A program made the position numbers and the translations under genes. The notes under the pieces are model-generated. The model was not told the origin of the DNA and searched no databases. It worked only from the letters and a program-made list of their open reading frames with translations. Below, piece after piece: positions 1 through 64,000 of a stretch of DNA of 64,000 bases (positions are counted from its first letter, which is position 1; each line of letters begins with the position of its first letter). This stretch comes from Myxococcota bacterium. GTDB lineage: Bacteria > Myxococcota_A > UBA796 > CAJQPC01. The DNA lies in NCBI GenBank assembly GCA_036229005.1, contig JAZAMN010000021.1:21680-85679 (forward strand), written 5' to 3'.

Positions 1-1
1 C

Positions 2-1435
2 GCCGTCCAGCACGACATCGCTGGGGGTGTCGCCGTAGCCGACCACGTCGATGTCCGCGGAGAGCGTCAGGTCCACATACCAGGTGCCCTCGCACACCGA
101 GAGGGTGCCCGCGCTGCTGTAGGCCAGGGCGGCCGGCGCGCTGCTGCTGCCGCTCCAGTCCGCCGTCACGTCGCTGCTCCCGCTGCTGTCGGTCCAGGTG
201 ACCATCCCCACCTCGGAGGTGCTGCTGTCGCAGTCGGTGTCGGCGCCGTCGCAGATCTCCGTCGCGCCGGGGTTCACCTGTGCGTCGCTGTCGTCGCAGT
301 CGGTGTCGTCGCTGACGCTGCCGCTGGGCTGGGTGCAGGCGGTGGTGGTGGTGCTGGCGTCGCCGTAGCCGTCCCCGTCGCTGTCCTGGTACCAGGTGGC
401 GGCGTCCGCGCTGGTGGCCGGGTCCACGCTGCCGTCGCAGTCGTTGTCGACGCTGTCACACACCTCTGTCGCATCTGGATTCACGCTGCCGTCCGCGTCG
501 TCGCAGTCGCTGGCGTCGCTCACGGCGCCCGAGGGCTGCGTGCAGGCCTGCTGGGGGGCGCTCGGGTCTCCAAAGCCGTCTTCATCGCTGTCGCTGTACC
601 AGGTCAGGGCGTCCGCGCTGGTGCCCGGGTCCACGCTGCCGTCGCAGTCGTTGTCGACGCTGTCGCAGACCTCGGTGGCCGCTGGGTTCACGGCGGCGGC
701 CAGGTCGTCGCAGTCGCTGCTGTCGCTCACGTAGATCTCAGGCTGCTCGCAGGCCGACACGCTGGCGTCGGGGTCCCCGTAGCCGTCGTCGTCCCGGTCC
801 CGGTACCAGGTGCTCGCGTCGGCGGCAGTAGACGGGTCGGTCTGGCCGTCGCAGTCGTTGTCCTGGCCGTCGCAGACCTCGGTCGCGTCGGGGTTCACCG
901 CGGCGTCCTCGTCGTCGCAGTCTGTCGCATCTTCCCCGTAGGAGGGGGGCGCACTGCACGCCGTGACGCTCAGGTCCGCGCGGCCGAAGCCGTCGCCGTC
1001 CAGGTCGGCGTACCAGGTGCCTGCATCCAGCGCGTCCACCGGGTCCACGCTGCCGTCGCAGTCGTTGTCCAGTCCGTCGCAGATCTCAACGCCAATGGGG
1101 CTGGCCGCGGTGTGGGCGTCGTCGCAGTCCATGTCGTTGTCGGCGCTGTCCGCAGGTTGGCTGCAGGCCTCGAGGGGCACCCCGGGATCCCCGAAGCCGT
1201 CGCCGTCGATGTCCGCGAACCACAGGCCGCCGGTGCTGCTGTCCCAGTCCGCGTCGGCTTCGTCCAGGTCTCCGTCGCAGTCGTTGTCCAGGCCATCACA
1301 GACCTCGGAGTTGCCGGGGAAGCGCGCCGGGTCCTGGTCGTCGCAGTCCTCGCTGGCGACCACCCCGTCGCCGTCCTGGTCGACGGGCTCGGGCGGGTTG
1401 CGGGTGCAGGCGAGGGTCAGGAGCAAGGCGAACAT
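2..1435 (-). CDS. MopE-related/putative metal-binding-motif repeat lipoprotein (3' end outside window)
   Basis: ATG at 1435 after GGAG; MFALLLTLAC signal; about 6 repeats of WYxDxDGDGYG...DCDD....NPxAxExCDxxDNDCDG; frame stays open to the window edge, so it is absent from the ORF track. Confidence 0.85.
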   Translation of the reverse strand, partial: MFALLLTLACTRNPPEPVDQDGDGVVASEDCDDQDPARFPGNSEVCDGLDNDCDGDLDEADADWDSSTGGLWFADIDGDGFGDPGVPLEACSQPADSADNDMDCDDAHTAASPIGVEICDGLDNDCDGSVDPVDALDAGTWYADLDGDGFGRADLSVTACSAPPSYGEDATDCDDEDAAVNPDATEVCDGQDNDCDGQTDPSTAADASTWYRDRDDDGYGDPDASVSACEQPEIYVSDSSDCDDLAAAVNPAATEVCDSVDNDCDGSVDPGTSADALTWYSDSDEDGFGDPSAPQQACTQPSGAVSDASDCDDADGSVNPDATEVCDSVDNDCDGSVDPATSADAATWYQDSDGDGYGDASTTTTACTQPSGSVSDDTDCDDSDAQVNPGATEICDGADTDCDSSTSEVGMVTWTDSSGSSDVTADWSGSSSAPAALAYSSAGTLSVCEGTWYVDLTLSADIDVVGYGDTPSDVVLDG

Positions 1436-1616
1436 GGGGTCTCCGGGGTTCCTCTCCAAGCTACGGCGCGCACCTGCTCGCGTCTGTTTCTCTTGATTTC
1501 AGGCCCGCGCTCTCTGTCTGGAGGAGGAGGGGAGCGAGGGGCGCTCGGGGCTCCAGGGTTCACCGCGACACACCCCGCTAAGGCTCGATTAGACTGGGCT
1601 CGGCAGGGCTTGCGAG

Positions 1617-2006
1617 GTGCGTGTGAGGTGGCTTTCGCGGTGGGTGTCGGCGCCCGTGGCGGCGGTGGGGCTGCTGCCCCTGTTGACCGGCTGTGGGCTG
1701 TTGTTCGGCGAGTGCATCGTGGCGTCGGCGGAGGGCGTTGTGGAGAGCGATCAGGACGAGCCGCTGGCCGGCGCGCTCCTGTATCAGTGCAGCGTGGCGG
1801 ACCCGGACGACTGCAGCGAGCCCACGCCGCTGGGGACGACGGAGGAGGACGGCAGCTTCGAGGTCGAGCTCGAGATGTCCAAGCAGGGCTTTGGCTGTCA
1901 GGCCGCGAGCCTGCTGATCGAGGCGGAGGGCTGCACGCCGCGGCTGGTCCATGTGCCGCTTGCGTTCCCCGACGAGCCCATCCAGCTCGACTGCCCCGGA
2001 GCCTGA
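1617..2006 (+). CDS. Small lipoprotein with carboxypeptidase-regulatory/transthyretin-like beta domain
   Basis: LLTGC lipobox; G.V.....EPLAGA...TEEDGSF pattern. Confidence 0.6.
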   Translation: MRVRWLSRWVSAPVAAVGLLPLLTGCGLLFGECIVASAEGVVESDQDEPLAGALLYQCSVADPDDCSEPTPLGTTEEDGSFEVELEMSKQGFGCQAASLLIEAEGCTPRLVHVPLAFPDEPIQLDCPGA

Positions 2007-2031
2007 TTCCACGCCCGCCGAACGATCGTGC

Positions 2032-2062
2032 TTGACAGCCTGGCGGGTGCCGGGGCTAAACT
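2032..2062 (+). promoter_or_regulatory. Sigma70-type promoter of the his operon
   Basis: TTGACA at 2032-2037; GCTAAACT at 2055-2062; leader ATG follows 6 nt later. Confidence 0.65.
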
Positions 2063-2068
2063 GGTTCC

Positions 2069-2137
2069 ATGATCCTCCTGCCGCTCCACCACCACCGCCA
2101 TTGGCACCACCCCCAGGGTGGGTCGGTCGCGGTGTAG
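2069..2137 (+). CDS. hisL: His operon leader peptide MILLPLHHHRHWHHPQGGSVAV
   Basis: 22-aa ORF with 6 His codons, directly upstream of a terminator and hisG. Confidence 0.85.
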   Translation: MILLPLHHHRHWHHPQGGSVAV

Positions 2138-2168
2138 CAGGAGCCCAAGAGCCCTCATCCACCAGAAG

Positions 2169-2196
2169 CGCCGACCCCACCCGGGTCGGCGTTTTT
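2169..2196 (+). terminator. Attenuator terminator hairpin
   Basis: CGCCGACCC-CACCC-GGGTCGGCG followed by TTTTT; alternative pairing partner GGGTGGGTCGGTCGC at 2116-2130. Confidence 0.85.
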
Positions 2197-2245
2197 GTGT
2201 CCCACACAGGCGTCACCCCGGGCCCAGGCGAAGCGGAGTCCCGAA

Positions 2246-3112
2246 ATGACCCAAGCTGTGACCCTCCACCTGGCCCTCCCCAAGGGCCGCATGCGCGAAG
2301 GCGTGTTCTCCCTGCTGGAGTCCGCCGGCGTGCGCGTCCGCATCGGCGCGCGCGGCTACCGCCCCACCGTGGGGCTGGAGGCCTGCGAGGCCAAGCTGCT
2401 CAAGCCCCACAACATCGTGGAGATGCTGGATCTGGGCACCCGCGACCTGGGCTTCGCCGGCGCGGACTGGGTGCGCGAGAAGCAGGCCGACCTGGTCGAG
2501 GTCCTGGACCTGGAGCTGGACCCCGTGCGCGTGGTCGCCGCGGCGCCCACCGAGCTCTTGGTGAACGGCGCGCTGCCCAAGCGGCCCCTGCGCATCGCCA
2601 GCGAGTACGCCCGCCTGACCGCCGACTGGGTGGAGCAGCAGGGCCTGGACGCCACCTTCGTGCGCTCCTACGGCGCCACCGAGGTCTTCCCCCCCGAGGA
2701 CGCCGACCTGATCGTGGACAACACCGCGACCGGCGCCACCCTGGCCGCCAACGGGCTGGTGATCGTGGGCGAGGTGATGCGCTCCAGCACGCGCCTGTAC
2801 GCCTCCCAGGCCGCCTGGGCCGACCCCGCGCGCCGCGCCCGCATCGAGGACCTGCGCTTGGTGCTGGACTCGGTGCTCCAGGCCCGCAAGCGCGTGATGG
2901 TCGAGGTGAACGTCAGCGCCGCGGACCTGCCCGGTCTGGTCGAGCTGCTGCCCTGCATGCGCGAGCCCACCGTCTCCGCCCTGCACGGCGGCAGCGGCTT
3001 CGCGGTCAAGGCGGCGGTGCCCCGGCGCGCCCTGCCCACCCTCATTCCCGCGGTGCGCTCCGCGGGGGGCAGCGACATCGTGGTGTCCTCGCTCTCGCAG
3101 ATCGTGCCCTGA
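2246..3112 (+). CDS. hisG: ATP phosphoribosyltransferase, long form
   Basis: LALPKGR, DLGFAGAD, GATE, DLIVDNTATGATLAANGL motifs plus C-terminal regulatory domain; GGAG upstream of ATG 2246. Confidence 0.95.
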   Translation: MTQAVTLHLALPKGRMREGVFSLLESAGVRVRIGARGYRPTVGLEACEAKLLKPHNIVEMLDLGTRDLGFAGADWVREKQADLVEVLDLELDPVRVVAAAPTELLVNGALPKRPLRIASEYARLTADWVEQQGLDATFVRSYGATEVFPPEDADLIVDNTATGATLAANGLVIVGEVMRSSTRLYASQAAWADPARRARIEDLRLVLDSVLQARKRVMVEVNVSAADLPGLVELLPCMREPTVSALHGGSGFAVKAAVPRRALPTLIPAVRSAGGSDIVVSSLSQIVP

Positions 3113-4413
3113 TGCCCGAGCTCATCTGCGCAGCGCGCGTGCGCGGGGGGAGCGCCTACCAGGTTCCTGCCCACCCCGCACCTCTGGACCTGGACCTGCG
3201 CGGGAACGAGGGCGCGCTGCCCGATCCGGGGCTCTTCGCTCACCTGAAGTCCGTGGACCTGCTGCGGCGCTACCCGGACACGCGCCCTCTGCGGGAGGTG
3301 TGCGCGGCGCACTTTGGCGTGGCGCCGGAGCGGGTGCTGATCACGGCGGGGGGCGATGACGGCCTGGACCGCCTGTGCAGAGCCACCCTGGAGCCGGGGC
3401 GGGACCTGCTGATGCCGACGCCGGGCTTCGAGATGACGCGGCGCTACGCGGCGCTGGCGGGGGCGCAGGTGCGGGCGCCGGAGTGGCCGGGGGCGCGCTT
3501 CCCGGTGGAGGCCTGCCTGGAGGCCCTGGACGAGGGCGTGGGCCTGACCGCGCTGACCACCCCGAACAACCCCACGGGCGCGGTGATTGGGAAGGAGAAT
3601 CTTGAAGCGCTGATCACCCGGGCCCAACAGCTCGGCTCGGTGGTGCTCGTGGACCTGGCCTACGTCGAGTTCGCCGACGAGGACCCCACGGCGTGGGCCC
3701 TGGAGTACGAGAACGTGGTGGTGCTGCGCACGCTGTCCAAGGCGTGGGGGCTGGCCGGGCTGCGGGTGGGCGTGATGCTGGGTCACCCCAAGGTGCTGGG
3801 CTGGATGGCCGCCGCGGGGGCCCCCTACGCGGTCGCGGCGCCGAGCCTGGCCCTGGCGCAGGCGGCCGTGGAGCAGATGGCCACCCTCAAGGAGGGCTTC
3901 GTGGCGCAGGTGCGCTCGGAGCGGCTGCAGGTGGCCGCGGCGCTGGAGGCCGCGGGGTGCGCGGTGGTGCCCTCGCAGGCCAACTTCGTGTTCGCGCGCA
4001 GCCCGCGGGCGGCTTGGCTGGCGGACGGGCTGGCCGGCCTGGGCATCGGGGTGCGCAGCTTCCCCGGACAGGCCGGGCTGGAGGACGCGCTGCGGGTGGC
4101 GCTGCCGCCGACGGAGGCGGACGGGGCGCGCCTGCGGGCGGCGCTGCGGACCTGGGCGCAGCCGAGCGCGCTGCTGGTGGACGACGGGGTGTCTCTGGAG
4201 GCGCCGCTGCCCGTGCGCTTTGGGGTGCCTGCGGGTGACCTCGCTGGCGGGTGGGTGCTGTCTGCGGACCCGGCGCGCATCGCAGAGGCCAGGCGGTGTG
4301 CCCTGCTGCCGGTGGGGCTGCGCAGCCCCTCGGTCCCCCAAGAAACGCTCTTTGCAGCCGGGGCGGCCCGGGTGCTCGAGCGGCCTGAACAGATCCTGGA
4401 GCTACTGCCATGA
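3112..4413 (+). CDS. hisC: Histidinol-phosphate aminotransferase with degenerate C-terminal HAD-like extension
   Basis: PNNPTG, DLAYVEF, RTLSKAWGLAGLRVG, SQANF; TGATG coupling to hisG. Confidence 0.92.
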   Translation: MPELICAARVRGGSAYQVPAHPAPLDLDLRGNEGALPDPGLFAHLKSVDLLRRYPDTRPLREVCAAHFGVAPERVLITAGGDDGLDRLCRATLEPGRDLLMPTPGFEMTRRYAALAGAQVRAPEWPGARFPVEACLEALDEGVGLTALTTPNNPTGAVIGKENLEALITRAQQLGSVVLVDLAYVEFADEDPTAWALEYENVVVLRTLSKAWGLAGLRVGVMLGHPKVLGWMAAAGAPYAVAAPSLALAQAAVEQMATLKEGFVAQVRSERLQVAAALEAAGCAVVPSQANFVFARSPRAAWLADGLAGLGIGVRSFPGQAGLEDALRVALPPTEADGARLRAALRTWAQPSALLVDDGVSLEAPLPVRFGVPAGDLAGGWVLSADPARIAEARRCALLPVGLRSPSVPQETLFAAGAARVLERPEQILELLP

Positions 4414-4994
4414 GCCAGCGGACGGCGCGCCTGGAGCGCGAGACCAAGGAGACGCGGATTGTGTGCGCCCTGAGCCTGGACGGGCAGGGGCGGGCGCAGG
4501 TGGACACGGGACTGGGCTTCTTGGACCACATGCTGGGGACCCTGGCGCGGCACAGCGGGATGGACCTGGAGCTGCGCTGCGCGGGCGACCTGCCCGTGGA
4601 TGACCACCACAGCGTCGAGGACTGCGCACTGGCCCTGGGGAGCTGCCTGGAGCAGGCGCTGGGGGACAAGGCCGGGATCGTGCGCTTCGGCCACGCCTAC
4701 GTGCCCCTGGATGAGGCGCTGGCGCGGGCGGTGGTGGACCTGAGCGGGCGCCCCTGGCCGGCGGTGGACCTGGGCCTGCGGCGGGAGATGTTGGGGCAGG
4801 TGGCCTGCGAGAACCTCACGCACTTCTTCAACTCCCTGGCGATGGCGGCGCGGATCAGCCTGCACGTCGACGTGCTCAAGGGGGAGAACGACCACCACCG
4901 GGCGGAGGCGGCCTTCAAGGCGCTGGCCGTGGCGCTGCGCTCCGCGGTGGCCGTGCGCGGGGGTGGGGTGCCCAGCGAAAAGGGGGTCCTGTGA
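4410..4994 (+). CDS. hisB: Imidazoleglycerol-phosphate dehydratase (monofunctional)
   Basis: RETKET, FLDHML, DDHHSVED, NDHHRAEAAFKA. Confidence 0.97.
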   Translation: MSQRTARLERETKETRIVCALSLDGQGRAQVDTGLGFLDHMLGTLARHSGMDLELRCAGDLPVDDHHSVEDCALALGSCLEQALGDKAGIVRFGHAYVPLDEALARAVVDLSGRPWPAVDLGLRREMLGQVACENLTHFFNSLAMAARISLHVDVLKGENDHHRAEAAFKALAVALRSAVAVRGGGVPSEKGVL

Positions 4995-6361
4995 AGGTCC
5001 TGATGATCGAGACCGGGCTGGCGAACACCGCCAGCGTCGCCGCTGCCTTCGACCGCCTGGGGGTGCAGGTGGACCGCAGCCAGGACCCGGCCAAGGTGGC
5101 CCAGGCGCCCTTTGTGGTGCTGCCGGGGGTGGGGCACTTCGAGGCGGGGATGCAGGCGCTGCGGGCGTCCAAGCTGGTGGCGCCCCTGCGGGATCGGCTG
5201 CTGCGCGGGCTCCCCACCCTGGGGATCTGCCTGGGGATGCAGCTCCTCTGCGAGGGCAGCGATGAGGCCCCGGGGGTCGAGGGTCTGGGCGTGATCCCCG
5301 CCCGGGTACACCGCCTGGAGTCCTGGAACCTCCCGCACCTGGGTTGGGCCAGCGTCCAAAGCGAGGAAGGGGTGGTGCTGCAGGGCGGCGCGGCCTACTT
5401 CGCGCACTCCTTCGGGCTGCGGGAGCGCCCCGAGGGCTGGCGGGCGGCCTGGGCGCGGCACCACCAGCCCTTCGTGGCCGCGGTCGAGCGGGGCCGGGTG
5501 CTGGGCTGTCAGCTCCACCCCGAGCTCTCCGGGGCCTGGGGGCTGGAGCTGCTGCGGCGCTGGCTGGAGGCGCGCCCGGCGGTGGCGACGCCCCCCACGC
5601 CCGTGGGCCCGCGCATCATCCCCTGCCTGGACGTGCGCGATGGCCGGGTGGTCAAGGGCGTGCGCTTCCAGGGGCTGCGGGACGCCGGGGACCCGGTGGA
5701 GCAGGCGCAGCGCTACGCGGATCAGGGCGCTGACGAGCTGGTGATCCTGGACGTGTCGGCCACGGACGAGGGTCGGGAGACCGCCGCCCAGACGGTGGCT
5801 GCCGTGCGCCAGGTGCTGCCCCTCCCGCTGACGGTGGGCGGCGGCGTGCGCCGGGTGGAGGACGCGGCGCGGCTGCTGGCGGCGGGCGCGGACAAGGTGG
5901 CCTGCAACACCGCGGCCGTGCGGGATCCCGAGCTGCTCACCCGCCTGGCGCGCCAGTTCGGCGAGCAGTGCGTGGTGCTGGCGCTGGACGCCGCCCGCCG
6001 CCTGGACGGGCCGGGCTGGGAGGTGGTCGTGCGCGCCGGCAAGGACCGCACCGGGCAGGACGCCGTGGCCTGGGCCAAGGAGGCCGCGCGGCGGGGAGCG
6101 GGGGAGATCCTGCTGACCTCCTGGGACCGGGACGGCACGGGCAGCGGCTACGACACGGCGCTGCTGGAGGCCACGCGGCAGGCCGTCGCGGTGCCGATCA
6201 TCGCCAGCGGGGGCGCCCGGACGCCCGCGCACCTGGCCGCCGCCTTGAGGGCCGGGGCCGACGCGGTGCTGGCCGCGTCCATCTTCCACGACGGCGTCAC
6301 CAGCGTGGACGCCGTCAAGCGGGCCCTGCGGGACGAGCAGGGCGTGGAGGTGCGGCTGTGA
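4991..6361 (+). CDS. hisHF: Fused imidazole glycerol phosphate synthase HisH-HisF
   Basis: N-half PGVG, GICLGMQ, HPE; C-half RIIPCLDV, VVKG, GADEL, GEILLTS, PIIASGG, LAASIFH in one frame. Confidence 0.93.
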   Translation: MKVLMIETGLANTASVAAAFDRLGVQVDRSQDPAKVAQAPFVVLPGVGHFEAGMQALRASKLVAPLRDRLLRGLPTLGICLGMQLLCEGSDEAPGVEGLGVIPARVHRLESWNLPHLGWASVQSEEGVVLQGGAAYFAHSFGLRERPEGWRAAWARHHQPFVAAVERGRVLGCQLHPELSGAWGLELLRRWLEARPAVATPPTPVGPRIIPCLDVRDGRVVKGVRFQGLRDAGDPVEQAQRYADQGADELVILDVSATDEGRETAAQTVAAVRQVLPLPLTVGGGVRRVEDAARLLAAGADKVACNTAAVRDPELLTRLARQFGEQCVVLALDAARRLDGPGWEVVVRAGKDRTGQDAVAWAKEAARRGAGEILLTSWDRDGTGSGYDTALLEATRQAVAVPIIASGGARTPAHLAAALRAGADAVLAASIFHDGVTSVDAVKRALRDEQGVEVRL

Positions 6362-7644
6362 TCGTACCGAGCATCGACATCCAGGGCGGCAGCACCGTCC
6401 AGCTCATCGGCGGCGAGGAGAAGGCCCTGGACGCCGGCGACCCCCGGGAGATGGCCCGGCAGCTCGGCGTGGTGGGCGAGGTCGCTGTAATCGACCTGGA
6501 CGCCGCGATGGGCACCGGGGACAACGGGGAGCTCATCGCCGAGATCGCCCGGGACCACCGGGTGCGCGTGGGCGGCGGCATCCGCAGCGTGGAGCGAGCC
6601 CGGCAGTGGCTGGATGCGGGGGCTGACCAGATCATCCTGGGCACCGCGGCCCGCCCCGAGCTGCTGCGTCAACTCCCCCGCGAGCGCCTGATCGCCGCCG
6701 TGGACGCCAAGGATGGCGAGGTGGTGGTGGAGGGATGGAAGACGCGCACCGGGGCCCAACTCCTGGAGCGGGTGGCCGCCCTCGCCCCCTACGTGGGCGG
6801 CTTTTTGGTCACCTTCGTCGAGCGCGAGGGCAGGCTGGGCGGCACCGCACTGGAGCAGGTGCCGGCCCTGGTGGAGGCCGCCGGGCAGGCCCGCGTGACC
6901 GTGGCCGGCGGCGTGAGCACGACTGACGAGATCGCCGCGCTGGACCGCCTGGGGGTGGACGCCCAGGTGGGCATGGCGCTCTACACGGGGCGAATGGACC
7001 TGGCCGACGCGCTGGCCGCGCCGCTGCGCTCGGACCGCCCCGACGGGCTGTGGCCCACCGTGGTCTGCGACGTGCACGGGGTCGCCCTGGGTATGGCCTT
7101 CTCGGACGCCGAGAGCCTCCGGGCCGCGGTGGCCGAGCGCAAGGGCATCTACCACTCCCGCCGCCGGGGGCTGTGGGTGAAGGGGGCCTCCTCGGGTGCC
7201 ACCCAGCGTCTGCTGCGGGTGGATGTGGACTGCGATCGCGACGCGCTCCGCTTCATCGTGACCCAGGAACAACCAGGGTTCTGTCACAACGACACCTGGA
7301 GCTGCTGGGGGCCCACCGGGGGCCTGCCTGCGCTGGACCGCACCCTGCGCGCCCGCAAGGCCCAGGCCCCCGCGGGCTCCTACACCGCCCGGCTCTTCCA
7401 GGACCCCGCGCTGCTGCGCGGCAAGCTGATGGAGGAGTCCGGCGAGCTGGCCGCCGCCCGGGGCGCCCAGCGCGCCGCCGAGGAGGCCGCCGACCTGATC
7501 TACTTCGCCCTGGTGGCCGCCCAGGCCCAGGGGGCCGACCTGGCCCAGGTCGCCGCCGAGCTGGACCGCCGCGCGCTGCGCACCACCCGCCGCAAGGGGG
7601 ACGCCAAGCCGCCCCCGCCGCTGCCCACCGAAGGAGGCCGCTGA
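6358..7644 (+). CDS. Fused HisA-HisI-HisE protein
   Basis: GTG start overlapping hisF stop; PSIDI..G..VQL, DLDAA, VGGGIR (HisA); DCDRD, FCH...SC (HisI); SYTARLF, EEAADLIY (HisE). Confidence 0.9.
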   Translation: MIVPSIDIQGGSTVQLIGGEEKALDAGDPREMARQLGVVGEVAVIDLDAAMGTGDNGELIAEIARDHRVRVGGGIRSVERARQWLDAGADQIILGTAARPELLRQLPRERLIAAVDAKDGEVVVEGWKTRTGAQLLERVAALAPYVGGFLVTFVEREGRLGGTALEQVPALVEAAGQARVTVAGGVSTTDEIAALDRLGVDAQVGMALYTGRMDLADALAAPLRSDRPDGLWPTVVCDVHGVALGMAFSDAESLRAAVAERKGIYHSRRRGLWVKGASSGATQRLLRVDVDCDRDALRFIVTQEQPGFCHNDTWSCWGPTGGLPALDRTLRARKAQAPAGSYTARLFQDPALLRGKLMEESGELAAARGAQRAAEEAADLIYFALVAAQAQGADLAQVAAELDRRALRTTRRKGDAKPPPPLPTEGGR

Positions 7645-8906
7645 TGCCCCTGCTCAACGAGATCGCTGTTCAGGACCTGCCCGCGCTGCGCCGCGAGGCC
7701 GTGGACGCCCAGACCCTGGAGCGCGCCGGCGGGATCGTCGACAGCGTGCGCCAGGAGGGCGAGGCGGCGCTGCGCCGCTGGGCCCTGGAGCTGGGCGATG
7801 TGCCCGCCGCCGACGCCCCGCTCGTGGTGGGGCCGGAGGGCCTGCGCGCGGCCTTCGAGTCCCTGAGCCCGCAGGCGCAGGGGGTGCTGGAGCGCACTGC
7901 GGCGCGGATCCGGGCCTTTGCCGACGCGCAGCGGGCCGCCCTGGTGCCGGTGGAGCACCCCGTCCCCGGGGGCGTGGCCGGCCTGCGCTACGCGCCGATG
8001 GAGCGGGTGGGCTGCTACGCCCCCGGTGGGCGCTTCCCGCTGCCGTCCTCGGTGTTGATGACCGCGGTGACCGCCCGCGCTGCGGGGGTGGAGCAGGTGT
8101 GGGTGGCCTCACCCCGGCCGGCGGTGGAGACCCTGGCGGCCGCCCACGTGGCCGGCGCGGACGCGCTGCTCTGCGTCGGCGGCGCCCAGGCCATCGCGGC
8201 GCTGGCCTTCGGCGCTGGCCCGGTGCCCGCCGTGGACTGCATCGTGGGCCCGGGGAACCGCTGGGTGACCGCCGCCAAGCAGCTCGTGGCCGGGCGGGTG
8301 AGCATCGACATGCTGGCCGGCCCCAGCGAGCTGGTGGTGCTGGCCGACGACGCCGCCGACCCCGCGCGGGTGGCCGCCGATCTGCTGGCCCAGGCCGAGC
8401 ACGACCCGGACGCGCTGCCGATCGTGGTCAGCCTCAGCGCCGGGCTGCTGGAGCGGGTGGATGCCGCGCTCCGGGAGCAGCTCCGCACCCTGCCCACGGC
8501 GGAGATCGCCCAGCAGGCCCTCGCCGGCGGATTCAGCGTCGTGGTTGAGGACCTGGAGCAGGGCTGTGCGGTGTGCGACCAGCTTGCGCCCGAACACCTG
8601 GCCGTTCACCTCTCCGACCCCCAGCCGGCCCAGGACCTGCTGCGGCACTACGGCGCGCTCTTTGTGGGGGAGGCGGCCGCAGAGGTGCTGGGGGACTACG
8701 GCGCGGGGCCCAACCACGTCCTGCCCACCGGGGGCACGGCCCGCAGCGTGGGGGCGCTCTCGGTGTCCACCTTCTTGCGGGTGCAGACCTGGCTGCGGCT
8801 GGACGCTCCGGAGCAGGCCGCGGAGCTGGTGCAGGACTGCGTGGACCTGGCCCGGATGGAGGGGCTGGAGGCCCACGCCCGCGCCGCCGAGCAGCGCCTG
8901 GTCTGA
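7644..8906 (+). CDS. hisD: Histidinol dehydrogenase
   Basis: YAPGG, PSSVLM, GGAQA, GPGN, DMLAGPSE, QAEHD, APEHL, GDYGAGPNHVLPT. Confidence 0.97.
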   Translation: MPLLNEIAVQDLPALRREAVDAQTLERAGGIVDSVRQEGEAALRRWALELGDVPAADAPLVVGPEGLRAAFESLSPQAQGVLERTAARIRAFADAQRAALVPVEHPVPGGVAGLRYAPMERVGCYAPGGRFPLPSSVLMTAVTARAAGVEQVWVASPRPAVETLAAAHVAGADALLCVGGAQAIAALAFGAGPVPAVDCIVGPGNRWVTAAKQLVAGRVSIDMLAGPSELVVLADDAADPARVAADLLAQAEHDPDALPIVVSLSAGLLERVDAALREQLRTLPTAEIAQQALAGGFSVVVEDLEQGCAVCDQLAPEHLAVHLSDPQPAQDLLRHYGALFVGEAAAEVLGDYGAGPNHVLPTGGTARSVGALSVSTFLRVQTWLRLDAPEQAAELVQDCVDLARMEGLEAHARAAEQRLV

Positions 8907-8915
8907 GTCGGGGAG

Positions 8916-9920
8916 TCAGTCCACGAGGGTCTGTACCCACGCGCGCACCTGGCCGTCGCCGGGGTGTACGCGCAGGGTCTGGCCCTCGGCGTAGCTGGTG
9001 GCGCTGGGGCAGCCGGAGGCGGTGAGGGTGGTGCGGGCGCGCTCGTTGCCGGCGCGGTCGTAGGCCACATAGGTCACCGGGACCAGCTCGGTGGGCATGA
9101 TGAAGCTGCCGCTGATGCCGTCGATGCTGCTGTAGACGCAGTCCTTGAAGGGCTTGGGCGTGCCCTCAGCGGCGATCGCGACGAAGAGGTCCGCCTCGCG
9201 CAGGTTGAGGCCGTCAGCGGGGCCCGCGCTCCAGAAGTGCTCGCCGGTGCGGAAGACCGCCACCTTGGGGTCGGGGGTGGGGGCCGAGAGCCCCTGGAGG
9301 GTGCCGGGCAGGCCGGAGAAGAAGGCGCCCATGGGGCTGCCGCGGAAGGAGGCCTTCAGGGTGGCGGAGAGGGGCTCGCCGTCGGGGGACTTGACGACCA
9401 CGGGGAGCTCGAGCGCGACCCGCTTGAGGCCGAAGCTGCTCTTTGTGGTCAGGGGGGCGTCCAGGGCCAGGTGCGCGAAGGGGATGCGCAGGGCGTCGTC
9501 GGTCAGCACCACGCCTTCGCCTTCCACGCTGAGGCCCGGCAGCGGGTCCACCGTGACCTGGATCGCGCCGTCCACAATGGGGCACTCCGTTTCGATGAAG
9601 CCCCTGTCGCCCTTGTCCATCACGGTGGCCTCTCCGCCCTCGCAGCTCGGCATCAGGGCTTGAGCGACGCCGATCGTGGTGTTCACCGTTGGCGGGTTCT
9701 CGCCGAAGTCGCCGCCGAGTGTCCAGGTGTTGCGCCCGGTCTGCATGGCGCTGCGGGGGATGGTGATGGTCTGGCCGTGGGTGACCGTTTGCCCAGCGAG
9801 GGTGGCGCTGTCGATGTCCCAGAGGTGCACCTTGACCGGCAGCCCCTCGGGGGCCACGCCGCCGTACTCCGTGGCGGCGGAGGGGTTGGGGGCGCAGGCG
9901 AGCAGAAGCAGCAGGGGCAT
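8916..9920 (-). CDS. Uncharacterised lipoprotein (paralog A)
   Basis: MPLLLLLAC signal; shares blocks with 16901-17902. Confidence 0.75.
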   Translation of the reverse strand: MPLLLLLACAPNPSAATEYGGVAPEGLPVKVHLWDIDSATLAGQTVTHGQTITIPRSAMQTGRNTWTLGGDFGENPPTVNTTIGVAQALMPSCEGGEATVMDKGDRGFIETECPIVDGAIQVTVDPLPGLSVEGEGVVLTDDALRIPFAHLALDAPLTTKSSFGLKRVALELPVVVKSPDGEPLSATLKASFRGSPMGAFFSGLPGTLQGLSAPTPDPKVAVFRTGEHFWSAGPADGLNLREADLFVAIAAEGTPKPFKDCVYSSIDGISGSFIMPTELVPVTYVAYDRAGNERARTTLTASGCPSATSYAEGQTLRVHPGDGQVRAWVQTLVD

Positions 9921-9947
9921 GGGGGGCTCCGGTTGGGGAGCCGCCCT

Positions 9948-11150
9948 CTAATGCCGTAGGGCGTCGATGGGCTCCATCCGGGCGGCGCGGCGGGCCGGGT
10001 ACCAGCCAAAGCCCACACCCACCAGGGCCGAGAACACCACAGCGATCAGCACCACCGGCAGGTTGAACACAAAGGGCACCTCCAGCAGGTGGGCCCCCAG
10101 GTAGGAGCCGCCGATCCCCAGGAGCACCCCCAGCACGCCGCCCATCGCGGACAGCAGGCTGGCCTCCACCAGGAACTGGGTCATCACGTCGCGCTCCAGG
10201 GCGCCGATGGCCATGCGGATGCCGATCTCGCGGGTGCGCTCGGTCACGGAGACCAGCATGATGTTCATGACGCCGATGCCGCCCACCAGCAGGCTCACGC
10301 CGGCCACCGCGCCCAGGAAGGCCGTCAGGGTCGTGGTGATGCCCGAGACCATCTGGGCCATCTCGCGGGTGTCGTGCACCTGGAAGTCGTCGCTGCGGTT
10401 GGCGGGCAGGTGGCGGCGCTCGCGCATCAGGGCGGTCACGTCCTGCTGCACCCGGGAGATGTTGTCCGAGGTGTCGGCGCTGACCTGGATGCTGGCGACC
10501 TCGTTGTTGCCCGTCAGGCGGCGCTGGACCGTGGTCAGGGGGGCGAACACCAGGTCGTCCTGGTCCATGCCCATCGTGTTGGCGCCCTTGGCCTCCAGCA
10601 GCCCGATCACCGTGCAGCTCATGTTGTTGACCTGGATCTTCGCGCCCAGGGCCGCCTCGCCGCCGAAGAGGGTCTCGCGGGTGGTCTCGCCGATCAGGCA
10701 CACCGCCGCGCCCGCCGTCTGCTCGGTCTCGGTGGGCATGCGCCCAGAGGCGACGGAGCGGTTGGAGACCTCGAACCACGGGTTGGTCGAACCGTACACG
10801 GTCGTGGTGGTGTCCTCACCGGCGTAGACGATCTGCGCTGAAGTCGAGGACACCGGCGCGACGGCCGCCACGTGCTGCACCTGCTGGTAGATGGCCTCGG
10901 CGTCCTTGGCCTTGAAGTTGGGGGCGTCGCCGCGCGAGCCCGGACCGCGGCCGCCGCCGGGGTGGACGGACAGCAGGTTGTTCCCCATGGACGCCAGGTC
11001 CTCTTCGACCGACGCGGTGGCCCCCTGGCCGATGCCGACCATGGCGATCACGGCGGCGACGCCGATCAGGATGCCCAGAGCCGTCAGGATCGAGCGGCTG
11101 AGGTTGCGGCGGATCTCGTTGAGCGCGATGCGCAGGGCGTTCCACAACAT
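9948..11150 (-). CDS. MacB-family ABC permease
   Basis: LGILIGVAAVI; VGGIGVMNIMLVSVTERTREIGIRMAIGA; PARRAA..EPIDALR. Confidence 0.95.
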   Translation of the reverse strand: MLWNALRIALNEIRRNLSRSILTALGILIGVAAVIAMVGIGQGATASVEEDLASMGNNLLSVHPGGGRGPGSRGDAPNFKAKDAEAIYQQVQHVAAVAPVSSTSAQIVYAGEDTTTTVYGSTNPWFEVSNRSVASGRMPTETEQTAGAAVCLIGETTRETLFGGEAALGAKIQVNNMSCTVIGLLEAKGANTMGMDQDDLVFAPLTTVQRRLTGNNEVASIQVSADTSDNISRVQQDVTALMRERRHLPANRSDDFQVHDTREMAQMVSGITTTLTAFLGAVAGVSLLVGGIGVMNIMLVSVTERTREIGIRMAIGALERDVMTQFLVEASLLSAMGGVLGVLLGIGGSYLGAHLLEVPFVFNLPVVLIAVVFSALVGVGFGWYPARRAARMEPIDALRH

Positions 11151-11151
11151 C

Positions 11152-11862
11152 TCAGGCCTCCTGGGGTGCAGGCTGCTGCACCTGCTCGATGCGCTCCAGC
11201 AGGCCGTCGCGGAAGTGCGCGATCTGGTCCACGTAGGTCATCAGCTCGGGTTCGTGGCTGACCAGGACGATGGTGATGCCCCGGGTCTTGTTGAGCTCCC
11301 GGAGCAGCGCCATGATGTCGTGGCTCATGGTGGTGTCCAGGTTTCCCGTGGGCTCGTCGGCCAGCAGGATCTCCGGCTCGGTGACGATGGCGCGGGCGAT
11401 CGCCACGCGCTGCTGCTGCCCACCGGAGAGCTCATTGGGCAGGTGGTCCCAGCGGTCGGCCAGGCCCACGCGCTCCAGCGCCGCCAGGGACCGCTCCCGC
11501 CGCTCCTTGGCGCCCACGCCCTGGTAGACCAGGGGCAGCTCCACGTTCTCGACGGCGGTGCTGCGGGCCAGCAGGTTGAAGCCCTGGAACACAAAGCCCA
11601 GCTTCTCCCGGCGCACCAGCGCGCGCTCCCGGCGGGACAGGCCCACCATCTCGCGGCCCTCCAGCAGGTAGGAGCCCTCGTTGGGCACGTCCAGGCAGCC
11701 CAGGGTGTTGAGCATGGTGCTCTTGCCCGAGCCCGAGGGGCCCATCAGGCTCAGGAACACGCCGCGCTCCACGTCCATGTCGACGCCGGCCAGCGCCCGC
11801 ACCTCGGCCTCGCCGCGGCCGTAGATGCGCTTGACGCCGCGGACCTGGATGACGGGGCTCAC
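11152..11862 (-). CDS. ABC transporter ATP-binding protein (LolD/MacB-type)
   Basis: [32 protein letters not shown]. Confidence 0.96.
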
Positions 11863-12959
11863 ATCTCCCCCGTGATGACGCGGGTGCCCGCGTCCAGGCC
11901 GGAGACGGCCGTGGTGTTCCCGTCGCTGCCCAGGACGGTGACGGGGATCGCGCTGGGGGGCGACTTCTCGCCCTGCACCTGCCAGACCTTGTCGCCGGCG
12001 CTCTCCCCGCGGGGGGCGAAGCGCAGCGCAGCCGAGGGCACCAGGGTGGCGTCCTCCACGCGGCCCGTCTCAATGGTGGCCGTCGCCGTCATGCCCGGGC
12101 GCAGGCGGCCGTCGGCGTTGTCCAGCCGCAGCTCGGCCACGTAGACCACGGTGTCGGCGTCCTCGTCTGGGGACAGAGCCACGCGGTAGACCGTCGCGGG
12201 GAAGGACTCAGAGGGGTAGGCCGAGACGCTGAAGGTCGCCGGCTGCTCCTCGCTCAGGCGCGCCACGTCGGCCTCGTCGATGTCCACCTCTGCCTTCATC
12301 CGGGCCAGGTCGGACGCGACCGTGAAGAGGGTGGTCGTGCTCATGGAGGACACCACGGTCTGCCCCGGATCCACCTGGCGATCCAGGATCACGCCGTCGA
12401 TGGGGGAGCGGATTTCGGTGTCCTCCAGGTCCTGCTGGGCCCGCTCCAGCGAGCTCCGGGCCTGCGCGAGCTGCGCCTGGGCCGAGGCCAGCTGCGCCTT
12501 GTAGAGGTCCACCTGGATGCGGGCGTCGAACACCTCCACCTGCGTGGCCGCGCCCTTGTCCATCAGGCGCTGCAGCCGCGCGTGGTCGGCCTCGCCCTTC
12601 TCCAGGTTCACCTTGGCCGTCGAGATGGCCGCCTGGGCGCTCTGCACGGTGCCCTTGGCCTCGCTCACCGCCATCTCGAACTCCGCGGGCTCGATGCGCG
12701 CCAGGACCTGACCCGCCTTGACCCGGTCGTTCACGTCGACCAGCACCTCGGCGACCTCGCCGGTCAGGTCCGAGCCGATCTCCACCTCCTCGATGGGGGC
12801 CAGGGTGCCCACGGCGGTGACCTCAAGCGCCAGGTCTCCGGCGGTGCTCTCCTCCTCCATGTAGCCCTCGGGTCCGGGGGGACCTCCGCGGCAGGCAGAC
12901 AGCAGGGTCAGGCCCAGGCTCAGGGTCAACAGGGGCAGGGTGCGGCGGATGGCGGGCAT
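11859..12959 (-). CDS. MacA-like periplasmic adaptor subunit
   Basis: LSAC lipobox; IRSPIDG, DEAD, LRPGMTA motifs; coiled coil. Confidence 0.9.
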   Translation of the reverse strand: MPAIRRTLPLLTLSLGLTLLSACRGGPPGPEGYMEEESTAGDLALEVTAVGTLAPIEEVEIGSDLTGEVAEVLVDVNDRVKAGQVLARIEPAEFEMAVSEAKGTVQSAQAAISTAKVNLEKGEADHARLQRLMDKGAATQVEVFDARIQVDLYKAQLASAQAQLAQARSSLERAQQDLEDTEIRSPIDGVILDRQVDPGQTVVSSMSTTTLFTVASDLARMKAEVDIDEADVARLSEEQPATFSVSAYPSESFPATVYRVALSPDEDADTVVYVAELRLDNADGRLRPGMTATATIETGRVEDATLVPSAALRFAPRGESAGDKVWQVQGEKSPPSAIPVTVLGSDGNTTAVSGLDAGTRVITGEM

Positions 12960-12998
12960 GGAAACTCTCCGGTCTGCCATCAAGCTATGAGCGGGTTT

Positions 12999-13047
12999 TG
13001 GAGAAAGTGTGGAGCCCGCGGTCTCCGATCTCTCCACACTTTCTCAA
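12999..13047. promoter_or_regulatory. Symmetric operator between divergent macA and tolC
   Basis: Perfect 14-bp inverted repeat GAGAAAGTGTGGAG (13001-13014) / CTCCACACTTTCTC (13032-13045); each side carries 11-bp-spaced half-sites. Confidence 0.6.
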
Positions 13048-13082
13048 AGGTGGGAGGTGAGGTTGGATGCAGGAGGCCACCG

Positions 13083-14510
13083 ATGCCCACACCCCTGCTC
13101 ATCCTTCTGTCCAGCGCGGCCCAGGCCGCTCCCCTGAGTCTGGATCAAGCCGTCGTCGAGGCACTGCGCAACAACCCCGACCTGCAGGGGGCCCAGCTCG
13201 CCACCGCCCAGGCCGAGCAGCAGCTCGCCGTGGCCAAGGCCAGCTCCGAGCCCGCCCTGGGCGTGAGCGGCGGCTACAACAGCGCCGACTCCGCGGGCTT
13301 CATCGCCGGTACGGCCTACGACGCCACCTCCACCCGCCTGAGCAGCGGGCTGAGCGTGGGCGGCAACGTGGCGGCCTCGGGCACGAGCTGGAGCCTCTAC
13401 TCCAACTTGGAGGGCAACGAGACCCAGACGGTGTCCGACCTGACCGGCGACACCCTCCAGTCCACCTGGCAGGCCGAGACCGGCGTGGAGCTGAGCCAGG
13501 ACGTGCTGGCGCCCTTCCGCCGCAGCGCCGAGCGGCAGGCCCAGCTCGAGGCTCTGGACAACCTGACGGTCACCCAGATCCAGTCCCGGCAGCAGGAGCA
13601 GGAGGCCCTGGCCCAGGTGGCCGAGGCCTGGTGGAGCTGGGCGGTGACCTCCCGCAGCGTGGAGCTGGCCGAGCAGGAGCTGGCCCGCGCCAAGGAGCTG
13701 GAGCGGGTGAGCGTGCTCTGGTCCGAAGAGGGCATGGTCTCCGCCTCGGAGCTGGGGCAGACCCGCCTGGCCCGCCTGCAGGCGCAGCAGAGCCTGCTGG
13801 ACGCCCAGAACGCCGAGCAGCAGGCCGCCGACACCCTGCTGCTGCTGATCGGCCACGACCCGGGGGAGGCCATCGAGGTCGCCGGGGATGGCGCGCTGCG
13901 GGGGCACCTGGCCGAGGCCGGCATGGACGAGCTGATGGAGGGCAACCTGGAGCTGGCCGCCCTGCGCGCGCAGGCTGAGGCCCAGGGTCGGCAGGTGGAC
14001 TTCGCCGAGTCGGATCGGCTGCCCACGCTGGACCTGACGGCCTCGGCGGGGGTGGCGTCATTGGAGGACAACGCCAACGCCGCCCTCAGCGCGTTGGGGA
14101 CCGAGGACCGCCTGCCCTCGATGTCCGCTGGCCTGGAGCTGACCGTGCCCTTGGGGAACAAGGCCGCCCGCTCCCAGCTCGAGCTGGAGCGCTTGATCCT
14201 GCAGCAGGCCGAGCTCGACACCCTCAGCGGGGAGCGCAGCGTGCGCGCCGAGGTGCTGGCCGCCGCTCGGGATCGGGACCAGGCCGCCCAGCAGACCGCG
14301 CTCGCGCTGGAGCAGCTCCAGGTCGCCCGCGAGGTGGAGGCCGCCGAGGAGGCCCAGCTCCAGGAGGGCAACCGCCGCATGGACGAGCTGTTGGAGGCCC
14401 GCGAGGATCGGATCAGCGCCGAGCAGGCCCTGCTGGAGGCCGAGCTGGAGCAGGCGCGGGCCGAGCTGGAGCTGGCGCGCCTGGCCGGCCGCGTGGACGA
14501 GGTACTCTGA
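13083..14510 (+). CDS. TolC-family outer membrane efflux protein
   Basis: Signal peptide; LSLDQAVVEALRNNPDL; LPTLDLTAS; ELTVPLGN; helical repeats. Confidence 0.88.
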   Translation: MPTPLLILLSSAAQAAPLSLDQAVVEALRNNPDLQGAQLATAQAEQQLAVAKASSEPALGVSGGYNSADSAGFIAGTAYDATSTRLSSGLSVGGNVAASGTSWSLYSNLEGNETQTVSDLTGDTLQSTWQAETGVELSQDVLAPFRRSAERQAQLEALDNLTVTQIQSRQQEQEALAQVAEAWWSWAVTSRSVELAEQELARAKELERVSVLWSEEGMVSASELGQTRLARLQAQQSLLDAQNAEQQAADTLLLLIGHDPGEAIEVAGDGALRGHLAEAGMDELMEGNLELAALRAQAEAQGRQVDFAESDRLPTLDLTASAGVASLEDNANAALSALGTEDRLPSMSAGLELTVPLGNKAARSQLELERLILQQAELDTLSGERSVRAEVLAAARDRDQAAQQTALALEQLQVAREVEAAEEAQLQEGNRRMDELLEAREDRISAEQALLEAELEQARAELELARLAGRVDEVL

Positions 14511-14513
14511 GTC

Positions 14514-15194
14514 ATGGACCAAAAGCCGCGCATCCTGGTGGTGGAGGACGACCTGGGGGTCGTGCGCTCCCTGATCCAAGGCCTCCACAAGGCCGGCTTC
14601 GAGGTCAGCGTGGCCATGGACGGGCGCGCTGGCCTGGAGGCGGCGCTGGCCGCGGATCACGACCTGCTGGTGCTGGACCTGATGCTCCCCGAGCGCACCG
14701 GCTTCGAGATCCTGGAGGCTCTGCAGGGCCGCAGCAGCACCCCGATCATCGTGCTCTCCGCCCGCACCGAGCTGCCCGCGCGCCTGCGCTCCTTTGAGGG
14801 CGGGGCCGTCGACTTTGTGCCCAAGCCCTTCTTCATGGCCGAGCTGGTGGCGAGGATCAAGGCCCACCTGTCCTTCGTCGAGTCTGCACCGCACCGCATC
14901 CTGGAGCTCGCGGGCATGGAAGTGGATCTGGACGCACGCGAGGTGCGGGCGGGCGGCGAGCCGCTGGGGTTGACCACCCACGAGTTCAACGTCCTGGCCT
15001 TCTTGATGGAGCGCGAGGGCCGCGCCCTGAGCCGGGAGCAGATCGCCGACAGCGCGCTCCCGGAGGCCGGGGACCGCGTGGCGCGCACCGTGGACAGCCA
15101 CGTCTCCCGGGTCCGCAAGAAGCTGGGCCCGGAGGCCTCCGCCCACATCAAGACCGTGTGGGGCATCGGCTACCGCTACGTGGCGGAGCTCTGA
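14514..15194 (+). CDS. OmpR-family response regulator
   Basis: VVEDD, LDLMLP, KPF, RTVDSHVSRVRKKL, TVWGIGY. Confidence 0.95.
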   Translation: MDQKPRILVVEDDLGVVRSLIQGLHKAGFEVSVAMDGRAGLEAALAADHDLLVLDLMLPERTGFEILEALQGRSSTPIIVLSARTELPARLRSFEGGAVDFVPKPFFMAELVARIKAHLSFVESAPHRILELAGMEVDLDAREVRAGGEPLGLTTHEFNVLAFLMEREGRALSREQIADSALPEAGDRVARTVDSHVSRVRKKLGPEASAHIKTVWGIGYRYVAEL

Positions 15195-16519
15195 TGGCCG
15201 GGCCGCGCTTGGGGGTGTCGGGGCGCGTGCTGGCCAGCGCGGTGCTCTCGGCGCTGGTGGGCACCCTGCTGGTCGCCTTGACCCTGACGGCCAGCCAGCA
15301 GCTCATGCGGGACAGCATGATCCGGGGCATGAGCAGCCACGCCGACCTGGGCGCCTGTGAGGCGGCGCCGGAGCACTGGGGCGCCAACATGTCGGGCTTC
15401 CAGGTGTTCGCCTACGACGCCCAGGGGAACAGCCGGAACCCCCAGGCGCCGCCGCTGGAGCCCAGCCTGCTTCTGGCGGAGCTGGACGGGGAGCTGGTCG
15501 CCCTGCCGGATCAGGGGGACCAGCGGGAGCGCTTTGGGGTGCGGGTGCGGAGCGACGGCCCCTGCGCCATCCTGCGCCTGACCCTTACGCCGCCCCACGC
15601 CCGGGAGGAGCTGGACCCGCGCACGGTGCTGATCGGCGTGGCCACCATCCTGGCCATGACCCTGGTGGGCCTGGCGAGCTGGGGGCTGGTGGTGCGGCCC
15701 ATGCAGCGGCGCATCGAGGGCATCGCCGACAGCGCGGGCAGCGTGGGGCACCAGGACTTCGAGCCGCCGCCCCCCCAGCAGGAGGATGACCTGGGCACCA
15801 TCGCCCGGGTCCTGGGCGAGAGCCACCAGCGCATCCAGACGGACCGCCAGGAGCTGATCGCCCGCCACAAGGCTCTGGAGAAGCACCTGGCCGGAATCGC
15901 CCACGACCTGCGCACGCCGCTGGCCAGCATGCAGCTCTCGCTGGAGGCCCTGCTCGAAGACGGCCACGACGCCCAGGGGGCCCTGTCGGACATGGTCTAC
16001 CTGTCCTCGCTGGTGGAGAACCTGCATCAGGGCGTGCGGCTGCGGCACGGGCTCTCGGCGGTGGACGGACAGGTGGAGCTCGGCGAGCTCGTCGAGCGCC
16101 TGGGTCGGCGCTTCTCCCTCATCGGAAAGCACTCCGGGATCGAGGTCGCGGTGAACACCCCGGAGCGCCCGGTCCCCGTGCTCTGTGCGCCCGCTTTGGC
16201 CGAGCGGGCTCTGGCCAACCTGGTGCAGAACGCCGTCGCCCACAACCGCCCCGGGGGCCACGTCGCGGTGCTGCTGGACCTGCACGGCGACCGCTTCGAG
16301 CTGCGCGTGCTGGACGACGGCCCCGGCCTCCCCGCCGACGTGATGGCCTCTCTGGAGCTGCCCACCTTCAGCGAAGACCAGGCGCGCCAGCGGGGCCCCG
16401 GACTGGGTCTGCTCATCACCCGCGAGATCGCCCACCGCGCGGGCTGGGAGATCGCCTGGGAGCCCCAGGAGGACGGCCTCTGCGTGCGCATCGAGGGCGC
16501 GCTGGCCCCCCCGGCGTGA
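15194..16519 (+). CDS. Membrane sensor histidine kinase
   Basis: Two TM segments, HAMP, AHDLRTPL, NLVQNA, DDGPG, GLGL. Confidence 0.93.
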   Translation: MAGPRLGVSGRVLASAVLSALVGTLLVALTLTASQQLMRDSMIRGMSSHADLGACEAAPEHWGANMSGFQVFAYDAQGNSRNPQAPPLEPSLLLAELDGELVALPDQGDQRERFGVRVRSDGPCAILRLTLTPPHAREELDPRTVLIGVATILAMTLVGLASWGLVVRPMQRRIEGIADSAGSVGHQDFEPPPPQQEDDLGTIARVLGESHQRIQTDRQELIARHKALEKHLAGIAHDLRTPLASMQLSLEALLEDGHDAQGALSDMVYLSSLVENLHQGVRLRHGLSAVDGQVELGELVERLGRRFSLIGKHSGIEVAVNTPERPVPVLCAPALAERALANLVQNAVAHNRPGGHVAVLLDLHGDRFELRVLDDGPGLPADVMASLELPTFSEDQARQRGPGLGLLITREIAHRAGWEIAWEPQEDGLCVRIEGALAPPA

Positions 16520-16642
16520 CCAGAGCCTGATCCAGAGCGCCCCGGGGTCCCCCCGCGCTTGACCGCCGCCCGATCCGCGCACAGGGTTCGGCGGGCCCCG
16601 GCTCCCGGCGGCCTTTGTCTTGCACTGCACTTGGGGCGCATC

Positions 16643-16897
16643 ATGCTCAAGGAACACCGGGTCGAGGTCCAGCAAGTGGGCTTCTGGACCCTCGGATCCC
16701 TCTCCCTGGGGCTGGCCCCCTTCTTTCCGGAGCCCCACGTCTGGGGCAAGCTGCGTTGGGTGCTCGGGGGTGCCAAGGGCATGCAGCTCATGGACTTCTT
16801 CGACCTGGCCATGCACGGCCTGCCCTGGGTGATGCTGCTGGTGTCCCTGGGCAAGCTGGGGATGGCGGTCTCCAAGAGCAAGGCCAAGCCCGCCTGA
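16643..16897 (+). CDS. Small membrane protein
   Basis: LGLAPFFPEPH..GKL...FDLAMHGLPW; two hydrophobic segments; start uncertain. Confidence 0.65.
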   Translation: MLKEHRVEVQQVGFWTLGSLSLGLAPFFPEPHVWGKLRWVLGGAKGMQLMDFFDLAMHGLPWVMLLVSLGKLGMAVSKSKAKPA

Positions 16898-16900
16898 GCC

Positions 16901-17902
16901 TCAGCGCAGCAGAGTCCGCACCCAACGCCGGAGCTGCGCCTCGGAGGGCCCGACGTCGATGGGCTGGCCGGGCTTGTAGTGGAGGGTGCTGGGGCAGCGG
17001 AAGGTGGGCGTGATCGTCTTGCGCCCAAGCTCGTTGCCGGCGCGGTCGTAGGCCACGTAGGTGGTGGGGTTCAGGCGCGTGGGGACCGACGTGGGCCCGC
17101 TGCTCCCCGAGAACATGCAGCCCTGGCCCGGCTCGCCCAGCTCGTGGGAGAGCTCCTTCACGAACACATCGGCCTCGGCGACGGTCCGGCCCTCGGCCGC
17201 AGCCCCCTGCGCCCAGTAGACGCCATCGGCGGGGAACACCGCCACCCGACGCCTGCCGCTGGGGGCCTCCAGCCCCTCCAGCGTCCCCGGGAGCCCCTGG
17301 AAGAAGGCCGCGACCACCGACTCCCTGCTCGAGAAGGTGAACTCCATCTCGATGGGCTCGCCCTTGGACAGGCTCGCGGTGACGGTCCGCGGACGCCAGT
17401 CGGCTTCCTGGGTGCCGAAAGGCTCCGTCGGGCTCAGGGACTTCTCCAGCGTCAGGGGGACCAGGAGGATCCGGATCCGGTCCTCCTGCAGCTCGATGCG
17501 CTCGCCCTCCAGGCGCAGCCCCTCCCAGGGGAGGATCTGGATCTCCGCGGCGCCGTCCACCAGCGGACAGCCCTCGGCGATCGAGCTGCCCAGGGTCAGG
17601 GTCGCGGGGCCGTCTCCGGAGCACTGCATCTGCAGATCCTGGGAGGTCACCTTCCGCTCCACCCGGTGCCACTCGTCCAGCCCCTCGCCCTCGAAGCGCC
17701 ACGCGTTGTAGCCCCACTGCATCTCCGAGCGCGGGATCACGACGACCGCGCCGTCGTGCACGGTCTGGCCCACCAGCGTGGCGCTCTCCAGGTCGTTGAG
17801 CGTGACCCGGACCGGGAGGCCCTCCCGCGTCATCTCCTGGGGCTCCCCAAAGGCATAGGGTTCCCGGCACCCCAGCAGCAAACCCAGCAGCGAAAGAACC
17901 AT
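16901..17902 (-). CDS. Uncharacterised lipoprotein (paralog B)
   Basis: MVLSLLGLLLGC; GLPVRV.L.D.ESATLVGQTV, FFQGLPGTL, TYVAYDRAGNE shared with 8916-9920. Confidence 0.75.
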   Translation of the reverse strand: MVLSLLGLLLGCREPYAFGEPQEMTREGLPVRVTLNDLESATLVGQTVHDGAVVVIPRSEMQWGYNAWRFEGEGLDEWHRVERKVTSQDLQMQCSGDGPATLTLGSSIAEGCPLVDGAAEIQILPWEGLRLEGERIELQEDRIRILLVPLTLEKSLSPTEPFGTQEADWRPRTVTASLSKGEPIEMEFTFSSRESVVAAFFQGLPGTLEGLEAPSGRRRVAVFPADGVYWAQGAAAEGRTVAEADVFVKELSHELGEPGQGCMFSGSSGPTSVPTRLNPTTYVAYDRAGNELGRKTITPTFRCPSTLHYKPGQPIDVGPSEAQLRRWVRTLLR

Positions 17903-17990
17903 GCGCGCACCCCCTCTTTGTGTTGCGCCAGCATAGCGTCTGGACCTCGCCTTGGGGCGGGCCTGCTCCCCGCGCAATAGCAGCAGAGCC

Positions 17991-18956
17991 GTGAGCTCCC
18001 CCATCTTCATCGTCGGCAGCGGCCGCTCCGGCACCTCGCTGCTGCGCGCGCTGCTCAACGCCCACCGGGACATCCACCTGGGCCAGGAGTCCGGGCTCTT
18101 CCGCTGGGCCGGGCGCTGGCCGGATCTGGACGGCGCCGGGTTCCTGGAGGCCTGGTCCCGCAGCCCCTCCGGCGCGCTCTTCAACCCCGAGCCCGTTCAG
18201 CTCGCCCCCGGGGCCCCCAAGCGCGAGGCCATCGCCGCTGTCCTCCAGGCCCGCGCCGCCCGCTTCGGCAAGACCCGCTGGGGCGACAAGACCCCCCTCC
18301 ACGCCCTGCACCTCGCGGAGATCCAGGCCGCCTTCCCCCAGGCCCGCGTCGTGGCCGTGGTCCGCCATCCCGTCGCAACGGTGTCCTCGCTGGGGCGGGT
18401 GTGCTGGTCCAGTGGGAGCGCGCTGGCGGATTCCTGGATGGTGCGCCAGGCGTGGGAGGCGCTACAGGCCTCACCTCTCCCCCTCTACACCCTGCGTCTG
18501 GAGCGGCTTCTGGCCGATCCGGAGCCCGCCCTCCGCGCCCTGCTCTCCTTCCTGGAGGCGCCCTGGGACCCCCGCGTGCTGGAGCACCACCTGCACGCCG
18601 ACTTCGACGCCGACCCCCGCCTGCCTTGGCTGGTGGGCGCCGAGAAGCCCCTGCGCCCCTATGTGCCCGGTCCCGTGGCCCTGACCCCGGCCCAGGTCGC
18701 CCTGGTGGAGGCCGTGATCCCCCCCCAGACCATGGGCTACGCGCCCTGGCAGCACCCGGCAGGGGTCTCGCGCGTGGGCACCGTCCTGCAGGAGCTTGGG
18801 CGAGCCGTGGGCTTCGGCCTCCGGGCGGCGGCGGGGCGGCCCAGCCTGGATCCGGCGCGCTTGGATGCAGCGGAGGGGCTGAGGTGGCTGTGGTCCTTGA
18901 ACCCCCGCAGCCCACCGCCCCAAGGCCTGGTGGATCAGACCCTGCTCAGACACTGA
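17991..18956 (+). CDS. Sulfotransferase family protein
   Basis: PIFIVGSGRSGTSLL (5'-PSB loop), WGDKTP, RHP....SS. Confidence 0.85.
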   Translation: MSSPIFIVGSGRSGTSLLRALLNAHRDIHLGQESGLFRWAGRWPDLDGAGFLEAWSRSPSGALFNPEPVQLAPGAPKREAIAAVLQARAARFGKTRWGDKTPLHALHLAEIQAAFPQARVVAVVRHPVATVSSLGRVCWSSGSALADSWMVRQAWEALQASPLPLYTLRLERLLADPEPALRALLSFLEAPWDPRVLEHHLHADFDADPRLPWLVGAEKPLRPYVPGPVALTPAQVALVEAVIPPQTMGYAPWQHPAGVSRVGTVLQELGRAVGFGLRAAAGRPSLDPARLDAAEGLRWLWSLNPRSPPPQGLVDQTLLRH

Positions 18957-18986
18957 CCCATCGGCGAGGTCACCCTTCCGTGGAAC

Positions 18987-19994
18987 TCAGTCTTCCAGGC
19001 AAACCACGTCGTAGCCGTTCCCACCGACAAAGGTGAAGCCGCTGGGGCAGGCGTCCTGGCGATCGTCGAGCGCCCGGGCGCTCTCGCCGCTGGTGGTCCA
19101 GCTCAGGGAGACGACGGCGCGTGCCTCGGTGGCGTAGCAGACCACCGAGTAGCTGTTGCCGCCCACGAAGTCGAAGCCGGCAGGGCAGGCGTCCTGGGGG
19201 TCGTCCAGATCGGTGGCTGGGCTGCCGTCGGGGAGCCAGGCCAAGGAGAGCGCGGTGCCGGGACCGGAGCCCAGGCAGTTGACGGCGTAGCTGTTGCCGC
19301 CGACGAAGGTGGTGCCGGCGGGGCAGGCCTCGCTGGGCTCCTCCAGATCGATGGCGACGCTGCCGTCGGGGAGCCAGGTCAGGGCGACAAGGTGTTCCAG
19401 GGCGCGCTTGTAGCAGGTGACGGCGTAGCTGCTGCCGCCCACGAAGTCGTAGCCGCTGGGACAGGCCTCGGCGCGGTCCTCCAGGTCGATGGCGGTCGCG
19501 CCGCTGGTGGTCCAGCTGTTGTAGACGGCGGTGGAGGGCGCGCTGTCCAGGCAGGTGACGTTGTAGCTGTTGCCGCCCACGAAGGTGGTGCCGCTGGGGC
19601 AGGCATCGCTGCGATCGTCCAGATCGGTGGCGGTGCTGCCGTCGGGCACCCAGGACATGGAGACCTGGCCTGCGGGGGTGTCCGTCAAGCAGGCCACGGC
19701 GTAGCCGGTGCCGCCCACGAAGGTGGAGCCGCTCGGGCAGCCCTCCGCGTAGCTGCTCAGGTTGGTGACCGGGGTGCCGCTGGTGTCCCAGGACAGGTAG
19801 AGCGTGGTGCGCGCCCCGAGGTCCGCGTCCGCGTCGGAGTCGGTGTCCGCGTCCGCATCGGAGTCCGAGTCGCTGTCGGCGTCGGTGTCGGCGTCGGCCT
19901 CGAGCTGGGTGTCGGTCGAGGTGGGGCCGTCCTTGCGGCAGGCCAGCAGCAGGGCCAGGGGGAGCGCGACGGCGAGGCTTCGGTGCATGGTCAT
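18987..19994 (-). CDS. Lipoprotein with (D-X)n linker and six 46-aa Cys-pair repeats
   Basis: LLLAC lipobox; DADTDADSDSD tract; 6x W...G....L......CP.G..FVGG..Y.V.C. Confidence 0.8.
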   Translation of the reverse strand: MTMHRSLAVALPLALLLACRKDGPTSTDTQLEADADTDADSDSDSDADADTDSDADADLGARTTLYLSWDTSGTPVTNLSSYAEGCPSGSTFVGGTGYAVACLTDTPAGQVSMSWVPDGSTATDLDDRSDACPSGTTFVGGNSYNVTCLDSAPSTAVYNSWTTSGATAIDLEDRAEACPSGYDFVGGSSYAVTCYKRALEHLVALTWLPDGSVAIDLEEPSEACPAGTTFVGGNSYAVNCLGSGPGTALSLAWLPDGSPATDLDDPQDACPAGFDFVGGNSYSVVCYATEARAVVSLSWTTSGESARALDDRQDACPSGFTFVGGNGYDVVCLED

Positions 19995-20141
19995 CTCCGG
20001 TGCGCCCAGGAATAGCTGGTGAGGGCGGGGGTCGGTGAAGGACAGCGGGTCCCCTCGGCTTGTCATTCTCTGTTATGCCACTGGGGCAATCCGAGGCGGG
20101 CCCTGCGGGACCCGACTCACCACTGAACTGGAGGCCCCTGC

Positions 20142-21473
20142 ATGCTCGCGCTCGCGACCCTGCTGGCTGCTCCCCTGGCACAAGCCCAGGAGCTGAGCAT
20201 CCCCTATGAGAAGTACAGCCTGGACAACGGGCTGACGGTCATCCTGGCCGAAGATCACAGCGTCCCCGTGGTCCAGGTCAACGTCTGGTACCACGTCGGC
20301 TCCAAGGACGAGGTGGAGGGCCGCACCGGCTTCGCCCACCTCTTCGAGCACCTGATGTTCCAGGGCTCCGAGAACAACAACCAGGACTACTTCGAGCCCC
20401 TCCAGGAGGTCGGCGCGCGGGTCAACGGGACCACGAACACCGACCGCACCAACTACTTCGAGGGCGTCCCCAGCGAGTACCTGCCCCTGGCCCTGTGGGG
20501 CGAGGCCGACCGCATGGGCTGGCTGGTGATCGACCAGGAGCGCCTGGACAACCAGAAGGAGGTCGTGCGGAACGAGCGCCGTCAGCGCTACGAGAACCGC
20601 CCCTTCGGGACGAGCTGGGTGACCCTGCAGGCCAACGTGTTCCCCGAGCTGCACCCCTACCACCACACCACCATCGGGTCCCACGAGGACCTGGAGGCGG
20701 CCACGCTGGAGGACGTGCAGACCTTCTTCGACACCTGGTACGTGCCCAACAACGCGGTGCTGGTGGTGGCCGGGGACTTTGACCCCGCCGTCGCAAAGCC
20801 CCTGATCGAGCAGTACTTTGGGGAGATCCCCGCGGGCACCGCGGCGCTGCCTGAGCGCGCCACCCCCGAGTCCGTCGACTTCACCCTGGAGCAGGAGGTC
20901 GTCGTCCGGCAGGAAGAAGCCGGCGTGCCCTACGCCCAGGTGTGGATCGCCTGGCCCAGCCCCGCGCTCTACGAGAGCGGTGACGCCGAGCTGGATCTGC
21001 TGAGCAGCCTGCTCACCGACGGCAAGGAGGCCCGGCTCTACAAGGAGCTGGTGCTGGAGCAGCAGATCGCCAAGAGCATCGATGCCTACCAGGTCTCCCG
21101 CTACCTGGACGGCATGTACGTGATCCAGGCGGTGCCGGCCGAGGGCCACAGCACCGACGAGATCGTGGCCGCCGTGGACGCCGTGCTGGCCTCCTTCTTC
21201 GAGGAGGGCCCCACCGCCGACGAGCTCTCCGTGGGCATCGCCCAGTACGAGGCCGGCTTCATCCGCAGCCTGGGCACCGTGGCCAACAAGGCCGACCGCC
21301 TGAACTCCTACTACTTCATGGCCGGTGAGCCCGACTACCTGCAGCAGGACCTGCAGCGCTACCTGGACTGCACCCCCGAGACCGTGCTGAGCGCCGCCAA
21401 GGAGACCCTGGGCTCCGAAGGCCGCGTGATCCTGCACATCACCCCCCCCGCTGACACCGAGGAGGCCAAGTGA
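20142..21473 (+). CDS. M16 zinc peptidase, catalytic subunit
   Basis: GFAHLFEHLMF (HXXEH), NGTT..DRTNY, VVRNERR. Confidence 0.93.
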   Translation: MLALATLLAAPLAQAQELSIPYEKYSLDNGLTVILAEDHSVPVVQVNVWYHVGSKDEVEGRTGFAHLFEHLMFQGSENNNQDYFEPLQEVGARVNGTTNTDRTNYFEGVPSEYLPLALWGEADRMGWLVIDQERLDNQKEVVRNERRQRYENRPFGTSWVTLQANVFPELHPYHHTTIGSHEDLEAATLEDVQTFFDTWYVPNNAVLVVAGDFDPAVAKPLIEQYFGEIPAGTAALPERATPESVDFTLEQEVVVRQEEAGVPYAQVWIAWPSPALYESGDAELDLLSSLLTDGKEARLYKELVLEQQIAKSIDAYQVSRYLDGMYVIQAVPAEGHSTDEIVAAVDAVLASFFEEGPTADELSVGIAQYEAGFIRSLGTVANKADRLNSYYFMAGEPDYLQQDLQRYLDCTPETVLSAAKETLGSEGRVILHITPPADTEEAK

Positions 21474-22909
21474 TGCTCTTCATCTCTCTCTTCATGGCCT
21501 GCCCCAAGACCGCCGAGGTCGAGACCCCGGTGGAGCAGGCTCCCGCGTTCGACCGCAGCGTGCGCCCGGCGCCGCTGGAGGCCAGCAACTTCGAGCTCCC
21601 CAAGATGGAGACCGGCACCCTGTCCAACGGCATGGAGGTCGTGGTCGTCGAGAACCACGAGATCCCCGTGGTCCAGGTGCGGGCCATCTTCACCACCGGT
21701 GACTGGAGCGACCCCGCCGGCCAGGAGGGCCTGGTCACCGCGACCATGGACATGCTCAACGAGGGCGCCGGTGACATGGACGCCCTGGAGATCAGCGCCG
21801 CCCTGCGCAAGATGGCCTCCAGCGTGAGCACCGGGTCCAGCTCGGACACCGCCACCGTGCGCGCCGACAGCCTGGTCAAGCACCTGGAGCCCACCCTGGA
21901 CATCTGGGCCCAGGTCTGGCTGGAGCCCACCTTCCCCGACAGCGAGTGGGAGCGCATCCAGAAGCAGTACCTGCTGGACCTGGAGGCGAGCCGCAAGGAT
22001 CCCAACTCCATGGCCTGGACCGTGACCGACCGGCTGCTCTACGGAGACAGCTACGACGGCCGGAGCTGGTCCGAGGAGAGCCTGGGCGCCGTCGACACCG
22101 AGTCCATGGCCGCCTGGCACCAGGCCCACCTGGTCCCCGCCAACGGCACCATCCTGGTGGGCGGCGACATCACCCTGGCCGAGATCCTGCCCCTGCTCGA
22201 AGAGCGCGTCGGCAGCGTGGCCCCCGGTGAGCCCACCGAGGCCCCCAGCTTCGCGGGCACCCAGCCCACCGAGACCACCATCTACCTGGTGGACAAGCCC
22301 GGCGCGGCCCAGTCCGTGGTCCAGGCCGTGCGCTTCGTCGATGGGCGGGCAGAGGACGGCTACTGGCCCGTGGTCGTGGGGAACACCGCCTGGGGTGGCA
22401 TGTTCATGGCCCGCCTGAACATGAACCTGCGCGAGGACAAGGGCTACACCTACGGCGCCCGGTCCAGCATCTACGAGGGCGCTGGCGGCGCTCTGTGGGT
22501 GGCCAGCTCCAGCGTGCAGTCCGAGGTCACCGCCCCCGCGATGGCCGAGCTCTTCAAGGAGCTGAGCGAGGTCCAGGAGCCCCGGCCCCTGAGCGCGGAC
22601 GAGATCGCCTACGCCAAGTCCAACCGCGTGCTGGGCTACCCCGGCGCCTTCGAGACGGTGGACTACCTGCTCTCCAGCCGCAGCGAGGTCTGGCGCTACG
22701 GCCTGGCCAGCGACTGGGAGGAGCAGTACATCCCCAGTGTCCGGGCGGTCAGCCCCGAGGCGGCCCAGGCCGCGTTCGTGGAGCAGGTCGCCAGCCAGCC
22801 CCTGTTGGTGACGGTCGTTGGTGACCTCGCCAGCATCCAAGAGTCCGTCGAGGCGCTCGGCTACCCCGTGGTGGTGCTGGACGTTGACGGCAACGTTGTG
22901 GAGGACTGA
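21470..22909 (+). CDS. M16 peptidase, non-catalytic partner (lipoprotein)
   Basis: No HXXEH; RLNMNLREDKGYTYG; FMAC lipobox. Confidence 0.9.
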   Translation: MMLFISLFMACPKTAEVETPVEQAPAFDRSVRPAPLEASNFELPKMETGTLSNGMEVVVVENHEIPVVQVRAIFTTGDWSDPAGQEGLVTATMDMLNEGAGDMDALEISAALRKMASSVSTGSSSDTATVRADSLVKHLEPTLDIWAQVWLEPTFPDSEWERIQKQYLLDLEASRKDPNSMAWTVTDRLLYGDSYDGRSWSEESLGAVDTESMAAWHQAHLVPANGTILVGGDITLAEILPLLEERVGSVAPGEPTEAPSFAGTQPTETTIYLVDKPGAAQSVVQAVRFVDGRAEDGYWPVVVGNTAWGGMFMARLNMNLREDKGYTYGARSSIYEGAGGALWVASSSVQSEVTAPAMAELFKELSEVQEPRPLSADEIAYAKSNRVLGYPGAFETVDYLLSSRSEVWRYGLASDWEEQYIPSVRAVSPEAAQAAFVEQVASQPLLVTVVGDLASIQESVEALGYPVVVLDVDGNVVED

Positions 22910-23832
22910 TGTCCATTCGTTCTGAAGTCATCTGGATGGACGGCGAGTTCGTCCCTTACGACGACGCCAAGGTCCACGTCCTCTCCCACACCCTGCACTA
23001 CGGTCTGGGCGTGTTCGAGGGCATCCGCACCTACACCCAGCCCGACGGCAAGGGCGGCATCTTCAAGCTGGACGAGCACGTCCAGCGGCTCTTCGACAGC
23101 GCCAAGATGTGCCGCATCCCCATGCCCTACAGCTTCGAGCAGGTGCGTCAGGCCTGCCTGGACACCCTCAAGGCCAACAAGCTCACCGCCGCCTACATCC
23201 GCCCCCTGGTCTACCTGGGCTACGGGCAGATGGGCCTGGGCGCGCGTCAGAACCAGGTGCACGTGGCGATCGCCGTGTGGCCCTGGGGCGCCTACCTGGG
23301 CGATGAGGGCCTGCAGAAGGGCATCCGCGCCGGCACCAGCAGCTTCACCCGCCACGCGGTGAACTCGAACCTGCAGCGCGCCAAGGTCATCGGCCACTAC
23401 GTCAACAGCATCCTGGCCCGCTACGAGGCCAACGATCACGGCTACGACGAGGCCATCATGCTGGACCAGAACGGCTACGTGGCCGAGGGCACCGGCGAGA
23501 ACCTCTTCGCGATCCGGCACGGCAAGATCAAGACCCCGCCGATCACCAACATCCTGGGCGGCATCACCCGCGGCACCGCGATCGAGATCCTGGAGCACAA
23601 CGGCTACGAGGTCATCGAGACCACCTTTGGCCGCGACGCGCTCTACGTCTCCGACGAGGTCTTCATGACCGGCACCGCCGCGGAGGTCACCCCCATCCGG
23701 GAGATCGACCACCGCACCGTCGGCAACGGCGAGCCCGGCCCCGTCTCCAAGCTGGTCCAGAAGACCTACCTGGACGGCGTCGCCGGCAAGGTCGACTGGA
23801 TGCGCGAGAAGATCACGACCTACGAAATCTGA
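22909..23832 (+). CDS. ilvE: Branched-chain amino acid aminotransferase
   Basis: LHYGLGVFEGIR, AKVIGHY, EGTGEN, GITR, TGTAAEVTP. Confidence 0.96.
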   Translation: MSIRSEVIWMDGEFVPYDDAKVHVLSHTLHYGLGVFEGIRTYTQPDGKGGIFKLDEHVQRLFDSAKMCRIPMPYSFEQVRQACLDTLKANKLTAAYIRPLVYLGYGQMGLGARQNQVHVAIAVWPWGAYLGDEGLQKGIRAGTSSFTRHAVNSNLQRAKVIGHYVNSILARYEANDHGYDEAIMLDQNGYVAEGTGENLFAIRHGKIKTPPITNILGGITRGTAIEILEHNGYEVIETTFGRDALYVSDEVFMTGTAAEVTPIREIDHRTVGNGEPGPVSKLVQKTYLDGVAGKVDWMREKITTYEI

Positions 23833-23847
23833 GGTCTCTGTGGGACC

Positions 23848-23879
23848 GCTCCGTCTGGGCCCGGCGCCTGGGCGGAGCG
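23848..23879 (+). terminator. Possible terminator hairpin after ilvE
   Basis: CGCTCCGTC...GGCGGAGCG stem; no U-tract on the + strand. Confidence 0.4.
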
Positions 23880-23972
23880 CCCAAAAATATCCAGATTTCA
23901 GGCGATTACAGATTGCTTTCATTCTGGAGAGCGCTTTCGGGGCGGGCGCATCTGTGCTAGGCTGATCACGTC

Positions 23973-26900
23973 TTGGACCGCAGCGTTGGGGGGTCGGGCG
24001 TGCAGGGTGTCGCAGCGAGAAAGCAAGAGGAGGGGAGCTCGGCGCTGGAGGCTGCGTCCACACCGGCAGACCACCTGGAGCAGGAGCAGACCCAGCGGCT
24101 GTCTGGCGCAGGCGAGGTCCCCAAGGTGGCTGCCGCCCCCGCGCAGCCAGAGGACGCTGGCGATGCCAGCGGCGCTGGCCCCTACGACTGGATGGGGATG
24201 GGCGAGGATGGCCAGGGGGGCGCGCCGCCTCCAGAGGCCCCGGAGCCGGAGCAGGAGCAGGCCGAGGGGGCGGAGCCGGCCAGCCTGACCTCGCTGGCGG
24301 ATGGTGGTGACTTTGTGTTGCCGGAGGCCAGCAGCCCGGGGGGTTTGCTGTCCAGCTTGACGGGGGCACCCGCTTCTTCCCTCCTGGGGGCCTATGAGCG
24401 CTCCAGGGCCCAGGCGCCCAAGCTGCTGGGGGCGCAGTGGGAGGCGACCGTGCAGGGCCTGCCCCAGGTGCCGACGCCGACGGGCATCGCGCCGGGAGCG
24501 CCCGCCCCTGAGCCCCAGGTGGAGGGGGAGCGTTCGGCGCAGGTCAAGCTGGAGGCCGGAAAGGGAGAGGCGCCGCCGGCGACCGCCGATGTCCCGGCGC
24601 CCGCGCCGGCGATGGCGAGGCGGGGCACGGAGATCGGCGAAGATCAGGTGCAGGGGGCCGCGGCTGGAGCGTTGGCGGCGGTGCGACTCCCCAGCGAGGC
24701 GGTCAGCACGCGCTTCCAGTCGCGGCCGAAGATGGCGCTGGGTGGGGACTCGGATCCGGGGCGCATGGCGGGGGCGAAGGGCGCCATGGAGCAGGAGGTC
24801 GGTGGGGCTCACCGCGCGGCGCTGGGAGAGGCGGGCCAGGACTTTGGAGAGGGCGCGATCGCCCCGAGCGAGGACAGCGAGGTCCTCCAGGCGCAGGTGA
24901 GCCTGGCGGAGCCCCAGGGCCTGGATGCGCCGGAGGCCCCCGTGGTGGAGCTGCCCCCGGAGATGGCGGCGCAGGTGGATGGGGCCGCGGGTCCGCTGCT
25001 GCAGGGGCAGATGCAGGCGCCCGTGCTGGAGCACCAGGCGGGGGAGCAGGCCTTCCAGGCGGAGAAGGCGGCGGCCCACGAGCAGGCGCGGGCGGACATG
25101 GCCGCTGCTGAGCAGGACGCGGTCAGGGAGCAGCTTGGTGCGCGGGAGGGCGCGAGCGCGGAGGTCCAGGCGGCCAAGGAGCGGTGGCGGGAGGAGGTCG
25201 ATGCGGTCCAGGCGGACGCACAGGCCCAGGCCACCAAGGCCCACGGCGAGCAGCAGGGGGCCATCGAGAAGCGGGCGTTGCAGGCCAACAGTGAGGCCCA
25301 GGCCCACCTGGACGACGCCGAGAAGAAGGCGGCGGCGCACAAGAAGGAGGCGGAGGCCAAGGCCGCCAAGGAGAAGGCCAAGGCCGATCAGGAGTCCGGG
25401 GGATTCCTGGGGTGGGTGGCGTCCAAGGCCAAGGCCCTGGTGGATGGGCTCAAGGCCGCCATGAACACCATCTACGACGGGCTCCGGGCCGCCGTGAAGC
25501 TGGTGTTCGAGGCCGCAAAGAAGCTGGCGGAGGCCGCCATCGAGCTGGGCCGCAAGGCCATCGTGCTGCTGATCGAGGGCTACGCGACGCTGCTCAAGGG
25601 CATCCTCAAGGTCGCGCTTGCGGCCTTCCCCAAGCTGGCGGACGCTGCGTGCAAGCGCATCGATCAGGCCAAGGCCAAGGCCACCGAGCTGGTGAACAAG
25701 GCGGCTGCCACCCTCAAGAGCGTGACCTCGGGGATCCTGGACTTCCTGGCGACCACCCTGGACAAGGCGCTGGGGCTGGTCCAGAGCCTGTACAACGGGG
25801 CCTTCACGCTGATCGGCATGGTCATCAGCGGGCAGTGGAAGGAGATCGTGCAGGGCCTCAAGAACCTGGGCGACTCGGCCGCTCAGGCGCCGCCCCAGTT
25901 CGAGGCCGCCGCCTACGAAGAGGTGCTGGGCGGGGACATGAGCCAGCCCCTGAGCCCGGCGGAGATGGCGCTCGCTGGCCTGACGCCTCCGGGGGCTGCT
26001 CAGGGTGGGGGAGGCGGCCTGGACGAGCTGAGCGGTCCGCCCTGGACCCAGGACAACGTGGGCGTGGAGCAGGTGCTGTCCGGGCTGGAGCTGTCCCCGG
26101 AGCTGCAGGAGCAGCTCATGACGCAGACCGGCGGCCAGGGCGAGGTCGAGTTCGGCCAGTCCAATGACCCTTCACGCAGCATGGAGTCCATCCTGGGGCT
26201 GGAGCAGGGCGCGGACACCGCGGGTGCGGGTCAGGAGGTGGTGCCCGACGATGGCCTGAGCGTCTCGGAGCGCGCCGGCGCCAAGTGGACCATCATGAAG
26301 AAGGGCATCTCCGACTGGTGGTCCAAGAACTGGCCGCTGGTGCTGGCCGGTGGTGTCATCGGGACGGCCGCCTTCATCGCGGCGAACATCCTCAGCGGCG
26401 GCGCCGTGCTGGCGGCGGTGCCCCCCATCCTGTCGGTGCTGGGGCCCCTCTTCATGGGCCTGATGGCCGTGCAGATGGGCGGCTATGTGGCCGGCTACCT
26501 GGAGAAGGGCTGGGCCGGCGACACCCAGCCCGCGGGCAAGTCCCTGGCCAAGGCCCTGGCGGTGGGGGCCATCGAGCTCATCTCCTACCTGACCTTCAAG
26601 GCTGGCGGTGCCGCACTCAAGGGGGCCAAGGCGCTGGCGGGTAGCGCCAAACAGCTCGCCAAGGGCGCCGTCAGCCTGGCCAAGCGCGGCGTGGCCTACG
26701 TCATCAAGCAGGGCAAGGTCCTGCTCAAGGGCCTGAGCAACACCGGCTTCGGCAAGGCCTTCAAGAAGCTGGGCGCGCTGGGCAAGGGGCTGCTGAGCAA
26801 GACCAAGTTCAAGGGCTTCCGGATTCGAGTGGGTGGGGGCCGGTTCAGGCTTGAGGGGAAGGTCAACCCTTGGGTGTTGCTTGCGGATGGCAAGGTTCAG

Positions 26901-27857
26901 TGGTTGGACAACAGCCAGGTCACCCGGAATGGAAACCGAGGGAACTTCAAGCTTGGGGAGGAACTCAGGCGAACTTCCGATGGCCTGGATGGAGTAGTGG
27001 TAGGTACCCAGCAGGGGAACAAGACCAAGCTCGTTCGGTCGCTGGAGAGCATCTCAGATGCGTCGGGTCAACCCAATGCACTCGGAGTGTCGGGTGATGA
27101 TGTGCTTCCGATGTACAAGCATCTCACTCAGCTGGACATCGACCCAGCCAAGCTCACTCAACTGGCTGCGAAGCACGGCCTCTCACCGGATGAGCTTGCA
27201 AAGGTCATGCGACAGCGTGGAGAGGACTTCATGACACGTCTGGCTGGACGCTCCGAGGACGAGATCATCAAGGCGCTGAAGGCCGCGTCTCATGAGATCG
27301 ATGATGGTGGGCATAGCCTTCTCAGGCACGGACCTGATCACACCGACCCGGCGCTCAACAAACGGTTGAACCAGGGAATTGCTCCAGACCAGAGCGTGAG
27401 GAATGCCCCAGGGGGCTCGACGAAGTTCCAGAGCTACGACGACTGGTTGAAGACTCGGGATAGAGCTCTCCAAGAAATCCAGGCTGGGAACAACAACGCA
27501 AGTCTTCCAGTCGATCTGTCCAAACCACCGGGCGTGGATGGCAATCCGACGAATGACTTCATCAAGACGACTATCGAGTACAGCAGCACTGGTTCAACGA
27601 AGGGAAGCGGATTCATCGGCGACCGGACGGCTAGTCCGATGAAGCAGAACGTCACTCACAACGGAGCGGATCAGATTCGGGTCTGGAATCAGACGAATCC
27701 AGTGAAGGATGGTGTTCAGCGGGTGACGACCGGAATCAAGTGGGACCCGAGCGCTGGTAGGTGGAAGGTCATCCAGCACTTCCCTGAGGCCACTTCGATG
27801 AACTTCAACCACATCTCCGGTTCGTACACGTCCGGAACTCCAAACGTGGTGCTCTGA
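23973..27857 (+). CDS. Polymorphic-toxin-like protein with C-terminal putative nuclease domain
   Basis: Ala/Glu coiled coil, GGFLGWVASKAK helical region, TM hairpin, then lower-GC C-terminus with GGHSLLRHG, STKF, WKVIQHFP; start codon uncertain. Confidence 0.75.
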   Translation: MDRSVGGSGVQGVAARKQEEGSSALEAASTPADHLEQEQTQRLSGAGEVPKVAAAPAQPEDAGDASGAGPYDWMGMGEDGQGGAPPPEAPEPEQEQAEGAEPASLTSLADGGDFVLPEASSPGGLLSSLTGAPASSLLGAYERSRAQAPKLLGAQWEATVQGLPQVPTPTGIAPGAPAPEPQVEGERSAQVKLEAGKGEAPPATADVPAPAPAMARRGTEIGEDQVQGAAAGALAAVRLPSEAVSTRFQSRPKMALGGDSDPGRMAGAKGAMEQEVGGAHRAALGEAGQDFGEGAIAPSEDSEVLQAQVSLAEPQGLDAPEAPVVELPPEMAAQVDGAAGPLLQGQMQAPVLEHQAGEQAFQAEKAAAHEQARADMAAAEQDAVREQLGAREGASAEVQAAKERWREEVDAVQADAQAQATKAHGEQQGAIEKRALQANSEAQAHLDDAEKKAAAHKKEAEAKAAKEKAKADQESGGFLGWVASKAKALVDGLKAAMNTIYDGLRAAVKLVFEAAKKLAEAAIELGRKAIVLLIEGYATLLKGILKVALAAFPKLADAACKRIDQAKAKATELVNKAAATLKSVTSGILDFLATTLDKALGLVQSLYNGAFTLIGMVISGQWKEIVQGLKNLGDSAAQAPPQFEAAAYEEVLGGDMSQPLSPAEMALAGLTPPGAAQGGGGGLDELSGPPWTQDNVGVEQVLSGLELSPELQEQLMTQTGGQGEVEFGQSNDPSRSMESILGLEQGADTAGAGQEVVPDDGLSVSERAGAKWTIMKKGISDWWSKNWPLVLAGGVIGTAAFIAANILSGGAVLAAVPPILSVLGPLFMGLMAVQMGGYVAGYLEKGWAGDTQPAGKSLAKALAVGAIELISYLTFKAGGAALKGAKALAGSAKQLAKGAVSLAKRGVAYVIKQGKVLLKGLSNTGFGKAFKKLGALGKGLLSKTKFKGFRIRVGGGRFRLEGKVNPWVLLADGKVQWLDNSQVTRNGNRGNFKLGEELRRTSDGLDGVVVGTQQGNKTKLVRSLESISDASGQPNALGVSGDDVLPMYKHLTQLDIDPAKLTQLAAKHGLSPDELAKVMRQRGEDFMTRLAGRSEDEIIKALKAASHEIDDGGHSLLRHGPDHTDPALNKRLNQGIAPDQSVRNAPGGSTKFQSYDDWLKTRDRALQEIQAGNNNASLPVDLSKPPGVDGNPTNDFIKTTIEYSSTGSTKGSGFIGDRTASPMKQNVTHNGADQIRVWNQTNPVKDGVQRVTTGIKWDPSAGRWKVIQHFPEATSMNFNHISGSYTSGTPNVVL

Positions 27858-28540
27858 TGACGTCGATTCCCGTTGCCATTGGCCTCCTCATTGGTCATGT
27901 TGACACGCTGTTTTCCCGGCTTGATCATGAGCTCGACGAGGACCCCTTTCCGAATCATCGGACATCAGCGTTGTGGGCAGGGGAGTGGGACGCCCTGCGC
28001 TTGGGCATCGAGAAGGTCTTGGCGACCCCATCTTTCGACGCCGCTCGTTTGGCACCCCATTGCGAGTGGGAGCATGATGACGAGGAGGTGCGGGAGGTCC
28101 TGGAGGCGTTTCGCCGGCGCTTCTGGGAGCCGTTGAACCCAGCGTTGGTGGCGCGCGTGGTCCTGACGGACGAGACCATGAATCAGTGGCGTCAGCGACA
28201 ACGAGACGGGCAGGCTTGGCCAGACGCGGCTCGCGACGCGCTGATGCAGCAGCTCTCGACACAGCTTCAGACTGGGGGCTCCTTGGATCCAAGCGGGCTG
28301 GAAGGCTCGGATTCCGAGGAAGCGTGTGTGGCGTCTCTTGTCGACCTCCTGCGGTTCGAGCTTGGGGAGGCTGCCCGGAGGGACGCGGCCGATGTGCTGG
28401 AGCTGATGACTCGCGATCGACTGAGTCCAGTGGTGGAGGAGCTGAGTCGACGCAGCGGGTTCGACTGGCAGACTGACGGGAGATGGGGCGCCCTTGCGGC
28501 GCTCCTCCAGAAGGTCGAAGACAGGCTGCGAGATGGGTGA
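27857..28540 (+). CDS. Putative cognate immunity protein (family A)
   Basis: TGATG-coupled to the toxin; lower GC. Confidence 0.6.
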   Translation: MTSIPVAIGLLIGHVDTLFSRLDHELDEDPFPNHRTSALWAGEWDALRLGIEKVLATPSFDAARLAPHCEWEHDDEEVREVLEAFRRRFWEPLNPALVARVVLTDETMNQWRQRQRDGQAWPDAARDALMQQLSTQLQTGGSLDPSGLEGSDSEEACVASLVDLLRFELGEAARRDAADVLELMTRDRLSPVVEELSRRSGFDWQTDGRWGALAALLQKVEDRLRDG

Positions 28541-28597
28541 AGACCGCCTGCGGATGTCTGAGTGTCGGCAGAGAAACCACCTTCTTCCCTGGGTCCC

Positions 28598-28912
28598 ATG
28601 AACGTCCCAATCCGCCATCTCATGGAAGAAGACGTCGGCACTTGGTACTACAAGCTGTCCCTGCCCCAGGAGCCAGGGTGGGTTTGGCTGGGGCCCGTGC
28701 TCAAGGGTCTGTTGGGGGCCCTGGGGGAGTTTGCGGAGCTGGACGTGCTGTGGCTCTGCGACGACTCAGGCGAGAACAACCGCCGGCTGGAGGGCTTCTT
28801 GCGGCGCTTGGAGCAGGTCTCGGCGCTGGAGTTTGACTACGCCGAGTCTCTCGTTGGGTTCAAGGACCAGATCCACAGAACCGGCTTCCACCCCAGGGCG
28901 GCCGAGACCTGA
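28598..28912 (+). CDS. Internally deleted immunity-like protein (family B fragment)
   Basis: C-terminal ENNRRL..FL...EQV..LEFDYAES...GFHP...ET nearly identical to the next gene. Confidence 0.55.
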   Translation: MNVPIRHLMEEDVGTWYYKLSLPQEPGWVWLGPVLKGLLGALGEFAELDVLWLCDDSGENNRRLEGFLRRLEQVSALEFDYAESLVGFKDQIHRTGFHPRAAET

Positions 28913-29499
28913 TGCCCGTGTTGATCGGAAGCGGTGGTCTGGTTGAGGACAGCTGCGGCAATTGGGTGTATCGCCCCTCGGCAGACCTGACTGACTGGTC
29001 CAAGCGAGGTCACTGGTTGGCGGAGAAGGCGCTGGCCTTCCTCCCGCTCTTCAACGGCTTCGCTCGTGTCTCGGCCTTGGAGATCGGCAACCGGGGTCCG
29101 GTCGAGCCAGCGCTCAGCTTTGTACCTGGACAGACCTGGGGTGTTGTGCACTCCCTCTTGCGGAGCGACTCCAAGGTCCATGACCTGACCTTCTGGCTCG
29201 CCTTGAAGGTGGTAGATGGCGCGGCCCAGGAGACCGAGGTGGAGGGCTCGTGGTTTCAGATCGTCGTTTATGAGTCGCCCTTCGAGGTGGATGTGTCCCT
29301 GGTGCTCCACTGCAACGCCTACGCAGGGCGGGGAGCGCTGCTTCCGGCTGACGTGGTCAAGGAGAACAACCGTCGGCTCACGGCCTTCTTGGAGCGCGTG
29401 GAGCAGGTCCCGGGGCTGGAGTTTGACTACGCCGAGTCCGCCGGCTTCAAGGACCGGATCCACAGATACGGCTTCCACCCCAAGGCTCCCGAGACCTGA
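28912..29499 (+). CDS. Putative immunity protein (family B)
   Basis: TGATG-coupled ORF in the toxin-downstream array. Confidence 0.6.
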   Translation: MPVLIGSGGLVEDSCGNWVYRPSADLTDWSKRGHWLAEKALAFLPLFNGFARVSALEIGNRGPVEPALSFVPGQTWGVVHSLLRSDSKVHDLTFWLALKVVDGAAQETEVEGSWFQIVVYESPFEVDVSLVLHCNAYAGRGALLPADVVKENNRRLTAFLERVEQVPGLEFDYAESAGFKDRIHRYGFHPKAPET

Positions 29500-30722
29500 T
29501 GGCTCGGACTCTCCAGAGTAGGCGCATGACCGCCTACGCCGGCCCCTTGGTCCCGCTCCCCCGGGAACGGGCGGTGCCAGGCCCCTTCGCTGCGCCCCAG
29601 CGCACCTGGCGCGGACGGTGCCTCCCGGCCCCTGGTCAGTCGAGCGATACGGAGTGGGAGACCCTTGAGTCGGCGCTCGCCAGCGCTGCAGCCAGTGGCT
29701 CGGTCCTCTTCCTCCTGGGCCACCGCGGGGTGATGCTGCAGGAGCTGGGGAGACTCCTGGACCAACACGGTCCGGGACGCGCCAGCCTTCGGCCTGGGGT
29801 CCACCGGAAGCTGCCTTGGATCAAAGCGGGCGGATTCTGGGTGGACGTGGAGGTACGCGACCCCGAGCGTGCGCTGACGCTCCTTCTGGCCGGTGGGCAG
29901 CTCGCGCTGGGGAGGGACTCGGACGCCCTGCGGGAGCTGCTTCGCGACCGACGGCCCGACCTGGAGGCGCTCCACGCCGCCTTGCAGGGAGCCTGGCTGC
30001 TGTCGTGGCACCAAGGCTTGTGCATCGAGTCCGCGGAGCCTCTCGAATCCAGCCGGAACCTCCCGCTGGAGGCCTGGTTTCGCGATCCTGCCAACAGGCG
30101 GATCGAGCGAGAGGGGGGCTGGGTCGTCTTGGATGAAGGACCGCTTCCTGGCTTGGAGCGTGGGTTGCGCGTCAAGTTGCGCGGACGACGTTGGTTGGAC
30201 GAGGAGGGCCTCGCATTCTTGGCGCCCTCGGCTCTTTGGTGCCAGCAGCCGGCCCCTTCCCGCGCCCTGCCTTCAGTTCAGGAGCTGGACTTCCTGGGCG
30301 AGGTGGATCTCCAGCTCTTCCCGAATCTCCGGGTGCTCAGGGGAGGGCCCTTCCGCGCCGCCCAGGTCTCGCGCCTGCCCCTGCTCGAGGACCTGGAGGG
30401 CAGCCTGGACACCGACGACTACCGCGCGCTCCTGGGACCGCCGCTTCGGCGCCTCTCGGCGCCCACTCCCCGTGACCTGGAGTGGGTCGCGGAGTGCCCC
30501 ACTCTGCGCTGCCTGCTCGTTCCCGACCACCCCGTGGCGCTGAATCCGCTGCGGGGGACGCCCTTGGAAGAGGTGGGGATTCATGCGGAGGGGCTCAGTG
30601 AGCAAGCGTTGGTCTCCGTGTTCTCGGAGCTGCCCCAGCTTCGGATGTTGTGGCTGCGAAACCCCACGCAGGATCTGGACAGGCTCTCTGCTGCCCTGGG
30701 CGTATGCGTGCGAGAGGGATGA
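29499..30722 (+). CDS. Leucine-rich-repeat-containing protein, putative immunity
   Basis: FPNLRVL, LPLLEDL, CPTLRCL, LPQLRMLWL repeats. Confidence 0.6.
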   Translation: MARTLQSRRMTAYAGPLVPLPRERAVPGPFAAPQRTWRGRCLPAPGQSSDTEWETLESALASAAASGSVLFLLGHRGVMLQELGRLLDQHGPGRASLRPGVHRKLPWIKAGGFWVDVEVRDPERALTLLLAGGQLALGRDSDALRELLRDRRPDLEALHAALQGAWLLSWHQGLCIESAEPLESSRNLPLEAWFRDPANRRIEREGGWVVLDEGPLPGLERGLRVKLRGRRWLDEEGLAFLAPSALWCQQPAPSRALPSVQELDFLGEVDLQLFPNLRVLRGGPFRAAQVSRLPLLEDLEGSLDTDDYRALLGPPLRRLSAPTPRDLEWVAECPTLRCLLVPDHPVALNPLRGTPLEEVGIHAEGLSEQALVSVFSELPQLRMLWLRNPTQDLDRLSAALGVCVREG

Positions 30723-30728
30723 CCGGCG

Positions 30729-31088
30729 ATGCTTGAACGAGATGGGCGAGAGGCAGGTGTGCGGACGGAGCTCGAGACGGCGGTGTTCTCCGTGATCTGG
30801 CTGGAGTACGAAGCGGACTCCCTCCCCCAGGGAGGGGGCCTGCTAGGTGGTCGCGAACTCCGAGCGGAGGGGGAGAGACTCGCTGGCTTCATCCGCTCGA
30901 GTGTGGGGAGTGAGCGGTGCGGAGACGCCGCGCTGTTCCTGCTGTGGCTCGCAGATGAGGAGTTTGGGCCCTGGATGATGGACTTGGTCCGACGCACTCG
31001 CTTTGACTGGAGGGAGGATGCAGAGTGGCTGGCGGAGTTGGTATTGGTTCTGAGGGCCACAGCGGCTGCACTGCGGGGGATGGCCTGA
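30729..31088 (+). CDS. Short paralog of the immunity family A C-terminus
   Basis: LVRRTRFDWREDAEW versus LSRRSGFDWQTDGRW in 27857-28540. Confidence 0.5.
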   Translation: MLERDGREAGVRTELETAVFSVIWLEYEADSLPQGGGLLGGRELRAEGERLAGFIRSSVGSERCGDAALFLLWLADEEFGPWMMDLVRRTRFDWREDAEWLAELVLVLRATAAALRGMA

Positions 31089-31209
31089 CAAGCTTCGGGT
31101 CTCTGGTCTGGAGTTCGACCACGCCGAGTCGAACGTGGACCATGGAGCACTCAGACAGCAAAGGGGACGGCGCAGATGTCGGCTGGCAAGGTCTTGATGT
31201 GAGGCGTGC

Positions 31210-31773
31210 ATGAATGAATGGAAGGATCTCTCCCGAGGTGCCCTGCTGGCCGGTCTGGCAGCCCTCGTTGAGGGCGTGGCCCGGCCGCTGCCTGAGTCAC
31301 CGGTGCGGGCGGCTGCGCTGGCGGCGGTCGAGGCAGTCTGGGGGTGGCTGGACGCCCCGGAGCGCCCCGAGACCGAGGCTCCGACGCTCGCTCAGGCCCA
31401 AGCAATGGCGTCCTCCCGGCTCTACCGCGCGCACGTCCCAGGACTGCTGTCGCTGACCTCCACGGTCGCCCGGAGCTCCCGGGAGTACGCTGCGATCGGC
31501 GCGACGTACCAGATCCTGTGCTTCGTGGTGTTACAGATCGACGCGGCAGAGGGGGCGTGGTGCCCGGGCAAGCCCAACGTGTTGCCCTCGGATGTCGTCG
31601 AGGCCAACTGGGACTCCCTCGAGGAGGGCCTCTCCTGGTGTCGGAAGGCCGCGGTGGACCCGGCGACCGAGCGGGTGCGTCAGCAGGAGCTGGTCCAGGC
31701 GCTCGCCGCCGACTTCCCGAACGCGCGGCAGCCCCTCGGGGCGGTCCCGAGGCGTGCTGACCTGGCCCTCTGA
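31210..31773 (+). CDS. Putative immunity protein (Imm6-like)
   Basis: Helical; AVEAVWGWL and LPSDVVE motifs; last gene of the array. Confidence 0.45.
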   Translation: MNEWKDLSRGALLAGLAALVEGVARPLPESPVRAAALAAVEAVWGWLDAPERPETEAPTLAQAQAMASSRLYRAHVPGLLSLTSTVARSSREYAAIGATYQILCFVVLQIDAAEGAWCPGKPNVLPSDVVEANWDSLEEGLSWCRKAAVDPATERVRQQELVQALAADFPNARQPLGAVPRRADLAL

Positions 31774-31777
31774 GCCC

Positions 31778-33973
31778 TCAAGCCACCAGTCGGGCGCGGG
31801 CCGCCTGGGCGTGGGGCAGCCACAGCTTCCAGTGGCTGCCTTCGCCCGGCTCGGAGCGCACCGAGATGGCGCCGCCCAGGGCCTTGACCTCGTCCAGGAC
31901 CGCGGCCATCCCGACGCCGCGGCCGCTGGTCTCGGAGACCTGCTCGCGGCTGCTCAGGCCGTCGGCGAACAGCGCGGCGAAATGGTCCAGAGGGGTATCG
32001 GCGGGGAGCCCGGCCTGGGCGGCCCGCTGGGCGATGCGCTCCCAGGCGATGCCGGAGCCGTCGTCCTGGATCTCCAGGCACAGGCCCTGCTGGGGGACGG
32101 TCCCCAACACCAGCGCCTCGGAGGGGGCGCCCCGGTAGGGGCTCAGGCGCATGCGCAGGGTGCCCTGGGCGGGCTTGCCGGCCTGGGCGCGGCCCTCGGC
32201 GTCCTCCAGGCCGTGGTCCACCGCGTTGCGTACCAGGTGCACCAGGCTGGACCACAGCTCGCTGTAGGTCTCCCGGTCCAGGCGGAAGCCACCCGCGTTG
32301 ACCTCGACGGTGGGCAGAGGCTTCCCGAGCTTCCGCGCCAGCTCGCTGGCGCTGCGTCCCAGGTGGTCCAGGCGGTTGACCACGCGCTCCCCAGAGAGCC
32401 GCTCCAGCTCCTCCTCCACCCGGGCAGAGGAGACCCCGCTGCGGAGGAGGTGGCGCAGGCCCTGCAGCTCCTGGGCGTCGATGACCAGGCCGCCCGCGCT
32501 GTGTTCGCCGGCCAGGGTGCGCACCTCGGTGGTGAAGGCGCTCCAGTCCGCGGCGAGCTGGTCCAGGGTCTGCTCGCTGACGGGCTCGCCGTCGATGTAC
32601 TGCTGCTCCAGGGCGTGGCAGCGGGTGGCCCAGCGCTCCAGGCCGTAGATGCCGGCGTTGCCCTTGAGGGTGTGGAGCTGCCGCTGGGTGACCGCGTCGT
32701 CGCCGGAGTCCGCGCGCAGGGACGCGACGATCCCGCTGGCCTCGTCCAGGAAGGAGGAGAAGGCCTCCCGGTCGCGCATCAGGTGCTGGAACACCGCCAG
32801 GCGCTCGCGCTGTACGGACTCCTTTCGCCTCTGCTCCACCTCCGAGGTCACGTCGGTGATGACCGCCAACATGCCCTGGAGCTGCTCGCCGTCCAGCAGG
32901 GGCTTGAAGCTGAGGGTGAAGTGGGCGTCGTCGAGCTGGAGCTCCTGGGGGAGCTGCTCGATGGCCATCTCCAGGGGGAGGAAGCCGTCGGTCAGGGACT
33001 CCCAGCACAGGCTGAACCACTCGCCGGCCTTGGGATCCAGGCGGCTCAGGCGCCCGCCCAGGGTCTCGCCCTCGGTGGGCTGCCCCAGCATGGCGTCGAA
33101 GGCGGCGGAGCGCTCCTCGGCCAGCACGCCCTCGGGACTCAGGCTCACCAGCCCCTGGTCGACGTTGTCGAGCACAAGGCGCATCGCGGCGTTGCGCTGG
33201 TCCAGGTCGCGGGTGCGCTGTCGGACGCGCTCCTCCAGCTTCTCCTGGTGGGCGACCAGCTCGGCGTCGCGCTCCTGGATGCCCTCCAGCATGGCGTTGA
33301 AGGTGCCGGCCAGCTCGCCGAACTCGTCCTGGTTCTCCAGGACCACGCGCACGCTGTAGTCGCCCTCCTCGCTGACCTTGTGGGCGCCCTGCACCAGGCG
33401 GTCGATGGGCCCGGTGATCAGGCGCTGCACGAGCACCGCCAGCAGGGTCACCAGCAGCGAGGTCACGATCAGCACCTTGAGGGCGATCCCGGCCATGTCC
33501 TCGGAGCGGGCCTGCAGGTCGGTGGTGGAGAGCTGGATGACCAGGTCACCGACCTGACCTCCCTGACCCTTCACGGGGGCGTGGATGGTGAGCACGCCGT
33601 CGTGGTAGCCCTGGATGGGGTCCAGGGTCTCGGGGGCCGCGCTGCCCTCCTCGGGCCAGGCGGCGAGCAGGGTGCCGTCGGTCTTCTCGTCCTTGGGGGT
33701 GTGCAGGTAGATGCCGGCCCACTGGGCGGTGGGCTCAGCGGAGAGCGTGTCGAGCACGTAGATGGCGGACTTTGTGTCCTGGAAAGCCGTGGGGCCCGCG
33801 GCCGCGCCGGCGATGGCCGCGCCGAGCACGTCCATCGTCTGGTGCTTGGCCTGCGCGGAGCTCTGGCTGTCGTAGCGGATGAACGCCACGCAGACCGCGC
33901 CGATGGACAGGGTCGAGACGCCCACCAGCAGGGCGAGCATCTTGCTGCGGACCTTGAGCTTTCCCAGGAACAT
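31778..33973 (-). CDS. Membrane CheA-like kinase (sensor-HAMP-PAS-Hpt-HATPase, no CheW)
   Basis: LHTLKGNAG (Hpt), LVHLVRNAVDHG, DDGSG, SGRGVGM. Confidence 0.88.
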   Translation of the reverse strand: MFLGKLKVRSKMLALLVGVSTLSIGAVCVAFIRYDSQSSAQAKHQTMDVLGAAIAGAAAGPTAFQDTKSAIYVLDTLSAEPTAQWAGIYLHTPKDEKTDGTLLAAWPEEGSAAPETLDPIQGYHDGVLTIHAPVKGQGGQVGDLVIQLSTTDLQARSEDMAGIALKVLIVTSLLVTLLAVLVQRLITGPIDRLVQGAHKVSEEGDYSVRVVLENQDEFGELAGTFNAMLEGIQERDAELVAHQEKLEERVRQRTRDLDQRNAAMRLVLDNVDQGLVSLSPEGVLAEERSAAFDAMLGQPTEGETLGGRLSRLDPKAGEWFSLCWESLTDGFLPLEMAIEQLPQELQLDDAHFTLSFKPLLDGEQLQGMLAVITDVTSEVEQRRKESVQRERLAVFQHLMRDREAFSSFLDEASGIVASLRADSGDDAVTQRQLHTLKGNAGIYGLERWATRCHALEQQYIDGEPVSEQTLDQLAADWSAFTTEVRTLAGEHSAGGLVIDAQELQGLRHLLRSGVSSARVEEELERLSGERVVNRLDHLGRSASELARKLGKPLPTVEVNAGGFRLDRETYSELWSSLVHLVRNAVDHGLEDAEGRAQAGKPAQGTLRMRLSPYRGAPSEALVLGTVPQQGLCLEIQDDGSGIAWERIAQRAAQAGLPADTPLDHFAALFADGLSSREQVSETSGRGVGMAAVLDEVKALGGAISVRSEPGEGSHWKLWLPHAQAARARLVA

Positions 33974-34429
33974 CAGTTGATCTCCAGCACGCGGATGCCG
34001 TCGTTCTCGATCTTCCAGGCCTCACTGGCCAACATGAAACCGATGGCGCCGGGCTGGGACTGGACCATGTTGGCGACCTGGTCCGCGCTGCTGGCCGAGG
34101 CCGGGGCCACACCCTGGCCCGAGGAGCTGCTTGGCGGACCAGTGGCTGTCGTAGCGCTGGCTGCTCATGCCCACGACGTCGTAGAAGGCCGAGCTCGCGC
34201 CGGAGCCGTCGTCGCGCACCACGAGCTGCACCGGGACCACGCCGTTCCAGAAGGCGGTGTTGCCCAGGTAGAGGCTCTTGACCTCGCCCTTGGACAGGGT
34301 CTGTGTGGGGTTGTGGGCGTTCAGCACGACCACGAGGTCGTCGCCGCCGGTGGCGTTCGCCAGGGGGGCCGCGGTCAGCAGCCCCAGACCCAGGACGGTG
34401 AGAGAGAGCGTGTTCTTGAATCCGGTCAT
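33973..34429 (-). pseudogene. Small phosphate-binding-like periplasmic protein with +1 frameshift
   Basis: Span is 457 nt (3n+1); removing one C near 34124 gives KQLSGQGVAP...PGAIGF...IRVLEIN*, coupled to the kinase ATG. Confidence 0.75.
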
Positions 34430-34437
34430 CGTCTTCC

Positions 34438-35709
34438 TCAGTCCTGGAGCTGCCACATGTAGGAGACCGAGACGCGCCCTTCCGGGTAGAAGACCGTCTC
34501 ACCGTTGTACTGGTGGTGGTGCGCGCTGCCGTCCAATTTCATGGCGACCTGGGGGACCGGCCGCAGCACCACGCCGGCGGTGTACTTGTAGAAGGCGCCG
34601 TCATCGGACAGGCCGGCCTCGCCGTCCCCGCCCAGGCTCTTGGACGCCACGATCTCGGGGTTCGAGAAGTAGTCGGTCTGCAGGTAGGGCGTGATGGACC
34701 GGTTCTCGCCGATGGCGATCTGGTACCCGGCCCGGATGTAGCTGGCGCGCACGATGTACTCCGCCTGGGTGCGCACGCCCTTGGTGGGGTCGCCGCCGGT
34801 GAAGAAGCGCTCCATCTGGGCCTCGCTGAGGCCACCATCGGCCATGGCCATCACGGCGTCCTCGTCCCGGGTGCCGGAGTGGTGGGCCTGCCAGTACTCG
34901 GTCTGGACGGTGAGCCCGCCGCGGTTGAGCTGGGCGTAGCCGCCGTAGACCTGGTAGCGGTCCTCGGCCATCCAGTTCGCGACGCCGCCGCGGGGGGAGC
35001 CCTCGCCGACCGCCCGGCTGGGGGTGGCCGCGCCGCCGGTGGTGTAGAAGCTGCTGCCCAGCTTGAGGACGCCGCCCAGGTCGATGTTCGCGTCCGCGCC
35101 CAGGGGGATTGCGCCTGCGGCCCGCTCGTCGTTGCCGGTGGTGACCGACCAGTTCAGGGTGGTCGCGCCGACGGGGACCGCGCCGAACACCATGAGGTTG
35201 GTGGTGCGCGTGACCATCAGGTGGTCCTTGTCGAAGATCTCCGGGGGCTCGATGCCGATGAAGGTGGGCGTGGCGTCGAGGATCTCGTTGTAGAGGCCAA
35301 AGCGCCGGTACATCTTGCCCGCCCGGAAGGCCAGGTAGCCGCCCGCCAGGGGGGCCTCGACCCAGGCGTTCCGGATGCTCAGGGGGGCGTCCGAGGTGCT
35401 GCCGCCAGACCCGGGCGAGGCCAGGTTGAAGAACACCTTGTAGCGCCCGTGCAGGGTGCTCTGCCCCATGACGTTGAAGTTCAGGACGTCGAACTCATAG
35501 GGGTTCTCTTCCCAGACCGTGTTGCCCTGGTCGTCCACGCCGGCTGGGGTCTGGGACACCTTCTCCGTGTAGGCGTCCACGAAGCCGTAGATCCGGGTGT
35601 CGAAGGTCTTGGGCTTGTAGTTGCCCCAGCCGCCGGCATCCTGGGCCAGTGCGGTCCCGGGCAGGACCAGCAGCCCGAGGCCGGCTGCGATGAGAGAGAG
35701 ACGACGCAT
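34438..35709 (-). CDS. Outer-membrane beta-barrel (porin-like)
   Basis: Signal peptide, IYGFVD, RAGK.YRRFGLYNE, amphipathic strands, terminal aromatic strand. Confidence 0.75.
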   Translation of the reverse strand: MRRLSLIAAGLGLLVLPGTALAQDAGGWGNYKPKTFDTRIYGFVDAYTEKVSQTPAGVDDQGNTVWEENPYEFDVLNFNVMGQSTLHGRYKVFFNLASPGSGGSTSDAPLSIRNAWVEAPLAGGYLAFRAGKMYRRFGLYNEILDATPTFIGIEPPEIFDKDHLMVTRTTNLMVFGAVPVGATTLNWSVTTGNDERAAGAIPLGADANIDLGGVLKLGSSFYTTGGAATPSRAVGEGSPRGGVANWMAEDRYQVYGGYAQLNRGGLTVQTEYWQAHHSGTRDEDAVMAMADGGLSEAQMERFFTGGDPTKGVRTQAEYIVRASYIRAGYQIAIGENRSITPYLQTDYFSNPEIVASKSLGGDGEAGLSDDGAFYKYTAGVVLRPVPQVAMKLDGSAHHHQYNGETVFYPEGRVSVSYMWQLQD

Positions 35710-35780
35710 GGAGTCCTCCGCTGGAGAGGACATCGAAACTTTCGCGTGAACCCTTGAGGCCCCGGCGTGACTGTCTCAGG

Positions 35781-36734
35781 TCAGTCGCAGACTGAAATCC
35801 TCTGAAATCCGCTCAGCCAGCGCATCGGACGGAGCAGCGCTTCTTGGTGCGCGTCCCCAAAACGCTCGGGATCCCGCTGCGCCAGGATGGCCCCCCGGCC
35901 CTTGGGCACCCCGTTGACCTCGATGACAACCGGCCCGTGCTGACCCAGCAGCAGGTCCACCCCCAGCTCGGCGGTGTGGTCGTCAGCCAGCGCAGCGGCG
36001 GCCTGGATCGCGAGCCTCTCCATCTCCTCGTACTGGGCCTGGGGGAGTCGGTCGCAAGCGGGCTCTGCGGCGGCCCCCAGATCCACGTTCACCACCGGGG
36101 ACCCACCCACCCGCGCCACGATCGGACACACCGTCCACCCCGACGAGGTCATGCTGGTGGCCTCCGGCGTCCGCTGCACCAAGGCCCGGTAGGACACGAA
36201 GGGCTGGCCGGCTGGAGGGAGCACGGGGGCCTGCAGGATGGCGGGCTCGGGGTGTCCGGTGGCGCCCAGCAGGGTGGGGGGGAGCGCGTCACCGGGGAGC
36301 ACGTGGCGCACGCCGCGGCCCAACCCGCCGTAGCGGGGCTTGAGGAAGCCGCCGCCCCACTGCGCCAGGAGGTCTTGGCTGGGGGTTTCGCTCACGGGGG
36401 GCATGGGCACGCCGGCGGCCTCAAGCGCGCGCTGGGTGGCGAGCTTGTCCCGGCACAGGGCCTGGACAGCGGGGGAGTTGACCACCGGCACGCCGGGGAA
36501 GCGGGCCAGGGCGGCCTGGTAGTCGCTGGGGTGGGTCCAGCTCGGGTAGCGGTCGAAGATGGCGACGGGAGTGTCTGTGCAGGCGGTCCAGCCTCCGGGC
36601 ACCGCACGCAGGTCTCCAAAGCGCAGGCGGATGCCTTGGGGCTCCAGGGCCAGGGCGGCGCGGCCCATCGGCCAGGCCTCGGGGGGCGGGGGCGCGCCAG
36701 GGCGGGGGCGGGTGAGGACCAGGATGCAGGGCAT
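35781..36734 (-). CDS. ATP-grasp enzyme (YheC/YheD/RimK-like)
   Basis: CRDK, FLKPRYGGLGRGV, RALVQR, ELGVDLL, IEVNGVP. Confidence 0.8.
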   Translation of the reverse strand: MPCILVLTRPRPGAPPPPEAWPMGRAALALEPQGIRLRFGDLRAVPGGWTACTDTPVAIFDRYPSWTHPSDYQAALARFPGVPVVNSPAVQALCRDKLATQRALEAAGVPMPPVSETPSQDLLAQWGGGFLKPRYGGLGRGVRHVLPGDALPPTLLGATGHPEPAILQAPVLPPAGQPFVSYRALVQRTPEATSMTSSGWTVCPIVARVGGSPVVNVDLGAAAEPACDRLPQAQYEEMERLAIQAAAALADDHTAELGVDLLLGQHGPVVIEVNGVPKGRGAILAQRDPERFGDAHQEALLRPMRWLSGFQRISVCD

Positions 36735-36801
36735 GGGGGATCCCTATTCCGGGATTGCGACTCCTGGGCTGTGTGCGCATCCCTGCCCCAAAGGAGAGAC
36801 G

Positions 36802-37635
36802 ATGCTCTGGCTGCTGCTGGCCTGTACCGAGGCCCCCCAGGACACCCAGGACAGCGGGGTGCAGGCCCTGGAGCGGGTGCAGGATCTGGACTTCTTGTCC
36901 CAGGTGGTGGGTGACCCTGGCTACCAGATCGTGGACGTGCGCAGCCCCGAGGAGTTCGCCGCGGGCCACGTCCCCGGCGCGCTGAACCTGTACTGGGAGG
37001 ACCTGCGCGGAGAGACGGATGGGCTCACGGGCATGGTGGCCGACAGCGCGACAGTGACCGCTGCTGCCCAGGCAGGGGGACTGAGGACCGACGCGGTGCC
37101 GGTGGTCTACGGGGGGCGCGGCGGCCGCGACGCGGGGCGCTTTGTGTGGACGCTGGACCACTACGGCGACGACCGCGCGCTGGTGGTCGACGGCGGCTGG
37201 ATCGCCTGGGACCTGGAGGGCCTGGAGCAGGAGGCGGGCGCCTGGAGTGGGGACCCCGGCGACTGGAGCGCGGCGGGCCCGGTGGACCGGGTGCTGGCCG
37301 AGTCCGACTGGATCCGGGACAACCTGGACAACCCCGACGTGGTGGTGCTCGACGTGCGCGCCCCCGACGAGTACGCCGCGGGCCACATCCCCGGCGCGCT
37401 GAACGTGGAGTGGAGCGAGAACGTGGATCTGGACACCGGCCTCTGGCTTCCGGATTCCGAGCTCCAGGCGCTCTACGCGGACATCGACAAGGACGCGACC
37501 GTCGTGGTCACCTGCCGGTCCGGCGCACGCGCAGGCATGGGCTACGTCGTGCTCCCGCACCTGGGCTTCTCGGACGTGCGGCTGCACGACGGGAGCTGGA
37601 AGCAGTGGGAGGCCGGGGACTACCCCGTGGAATAG
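36802..37635 (+). CDS. Tandem-rhodanese sulfurtransferase, lipoprotein
   Basis: MLWLLLAC; two DVR...E...GH(V/I)PGA; CRSGARA active loop; DGSW. Confidence 0.9.
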   Translation: MLWLLLACTEAPQDTQDSGVQALERVQDLDFLSQVVGDPGYQIVDVRSPEEFAAGHVPGALNLYWEDLRGETDGLTGMVADSATVTAAAQAGGLRTDAVPVVYGGRGGRDAGRFVWTLDHYGDDRALVVDGGWIAWDLEGLEQEAGAWSGDPGDWSAAGPVDRVLAESDWIRDNLDNPDVVVLDVRAPDEYAAGHIPGALNVEWSENVDLDTGLWLPDSELQALYADIDKDATVVVTCRSGARAGMGYVVLPHLGFSDVRLHDGSWKQWEAGDYPVE

Positions 37636-37642
37636 GCCCGCT

Positions 37643-37936
37643 GGGGGTGGCTACGCGGGCCCAATGAGCGGGTGGGGGAGGCTACGGCCGCTGGATGAGC
37701 GGTCCTCTGAGGCTAGGGCCCACCAGTGATCGTTTTGGCCACCGATCCGGCCCTCTGGGGAGGGTTTTGGGCCGGTTCTGGCCTGGATCCGGCCCCAAGG
37801 GGGCACATTCGGTGCCCTCAGCGCTCACCGAGACCCCGTAGCCTCGGCGAGGCGCTCACTCAGGTGCCGTAGCCACCCCCGTGCGCTCACTCAGGTGCCG
37901 TAGCCACGCCCGCCCGCTCACTCAGACCGGGTAGCC
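37643..37936. repeat. Inverted array of GGCTAC-N10-TGAGCG motifs with 31-bp period (3 + 4 copies)
   Basis: Forward copies at 37649, 37680, 37711; reverse copies at 37822, 37853, 37884, 37915. Confidence 0.85.
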
Positions 37937-39678
37937 GCTGGCTCAGCCTGTCCTCGCTGGCGCCGGAGGGTGATCAGGGCGCCCAAGGCGAGCAACCAGG
38001 CCCAGGAGGTGGGGGCGAGGGTGTTGCTGCAGGACAGTCCGCCGTACTCCCCGGTGAGCCCTGCGGCGTTGCTCAGGACCTCGGGGTCCAGCTCGCCGTC
38101 CTCGCAGTCGTTGTCGATGCCGTCGCCGGCGACCTCGGTGGCCCCGGGGTGCACGGCGTCGTCGGAGTCGTCGCAGTCGCTCTCCTCGGAGGCGGGCACC
38201 CAGTCGCCGCCGGGCTCCTCGCAGGCGCGCACGTTGCCGGTGGTGTAGCCGTCCTCGTCGGCGTCGATGCCGTAGGACTCGCCGTCGCTGGGGTCCTCGT
38301 CGGTGAAGCCGTCGCAGTCGTTGTCGACCTCGTCGCAGAGCTCGGGGGCGTCCGGGTGCAGCTCAGGGGCGCTGTCGTCGCAGTCCTGGTCGTTGTCGAC
38401 GTAGCCCTCGGGGGGCTCGCACGCGGTGGTGGCCAGCGCGGGGTCGCCGTAGCCGTCTCTGTCGTTGTCCAGGTAGAAGGAGGAGGGGGTCTCGCAGTCG
38501 TAGGGGGAGCCCAGGTACACCTCCACGAAGCCCTCGGTGCCCACCACCACGTCGGAGCTCCCGTCCCCGTCGAGGTCAACCGGGCCCAGGAGCCACAGCA
38601 GGCGCTCGCCGGCGGGCTGCTCGGTCCAGGCCAGGTCCCCGACGCCCAGGCGGGAGCTGGAGAAGGCCTGGATCGTCGGCAGGTCGTCCTCGTTGGCGCC
38701 GATCAGCAGCTCGGAGTTGTCTCCGTCCAGGTCCCCGGAGGTGGACAGCCAAGCGCCGAAGGCCTCCAGGCCCTCTCCTTTCAGTTCCTGCTTGTCGTCG
38801 GGATCAACGCCTCGGGGGTCGCCCCAGAGCACGCGCACCAGGCCCGCGCCGGAGTCGGCCTCCGGGAAGCCCAGGATCAGCTCGGGGATCTGGTCGCCGT
38901 CCAGGTCGCCGGAGGCCAGGGCGGTGAGGGGGCCGAGGTTGCTGAACTGGTGGCTCTCCGGCTCGCCGAGCTGGGGGCCCCCGGGGTGGATCCAGAGCTT
39001 TGCGTCGCCGTCGTGCTCGCCCGCGCAGGCCCAGTCGGTGTAGCCGTCCGCGTCCCAGTCGCCGGCGGTGAAGGCCGCGCAGGAGTTGCCGTCGGTGCTG
39101 TTCAGGGGCTCGGGGGGCGCGTCGCCGCCACCGGGGTAGCGCAGCAGGGGGAGCGTTGCGCCGGGGTCGCTGAGCAGGATCTCGGCGCGGCCGTCGGCGT
39201 CCAGGTCGGCCACGAGGCAGTGGGCGCCCAGGCTGTCGGTGCCCACCCAGTCGCTGGGGAGGGGGAGCTCGGAGGGGGCCTGCAGGCCGTCGTCGCTGCC
39301 CAGGTAGAGCAGGGCGGGCTGAGGGTTCGAGGTCCCGTATCGGGGGGCGGCGGTGACCACGAGATCGTCGGTGCCGTCGCCGTCCACATCGCCGGCGCAG
39401 AGGGCCTGGGAGAAGTCGGCCTGGCCGTCCGGGGCGTTGTAGGTCTGGCCCCCGTCGAAGTCCGACTCCAGATCAAAGAGGTAGAAGCGCTGCTCTGCGG
39501 GGTGGCCCAGGGCGAGCTCCTGGACGCCGTCCCCGTCGAAGTCGCCGCTGGCCACGCTCTCGCCGAAGCCGGCGACCTGGGTCTCGCGGAGCAGGGCCGC
39601 GGCCTCCCAGGTCCGGTCGGCCTGCGCGTGGGCGGAGGAGACGGTCAGGTGGGCGATTGCGAGCAGCGCTGTCGGCAT
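37918..39678 (-). CDS. FG-GAP/integrin-like repeat protein with MopE repeats and MYXO-CTERM-like tail
   Basis: Multiple GDxDGDG repeats, DCDD/DNDCDG repeats, C-terminal Cys-TM-RRQR. Confidence 0.85.
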   Translation of the reverse strand: MPTALLAIAHLTVSSAHAQADRTWEAAALLRETQVAGFGESVASGDFDGDGVQELALGHPAEQRFYLFDLESDFDGGQTYNAPDGQADFSQALCAGDVDGDGTDDLVVTAAPRYGTSNPQPALLYLGSDDGLQAPSELPLPSDWVGTDSLGAHCLVADLDADGRAEILLSDPGATLPLLRYPGGGDAPPEPLNSTDGNSCAAFTAGDWDADGYTDWACAGEHDGDAKLWIHPGGPQLGEPESHQFSNLGPLTALASGDLDGDQIPELILGFPEADSGAGLVRVLWGDPRGVDPDDKQELKGEGLEAFGAWLSTSGDLDGDNSELLIGANEDDLPTIQAFSSSRLGVGDLAWTEQPAGERLLWLLGPVDLDGDGSSDVVVGTEGFVEVYLGSPYDCETPSSFYLDNDRDGYGDPALATTACEPPEGYVDNDQDCDDSAPELHPDAPELCDEVDNDCDGFTDEDPSDGESYGIDADEDGYTTGNVRACEEPGGDWVPASEESDCDDSDDAVHPGATEVAGDGIDNDCEDGELDPEVLSNAAGLTGEYGGLSCSNTLAPTSWAWLLALGALITLRRQRGQAEPAATRSE

Positions 39679-39711
39679 GGGGGGCCCCTTGGGTCAGGGG
39701 CCACCAATCGG

Positions 39712-41730
39712 TCAGCTCCCGCTGCGCTTGAGCGCTTTCTGGGGGCGGGCCGTGTAGATGTTCTCGGCGTACTCGGCGACCATGCGGTGGGTGTTGAACA
39801 CGGGGACGCCGGTGGCCATGGAGTGGCGCACGCGCTGCAGCCAGGCGGCGGGCTGCTTCCATGCGGGGAGCACGGTGGTCTCCAACAGGGAGTAGAGGGC
39901 CTCGGCGTCGTGGGCGTCCTGGGCCTGGGTGTCCTCCCAGTCGCGGGTGTCGCTGATCGCGAAGCCGCCCTTGCCGTCGTAGGCCTCGGGCCACCAGCCG
40001 TCCAGGATGCTGCAGTTCAGGCCGCCGTTGAGCACCACCTTCTGGCCGCTGGTGCCGGAGGCCTCGCGGGGGCGGCGGGGGTTGTTCAGCCAGAGATCGG
40101 AGCCCGAGGTCATCGCTCGGCCCTGGGCGATCTCGTAGCCGGGCAGGAACGCCACCTGGCCGCGGAAGCGGGGGTCCCGGGAGAAGCGCACCACGCGGGC
40201 CAGCAGCTCCTGGCCCAGGCCGTCGCGAGGGTGGGCCTTGCCGGCGAACACCAGCGTGGCGCCCTGCTGCAGGATGGCCTCCAGGCGCTCCAGGTCGGCG
40301 AAGATCAGGTCCGCGCGCTTGTAGGGGGCGAAGCGGCGGGCGAAGCCGATCAGCAGCGCGTCGGGGTCCAGGCTCTGGCCGGTGGCGGCGTGGACCTGGG
40401 CCAGCAGGCCGGCCTTCATCTGGGCGCGGGCCTCCAGCAGGGCCGCGTCGGAGAGGCGGTCGATGTTCTGGGTCCACCACGCGGTGTCCCGCCAGCGCTC
40501 GCGCCAGGAAGGCAGCTCGGCGTCCAGGGCGTCCTGCATGGGCGCGCCGGTCCAGAACACCGGGTGCACGCCGTTGGTGATGTGGCCGATGGGGCGCTCG
40601 GTCTCAACGTGGCTCCACATCTGGCGGCTGACCTCGCCGTGGAGCTCGCTGACGCCGTTGCTGTCGCGGCTCAGGCGCAAGGCCAGGGCGGTCATGCACA
40701 GGGGCTCGCTCAGGTCGCTGGGGTTCTCGCGGCCCAGGTCCATCAGCGTGCCGGCCCCCCAGCCGGCCTGGTCTCGCCAGGCGCCCAGCAGGCTGTTGAT
40801 CTGGTCCCAGGAGAAGCGGTCGTGGCCCGCGGGGACGGGGGTGTGGGTGGTGAACACGGTGCGGTCGCGGGTGCTGCGAAGGGCCTGCTCGAAGTCCACC
40901 CCGGCCAACACCTGCTGGCGGATGGCCTCCATCGGGGCCAGGGCGCAGTGGCCCTCGTTCAGGTGGATCACCTCCACGTCGTCGCCCAGAGCCTCCAGCA
41001 GGCGTACGCCGCCGATGCCCAGCAGGATCTCCTGGCGCAGGCGCATCCAGGTGTCGCCGCCGTAGAGGGAGCGGGTGACCTCGCGCAGGTGGGGTGGGTT
41101 CTCGGGGAGGTCCGCGTCCAGGAGGTAGAGAGATGCGGTGCCGACCTTCAGACACCAGGCCTCCACCTCATAGACAGAAGACCCCTCGGGGATCTGTAGC
41201 CGGATGGGCGCGCCCGAGGTGTCCCGTACCTTCTCCAGCGGGAGCCGCTCCGGGTGGGCCTCGGGGTAGGCGGCGAGCTGCCGGCCATCGTCCAGGACCT
41301 GGCGGAAGTACCCGCCCTTGTAGAACAGGCCGATGCCCCGGAAGTCCATGCCGAGATCGGCGGCGGAGCGCAGGTGATCGCCGGCCAACACGCCCAGGCC
41401 GCCCGAGTAGATCCGCACCGACTCGTGCAGGCCGAACTCCATGGAGAGGTAGGCCACCGAGGGCCACTTGGCGCCGGGGCGCTGCTCGCGCTGGGAGAGC
41501 CACCGCTCCATGCGGGCGTGGGCGGCGGCGATCCGGGCGCAGAGGGCCGCGTCGGCCTCAATCCGCGCGCGCTCCGCGGGGGTGAGCTCCGCGAGCAGGG
41601 CGACGGGGTTGTGGTTGACCTGGGACCAGCGGCTCGGCGCGATCTCCTCGAGAAGGGCGGTGGCTTCCTTGTCCCAGGACCACCAGAGGTTCTGGGACAG
41701 GCGCGCGAGTTGCTCATGGGGCTGGGACAT
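39712..41730 (-). CDS. glgP: Alpha-glucan (glycogen) phosphorylase
   Basis: NLWWSW, SMEFG, YSGGLGVLAGD, NEGH, ARRFAPYKR, EASGTSGQK; ATG 41730 after GGAGG. Confidence 0.95.
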   Translation of the reverse strand: MSQPHEQLARLSQNLWWSWDKEATALLEEIAPSRWSQVNHNPVALLAELTPAERARIEADAALCARIAAAHARMERWLSQREQRPGAKWPSVAYLSMEFGLHESVRIYSGGLGVLAGDHLRSAADLGMDFRGIGLFYKGGYFRQVLDDGRQLAAYPEAHPERLPLEKVRDTSGAPIRLQIPEGSSVYEVEAWCLKVGTASLYLLDADLPENPPHLREVTRSLYGGDTWMRLRQEILLGIGGVRLLEALGDDVEVIHLNEGHCALAPMEAIRQQVLAGVDFEQALRSTRDRTVFTTHTPVPAGHDRFSWDQINSLLGAWRDQAGWGAGTLMDLGRENPSDLSEPLCMTALALRLSRDSNGVSELHGEVSRQMWSHVETERPIGHITNGVHPVFWTGAPMQDALDAELPSWRERWRDTAWWTQNIDRLSDAALLEARAQMKAGLLAQVHAATGQSLDPDALLIGFARRFAPYKRADLIFADLERLEAILQQGATLVFAGKAHPRDGLGQELLARVVRFSRDPRFRGQVAFLPGYEIAQGRAMTSGSDLWLNNPRRPREASGTSGQKVVLNGGLNCSILDGWWPEAYDGKGGFAISDTRDWEDTQAQDAHDAEALYSLLETTVLPAWKQPAAWLQRVRHSMATGVPVFNTHRMVAEYAENIYTARPQKALKRSGS

Positions 41731-41805
41731 CGGACCTCCGGTCCTCGCTTGGACCGGCGAGTCCTGACCCAGGCACACCTGCGGTAGGCTTGCGCACTCA
41801 GGGAA

Positions 41806-43896
41806 GTGAGTCGGGTGCAAGGCGAGCCAGCGCAGACACCGCCCATCGACGCCAGGGAAAAGGTGTTGGGCAAAGCCCCCTACGTGGACGACGTCGCGGT
41901 CGAGGGGCTGCTGCACGCCGTGCTGGTGCGCTCCCCCTACGCGGCCGCCCGCGTGCTCGGGATCACGCTGGACCTGGAGGCCGACTGGGATGACGTCACG
42001 GTCGTGACCGCCGCGGACATCGCCGGCGACAACCGGGTGCGGGTGGCCGGGGTCCTGGACTGGCCCATCCTGGCCGCTGAGCGCGTGCGCCACGAGGGGG
42101 AGCCGGTGGTCGCCATCGCCGCCCCCACCTTGGCTCAGGCCCGGGCCGCCGCCCGCCGCATCAAGGTGCGCTACCAGCCCGAAGAGGCCCTGCTCAACCC
42201 CCGCCAGTCCGAGGACCACAGCATCCGGCTCCACGGCGAGGACAACGTGTTCGCCCGCCAGACCGTCGAGCGCGCCGGGGGCCGGGGGCGGGGGCGCTGG
42301 GTGGAGCAGAGCTGGAGCGTGGGCGCCCAGGACCCCATGCCGCTGGAGACCCACGGCGTCATCGCCAAGCCTGAGCCGGGCGGCGGCATGACCCTCTTCG
42401 GCACCATCTCGCGGCCCGAGCGGGTTCAGGAGACCCTGGAGCGCGGGCTGGGCATCCCGGAGGCCGTGGTCATCCAGTCCGTCATCGGCGGCGGGCGCTC
42501 CTGCCGCGCCGAGGTCCCCGCACAGCTCGCCGCGCAGGCCGCTCTGCTCGCCAAGGCCGCCGGCGCCCCGGTGAAGCTCCAGCTCCACCGCACCGAGCAG
42601 CTCCGCTACACCGCCAAGAGGCACCCCCTTCAGGTCACCTTGAGGACCCGCGTGGACGGCGTCGGCCGCCTGCACCGGGTCGAGGGCCGCATCCTGATGG
42701 AGGGGGGCGCCTACAGCACCTCGTCCGCGCAGGCCCTGGAGCGGGTGCTGCTCCACGCCCTGGGCCCCTACCACTGCGAGAGCGTGCACCTGCACGGGGT
42801 CGTCGTTGCCACCAACCGGCCCCCCAACGCCTCCCTGGGCGAGCTGGACTCCGGCGCCATCCAGTTCTGCATGGAGCGGCAGCTCGACAGCATCGCCGCC
42901 TTCCTGCACCTGGACCCCGTCGCCGTCCGCAAGGTCAACCTGCTGCGCGGCGGAGACTCCCTGCACACCGGCGAGAGCCTGCGCTGGGCCGTCGGCATCG
43001 AGGTCGTCGAGCGCGCCCTCAAGCTCGCCGAGCGGGAGCTGCCCCTGTTGGAGCGCCCCTTCCCCGCGAAGTCCCTCCCTGGGCGGGGCGTGGGCCTCTC
43101 GCTGGCCGCCAGCCGACCCCAAGGCGGCGGGGCCGTCGCCCTGGAGCTCCGCGGCTCCAAGGTGCGCGTGCTGGTCCCCTACGTCGACGCCGGCGAGGGC
43201 CACCCCACCCGCTTCGCCCTGTTGGTCAGCCGGGCTCTGCAGCTTCCGCTGGAGCAGATCCGCGTGCGCCCCCTGGACACCTCCCGCATCCCGCCCAGCC
43301 AGGCCAACCCCCCCGAGATCCAGGCCGCCCTCGGGCGCGTCTCGGCCCGCCTGATCCGCATCCTGGGCCAAGAGGTGGGCGGCAGCGACGAGGACTTCGC
43401 CAGCCTGCTGGCCCGGCGCAGCTCCACCAAGCGGATCCGGGTCGAAGAGGCTGTGCGGCCCCGCAAGGCCCTGGCCTGCGCCTTCCACGCCGCGGTGGTC
43501 GACCTCATCGTCGATCCGGACACCGGCGAGGTCACCCTGAGGCGCGTCGTCACGGTGTCTGCTGGCCGGCGCCCGGTGCACATGCGCCTGTCCCAGGTCG
43601 AGCTGGAGGGCGCCGTGGTCCGCGCCCTCGGCTCCGCCCTCACCGAGACCCTGGGCACTTCCCACGAGGGCGGCTGGCGCGTCTCCGGTATGGCGGGCAT
43701 CCCCAAGGCCTCCCAGGTGCCCGAGCTGGTCACCGACTTCATCCTGGCGCCCGACATCGTCGGCCCCGCGGAGCCGGAAGATGGCGTCGCGGGCGCGGTG
43801 GTCGGCGCCATCGCCCAGGCCATCGAGCAGGCCACCGGCGCCGTGCTCCACGCCCTGCCCATGCACCCCGAGCGGGTGGTCGAGGCCCTGCCATGA
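41806..43896 (+). CDS. Xanthine dehydrogenase-family large subunit, Moco motifs degenerate
   Basis: a/b hammerhead (DAREKV.G, RSPYA.A), KRHP, VDPDTGEV. Confidence 0.8.
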   Translation: MSRVQGEPAQTPPIDAREKVLGKAPYVDDVAVEGLLHAVLVRSPYAAARVLGITLDLEADWDDVTVVTAADIAGDNRVRVAGVLDWPILAAERVRHEGEPVVAIAAPTLAQARAAARRIKVRYQPEEALLNPRQSEDHSIRLHGEDNVFARQTVERAGGRGRGRWVEQSWSVGAQDPMPLETHGVIAKPEPGGGMTLFGTISRPERVQETLERGLGIPEAVVIQSVIGGGRSCRAEVPAQLAAQAALLAKAAGAPVKLQLHRTEQLRYTAKRHPLQVTLRTRVDGVGRLHRVEGRILMEGGAYSTSSAQALERVLLHALGPYHCESVHLHGVVVATNRPPNASLGELDSGAIQFCMERQLDSIAAFLHLDPVAVRKVNLLRGGDSLHTGESLRWAVGIEVVERALKLAERELPLLERPFPAKSLPGRGVGLSLAASRPQGGGAVALELRGSKVRVLVPYVDAGEGHPTRFALLVSRALQLPLEQIRVRPLDTSRIPPSQANPPEIQAALGRVSARLIRILGQEVGGSDEDFASLLARRSSTKRIRVEEAVRPRKALACAFHAAVVDLIVDPDTGEVTLRRVVTVSAGRRPVHMRLSQVELEGAVVRALGSALTETLGTSHEGGWRVSGMAGIPKASQVPELVTDFILAPDIVGPAEPEDGVAGAVVGAIAQAIEQATGAVLHALPMHPERVVEALP

Positions 43897-44351
43897 AGCT
43901 CACCGTCCGCGTCAACGGCAAGCGGCACATCCTCCAGGTCGAACCCCTGACCCCCCTGATCGACGTGCTGCGCGACGATCTGGCCCTGATCGGCACCCAT
44001 CTGGGCTGCCAGGGCGACGCCTGTGGCGCCTGCACCGTGCTGCTCAACGACGAGCCGGTCTACGCTTGCCAGGTGCCCGCCTGCCAGGTCGACCAGCAGG
44101 AGGTCCGCACGGTGGAGGGCCTCAGCTCCGACGCCGAGCGCCTGGCCCCCCTCCAGGAGGCCTTGGTGCGGGCCGGCGCGACGAGCTGCGGCTTCTGCAT
44201 GCCCGGGATGCTCATGACCGGCATGGCCCTGCGCGCCCGTCAGCCCAAGCCCAGCCCCCAGGAGGTGCGGGAGCTGCTCCGCGGCAACCTCTGCCGCTGC
44301 ACCGGCTACGAATCGATCGTCCAGGCCATCGTCGAGGTCCTGGACAAGTGA
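43893..44351 (+). CDS. 2Fe-2S subunit (CoxS/XdhC-like)
   Basis: GC....CGAC...C and CGFC...NLCRCTGY. Confidence 0.93.
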   Translation: MKLTVRVNGKRHILQVEPLTPLIDVLRDDLALIGTHLGCQGDACGACTVLLNDEPVYACQVPACQVDQQEVRTVEGLSSDAERLAPLQEALVRAGATSCGFCMPGMLMTGMALRARQPKPSPQEVRELLRGNLCRCTGYESIVQAIVEVLDK

Positions 44352-45133
44352 CCCGCCTGCACCGGCCCACCACCCTCAGCGAGCTCACGCGCCTCTACGC
44401 CGAGCTGCCGGACGCCATGTTCCTGGCGGGCGGAGCTGGGGTGATGCTGCGCCTGCACAAGGGCCCTGTCCCCGACGACGTCATCGACACCTCCCGCGTC
44501 GAGGAGATCCGCGGCATCCAGGTCGGCCGCTTCGGCACCTGGCTGGGGGCGCTCTCCACCCTGCGCGCCGTCGCCGACGACCCCCTGGTGCGCAAGAGCC
44601 ACCCGGCCCTTGCCGCCGCCTGCGCCTACGGACCGCCTCAGATCCGCGGCCGCGCCAGCCTGGGGGGCTCGTTGGCCGGCCGCCGCTTCGACATCCTCCC
44701 GGCGCTGCTCGCCCACCGCTGCCAAGTCGAGCTGATCAGCCACAACCAGCCCTCCCGGCGCCTGCGGGTCGTCGACTTCCTGGAGGAGAAGATGGCCCCG
44801 GGTGAGGTCATCCGCGCTCTGCACCTCCCCCCGCGGGCCGAGCGCGAACACAGCCTCTTCCGGCGTATCCAGACCGGCCGCGGGGACTACGTGGTCTGCG
44901 CGCGCCTGGTGCTGGGCGATGGTGTCGTCAGCGAGGTCGCCGTGGTCGTGGGCGACAAGTCCCTGGGCGCGCTGCACCTGTCCGCGGTCGAAGAGGCCCT
45001 GGCCGGGCGCCCCCTCAGCTCCCGTCCCGCCGATCTCGTCCCCTACGCGCTGGGCGGTGGCAGCACCTACCTGCGCTCCGTGGCCTCCCGGGTGCTGCGG
45101 AGCTGGCTGGAGCACCTGCAGACGCTGGACTGA
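44348..45133 (+). CDS. FAD-binding subunit (CoxM-like)
   Basis: GTG overlap; FLAGG, QIRGRASLGG. Confidence 0.82.
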   Translation: MTRLHRPTTLSELTRLYAELPDAMFLAGGAGVMLRLHKGPVPDDVIDTSRVEEIRGIQVGRFGTWLGALSTLRAVADDPLVRKSHPALAAACAYGPPQIRGRASLGGSLAGRRFDILPALLAHRCQVELISHNQPSRRLRVVDFLEEKMAPGEVIRALHLPPRAEREHSLFRRIQTGRGDYVVCARLVLGDGVVSEVAVVVGDKSLGALHLSAVEEALAGRPLSSRPADLVPYALGGGSTYLRSVASRVLRSWLEHLQTLD

Positions 45134-45207
45134 GCCAGGAAATCTCTGGAGCCCCCCGCCCGTTGTGCATAGGTCAGAGCACAACCCCACTTTTGCGCGA
45201 GGCAGTG

Positions 45208-45906
45208 ATGGCAGACGGCGACTGGATCAAGTGGACCCGCTCGGTCAAGCGGTGGAGCGAGAACGCTGGAGAGGGCCTCCGGAGCTGGGGGGAGCGCACC
45301 GGGCAGGAGGCCCAGAAGGTGGGTGAGCAGACCCGCGACTGGGTGGAGTCTTTCGAGTGGAAGGTCGACCCGGACAACGTGGACGACTCCCTGCGCGAGC
45401 TGGGCGAGAAGCTCAAGACCCTGGCCGGCCAGGCCCGCTACACCAAGGTCCGCATCAAGTTCCGGGGCAAGCAGCTCGGCCCCGAGATCCCCATGGCCGT
45501 CTTCCTGGCGACCGAGGTCGCCGCCGCCTGGTGGGCCGGTCCGCTCCAGGCGCTGGTCCTCACCCTGGGGGCCCAGGCCGTGCTGGAGATCGAGCTCGTG
45601 CACCAGGCCAGCGCCGTGGTTCAGGAGGGCGTGGAGCGCTTCCTGGACGGCGAGGTCGACGCCGCGGAGGCCCTCTACCGCGAGGCCCTGGACATGAAGC
45701 CCGGGGACACCGCCGCCCTCTACAACCTGGCCGTGCTGCTGCGGGTCACCGGCCGCCACGACGAGGCCCGGGAGTGCTTCGAGTTGGCCGCGGACGACGA
45801 GGATCACCCCGACGGCAAGCGCGCCCGCGAGGCCCTGGGCCGCATGGCGCGCCGCGAGAGCAAGGCAGAGACGCCGGCCGACGGGGACAAGCCCAAGACC
45901 CTCTGA
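45208..45906 (+). CDS. TPR-containing protein
   Basis: AEALYREAL..KP....ALYNLA TPR motif. Confidence 0.75.
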   Translation: MADGDWIKWTRSVKRWSENAGEGLRSWGERTGQEAQKVGEQTRDWVESFEWKVDPDNVDDSLRELGEKLKTLAGQARYTKVRIKFRGKQLGPEIPMAVFLATEVAAAWWAGPLQALVLTLGAQAVLEIELVHQASAVVQEGVERFLDGEVDAAEALYREALDMKPGDTAALYNLAVLLRVTGRHDEARECFELAADDEDHPDGKRAREALGRMARRESKAETPADGDKPKTL

Positions 45907-45942
45907 GTCAGGCTTGGGGTTGGCGGTCCGGGGGCCGCGCCC

Positions 45943-47835
45943 TCAGTCGTCCATCTCCTCCACGAACACCATCACGCGCTGGTTCTGGAGGGGATCGTCG
46001 GAGATGGGGAAGGTGCTGCCGAAGCCCACCCCCTCCAATCGTCGGCGCGGAACACCGAGCTGCACCAGGGTGCGAACGAGGGCATCGGCCTGCTTCTGGG
46101 ACAGGGCCTGATCCGCGGAGGGGTCCCCGGAGTCGGCCACGTGGACCTCCAGGCGCACGTACTCAAGCTCAGGGTGGGCGCGCATGAGCTCGGCGAGCTG
46201 CTTGAGCACCTGCTCGGCTTCGGGGTCGGGGGTGCTCCCCGCGAAGCGGATGGGGCGGGCCAGCTCGATGTAGTTCGCGCTGACCTTGACCAGCTCGGGC
46301 TGCAGCGTGGCGTAGACCGCGGTCTGCTGGCCGCCCGAGAGCTCGAGCTGCAGGGTGGTGGGGTTGCGGTCCGGGGCGCTGACCACCAGGGTGTGTGCCC
46401 CCGGGGACAGCAGCAGCAGCGGCTCCCCCTGTTCGCCCTCGATGGGGAAGGGGTTGTCGTCCAGCAGCACGGTGTAGCGGTCGATCGGGGCGCCCTGATC
46501 GTCCTTCACCACCAGCCGGGCCTGGGCCACCGGTCCCTCGGGGCGCAGCTCCAGCAGGATCTCCAGCGGCTCTTCTCCCTCGGGGACCTCAAAGCGGGTG
46601 ATCAGGGTCTGCTGCCCGTGGTCGATGGCCCGCAGCTCCCAGGCGCCGTGGTCCAGGCGGGAGTCCAGCACGGAGACGTTGTTCAGGTAGAGCGGGTCGC
46701 CGGCGCCCAGGGGGCGCAGGTCAAGCTGGTCGACCTCCAGGGGGCGACCGGCCCAGTCCACCAGGCGCAGCGCCACGGGGCGGTCCCACTCGGGGCAGCC
46801 GTCGCCGTCGCGCCAGCCGTCGGGGTCTTCGGGCTCCAGGGGGCAGGCGTCGGCGACGTCGACGATGCCGTCCTGGTCGTTGTCGGACTCCGGGCAGCCG
46901 TCCTTGTCCTGGAAGCCGTCCAGGTCCTCGGCCAGCTCGGGGCACTGGTCGGCCGCGTCCAGCACGCCGTCCAGGTCGATGTCCCGCACCTTGCCAGGGG
47001 GGGCCCAGCTCAAGCCGGCGAGCAGCCGGCGGTCGGGCGCGCCCATGCCATCGCTGAGGCCCTTTCCAGCGGCCAGGCGCAGGCTGAGATCCGGGAGCAC
47101 CAGCACGCGCAGGCCACCGGTGACCTCGACTGCGGTGCCCTGTCCCAAGCCGAGGAAGCGGTCGAGCTGTGAGTCGGTGGAGACCTCAGCCGAGAGGTCC
47201 ACGCGATCCGTCAGGGACCAGGCCACGCCGGCGTCGAAGGCCGCGTAGCTGCTCAGGGGGACGCCCAGCTCGCTGCCCTCGCTGTAGTGGACCGTCGCGT
47301 TGAGGGCCCACAGGGTGGGGCCCAGGTGGTAGTCCACGGCCAGACCGCCGCCCAGGCCCATCGCGGGGGGGGACAGCAGGGTGGAGGCGTCCGAGAGGGG
47401 CCAGACCAGCTCGCCCAGCAGGGCCACGCCGAAGCGCTCATCGCCGCCGGGGAGCAGGACGCCGCGCATGCCCAGGCGGGCCTCTCCGGGGACGAAGGAC
47501 TGGGACCCCGCCGCGGTCTGGCTGGCGGTGTACATGGGCAGGAACAGGCCCATGCGGAGGCGCTCGTGGTAGACGGCCGCGGCCAGCATGGGGCCCGTAG
47601 CCGAGGACAGCAGCTCGGTCTGTTCGCCGGTGAGGGGGTCGATGTAGACGCCCGGGCGCAGCAGGCTCTGGCCCGCGACGGTGAGGGCCAGGCCGGTGCC
47701 GGGATCCACGCTCGCGTCGGAGGTGCGCCAGAGCCGCTCGGAGTGCACGCTCAGGCGCATCCGGTCCGCGTCTCCCTCTTGGGCCTGGACGGCGGGCGTC
47801 CAGATCGCGAGGAATCCCAGGGCAATGCTCAACAT
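45943..47835 (-). CDS. OmpA-family outer membrane protein with TSP3-like repeats
   Basis: N-terminal barrel, EDLDGFQDKDGCP repeats, C-terminal OmpA-like domain (LSQKQA, GFG...P, NQRV). Confidence 0.85.
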   Translation of the reverse strand: MLSIALGFLAIWTPAVQAQEGDADRMRLSVHSERLWRTSDASVDPGTGLALTVAGQSLLRPGVYIDPLTGEQTELLSSATGPMLAAAVYHERLRMGLFLPMYTASQTAAGSQSFVPGEARLGMRGVLLPGGDERFGVALLGELVWPLSDASTLLSPPAMGLGGGLAVDYHLGPTLWALNATVHYSEGSELGVPLSSYAAFDAGVAWSLTDRVDLSAEVSTDSQLDRFLGLGQGTAVEVTGGLRVLVLPDLSLRLAAGKGLSDGMGAPDRRLLAGLSWAPPGKVRDIDLDGVLDAADQCPELAEDLDGFQDKDGCPESDNDQDGIVDVADACPLEPEDPDGWRDGDGCPEWDRPVALRLVDWAGRPLEVDQLDLRPLGAGDPLYLNNVSVLDSRLDHGAWELRAIDHGQQTLITRFEVPEGEEPLEILLELRPEGPVAQARLVVKDDQGAPIDRYTVLLDDNPFPIEGEQGEPLLLLSPGAHTLVVSAPDRNPTTLQLELSGGQQTAVYATLQPELVKVSANYIELARPIRFAGSTPDPEAEQVLKQLAELMRAHPELEYVRLEVHVADSGDPSADQALSQKQADALVRTLVQLGVPRRRLEGVGFGSTFPISDDPLQNQRVMVFVEEMDD

Positions 47836-47914
47836 CAAGGGCCGCGGCTCCAGTCGTCCCAGGGTAACGCGTCCCCTCTGGGGCGACAGCTTGGGCGAGA
47901 CCCGGATTGCAGGT

Positions 47915-48637
47915 TCAGAGCAGGCTCATCCCGCCGTCGACGACCAGCACCTGGCCGGTGATCCAGCCCGCCTGGGGCATGGTGAGCAGCTCCACGGCGC
48001 CGGCCATGTCTTCGGGGGTGCCCAGGCGGTTCTCCAGGGGGGTGAGCTCCTTGGCCGTCGCGATGACCTTCTCGCCCTCCCAGAAGTGGTTCAGGGCGTC
48101 CGTGTCGATGAGGCCGCCGCAGACGGTGTTCACGCGGATCCCGCGGGGGGCGAGCTCGACGGCGAGCTGGCGCGTGAGGGCCTCGAGCCCACCCTTTGCC
48201 GCACCCATGGCCGCGTACCCGGGGACGAAGCTGCGGGAGCCCAGCGAGGACAGGCCGATGATGCTGCCGCCGCGGGGGATGCGCTCCAGGGCCAGCTTGG
48301 AGAGCAGCCAGAAGGGCCGCAGGCTGGACTCCAGGGTCAGGTCCCAGTGCGAGGTGCGCAGCTTGTCCATGGGCTTGAGCGCGCCGATGGCGGCGTTGTG
48401 CACCAGCACGTCGATGCGGTCCATGGCCTTGGCCAGGCGCTTGAGGTCGGCCTCGGAGCGCACGTTGCCCTGCACGACCACCGCCTCGGCGCCCTTGGCG
48501 CGGACCTCGTCGGCCACGGCCTGGGCGCGGTCTTCGTTCTGGAGGTAGTTGATCAGCACCTTGCCGCCCGGGCGGGCGAGCTGGAGGGCGATGGCGCGGC
48601 CGATGCCGCGAGAGGAGCCGGTGACGAGGACGTTCAT
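47915..48637 (-). CDS. SDR, FabL-like enoyl-ACP reductase
   Basis: TGSSRGIG, HNAA.G, SSLGS, Y-x6-K, ITGQVLVVDGG. Confidence 0.8.
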   Translation of the reverse strand: MNVLVTGSSRGIGRAIALQLARPGGKVLINYLQNEDRAQAVADEVRAKGAEAVVVQGNVRSEADLKRLAKAMDRIDVLVHNAAIGALKPMDKLRTSHWDLTLESSLRPFWLLSKLALERIPRGGSIIGLSSLGSRSFVPGYAAMGAAKGGLEALTRQLAVELAPRGIRVNTVCGGLIDTDALNHFWEGEKVIATAKELTPLENRLGTPEDMAGAVELLTMPQAGWITGQVLVVDGGMSLL

Positions 48638-48662
48638 GGGCGGCCTCTATCCAGTCAGGCGC

Positions 48663-50189
48663 TCAGAGGCCGCCGAAGCTGGCCCCCATCGAGAAGGTCA
48701 GGCGGACGCCCCCGGGCTTGGGCAGCGCGGCCAGCTCGGTGGCGTCCCCGCGGGTCAGCGCGTAGTCGCTGGTGGGGGTCCGGGTGGGTTCGTCGCTCAG
48801 GCGCAGCGCCCAGTGGAGCTCCGGGTGCGAGGGAGGGGGCGTCATGTCCAGGATCGACTCCTTGCCGGAGTAGAGCGGGAGGGAGCGCCGGAACTCCAGG
48901 TAGTAGCCGTGGACGCCGAGGGGGCCGAGGGGGCCCTTGGGAGCGACCTGGTACACCGCCTGGGCCTGCTGCTCCCCCCGCCACAGGGGAGTGGCGCTCT
49001 CATGCACCGTCGAGGTCTCCTGGGTGCGGACCCCGGCGCTCAGGTGCCAGGAGCGGATCTCGCGCTGGGTCCAGCGGTAGGACAGGCCCAGGCGCCACTC
49101 GGCGTAGCTCATGCTGCGGTAGTCCTGCTCGCCGGTGGTGGAGATCACGCTGAGGTCCCGGGCGGCGTGCAGGTAGAGGCGCTGGAAGCGCCAGTTCTCG
49201 GGGGCGTTGAGGCTGGGCAGGATGGCCCGCTCGGGGGTGAGCGCGACCCGCAGGTCCGCGGTGCGGCTCCAGGGGATGCCGAACCAGGTGGCCCCCAGGT
49301 CCGCGCTGTGGGAGCTGTCCACGAAGCTGACGGCGGCGGAGACCTGGACCCGGGGGGTGAAGCCCAGCCCCGCCCGGGGGCCGTCCACGGCGTCGAACTC
49401 GAAGACCTGGCCCTCGGTGGCGGCGTGCCAGCGCTCGATGCGCTCCACCTCGCTGTCGAGCTGGTCGATGGCGAGGGCGTGGTCTCTGGCGGTCAGCGCC
49501 ACCTCCTCCAGGCCCTCTGCGCGCTGGGCGGCCCAGCGCTCCGGCGCGGTGTTGAAGGCCTCCCGGGCGTCGCTGGACCACTCTGCGGCGAGGGCGGCCT
49601 GCAGGGCGTCGACGCCGGGGTAGAGGCTGAGGTCGGCGGCGTGGCAGGCCTCGGCGGCTGCCGGACAGCGCTGGAGCGTGCCGTCGGGGCTGATCTGGTC
49701 GATGCTGGCGAGCAGGCCCAGCAGCACCTCGGAGGCGCTCACCGGCTGTACACCGTGTGTGAGCGTCCCGATCTCCAGAGAGGTGAGCAGCACAGTGGCC
49801 CGCGCCCTCCGCCGCTTCGCACCCGCGGCCTCCGAGTCCCAGCTCTCCAGGAACTGCTGCTGCTTGCGCTCGATGTCGGCCTTGGGCTCCAGAACGGCGC
49901 GCTCCCGGTCGAGCTGTTCGCGCTGTCGCCGGTAGGCGTCCTCGTCGATCCAGTACTTGACGGTGCCGCCGCGGAGCTGGTCGGCCGGCAACACGTAGGC
50001 GCCTTGGGTGCGCGCGGCGGGGAGGGTGTGCACCTGGCCGCCGGCGAGCAGCGAGACGTTGACGGGCAGGGGCGGCGCGAGCACCAGCGTGCAGACGTGC
50101 TGGTTGTTGCAGCGGGCGCTGGCCGCGTATTCGTAGCCTGGGGGCCTGGCGTCCTGGGCCAGGAGGAGTGCGAGCGCGGCGTGGGTCAT
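48663..50189 (-). CDS. Hypothetical protein
   Basis: 508-aa ORF with GGAG RBS, co-oriented between murJ and the SDR. Confidence 0.65.
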   Translation of the reverse strand: MTHAALALLLAQDARPPGYEYAASARCNNQHVCTLVLAPPLPVNVSLLAGGQVHTLPAARTQGAYVLPADQLRGGTVKYWIDEDAYRRQREQLDRERAVLEPKADIERKQQQFLESWDSEAAGAKRRRARATVLLTSLEIGTLTHGVQPVSASEVLLGLLASIDQISPDGTLQRCPAAAEACHAADLSLYPGVDALQAALAAEWSSDAREAFNTAPERWAAQRAEGLEEVALTARDHALAIDQLDSEVERIERWHAATEGQVFEFDAVDGPRAGLGFTPRVQVSAAVSFVDSSHSADLGATWFGIPWSRTADLRVALTPERAILPSLNAPENWRFQRLYLHAARDLSVISTTGEQDYRSMSYAEWRLGLSYRWTQREIRSWHLSAGVRTQETSTVHESATPLWRGEQQAQAVYQVAPKGPLGPLGVHGYYLEFRRSLPLYSGKESILDMTPPPSHPELHWALRLSDEPTRTPTSDYALTRGDATELAALPKPGGVRLTFSMGASFGGL

Positions 50190-50219
50190 GTCTCCCCCTG
50201 AGTCTGCGGGGAGACTACC

Positions 50220-51767
50220 TCAGGCCCGGCCCAGCTTGCGCGCGACCTTGCCCCAGAGGATGCCGGCGGTCTCGCGGACCTCGGGCACGCCGAAGAGGTG
50301 GCCCAGGGCGAGGGTGAGGGTCATGGCCACCGAGCCGGTGATGGCGCCCTGGAGGAGGGCGGGGAGGGAGAGGACCTGGTCGATTCCGTAGCCGGCGGCG
50401 ATGCCGAGGAGCACCGCGGGGACCATCCGGATGACGAGGGTCCAGAGCGCAGGCGCGTCTGCGCCCGCCATCGAGCGGCGCAGGAGGATGGCCAGGAGGA
50501 TGGTGTAGAGGGTGATGGCGATGGAGGAGGCGATGGCGATGCCGTTGCCGCCCAGCTCGCGGAAGAGGAACCAGTACAGGGGGTAGCAGACCAGAACGAC
50601 GGCTGAGCCCAGGAAGCTGGGCACCCAGGTCTTCTGCTGGGCGTAGAAGCCGCGGGCCAGCAGGTTGTTGGCGGCCCAGCCCCCCAAACCCAGGCAGTAG
50701 AGGCCGGTGTAGAGCCCGATCTGGTCGAGGACCGGCTGCGGGAAGCGCTCGGTTCCCCAGATCACCTCCGCGACCTGGGAGGCCGCCACAGTGAAGGCGG
50801 CCTGGGTGGCGAAAGCGAGGACCAGCATCTGCCGGCCGGAGTGGATCAGCGTCTCGTAGGCCTGGTGCGGTTTCCCGGCGCTCACGAGGCGGGTCAGAGT
50901 GGGGAAGGCGGCCGAGGCCACCGCCAGGCCAAAGACCCCCATGGGCACCTTCATCAAGGTCTTGCCGTAGCCGAGCTGGGCGATGAGACCGTCGTCGCCG
51001 GAGGCGAAGTGACCCGAGAGGATGTCGTCAAAGAAGACGACGGAGAAGGCCAGCATGATGGGGAAGGTCAGCCAGAGGTAGCGCCGCAGGTCGGGGTGGG
51101 TGAAGTCCCACCTGGGGCGGAACTTGAGGCCTTCGCGCAGGCACCCGATCAGCGGGAGCCCGAAGGGCCCCAAGATGGAGCCCACCAGCACACCCCACAA
51201 GAAGGCTTCGGGTCCCATGCTGGGCCCCAGCACCGCGCCAAAGAGGATGATCCCGCCCGCGTAGCCCAGGTTCGCGAAGGCCGGCAGCATGTGCTTGTCG
51301 CGGGCCTGGAGCACCGCGGACAGCAGGCCTCCCAGGACGTGGAATGCCTGCGCCGGGAGGGCGATGCGGGTGACCCGGATCCAGGAGTCCAGCTTGTCGC
51401 CCTGGAACTCAGGGACGACGACCGCCGCCAGCGCCGGGACAGCCAGCATGAACAGCGGGATGAGGACCGCCAGGGCCGTCCCCAGGGTCGTCGCCAGGGT
51501 GGAGAAGAGCCGCCAGCCGCCGGCTTCGTCGTCTTCTCTCAGGTAGCGGGCGTACATGGGGATGAAGACCATGCTGACCGCGCCACCCGCCAGGAGATAG
51601 CCCAGGAAGTTGGGGAGGTAGAAGGCGGATTGGTAGATGTCGGCTTCGGGCCCACTCCCCAGAACCCGGCCGACCACAGCCTCGCGCACGACGCCAACGA
51701 CCCGGCTGAGCAGCATGCTGGCACCCCAGATGACCGCCGCGATGCCGATTGTGCGCTTCTCGTTCAC
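50220..51767 (-). CDS. murJ: Lipid II flippase MurJ
   Basis: SRVVGVVRE, AF.LPN, P.GVFG, FP.L, RGFYA; many TM segments. Confidence 0.88.
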   Translation of the reverse strand: MNEKRTIGIAAVIWGASMLLSRVVGVVREAVVGRVLGSGPEADIYQSAFYLPNFLGYLLAGGAVSMVFIPMYARYLREDDEAGGWRLFSTLATTLGTALAVLIPLFMLAVPALAAVVVPEFQGDKLDSWIRVTRIALPAQAFHVLGGLLSAVLQARDKHMLPAFANLGYAGGIILFGAVLGPSMGPEAFLWGVLVGSILGPFGLPLIGCLREGLKFRPRWDFTHPDLRRYLWLTFPIMLAFSVVFFDDILSGHFASGDDGLIAQLGYGKTLMKVPMGVFGLAVASAAFPTLTRLVSAGKPHQAYETLIHSGRQMLVLAFATQAAFTVAASQVAEVIWGTERFPQPVLDQIGLYTGLYCLGLGGWAANNLLARGFYAQQKTWVPSFLGSAVVLVCYPLYWFLFRELGGNGIAIASSIAITLYTILLAILLRRSMAGADAPALWTLVIRMVPAVLLGIAAGYGIDQVLSLPALLQGAITGSVAMTLTLALGHLFGVPEVRETAGILWGKVARKLGRA

Positions 51768-52504
51768 TGCAGACACCCGCACTCCGAGGTCTCCGGGAAG
51801 AAGAATGCGTCTTCGATGACCACGCTGTCAGGCGCGTCCTTCCAGCGGAGCCAGGGGTCCTCTATTGCAGCGACCGGCGGTCCGCCTTCGGGAGTCCCGT
51901 CTTCGGGGTCGAACCAGATGTGCAGGTCCCAGACCCGGCCATGCCGGACACGGAACAGGCGCTTGTCCAGGTCGTGGTGCTCGATGATGCTGCAGTCGTC
52001 GAGCGTGTAGTCGAGGTCCGATTGCGTCACGATGTCCATCCCCCCGTCCTGTCCGGGGAACACCCGGTGGTAGCCCGCCTCGTGGACGAAGAACTCGGCC
52101 GGGTCTACGCAGCCCAGCGAGGGCTGATTGCAAGGGAAGTAGTCGTAGTGGTAGCCCACGCCGATCAGCGGCCAGGTGTCCCGGGGGCCCTCGGTCTGGT
52201 CGAAGAAGAGCAGGCTGGGGTAGCGGGGGTTCTCGCCGGCGAACAGGTCGTGGGGCTGCTCGATGCCAAAGCCGCCGGCGCTGCCCAGGTTCAGGGGCCC
52301 GTCGAAGTTCACGACCGTGACCCCCATGCCGTCCACGCTGACCTCGCGGTGGGTGAGCTGCCAGACGCACTCGGGGTCGCGCGGGTCGTCCAGGGCGTCG
52401 CCCAGGGTGGGCCAGCGGGTCTTCACGGGCAGCAGGGCCTCGTCGATGGTCTCCATGCAGTCGGGTGCGGGGCAGCCCAGGAGCGTGGCGGTGAGCAGCA
52501 GCAT
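51764..52504 (-). CDS. Uncharacterised lipoprotein
   Basis: LLGC lipobox; HEAGYH and WDLHIW motifs. Confidence 0.7.
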   Translation of the reverse strand: MLLLTATLLGCPAPDCMETIDEALLPVKTRWPTLGDALDDPRDPECVWQLTHREVSVDGMGVTVVNFDGPLNLGSAGGFGIEQPHDLFAGENPRYPSLLFFDQTEGPRDTWPLIGVGYHYDYFPCNQPSLGCVDPAEFFVHEAGYHRVFPGQDGGMDIVTQSDLDYTLDDCSIIEHHDLDKRLFRVRHGRVWDLHIWFDPEDGTPEGGPPVAAIEDPWLRWKDAPDSVVIEDAFFFPETSECGCLQ

Positions 52505-52566
52505 CTGCGAGGGCTATCCCGTTCACCTCCTTCTCCCTCCGCCGGATGTGCCTATAGGATGGCCCC

Positions 52567-53769
52567 ATGAGCGCGAGCTTCCTCTTTGCGGTGCTGTCCT
52601 GGACCGGCCTTGCGGCGGTGATGGTGCGCGCGTTCTTGGCCCACGGGCCCCGCATCGCGATGGCGCTGGGCTTTGTCTTTGGCGTCGGGCTCAGCAGCGC
52701 CGTGGTGCTCTTTGACGCCCTGGGACCCCTGGCCTGGGCGCTCTTTGCGCTGATGCCGATGTCCCTGCTCTATGGGGCCTCGGTCGCCCGCGCCCGCATG
52801 CGCTCCCGATGGTTCCGCCTGCTCGTGACCTTGCCCGGCTCCGCGTTCGCCGCCGGAAGCTGGCTGGCCGCGCCCTGGGCCCTGCTCACCCTGCTGGGCT
52901 TTGACGTCTGGGCCCCCTGGCTGCCCTTCGCCTTGGCCGCCATCGGCACCTGGCGCTCCCTGCGCTTCTCGGTCGAAGAGCACGATCTGGTCCTGGATGG
53001 CCGCCCCGTCGACGGCCTGCGCCCCATCCGACACGGGGCCGCGCGCACCAGCCGTCCGCTGCGGGTCGTGCAGATCACCGACCCCCACCTGGGCCCCTTC
53101 ATGTCGGTCGCTCGGTTGAGGGCGGCCTGTGAGCGCGCGATCGCTCGGGATCCCGACCTAATCCTGCTGACCGGTGACTACCTCACCTATGAATCCAACG
53201 GCATGGACGAGGTGCTGGAGTCCGCGCTCGCCCCTCTGGCCCAGCTCCCGGGCCGGGTCTTTGCCATCCGCGGCAACCACGACCTGGAGGTCCCCGAGCA
53301 GGTGGCCGCCGCCATGCAGACCGTGGGCATCCGCCTGCTGATCGACGAGGCGGAGGTGGTCGAGACGGCCGCTGGCCCCGTCCAGATCCTGGGCATCGAC
53401 CACCGCTGGCGGGACCGGCGGGAGCACATCCAGCAGGTCTGCGCCGCGTGGCCCCACCTCCCGGACACCCTGCGGCTCGTGCTGCTCCACGATCCCGCCG
53501 GCTTCGAGGACATCCCGCCCGGGGAGGCCGACCTGGTGCTCTCAGGCCACACCCACGGCGGGCAGGTGGGGTTGCTGGATCTGGGGCTCTCGTGGACCGT
53601 GCTGCGGAGCTTCGGCATCCCCGACCACGGCTTCTGGGGGCGGGGGCGCGAGCGGCTCTACGTGCACCGGGGGACCGGTCACTACGGCTTCCCCGTCCGG
53701 GTGGGCGTTCCGCCCGAAGAGTCGCTGCTGCGGATCCACCGCCCCGCAGCCCAAGGCGGGGCGCGATAG
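52567..53769 (+). CDS. Membrane-anchored metallophosphoesterase
   Basis: DPH, TGD, GNHD, LLHDP, SGHTHGGQ. Confidence 0.92.
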   Translation: MSASFLFAVLSWTGLAAVMVRAFLAHGPRIAMALGFVFGVGLSSAVVLFDALGPLAWALFALMPMSLLYGASVARARMRSRWFRLLVTLPGSAFAAGSWLAAPWALLTLLGFDVWAPWLPFALAAIGTWRSLRFSVEEHDLVLDGRPVDGLRPIRHGAARTSRPLRVVQITDPHLGPFMSVARLRAACERAIARDPDLILLTGDYLTYESNGMDEVLESALAPLAQLPGRVFAIRGNHDLEVPEQVAAAMQTVGIRLLIDEAEVVETAAGPVQILGIDHRWRDRREHIQQVCAAWPHLPDTLRLVLLHDPAGFEDIPPGEADLVLSGHTHGGQVGLLDLGLSWTVLRSFGIPDHGFWGRGRERLYVHRGTGHYGFPVRVGVPPEESLLRIHRPAAQGGAR

Positions 53770-53793
53770 ACTGCCCCAGATGGAGGAGTCTGG

Positions 53794-54876
53794 ATGGAGC
53801 GCGATCTCTCGCAAGACCTCAAAGTAGGCATCTTTGTCTTCTTCTCGGTCTTCGTCCTTGGCCTGATCATGTTCGTGCTGGGCGAAGGCAGCGAGCTGCT
53901 CGAGGAGCAGTACAAGCTCAACGCCTCCTTCGACGATGTCGGCGGCCTGCGTGATGGCGCCGCGGTGCGCCTGGCTGGCATCGACGTGGGCGAGGTCTCG
54001 GTGGTGCGCATGTCGGAAGACGACGGCGTGAAGCCCATCTTTGTGGAGCTGACCCTCAAGGCCGAGTTCCAGTCCCGCATCCGCGAGGACTCGGTGGCCC
54101 GCATCGACACCGAGGGCGTGCTGGGCGACAAGTACGTCGCGATCTCCGTGGGCTCCAACGACACCCCTGAGCTGGACGACGGCGCCTGGCTCAAGGTCCA
54201 GGAGTCCAAGGCCCTGGTCGAGTACCAGAAGCAGGCCAACGAGATCCTGGCCCAGCTCGAGGAGATCTCCCAGAAGGTCAACCTCTCGCTGGGAGAGGAC
54301 GACGAGGCGCGGGCCGCGTCGGTCGCGAACATCATCTCGGACGTCGAGCAGATCACCAGCGAGGCGGAGAACGGCGACGGCCTGATCCACGCCCTGGTCT
54401 ATGACAAGAAGCTCACCCGAAAGCTCAACCACATCGCCACCAACCTGGAGGGCGGGAGCGAGGACGTCGCGGTCATGACCAAGGAGCTCCGGGAGGGCGA
54501 CTCCATCGCCCACGAGCTGCTGATGGGCGACGGCGGCGAGGAGCTGGCCACCCAGCTCAACGAGACCGCCAAGGCCATGGAGACGCTGATCGCGGACCTG
54601 GAGAACGAGGACTCGGTGGTCCACGCGCTGCTCTACGACGCCGACAAGGCGCAGATGGTCGAGGACCTCCAGGTCACCGCCGCCAACCTGCGCGCGGTCT
54701 CCGAGGGCATCGAGGACGGCGACGGCACCGTGGGCGCCCTGCTCCAGGATCCCGAGCTCTACTACGACCTGCAGGCCCTGGTGGGCGGCGCCCAGCGCAA
54801 CAAGCTGCTCAAGTACTACGTCCGCAAGACGGTCGAAGAGGTCGAGGAAGAGCAGGCCTCCGCCTTCGAGGAGTAG
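53794..54876 (+). CDS. MCE/MlaD-family protein with long helical tail
   Basis: KVGIFV TM, GLRDGAAVRLAGIDVGEV, GVLGDKYV, GTVGALL. Confidence 0.92.
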   Translation: MERDLSQDLKVGIFVFFSVFVLGLIMFVLGEGSELLEEQYKLNASFDDVGGLRDGAAVRLAGIDVGEVSVVRMSEDDGVKPIFVELTLKAEFQSRIREDSVARIDTEGVLGDKYVAISVGSNDTPELDDGAWLKVQESKALVEYQKQANEILAQLEEISQKVNLSLGEDDEARAASVANIISDVEQITSEAENGDGLIHALVYDKKLTRKLNHIATNLEGGSEDVAVMTKELREGDSIAHELLMGDGGEELATQLNETAKAMETLIADLENEDSVVHALLYDADKAQMVEDLQVTAANLRAVSEGIEDGDGTVGALLQDPELYYDLQALVGGAQRNKLLKYYVRKTVEEVEEEQASAFEE

Positions 54877-56589
54877 GTGGCCCGAGCCCCCGGCGCGCGC
54901 CCCTGGCAGCTCCTCGCACCTCGCGGGACCGGGCTGCTGAACCGGTGGCGCAAGGCCAGCCGGCAGGAGAAGGTGGGCTACGCGGTGTTCGGGGGGTTTG
55001 CGCTCCTCTTCTGGGCCTTCCTCTTTGGCGGGCTGATCGTCGTGGTGGACCAGTTCTACCAGGTCGAGGTCTTTGGGCCGCTGATCACCCGCAAGCTCCT
55101 GGAGCTGCTGGTGCTGGCGCTCTTCGGGATGCTCTGCTTCTCGAACGTGGTGACCTCGCTCTCGAGCTTCTACCTCTCCGAGGATCTGGAGCTGCTGCTG
55201 TCCCTGCCGGTGAGCCCAAGGGTGTTCTTCAACACGCGCCTGCTCGACACCCTGGCCCAGTCGAGCTGGATGATGGGCATGTTCGGCCTGCCGGTCTTCC
55301 TGGCCTTTGGGTTCGCCGCGAGCGCCGGCTGGGCCTACTACGCCAGCCTGCTGGTGGTGGTGCCGGCCTTCCTGCTGATCCCGTCTTCGCTGGGGGCGAT
55401 CGTCGCCAGCCTGCTGGTCACCGGGGTGTCCGCGCGGCGGGCCCGCGAGGCGCTGGCGGTGGTGGGTGTGCTCTTCCTGGTCGCGGTGTTCATGCTGCTG
55501 CGCCTGATGCAGCCCGAGCGCCTGATGAACGCCCAGGACTTCGAGTCCATCGCCGCCTACGTGGCCACCCTGCAGAACCCCATGCCGCTGCTGTTCCCGC
55601 CGCGCTGGGCCGCGAGCGTGCTGGGGGCGAGCATGCAGGGGCGGCCCTACCCCTGGATGGAGCTGGGGCTGCTGCTGGCCGGCGCCGTGGGCTTTGGCGG
55701 GGTCTCCCGCTGGATCACGACCTGGCTCTTCCCGGACGGCTGGACCCGCGCCCAGGAGGCCAACCGGGCCCGGCTCTCCCGGAACACGCTGTTCGACCGC
55801 TTCCTGCAGGCCATCACGCGTCCGCTGTCGCGCCCCATGGCCGCGGTGATCGTCAAGGACGCCAAGAGCTTCGTCCGAGACCCCAGCCAGTGGTCGCAGA
55901 TCTTCCTGTTGGCCTCGCTGATCGCGATCTACCTGTTCTCGGTCCAGGCGCTGCCGATCGACGTGGTGGGCGCCGGCTACATGCAGGACGCCAAGAACGC
56001 GCTCGCCTACCTGAACCTGGGCATGGCCGGCTTCGTGATGGCCGCGATCGCCGTGCGCTTCCAGTACGCGCAGATCTCCGGCGAGGGCCGCGCCTTCTGG
56101 ATGCTGCGCACCGCCCCGATCGACCCCGAGCGCTACCTGTGGGCCAAGGCCCTGCCCGGCCTGGTGCCGATGCTGGTGGTCGGCGGCGCCATCACCATGG
56201 CCACCAACGCCATCCTGAACAGCCCGACCATGCTCTTTGTGGTCAGCGGGCTCACGGCGGTGGGCTTCGCGTTCGGGATCTCCGGGATCGCCGTGGGCAT
56301 GGGCGCGACCTACCCCGACTTCAAGGCCGACAACGTGGCCCGCGCGGCCTCCGGGCCCGGCGCCATCGTGTTCATGGTGGCCTCTCTTGGGCTGGTGTTC
56401 GCGGTGGTCGCGGCGCTGGGGGTGCCGGTCTACTTCATCCTGCTCCAGGACCGCTCCGGCGGGAGCCTGCTGCCCCACCAGTGGGCGCTCACGGCGGGCT
56501 TCGGTCTGCTGGCCGCCGGCTTCTGCGCCCTGGCCACGGTGATCCCGGTGCGCCGCGCCGCCCCTGGATTATGGGCGCGCAACCTGTGA
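54877..56589 (+). CDS. Putative ABC-exporter-type permease, multi-TM
   Basis: DLELLLSLP, KD...F.RDP.QW, EGRAFW.LR.AP. Confidence 0.8.
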   Translation: MARAPGARPWQLLAPRGTGLLNRWRKASRQEKVGYAVFGGFALLFWAFLFGGLIVVVDQFYQVEVFGPLITRKLLELLVLALFGMLCFSNVVTSLSSFYLSEDLELLLSLPVSPRVFFNTRLLDTLAQSSWMMGMFGLPVFLAFGFAASAGWAYYASLLVVVPAFLLIPSSLGAIVASLLVTGVSARRAREALAVVGVLFLVAVFMLLRLMQPERLMNAQDFESIAAYVATLQNPMPLLFPPRWAASVLGASMQGRPYPWMELGLLLAGAVGFGGVSRWITTWLFPDGWTRAQEANRARLSRNTLFDRFLQAITRPLSRPMAAVIVKDAKSFVRDPSQWSQIFLLASLIAIYLFSVQALPIDVVGAGYMQDAKNALAYLNLGMAGFVMAAIAVRFQYAQISGEGRAFWMLRTAPIDPERYLWAKALPGLVPMLVVGGAITMATNAILNSPTMLFVVSGLTAVGFAFGISGIAVGMGATYPDFKADNVARAASGPGAIVFMVASLGLVFAVVAALGVPVYFILLQDRSGGSLLPHQWALTAGFGLLAAGFCALATVIPVRRAAPGLWARNL

Positions 56590-57833
56590 TCCTGCTCGGA
56601 GTCCTGTCCCTGTCCGGCTGCCCCAAGCCCGCCCCCGTGGCGCCCGCCGCTGAGCCCGCCGCCGCGCCAGCCCCCCGCCTGCACCACCGCGCCCGGAACG
56701 CCTACGTGCGCGCCCAGCTCGCCCTGGCCGACGGAGATCTGGAGGCCGCCGCCCAGCACCTGCAGCGCGCCATGGTGTTCGATCCCGGCAGCCCGCGCCT
56801 GGCCACCGAGATGGGGGAGGTCCGCTTCCGGCAGGGCAAGTGGGAGGCCGCTGAGCTGGCCCTGGAGCGCGCCCTGGAGCTGGGAGGGGGAGACCCCGCG
56901 CGCTTGGTCCTGTGTCGCGTGCAGGTCGCCCAGGGCAAGCCCGCGTTGGCGCTGCACGACTTCTCCAGCCAGAGCTGGCGTTGGGCGAGCTGCGCGCTCC
57001 TGGCCCAGCCCGACTCCGACCCCGAGCCGCTGCTCCAGGCCTTCGGGGAGGGGATGCGGGAGCCTTGGGTGGACCCGGAGCTCCGGTACACCGCTCTGGC
57101 CTATGCGACCCAGCACCAACGCTACGCGACGGCTCTGTCCTGGGTCGAGGACAGGCTGGCCCAGGACCCCTGGAGCGTCGACTGGCTGTGGACCAAGGCC
57201 GATCTGGCGCGGGACCGCCACCCCGCAGCCCACCGCGCGGCCCTGACCCAGCTCGACAACCTGGGGCAGCCGGTGCTGCTGGAGCTGGCGGAGGCCTGGG
57301 CGGAGGCGGGCGGTCGCACCTCGCTGGTGCCCAGGTTGCAGGAGCCGTACCGGAGCCAACAGCTCCTGGCGTTGGGCCAAGATGCGCCGCTGTGCCGGGA
57401 TCCCGCTTCGGCCCCCTGCGGACTCTCGGCGCGCTGTCTGGTGTCTCAAGGCCAGCACCACGCCGCCGCGGAGGCCATCTTGCAGTGCACCGAGCTCCCT
57501 CTGGAGCGCCGTCAGGAGCTCGCCCTGGAGTGGGAGCCGGAGCTGTGGCCCACGCTGCGCAGGAGCACACCGCGCTCACCTGTGGTCCTGCGTACAGGCG
57601 CTCTGGCCGCTCTGGACGCCGGCGAGGTCAACGCGGCCCTGTCCATGGCTCGGGGGCTGCCGGAACAGGACCCTTGGCGCCCTGGACTGGAGGCGATGGC
57701 CCTGGCGGCCGCCGGTCAGCCCGACCCCGAGCTCGCGCGCCTGGGACACGAGCGACTCCCCGGAGTGTCTCTGTTCTTGCCAGCGGCGGGGGCCCCCCAT
57801 TATCCGGACAGCGCCGCCGTGGAGCTCCCTTGA
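56586..57833 (+). CDS. TPR lipoprotein
   Basis: LSGC lipobox; TPR helices. Confidence 0.7.
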   Translation: MILLGVLSLSGCPKPAPVAPAAEPAAAPAPRLHHRARNAYVRAQLALADGDLEAAAQHLQRAMVFDPGSPRLATEMGEVRFRQGKWEAAELALERALELGGGDPARLVLCRVQVAQGKPALALHDFSSQSWRWASCALLAQPDSDPEPLLQAFGEGMREPWVDPELRYTALAYATQHQRYATALSWVEDRLAQDPWSVDWLWTKADLARDRHPAAHRAALTQLDNLGQPVLLELAEAWAEAGGRTSLVPRLQEPYRSQQLLALGQDAPLCRDPASAPCGLSARCLVSQGQHHAAAEAILQCTELPLERRQELALEWEPELWPTLRRSTPRSPVVLRTGALAALDAGEVNAALSMARGLPEQDPWRPGLEAMALAAAGQPDPELARLGHERLPGVSLFLPAAGAPHYPDSAAVELP

Positions 57834-58657
57834 CCGCTTTGATGCTGCTCGCCTTCACCGCATGTGGGGGAAAGAAGGCGCCCGTGGCCAGTTGGGACGC
57901 CACCTCTGTGGCTGAGCAGGCCTGGGCCCGCGAGGTCCCCTTCGCCCTCAAGGCCAGCTACACCGTGTCCGTGGACGCCCCCAGCCTGGGCATCAGCGGC
58001 AGCACGCGCGGCGCGCTCCTGGTGCACCGCCCCGGGCGCTTCCGCCTGGAGATCTTCTCGCCTCTGGGCAGCCCGCTGGTCTACGTGGCCAGCGACGGCA
58101 AGGGCGCGAGCCTGTACCTGTTCTCCCAGAACACCTGGATGGGCACCGACAAGGCCGAAGAGACCCTGCGGGAGCTGACCGGGGGCGCCGCGGGTCTGGA
58201 GGACATCATCTCCGTGATGGTGGGGCAGTTGCCCTTCGCGGACGCTGACATCCTGGGCTCCGAGCGGGTGGACAAGGAGACCCTGGCCTACAGCTTCGGC
58301 ACGCCCGTGGGCGGCCGCGCCGACGTGACCCTGCGTGAAGCCGACCTGACCATGCAGTCCCTGCAGGCCTACGATGAGCACGAGAAGCTGAGCTTCGAGG
58401 CCGACTACACGGACTACATGCGGGTGGGCAAGAGCCGGCTCCCCGAGGAGCTCGTGATGGTGATCCCGGGGATCAACCTGACCCTGGAGCTGGACTTCGA
58501 CACCTGGGACGAGCTGGGCGTGATCCCCGACTCTTTCGATGTGCCGGCGCCCCCCAAGGCCAAGAAGGTGGACCTGCTGGTGCTGCTCACCAAGGCCCGC
58601 GAGGCCCGGGAGGAGGGCGTGCAGCCGGCCTCGCTCGATGAGTTGATGAAGGACTGA
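57830..58657 (+). CDS. LolA/LolB-like (DUF4292-type) lipoprotein
   Basis: FTAC lipobox; RPGRFRLEIFSPLG; terminal F..P.P. Confidence 0.65.
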   Translation: MTALMLLAFTACGGKKAPVASWDATSVAEQAWAREVPFALKASYTVSVDAPSLGISGSTRGALLVHRPGRFRLEIFSPLGSPLVYVASDGKGASLYLFSQNTWMGTDKAEETLRELTGGAAGLEDIISVMVGQLPFADADILGSERVDKETLAYSFGTPVGGRADVTLREADLTMQSLQAYDEHEKLSFEADYTDYMRVGKSRLPEELVMVIPGINLTLELDFDTWDELGVIPDSFDVPAPPKAKKVDLLVLLTKAREAREEGVQPASLDELMKD

Positions 58658-58677
58658 GCCGGGACTGAGCGCCCCGC

Positions 58678-60432
58678 TCACCCCACCCGGGCGTCCTCCA
58701 CCACGAGCTGCAGGCGCTCCACGCCCTGCCAGCGGTTCAGGTCCAGCTTGGCGAGCAGCTCGATGGGCTGACCGTCCACGGCCTCGCGCTGGCCGGCGGC
58801 GTTCCACCAGATGAAGTCCACGCTGCCCGCGCTGTGGCGCAGGCGCCCCTTGAGGTGCTTGTCCTTGATCAGGCGGGTGCCCTCGATCCGGCCGCCGCGC
58901 AGCCAGAGCAGGGGCTCGGGGTTGCCCTTGCCGTGGGGCGCGAGCTGCTCCAGGGAGCGGTAGAGGCCCATGCCCAACTCGGCGGCGTCGATGCGGGCGT
59001 CGGCGGCGTGCATGCGTTGGGGGGCCTTGCCCTGGAGCTGCTCGGTGGCGGCGGCGGCGAGGCGCTGGGCGAGGGCGGGGATGTCGGCCTCGGCCAGGGA
59101 GAAGCCGGCGGCGGCGGGGTGGCCGCCGAAGCGGGAGAGCAGGTCGGAGGCGGCCTCCAGGCACTCCACGGCGTGCACCTGGGGGATGGAGCGGGCGCTG
59201 CCGGTGGCCCCGTGGGGGGTGATGGCGATGACCGCGGCGGGGCGGTTGACCTGGTCGCGGATCCGGGCGGCGACGATGCCGGCGACGCCCCGGTGCCACT
59301 GGGGGCCCTCGGGCTGGGCGACGACCACGAAGTCGGGCAGGGGCTTGGGGAGCTCGCGGAAGGCCAGGGTCAGCATGGCCTCCTGAACCGCGCGGCGCTC
59401 GCTGTTGATCTCGTCCAGCTCCTTGGCGCGGGCCTGGGCCAGGTCGGGATCGCCGGTGGTGAGCAGCTCGACCACGCGGGTGGCGCTCTCCAGGCGGCCG
59501 GCGGCGTTGATGCGGGGCCCGATGCGGAAGCCCAGCTCCCGGGAGGTGATCTGGCCCTGGGTGACGCCGGCCACCCGCAGCAGGGCGGCCAGGCCCGGGG
59601 TGTGGCGGTCTTCATTGAGGGACTGCAGGCCCAGGGCGACGATGGCGCGGTTCTCCTGGGTGGAGAGGTCCACGACGTCGGCGACGGTGCCGATGGCGGC
59701 GAGCTTCATCATGGAGCGCAGGATGCGCTCGCGGCTGGGGTGCTCGGCGAGCATGGCCTGGGCCACCTTGAAGCTGACCCCGCAGGCCGCCAGGGCGGTG
59801 TTGGGGTAGCCGCAGCGGTCCTGGGGTGGGCAGAGCACGGCCGTGGCGTCGCCGGGGACGTCCTCGCCCGGGGGCAGGTGGTGGTCGAGCACCAGCACGT
59901 CCACGCCCAGCTCGCGGGCGCGGGTGACGGCGGCGTGATCCTTGACCCCGATGTCGGCGGTCACGATCAGGTTCACGCCGTCCGCGGCGGCCTTCTCGGC
60001 GGCCTGCACGGAGAAGCCGTAGCCTTCGGTCATGCGGTCGGGGATGTGGTAGCTGACGCCCTGCCCGCCCAGCAGGCGCAGGGTGGCCTGGAGGATCAGG
60101 CTGGAGGTGGTGCCGTCTACGTCGTAGTCGGTGACCACCCGGGTCTTCTCCCGGTCGCGGATGGCCTTCTGCAGGCGGGGGAGGGCGATCTCCATGCCGT
60201 GCATGGACATGGGATCGTGCAGCGCGTCCATGTCGGGGTGGAGGATCCTTGCGGCCGAGGTGACCTCGCTTGCGCCGCGCAGAGCCAGACAGCGCGCGAG
60301 CACCCGGGGGTGTCCAGCGGTGGAGAGGGCCTCCAGGACGCCGGGATCCACCTCCCTCAAGACCCACGCGGCCCCGGTCAGAGAGGGTGCGGAGAGGATC
60401 TCACCGGATGGGGGGCTGTGGATTTGGCTCAT
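58678..60432 (-). CDS. recJ: ssDNA exonuclease RecJ
   Basis: DYDVDG, EGYG, DHH, GTVADV, GPRINAAGR, GSARS, FGGH.AAAG. Confidence 0.96.
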   Translation of the reverse strand: MSQIHSPPSGEILSAPSLTGAAWVLREVDPGVLEALSTAGHPRVLARCLALRGASEVTSAARILHPDMDALHDPMSMHGMEIALPRLQKAIRDREKTRVVTDYDVDGTTSSLILQATLRLLGGQGVSYHIPDRMTEGYGFSVQAAEKAAADGVNLIVTADIGVKDHAAVTRARELGVDVLVLDHHLPPGEDVPGDATAVLCPPQDRCGYPNTALAACGVSFKVAQAMLAEHPSRERILRSMMKLAAIGTVADVVDLSTQENRAIVALGLQSLNEDRHTPGLAALLRVAGVTQGQITSRELGFRIGPRINAAGRLESATRVVELLTTGDPDLAQARAKELDEINSERRAVQEAMLTLAFRELPKPLPDFVVVAQPEGPQWHRGVAGIVAARIRDQVNRPAAVIAITPHGATGSARSIPQVHAVECLEAASDLLSRFGGHPAAAGFSLAEADIPALAQRLAAAATEQLQGKAPQRMHAADARIDAAELGMGLYRSLEQLAPHGKGNPEPLLWLRGGRIEGTRLIKDKHLKGRLRHSAGSVDFIWWNAAGQREAVDGQPIELLAKLDLNRWQGVERLQLVVEDARVG

Positions 60433-60478
60433 GTCTGGAATGCTGCTGCCGTAGGTGTGGGGGAAGGAGTAGCTATCC

Positions 60479-62038
60479 GTGATCCGACTGGTCCCCAAGG
60501 CAGATGCCCCTGAGAGCCCGCCGGTGGTCGCCGACCCCAGGCTGAGTGTGCGCCGCGCGGTGCGCCAAGCCCTGGATGGTGGTGATGCGCGTGCGCTGCT
60601 CGGCCCCCTTCTACAGCGTCACCCCGCCCTGGTGGACGCGGTGCTGGAGGATCTGCGGATCTCCCGGCCCGAGGCCGTGTCCCGACTCCGGGACGACCTG
60701 GGACTGGCCCAGGACCCCTGGGACGAGGTGGTGGAGCGCATCAACGACCTGGACCGCCAGGTGTCCGACCCCGCGGAGCGCCTGCGGCTGGCCGCGACCT
60801 TGTTGATCGGCGACACGGAGAACCTGCCGCCTTCGGTGATGGCGCTCTGTCACCAGCCGAGCTCCGCGGCCCTGGTCGCTGCGATGCACGCGGTGGCACA
60901 CGCTGGCGCCCAGCGGCGGGCTCTGGAGGGGCACCTGGTGCGCCTTCGCCGGGGGGGCCTGCACACCGAACCGGGCTTCCTGCTCAACCGTCAGGACTCG
61001 GCGTTCCACGAGGGCTATCTGGAGGGCGACAGCCTGGTGATGATCTTCCGGGAGTACCCGGACGTGTTCACCGTGTTCGTGCTGCAGCTCGGCGTCGGGA
61101 TCGAGGAGCTGATCGTGCGCCCGATAAGCTCCTACAAGGCGCTCACCCAGCTCCTGGGGAGCCCCGATGAGCGCGCCCGGGAGCACCGCACCATCGAGGA
61201 GTGCCGCACCCAGGTCGCCGCGACCATCGCGCGGCTGGGGGATCAGCCCGCCTCGCAGGCCTGGCTCGCGCTGGGACACCTGGTCGAGGAGCGCCTCTAC
61301 AACACCGGCGCTGAGCACCGCGGTGGCTTTGTGGTCGGCGAGGCCGACGCCCGCATGATGGTGGACCGCTTCGCCCGCATCGTCGCCCAGGAGCAGGACA
61401 CGCTGCTGGACGAGATGGTGGCCACGGGCAGCCGCGCGGACGTGTCTCTGGACCTCTATGGGGTGCGCTACCTGCGCCACCTGCTGGGGCTGTCCTTTGG
61501 GGTGAGCCGCCTGGAGGTCTCCATGGAGGAGAGCGGTGAGCTCGGCGGGTACGCCTACGTGGTGGGCCGCACCGACCAGGGGCAGGTGTTGACCCGCACC
61601 CGGCTGGAGCTGTCCCGCGGCGCCGATGGCTGGCTGATCCACGACATCCAGCTCGCTGGCGTGGGCCAGGACGACCGCATCTACCGCCGCATCTGGGAGC
61701 GCCTGACCCCCGGGTTCCCGCTGCCCTTCCGCGACTACGACGGCATGAGCGAGGTCGAGCAGGAGCTCTGCGCGGGCCTGATGGACGAGGGCGCGCGCCT
61801 GGACGAGGTGGCCTCGGCCGTCTTCCTGTCCCGGCAGGCCAACCTGGAGGGCCCCATCGGGGACCTGGCTGTCGCGGTGCACGCCGCCTTCGAGCACGCC
61901 AACGGGCGGGCCTCCAACCTGCGGGCGCTGTGTGAGCGCTACGAGGCGGATGCCGTCGGTGCCGCGACCTTGCTGGAGCAGCTCAAGACCCGGCTGGAGA
62001 TCACGCCCGAAGATGGGCGCTACAAGGTGGCGGAGTAG
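60479..62038 (+). CDS. Hypothetical protein with possible C-terminal helical/HTH domain
   Basis: 519-aa ORF with coding-like codon use; GGAG upstream of GTG. Confidence 0.7.
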   Translation: MIRLVPKADAPESPPVVADPRLSVRRAVRQALDGGDARALLGPLLQRHPALVDAVLEDLRISRPEAVSRLRDDLGLAQDPWDEVVERINDLDRQVSDPAERLRLAATLLIGDTENLPPSVMALCHQPSSAALVAAMHAVAHAGAQRRALEGHLVRLRRGGLHTEPGFLLNRQDSAFHEGYLEGDSLVMIFREYPDVFTVFVLQLGVGIEELIVRPISSYKALTQLLGSPDERAREHRTIEECRTQVAATIARLGDQPASQAWLALGHLVEERLYNTGAEHRGGFVVGEADARMMVDRFARIVAQEQDTLLDEMVATGSRADVSLDLYGVRYLRHLLGLSFGVSRLEVSMEESGELGGYAYVVGRTDQGQVLTRTRLELSRGADGWLIHDIQLAGVGQDDRIYRRIWERLTPGFPLPFRDYDGMSEVEQELCAGLMDEGARLDEVASAVFLSRQANLEGPIGDLAVAVHAAFEHANGRASNLRALCERYEADAVGAATLLEQLKTRLEITPEDGRYKVAE

Positions 62039-62046
62039 GGCCAGGC

Positions 62047-62634
62047 TCAGTCCCCAGCGCTGTCTTCTCCGGCGGTGTCTTCTCCCCAGAGGGCCCGCAG
62101 GTCCAGCGCGACTGCGTCGAAGGGGGGCGCCCGGAGCTCCCGCTCGTCGCCGTAGGCCCCCAGCAGGCGCCAGCTCCCCTGGTCCAGGGCGAAGGTCTCC
62201 ACGGTCTTGAGGATCGGGTCCACCAGCCAGAGGTGCTTGACCCCGGCGGCGGCGTAGCGCGGCATCTTCAAGAGCCGGTCGATGCGGGCGGTGGAGGGTG
62301 AGAGCACCTCGCACACCCAGTCTGGCGCCAGCGAGAAGTAGGCCGTGTCCGGGAGCTTGGGGAGGCGCTCGCGGCGCCAGCCGGCCAGGTCAGGGACCAG
62401 GACGTCGTCACCCAGGTGCAGCTCTGGCTCGAAGAGGATCCACCAGCCCCCGGGGCCGCCGCGGCCTTGGTGGTAAGCAGGACCGATTGAGGCCACCAGG
62501 ACGGCCGTTGCGTTCGCATTGCGGGGCGACGGCCGGGGCGAGGCGTACAGACCACCGGCGATCAGCTCCCCGACCACGTTCTCCGGCAGGTCGAGCAGGT
62601 CGTCGTAGGTCGCCATTCCGTCGGCGGTGCTCAT
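62047..62634 (-). CDS. Uma2-family (PD-(D/E)XK-like) endonuclease
   Basis: GRGGPGGWWILFEPE, VPDLAGW, PDWVCEVLSPST, WLVDP. Confidence 0.93.
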   Translation of the reverse strand: MSTADGMATYDDLLDLPENVVGELIAGGLYASPRPSPRNANATAVLVASIGPAYHQGRGGPGGWWILFEPELHLGDDVLVPDLAGWRRERLPKLPDTAYFSLAPDWVCEVLSPSTARIDRLLKMPRYAAAGVKHLWLVDPILKTVETFALDQGSWRLLGAYGDERELRAPPFDAVALDLRALWGEDTAGEDSAGD

Positions 62635-62695
62635 GTCCCCAGCCTACACCCCCGACGCCGCCTCGCCCAGCGACTCTGGGGCGTTAGGAGCCCCC

Positions 62696-63541
62696 ATGCT
62701 CGCGACGCTGCCTTTCTGGGATCCCGACCAGTTCCCCCTGTCCATCCACCTCTTTGAGCTGGACGGCGTGCCCATCGCCCTGCGCTCCTTCGGTGTGCTG
62801 GCGGCCTTCGGCTTCTGGTTCGGCACCGAGGTCGCCGCCCGCAAGGCCCAGCGCGACGGCCTGAACCCCGAGATCCCCCGCAGCCTGATCGGCTGGCTCA
62901 TCCTGGGCGCCTGGATCGGCGGTCGCCTGAGCCACGAGCTCTTCTACGAGGACTTCTTCGCCCGCATCTCCACCGTCCCCATGGAGGTCCTCACCCCCAT
63001 GGGCGGCCTGAGCTCCATCGGCGGTCTGACCGCCTGCATCCTGATCGTCATCTGGCGCCTCAAGATCGTCGAGAAGGTGCCCTTCTGGCCCTACGCCGAC
63101 ACCGTGGTCTACGGCCTGATGTTCGGCTGGATCTTCGGCCGCCTGGGCTGCGCATCGGTGCACGACCACCCCGGCATCGTCAGCAGCTTCCCTCTGGCCG
63201 TCGACGGCATCTGCGAGGGCGGCTGGGGTGACACCAGCGTGGCCTGCCACGACCTGGGCCTCTACGAGGCGCTGTGGGCCATGACCGGCGCCGCCATCTT
63301 CAAGTGGCTGGACCGCAAGCCCCGCCCGGCGGGCTTCTTTGTGTCCATGATCGCCCTGCTCTACGGTCCCTTCCGCTTCTCCAGCGACTTCCTGCGCACC
63401 ATCGATATCCGTCACCTGGGGCTCACCGCCGCTCAGTGGTGGGCGGTGGGCATGGTGCTCACCGGCATCATCGTGTTGGTCCTTCGCCGGAACGCGAAGC
63501 CCTACGAGCCGGTGGCGCAGGGGCCGGTAGCGGAGGGCTGA
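62696..63541 (+). CDS. lgt: Prolipoprotein diacylglyceryl transferase
   Basis: GGLSSIGG, FGRLGC...HDH.G, LYE, RF..DFLR. Confidence 0.85.
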   Translation: MLATLPFWDPDQFPLSIHLFELDGVPIALRSFGVLAAFGFWFGTEVAARKAQRDGLNPEIPRSLIGWLILGAWIGGRLSHELFYEDFFARISTVPMEVLTPMGGLSSIGGLTACILIVIWRLKIVEKVPFWPYADTVVYGLMFGWIFGRLGCASVHDHPGIVSSFPLAVDGICEGGWGDTSVACHDLGLYEALWAMTGAAIFKWLDRKPRPAGFFVSMIALLYGPFRFSSDFLRTIDIRHLGLTAAQWWAVGMVLTGIIVLVLRRNAKPYEPVAQGPVAEG

Positions 63542-63545
63542 GGGG

Positions 63546-63561
63546 CTGGAGGGCCCTCCAG
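63546..63561. terminator. 16-bp perfect palindrome between convergent genes
   Basis: CTGGAGGGCCCTCCAG. Confidence 0.4.
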
Positions 63562-63578
63562 ACACCGCGGCCCACCGC

Positions 63579-63936
63579 TCAGCGCTGCAGCCCATACAGC
63601 AGCCGGTCGAGCCTCTCGATGACGGCGAGGTGCGTCGTGGCCTGACCCAGCAGGTCGAGCACCGCGTAGACCTCGAGCAGGGACCCCTTGGCGATACGAA
63701 AGTGAGGTCGAATCGCAGCATGGCCCCAGCGGGGTCATGCTCGAATCTGGCCGGCCCGCGTTGGTCTGGCGACCGCGGCCCATCCCTTCGGCGATGTTGA
63801 GCACCACGGAGTCCGCTGCGCGGATGCCCTGGTCGCGGAGGTGTGCGCGGTGCTTGGGGAAGTCGAGGCGCGCGACTGAGCGGTTGAGGTCAATCGCGAG
63901 CTTGTAGGCATCGAGGTTCTGAATCGAGAGCGGCAT
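63579..63936 (-). pseudogene. Four-helix-bundle (23S rRNA IVP/Avd-like) protein disrupted by a 43-bp insertion
   Basis: LDAYKLA, LRDQ..RAA.SV.LNIAEG in one frame; HFRIAKGSLLEV in another; span is 3n+1. Confidence 0.8.
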
Positions 63937-64000
63937 GGAGTCTCCAAGGCCGCCGGGGTTCAGGAGTGGCGGCCCGCTCAAAGCGAAGCGGGGCCGACAC

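Follow-up and report, generated by a model that had tools for sequence, protein, structure and literature searches.

Does a bacterial enzyme in which three histidine biosynthesis domains are joined share its ancestry with fungal His4, and if so, in which of its parts? The question is raised by a locus in a 64,000-nucleotide stretch of contig JAZAMN010000021.1 from a Myxococcota bacterium (we call this whole stretch the window), which carries a complete, overlap-coupled operon hisG-hisC-hisB-hisHF-hisAIE-hisD (Table 1). An earlier note, made by reading the letters of this DNA, had described HisA, HisI and HisE in a single ORF followed by hisD through a TGATG overlap, and Pfam matches and coordinates confirm this description.

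Table 1. Features of the histidine operon in the window
Feature	Position	Strand	Basis and remarks
hisG, long-form ATP phosphoribosyltransferase	2195..3112	+	TIGR00070 140.7 bits, HisG C-terminal domain 74.9 bits
hisC, histidinol-phosphate aminotransferase, 433 aa	3112..4413	+	Aminotran_1_2 137 bits, TIGR01141 216 bits
hisB, imidazoleglycerol-phosphate dehydratase, 194 aa	4410..4994	+	IGPD 204.5 bits; ATGA overlap with hisC
hisHF, fused glutamine amidotransferase and cyclase, 456 aa	4991..6361	+	TIGR01855 HisH residues 3-193, TIGR00735 HisF residues 208-455
hisAIE	6358..7644	+	single 428-aa ORF; GTG start within GTGA overlap with hisHF
HisA (ProFAR isomerase) barrel domain	6358..6996	+	residues 1-213, PF00977 His_biosynth 140.2 bits
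HisI (PR-AMP cyclohydrolase) domain	7093..7308	+	residues 246-317, PF01502 PRA-CH 76.9 bits
HisE (PR-ATP pyrophosphohydrolase) domain	7327..7572	+	residues 324-405, PF01503 PRA-PH 62.8 bits
TGATG stop/start overlap hisAIE/hisD	7642..7646	+	TGA 7642-7644, ATG 7644-7646
hisD, histidinol dehydrogenase, 420 aa, 'window type'	7644..8906	+	PF00815 Histidinol_dh 431 bits; ATG start

The HisA domain of the hisAIE product is a full-length barrel that covers positions 1-227 of the 228 in the PF00977 profile, and the PRA-CH and PRA-PH domains follow in the same chain in the order of HisIE enzymes. All its scores fall below the NCBIfam equivalog cut-offs, both for HisA (TIGR00007, 143.7 vs 228.95 bits; NF010112, 154.4 vs 243 bits) and for bifunctional HisIE (NF002747, 115.6 vs 187 bits). 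Judged by its sub-cut-off scores, the window HisA is classed as a divergent subfamily of ProFAR isomerase. The HisA signature (D7, D116, the GGG loop G72-G74, and G184-G185) is present and is shared by 72-73 of the 73 bacterial fusion domains; by comparison with HisA structures, D7 and D116 would be the catalytic Asp pair and the glycine loops phosphate-binding. The protein is predicted to run three consecutive steps, from PR-ATP through PR-AMP and ProFAR to PRFAR. Fusion would hold the amounts of the three activities at 1:1:1 and may keep each intermediate near the next active site.

The genome is 94% complete. It contains PRA-CH once and one strong PRA-PH match, both in hisAIE, and its His_biosynth matches are HisF, a HisF-like paralog and the HisA of hisAIE; neither a second HisI nor another ORF reading as HisA was found in it. 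The hisG gene is the sole PF01634 match in the genome; its listed ORF begins with TTG at 2195, ATG at 2246 being the likelier start. The C-terminal ~85 amino acids of HisC match no Pfam family. A promoter and terminator scan found no promoter-like site and three terminator-like matches, all of them in-gene, where 0.9 were expected. We also considered HisHF as specially yeast-like and discarded the idea: its HisF part reaches 239-291 bits with prokaryotic HisF, both natural and as the reconstructed HisF-LUCA, and 173 bits with yeast His7.

The window protein is one member of a large family of bacterial HisA-IE fusions. Its fusion is not an assembly slip: the best 120 protein clusters are without exception single three-domain HisA-IE proteins, 417-459 aa long and 64-99% identical to it. 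Relatives are present in at least 539 species genomes (539 confirmed out of 599 pattern matches). A locus search built on an alignment of nine close sequences kept 80 loci, with names from Myxococcota, Planctomycetota, Alphaproteobacteria and Gemmatimonadota, and with MAGs labelled Bdellovibrionales; HF stands immediately upstream of AIE in 78 of them and the series HF-AIE-D is found in 59. Trifunctional proteins combining PRA-PH and PRA-CH with ProFAR isomerase had already been noted in a sequence-similarity network, in which Gammaproteobacteria and Spirochaetia were named for this form and the IE domains of fungal HIS4 were placed near orders close to Myxococcales (Witek et al. 2021, PMC8102479). 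In its available text, that study differs from the present analysis in giving no tree, in leaving the His4 N-terminal domain unaddressed and in not taking HisD separately.

The front part of fungal His4 has its nearest relative in the bacterial HisA-IE fusion type. The window IE part is 52-60% identical to 17 fungal His4 proteins (216-236 bits), as against 28-38% for 11 ordinary HisIE or HisI proteins (47-96 bits; 34% for E. coli, 71 bits for Shigella 6j22). Among 32 bacterial fusions, 25-29 carry the motifs RRxGxAK, [ST]DRxDGL and GFCH, as do 14-17 of 17 fungal His4 proteins; none of nine ordinary HisIE has them. Ordinary HisIE (E. coli hisI, Shigella 6j22) have the same catalytic domains as the window protein, and the zinc/magnesium and EExxE-type motifs can be read in the sequence. 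They differ from it in that their HisA is separate and in that they form a clade of their own: a careful IE tree (90 rows, 212 columns) parts them from all HisA-IE types at 100/92, with E. coli and ordinary HisIE from the window's own phylum as its few outgroups. A crown uniting the bacterial fusions, the window among them, with eukaryotic His4-type proteins is found at 99/90. It includes a 29-row eukaryote-containing clade (99/89) with fungi, Amoebozoa, a choanoflagellate, a diplonemid and a stramenopile, all within the HisA-IE radiation. The trees contain no S. cerevisiae sequence (His4 included) and no plant sequence (HISN2 included), and several of the 'eukaryotic' rows derive from transcriptomes or metagenome contigs, for which contamination is possible. 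The claim that the IE part matches His4 far better than typical bacterial HisIE agrees with the identities, the motifs and the 100/92 split; a position among ordinary HisIE is not what we found.

The further suggestion that this lineage may be close to the source of the eukaryotic enzyme was not supported. The window protein is not specially close to it and sits beside another Myxococcota MAG in an unresolved bacterial crown, which is a polytomy in a quick tree of A+IE. In the best IE tree, the eukaryotes lie inside the crown with Geminicoccaceae as bacterial sister (97/96), but an AU test in which the 38 bacterial crown rows form one clade apart from the eukaryotes does not reject that arrangement (p 0.42, dlnL 9.3). 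We have therefore dropped the notion of Geminicoccaceae as the donor, as other placements are allowed.

The same result permits eukaryotes outside the bacterial crown, as would be the case if eukaryotes had long possessed the fusion and had passed it to the bacterial crown (Myxococcota, Planctomycetota, Geminicoccaceae and others). A transfer in this direction has a precedent, having been proposed for HisHF in delta-proteobacteria (Fani et al. 2007, PMC1963479). It would also suit the breadth of the eukaryote clade, the 60-74% identity and patchy distribution of crown bacteria from different phyla, and the presence of PRA-CH in only one of five sampled genomes of the window's own family. We nevertheless consider a eukaryotic source unlikely: (i) the deep-branching HisA-IE forms below the crown, including P0318, P0337 and P0300, are bacterial or from metagenome contigs, L109 and L116 being in genomes of the window's phylum, (ii) the best tree nests the eukaryotes within the crown, and (iii) the conserved B-H-F-AIE-D setting, with hisH and hisF as separate genes in 65 of the 80 loci, looks native to bacteria. 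A bacterium is the most likely source of the eukaryotic HisA-IE-type enzymes of this clade (fungal His4, His7(Sp), amoebozoan A-IE-D polyproteins and the choanoflagellate, diplonemid and stramenopile forms); we read this direction from the patterns just given.

Fungal His4 and the split Schizosaccharomyces His7, which consists of an N-terminal domain and IE, have the domain order of the window protein. The field's main survey of 2007 reports neither a conserved domain in the N-terminus of His4 (160-220 residues) nor a His4-like prokaryotic protein, and our literature search found no paper that reads this N-terminus as HisA. The earlier note had surmised that it could be a decayed HisA and had proposed profile and structure comparisons, both of which lend weight to that idea. 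Compared by hhalign with the bacterial HisA domain, it scores 97.7% (E 1.5e-12) across 181 columns and the whole domain length, and 95.5% (E 1.5e-8) with both ends trimmed, against E 0.51 for a reversed control. For want of the cut motif, the comparison leaves out 7 of 49 four-domain and 3 of 120 three-domain proteins. A bacterial HisA-domain HMM matches 16 of 67 fungal N-termini at E < 0.01 (best 2.3e-8), and for both Linnemannia His4 and S. japonicus His7 a single BLAST alignment crosses the A/IE junction, running from window residue 77-85 to residue 418. An AlphaFold model of S. japonicus His7, made from a fungal-only alignment, has a pLDDT of 92.3 and shows eight beta-alpha units in residues 1-200, for which HisF and HisA are the top barrel matches in Foldseek (E 2.6e-5 and up).

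Those Foldseek matches lie close to other TIM barrels, and the likeness might then reflect chance or a general barrel resemblance in a domain of other origin. The Pfam HisA model, run at E up to 10, would accord with this, as it detects the N-terminus in 1 of 12 fungal proteins (E 0.082) and is blind to the other 11, and an ESM Atlas search with the Linnemannia N-terminus gave nothing useful, returning only a 0.76 match to fragments of its own kind. Such a coincidence is nonetheless barely credible in view of the profile comparison with its trimmed and reversed controls, the HMM matches and the alignment that spans the junction, and because the same domain order and position recur in amoebozoan proteins with an intact HisA; those of Protostelium and Clastostelium keep all HisA signature residues checked, as does P0154. 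The first domain of fungal His4 is thus likely a decayed HisA.

Its decay is visible in the sequences. The window HisA keeps the catalytic signature, whereas the fungal His4/His7 copy is without it, showing MIIPRINI, MILPSLSL or MLVPAITI in place of the bacterial IVPSIDI and having no GGGIR loop; in fungi, most positions stayed unaligned in hmmalign, which makes per-site counts of HisA residues unusable there. Fungi have another, separate HisA (His6), which is presumably why the signature was lost from His4. The fungal barrel would have outlived its catalytic residues as the 'unknown' N-terminal domain.

The kinship with His4 does not extend to HisD. In fungal His4, HisD is covalently fused at the C-terminus, whereas in the window hisD is a separate ORF in another frame. 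The earlier note had placed the window one base from a His4-like fusion, and one base inserted before the TGA would indeed join the frames. The overlap itself, however, is coupling of an ordinary kind: TGATG also stands where hisG meets hisC (3110-3114, ATG at 3112), and the remaining junctions of the operon are ATGA or GTGA. The domain-wise trees that the note had called for divide accordingly, with IE alongside His4 and away from ordinary HisIE, and fungal HisD alongside E. coli HisD (support 99). The window-type HisD forms a different clade of 29 rows (support 99) that comprises adjacent or fused bacterial HisD and amoebozoan fused HisD, including those of Protostelium, Arcella and P0154. 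Forcing fungal and window-type HisD together costs 97 log-likelihood units (AU p 0.0015), in a test whose groups were named after the tree had been seen. On this tree evidence, the HisD domain of fungal His4 is assigned another origin than the window hisD, and the closeness to His4 by one base is only superficial.

These trees also bear on another history, in which the whole of fungal His4 (decayed HisA, IE and D) came from a bacterial four-domain HisA-IE-D protein and the window stands literally one base from the ancestor. Bacterial HisA-IE-D fusions do exist, and with 823-950 aa they are in the length class of His4; the majority of related loci have hisD downstream of hisAIE, and in 4 of the 80 the two are fused; and the polyprotein P0154 is sister to fungi in the IE tree (97/81). 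We hold this history to be very improbable, given the separation of the two HisD clades and the cost of joining them, and because those bacterial HisD rows that are fused lie dispersed over the tree, a sign of repeated fusions. A HisD domain of a different lineage was instead probably added to fungal His4, and in bacteria and Amoebozoa the neighbouring window-type hisD has probably become fused more than once.

The amoebozoan polyproteins resemble the operon in the order of their parts. Acanthamoeba has a heptafunctional histidine protein with HisH-F, A, I, E, D and G (Rice et al. 2018, PMC6029752); this mega-fusion and a Myxococcales link had thus both been described before. The order HisH-HisF-HisA-HisI-HisE-HisD of this type of polyprotein is the gene order of the window, as compared through P0154, a 1730-aa H-F-A-IE-D-G protein, and not through an Acanthamoeba sequence. 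The HisHF, HisA-IE and HisD of the window are 53%, 58% and 54% identical to successive parts of P0154, the first over 453 aa at its N-terminus. Related polyproteins of Protostelium (P0242), Clastostelium (P0243) and Arcella (P0363) carry HisD of the window type. The amoebae have one polypeptide where the window has three cistrons with GTGA and TGATG overlaps. Tentatively, one could imagine that an early eukaryote acquired a bacterial hisH/F-hisAIE-hisD segment undivided and turned it into a polyprotein, His4 being a fossil of this conversion; on this possible but not favoured joint reading, Amoebozoa would carry the polyprotein nearly whole, and fungi would have kept A-IE, let HisA decay and re-fused a HisD of another lineage.

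Combining these findings, we consider it probable that a bacterial three-domain HisA-IE enzyme exists, that the eukaryotic His4-type enzymes belong within the same family, and that the N-terminus of His4 is a former HisA. The interpretation from which this analysis started is upheld in the IE kinship with His4 and the reading of the N-terminus as HisA, and fails in the closeness to the source and the HisD link. Histidine biosynthesis is a textbook case of gene fusions shaping pathways, and the intermediate that was missing for His4 is provided by the window together with its many relatives. Where the His4 N-terminal domain and the eukaryotic His4-type enzymes came from, and how hisD was fused repeatedly, can now be tested, and the predicted bacterial three-step enzyme could be used for asking whether fused consecutive steps channel their intermediates.

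The window, with a G+C content of ~72%, carries a complete histidine operon in which every gene overlaps the next by 1–4 bases. As the earlier note had read from the sequence, the segment 6358–8906 holds two open reading frames (ORFs), a HisA-HisI-HisE fusion (hisAIE) and then hisD, joined through a TGATG overlap, and both the Pfam domains and the sequence bear this out. A single base inserted ahead of the TGA would, on a reading of the sequence, put hisAIE and hisD in one frame. TGATG is, however, also found at the hisG/hisC junction, and the remaining junctions are ATGA or GTGA. Because these junctions overlap likewise, the TGATG between hisAIE and hisD is the operon's usual coupling signal and not an incipient fusion. 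With prokaryotic HisF and the reconstruction HisF-LUCA, the HisF half of HisHF reaches 239–291 bits, higher than the 173 bits with yeast His7. The consulted portion of Fani et al. 2007 (PMC1963479) describes HisHF fusions in two delta-proteobacteria and proposes a plant-to-bacterium transfer.

Features of the histidine operon and its surroundings, and the HisF-like paralog elsewhere in the host genome
Feature	Position	Strand	Remark
hisG, long form	2195/2246–3112	+	operon gene
hisC	3112–4413	+	operon gene
hisC, C-terminal ~85 aa	4160–4413	+	past the aminotransferase domain; no Pfam family match
hisB	4410–4994	+	operon gene
hisHF, fused, 456 aa	4991–6361	+	one ORF
hisA-hisI-hisE, fused, 428 aa	6358–7644	+	Pfam: His_biosynth 1–213, PRA-CH 246–317, PRA-PH 324–405
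hisAIE/hisD junction	7642–7646		TGATG
hisD, histidinol dehydrogenase, 420 aa	7644–8906	+	separate ORF
334-aa ORF	8916–9920	-	convergent with the hisD end; no Pfam match
MacB/FtsX-type ABC permease	9948–11150	-	beyond the 334-aa ORF
HisF-like paralog beside a HAD hydrolase (locus L002)	contig C52, 1447–2888	-	best scores HisF 227 bits, WbuZ 208 bits

The HisI-HisE (IE) part of hisAIE is homologous to that of fungal His4 and resembles it more than it does ordinary bacterial HisIE, which lacks a fused HisA. Its identity is 52–60% to 17 fungal His4 proteins versus 28–38% to 11 ordinary HisIE/HisI proteins (34% for E. coli), and the motifs that had first suggested this likeness mark the clade: they are present in most bacterial fusions and most fungi and are missing from all nine ordinary HisIE proteins except for one GSYT. 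Among solved structures, the IE part matches HisIE of Shigella best (6j22, 71 bits); Medicago HISN2 scores 49 bits. When proteins longer than 749 aa were searched with the IE part alone, the best 120 matches comprised 67 three-domain IE-HisD proteins with no Pfam HisA match, 49 four-domain HisA-IE-HisD proteins of 823–950 aa, the named ones being bacterial metagenome-assembled genomes (MAGs), and four larger fusions. The named members of the first group are nearly all fungal His4 (51–60% identity), and the fungal His4 proteins found come from chytrids, Mucoromycota, Mortierellomycota, Basidiomycota and Ascomycota.

The homology extends to the N-terminal domain of His4. In the consulted portion of Fani et al. 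2007 (PMC1963479), the 160–220 N-terminal residues of HIS4 are without a conserved domain, their PSI-BLAST matches all lie within HIS4, and a HIS4-like protein was not found in prokaryotes. Of 67 fungal N-termini, 16 scored E < 0.01 (best 2.3e-8) with a hidden Markov model built from 73 bacterial fusion HisA domains. The proposal that this domain is a decayed HisA is supported by profile-profile comparison of the fungal N-termini with bacterial HisA, which gave a probability of 97.7% and an E-value of 1.5e-12 over 181 columns (template positions 1–224, query positions 8–208); trimming 12 residues off the start and 25 off the end left 95.5% and 1.5e-8, and a control with reversed fungal sequences gave 0.1% and 0.51. 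Single pairwise BLAST alignments span residues 85–418 of the hisAIE protein with Linnemannia His4 and residues 77–417 with Schizosaccharomyces japonicus His7. The fungal proteins start with MIIPRINI, MILPSLSL or MLVPAITI and the bacterial ones with MIIPSIDI; neither the GGGIR loop nor the catalytic Asp is left in the fungal domain. For S. japonicus His7 (414 aa), an AlphaFold2 model was computed from 72 aligned rows of His4/His7-type proteins, none of them a bacterial HisA sequence; its mean pLDDT is 92.3, and its residues 1–200 form eight strand-helix units. Below the HisIE matches, Foldseek ranked HisF (2.6e-5 and 6.1e-5), followed by HisF-LUCA and by HisA of Salmonella, with other TIM barrels scoring close behind HisF/HisA. 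Of 12 fungal proteins, the general Pfam HisA model detects the domain in just one, which is why the homology has been overlooked. A full-text literature search, with subscription journals and supplements outside its scope, returned no paper reading the His4 N-terminus as HisA-derived, and this reading is absent from the consulted portions of Del Duca et al. 2020 (PMC7284861) and a 2023 review (PMC10138114).

The HisA-IE fusion is widespread in bacteria. A word-indexed protein search scored 7998 candidates, and the best 120 clusters were all three-domain proteins of 417–459 aa with 64–99% identity, their named members being Myxococcota, Bradymonadia or 'Deltaproteobacteria' MAGs. When cluster representatives were searched exhaustively, 457 proteins reached E ≤ 1e-30, with full-length three-domain relatives down to 33% identity. 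In contigs representing one genome per species, at least 599 stretches matched two peptide patterns, and confirmation was obtained for at least 539. From this search, 80 loci (60–74% identity) were retained, which carry the names Myxococcota, Planctomycetota/Phycisphaerae, Alphaproteobacteria (including Geminicoccaceae with the cultured Marinimicrococcus flavescens), Gemmatimonadales and 'Bdellovibrionales'. A HisH/HisF match lies immediately upstream of hisAIE in 78 of them; hisH and hisF share one frame in only eight. The order hisHF-hisAIE-hisD occurs in 59 and is preceded by hisB in 52. In four loci, one of them with a partial match, hisD is fused to hisAIE; in 58 it has an ORF of its own, and 18 loci, among them all those of Geminicoccaceae, do not contain it. 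The consulted portion of Witek et al. 2021 (PMC8102479) reports PRA-PH/PRA-CH/ProFAR-isomerase proteins in some Gammaproteobacteria and Spirochaetia.

Within the window's own phylum, PRA-CH was found in 110 of 151 sampled genomes and falls into two score classes, an ordinary one (99–125 bits, frames mostly <300 aa) and a hisAIE-type one (80–97 bits, frames mostly 420–970 aa); HisD shows the same split. In the window's family, a PRA-CH match is absent from four of five sampled genomes (95–100% complete; G014, G020, G102 and G112 versus G050) and a HisD match from two of three, so the pathway is patchy even among close kin. Deep-branching HisA-IE fusions (loci L109 and L116 of phylum-mates G058 and G109, and proteins P0300, P0318 and P0337) lack the His4-type motifs, and their HisI part scores as ordinary-like (~114–117 bits for L109/L116). 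The fusion is thus older than the upper, His4-type part of the tree, hereafter the crown.

In a careful IQ-TREE phylogeny of the IE part that included fungal and protist His4 (LG+C20+F+G4, 90 rows × 212 columns), all HisA-IE types, His4-type ones among them, are set apart from ordinary HisIE at 100/92. The earliest branches are divergent HisA-IE proteins, two of them from genomes of the window's phylum. The crown (99/90) contains a 29-row clade (99/89) of all 17 fungi, four non-fungal eukaryotes whose names were known ahead of tree building, seven multidomain proteins (two later named as Arcella and Salpingoeca) and one EukProt protein. This branching places the eukaryotic His4-type enzymes inside the bacterial HisA-IE radiation. 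A Geminicoccaceae clade is sister to the 29 rows at 97/96, and the window and a Myxococcota MAG form a pair (97/99) in the weakly resolved crown. In an AU test, a tree uniting all 38 bacterial crown rows in one clade is not rejected (p = 0.42), and a quick A+IE tree (50 rows × 427 columns) recovers the eukaryote/polyprotein clade at 97 with its sister not fixed. The window's lineage, proposed as being near the source of His4, is therefore not singled out; a similarity network in the consulted portion of Witek et al. 2021 (PMC8102479) derives HIS4 'from orders close to Myxococcales'. A bacterium probably passed the A-IE unit, and perhaps HF and D along with it, to an early eukaryote. Fungi have a separate HisA, His6, and its retention may have allowed the HisA domain of His4 to decay.

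In a quick HisD tree (75 rows × 440 columns), the window, Protostelium, Arcella and polyproteins P0154, P0156 and P0245 share a 29-row clade (99) with every adjacent or fused bacterial HisD. The 17 fungal HisD domains (100) instead group with that of E. coli (99), within ordinary HisD. Constraining fungal and window-type HisD to one clade, groups named after the tree was seen, lowers the log-likelihood by 97 units (AU p = 0.0015), which argues against the nearness of hisAIE and hisD as a precursor of His4. The fused bacterial rows are scattered over the tree, so hisD fusion arose repeatedly; the HisD domain of His4 would have joined independently.

Other eukaryotes carry related architectures (letters denote single His domains): Protostelium nocturnum P0242 (A-IE-D-HisC-HAD, 1501 aa), Clastostelium recurvatum P0243 (A-IE-HisG), Arcella intermedia P0363 (IE-D-HisC), Salpingoeca urceolata P0315 (x-A-IE), Sulcionema specki P0292 (x-A-IE, weak HisA) and Tribonema minus P0345 (x-IE). 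The contig protein P0154 (H-F-A-IE-D-G, 1730 aa) is 53%, 58% and 54% identical in consecutive parts to the window's HisHF, HisA-IE and HisD; the consulted portion of Rice et al. 2018 (PMC6029752) confirms this type of architecture in Acanthamoeba by PCR. Every checked HisA signature residue is intact in Protostelium, Clastostelium and P0154. Further polyproteins are P0245 (architecture as P0242, 1586 aa), P0236 (H-F-A-IE-HisB, 1160 aa), P0188 (x-IE-HisC-HAD, 1014 aa) and P0156 (IE-D-HisG, 986 aa); several proteins of this range come from metagenome contigs. A HAD phosphatase domain follows HisC in the eukaryote-type relatives, and the hisC tail in the window could be a remnant of one.

The host genome (6.4 Mb, 74 contigs, 94% complete) has one PRA-CH match, one strong PRA-PH match with two weak ones elsewhere, and single copies of hisG and hisD. 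In it, His_biosynth detects the HisF half of HisHF, the HisA of hisAIE and the HisF-like paralog, besides one match below threshold (21.8 bits). A 232-aa HAD hydrolase adjoining the paralog weakly matches TIGR01548 (54.6 bits; cut-off 140), a family under whose name a source lists the HAD end of P0245, and may be the histidinol-phosphate phosphatase that the operon lacks. All three hisAIE domains score under the NCBIfam equivalog cut-offs, which marks hisAIE as a divergent subfamily. The HisA signature (D7, D116, the GGG loop and G184-G185) is present and conserved in 72–73 of 73 bacterial fusion domains, with roles that we take to be those in HisA structures. The hisAIE protein is predicted to be active and would catalyze three consecutive steps in one enzyme; the fusion may confer fixed stoichiometry or proximity of these steps.

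The observation in the earlier note thus stands, and its interpretation holds in part: the link to His4 is supported, the lineage as its source is not. The hisAIE of the window, a three-domain ORF in an operon and the sole copy in its host, is one ordinary representative of a large, widely distributed and little-described bacterial fusion family, and its value is that of an intermediate that explains the first domain of His4.
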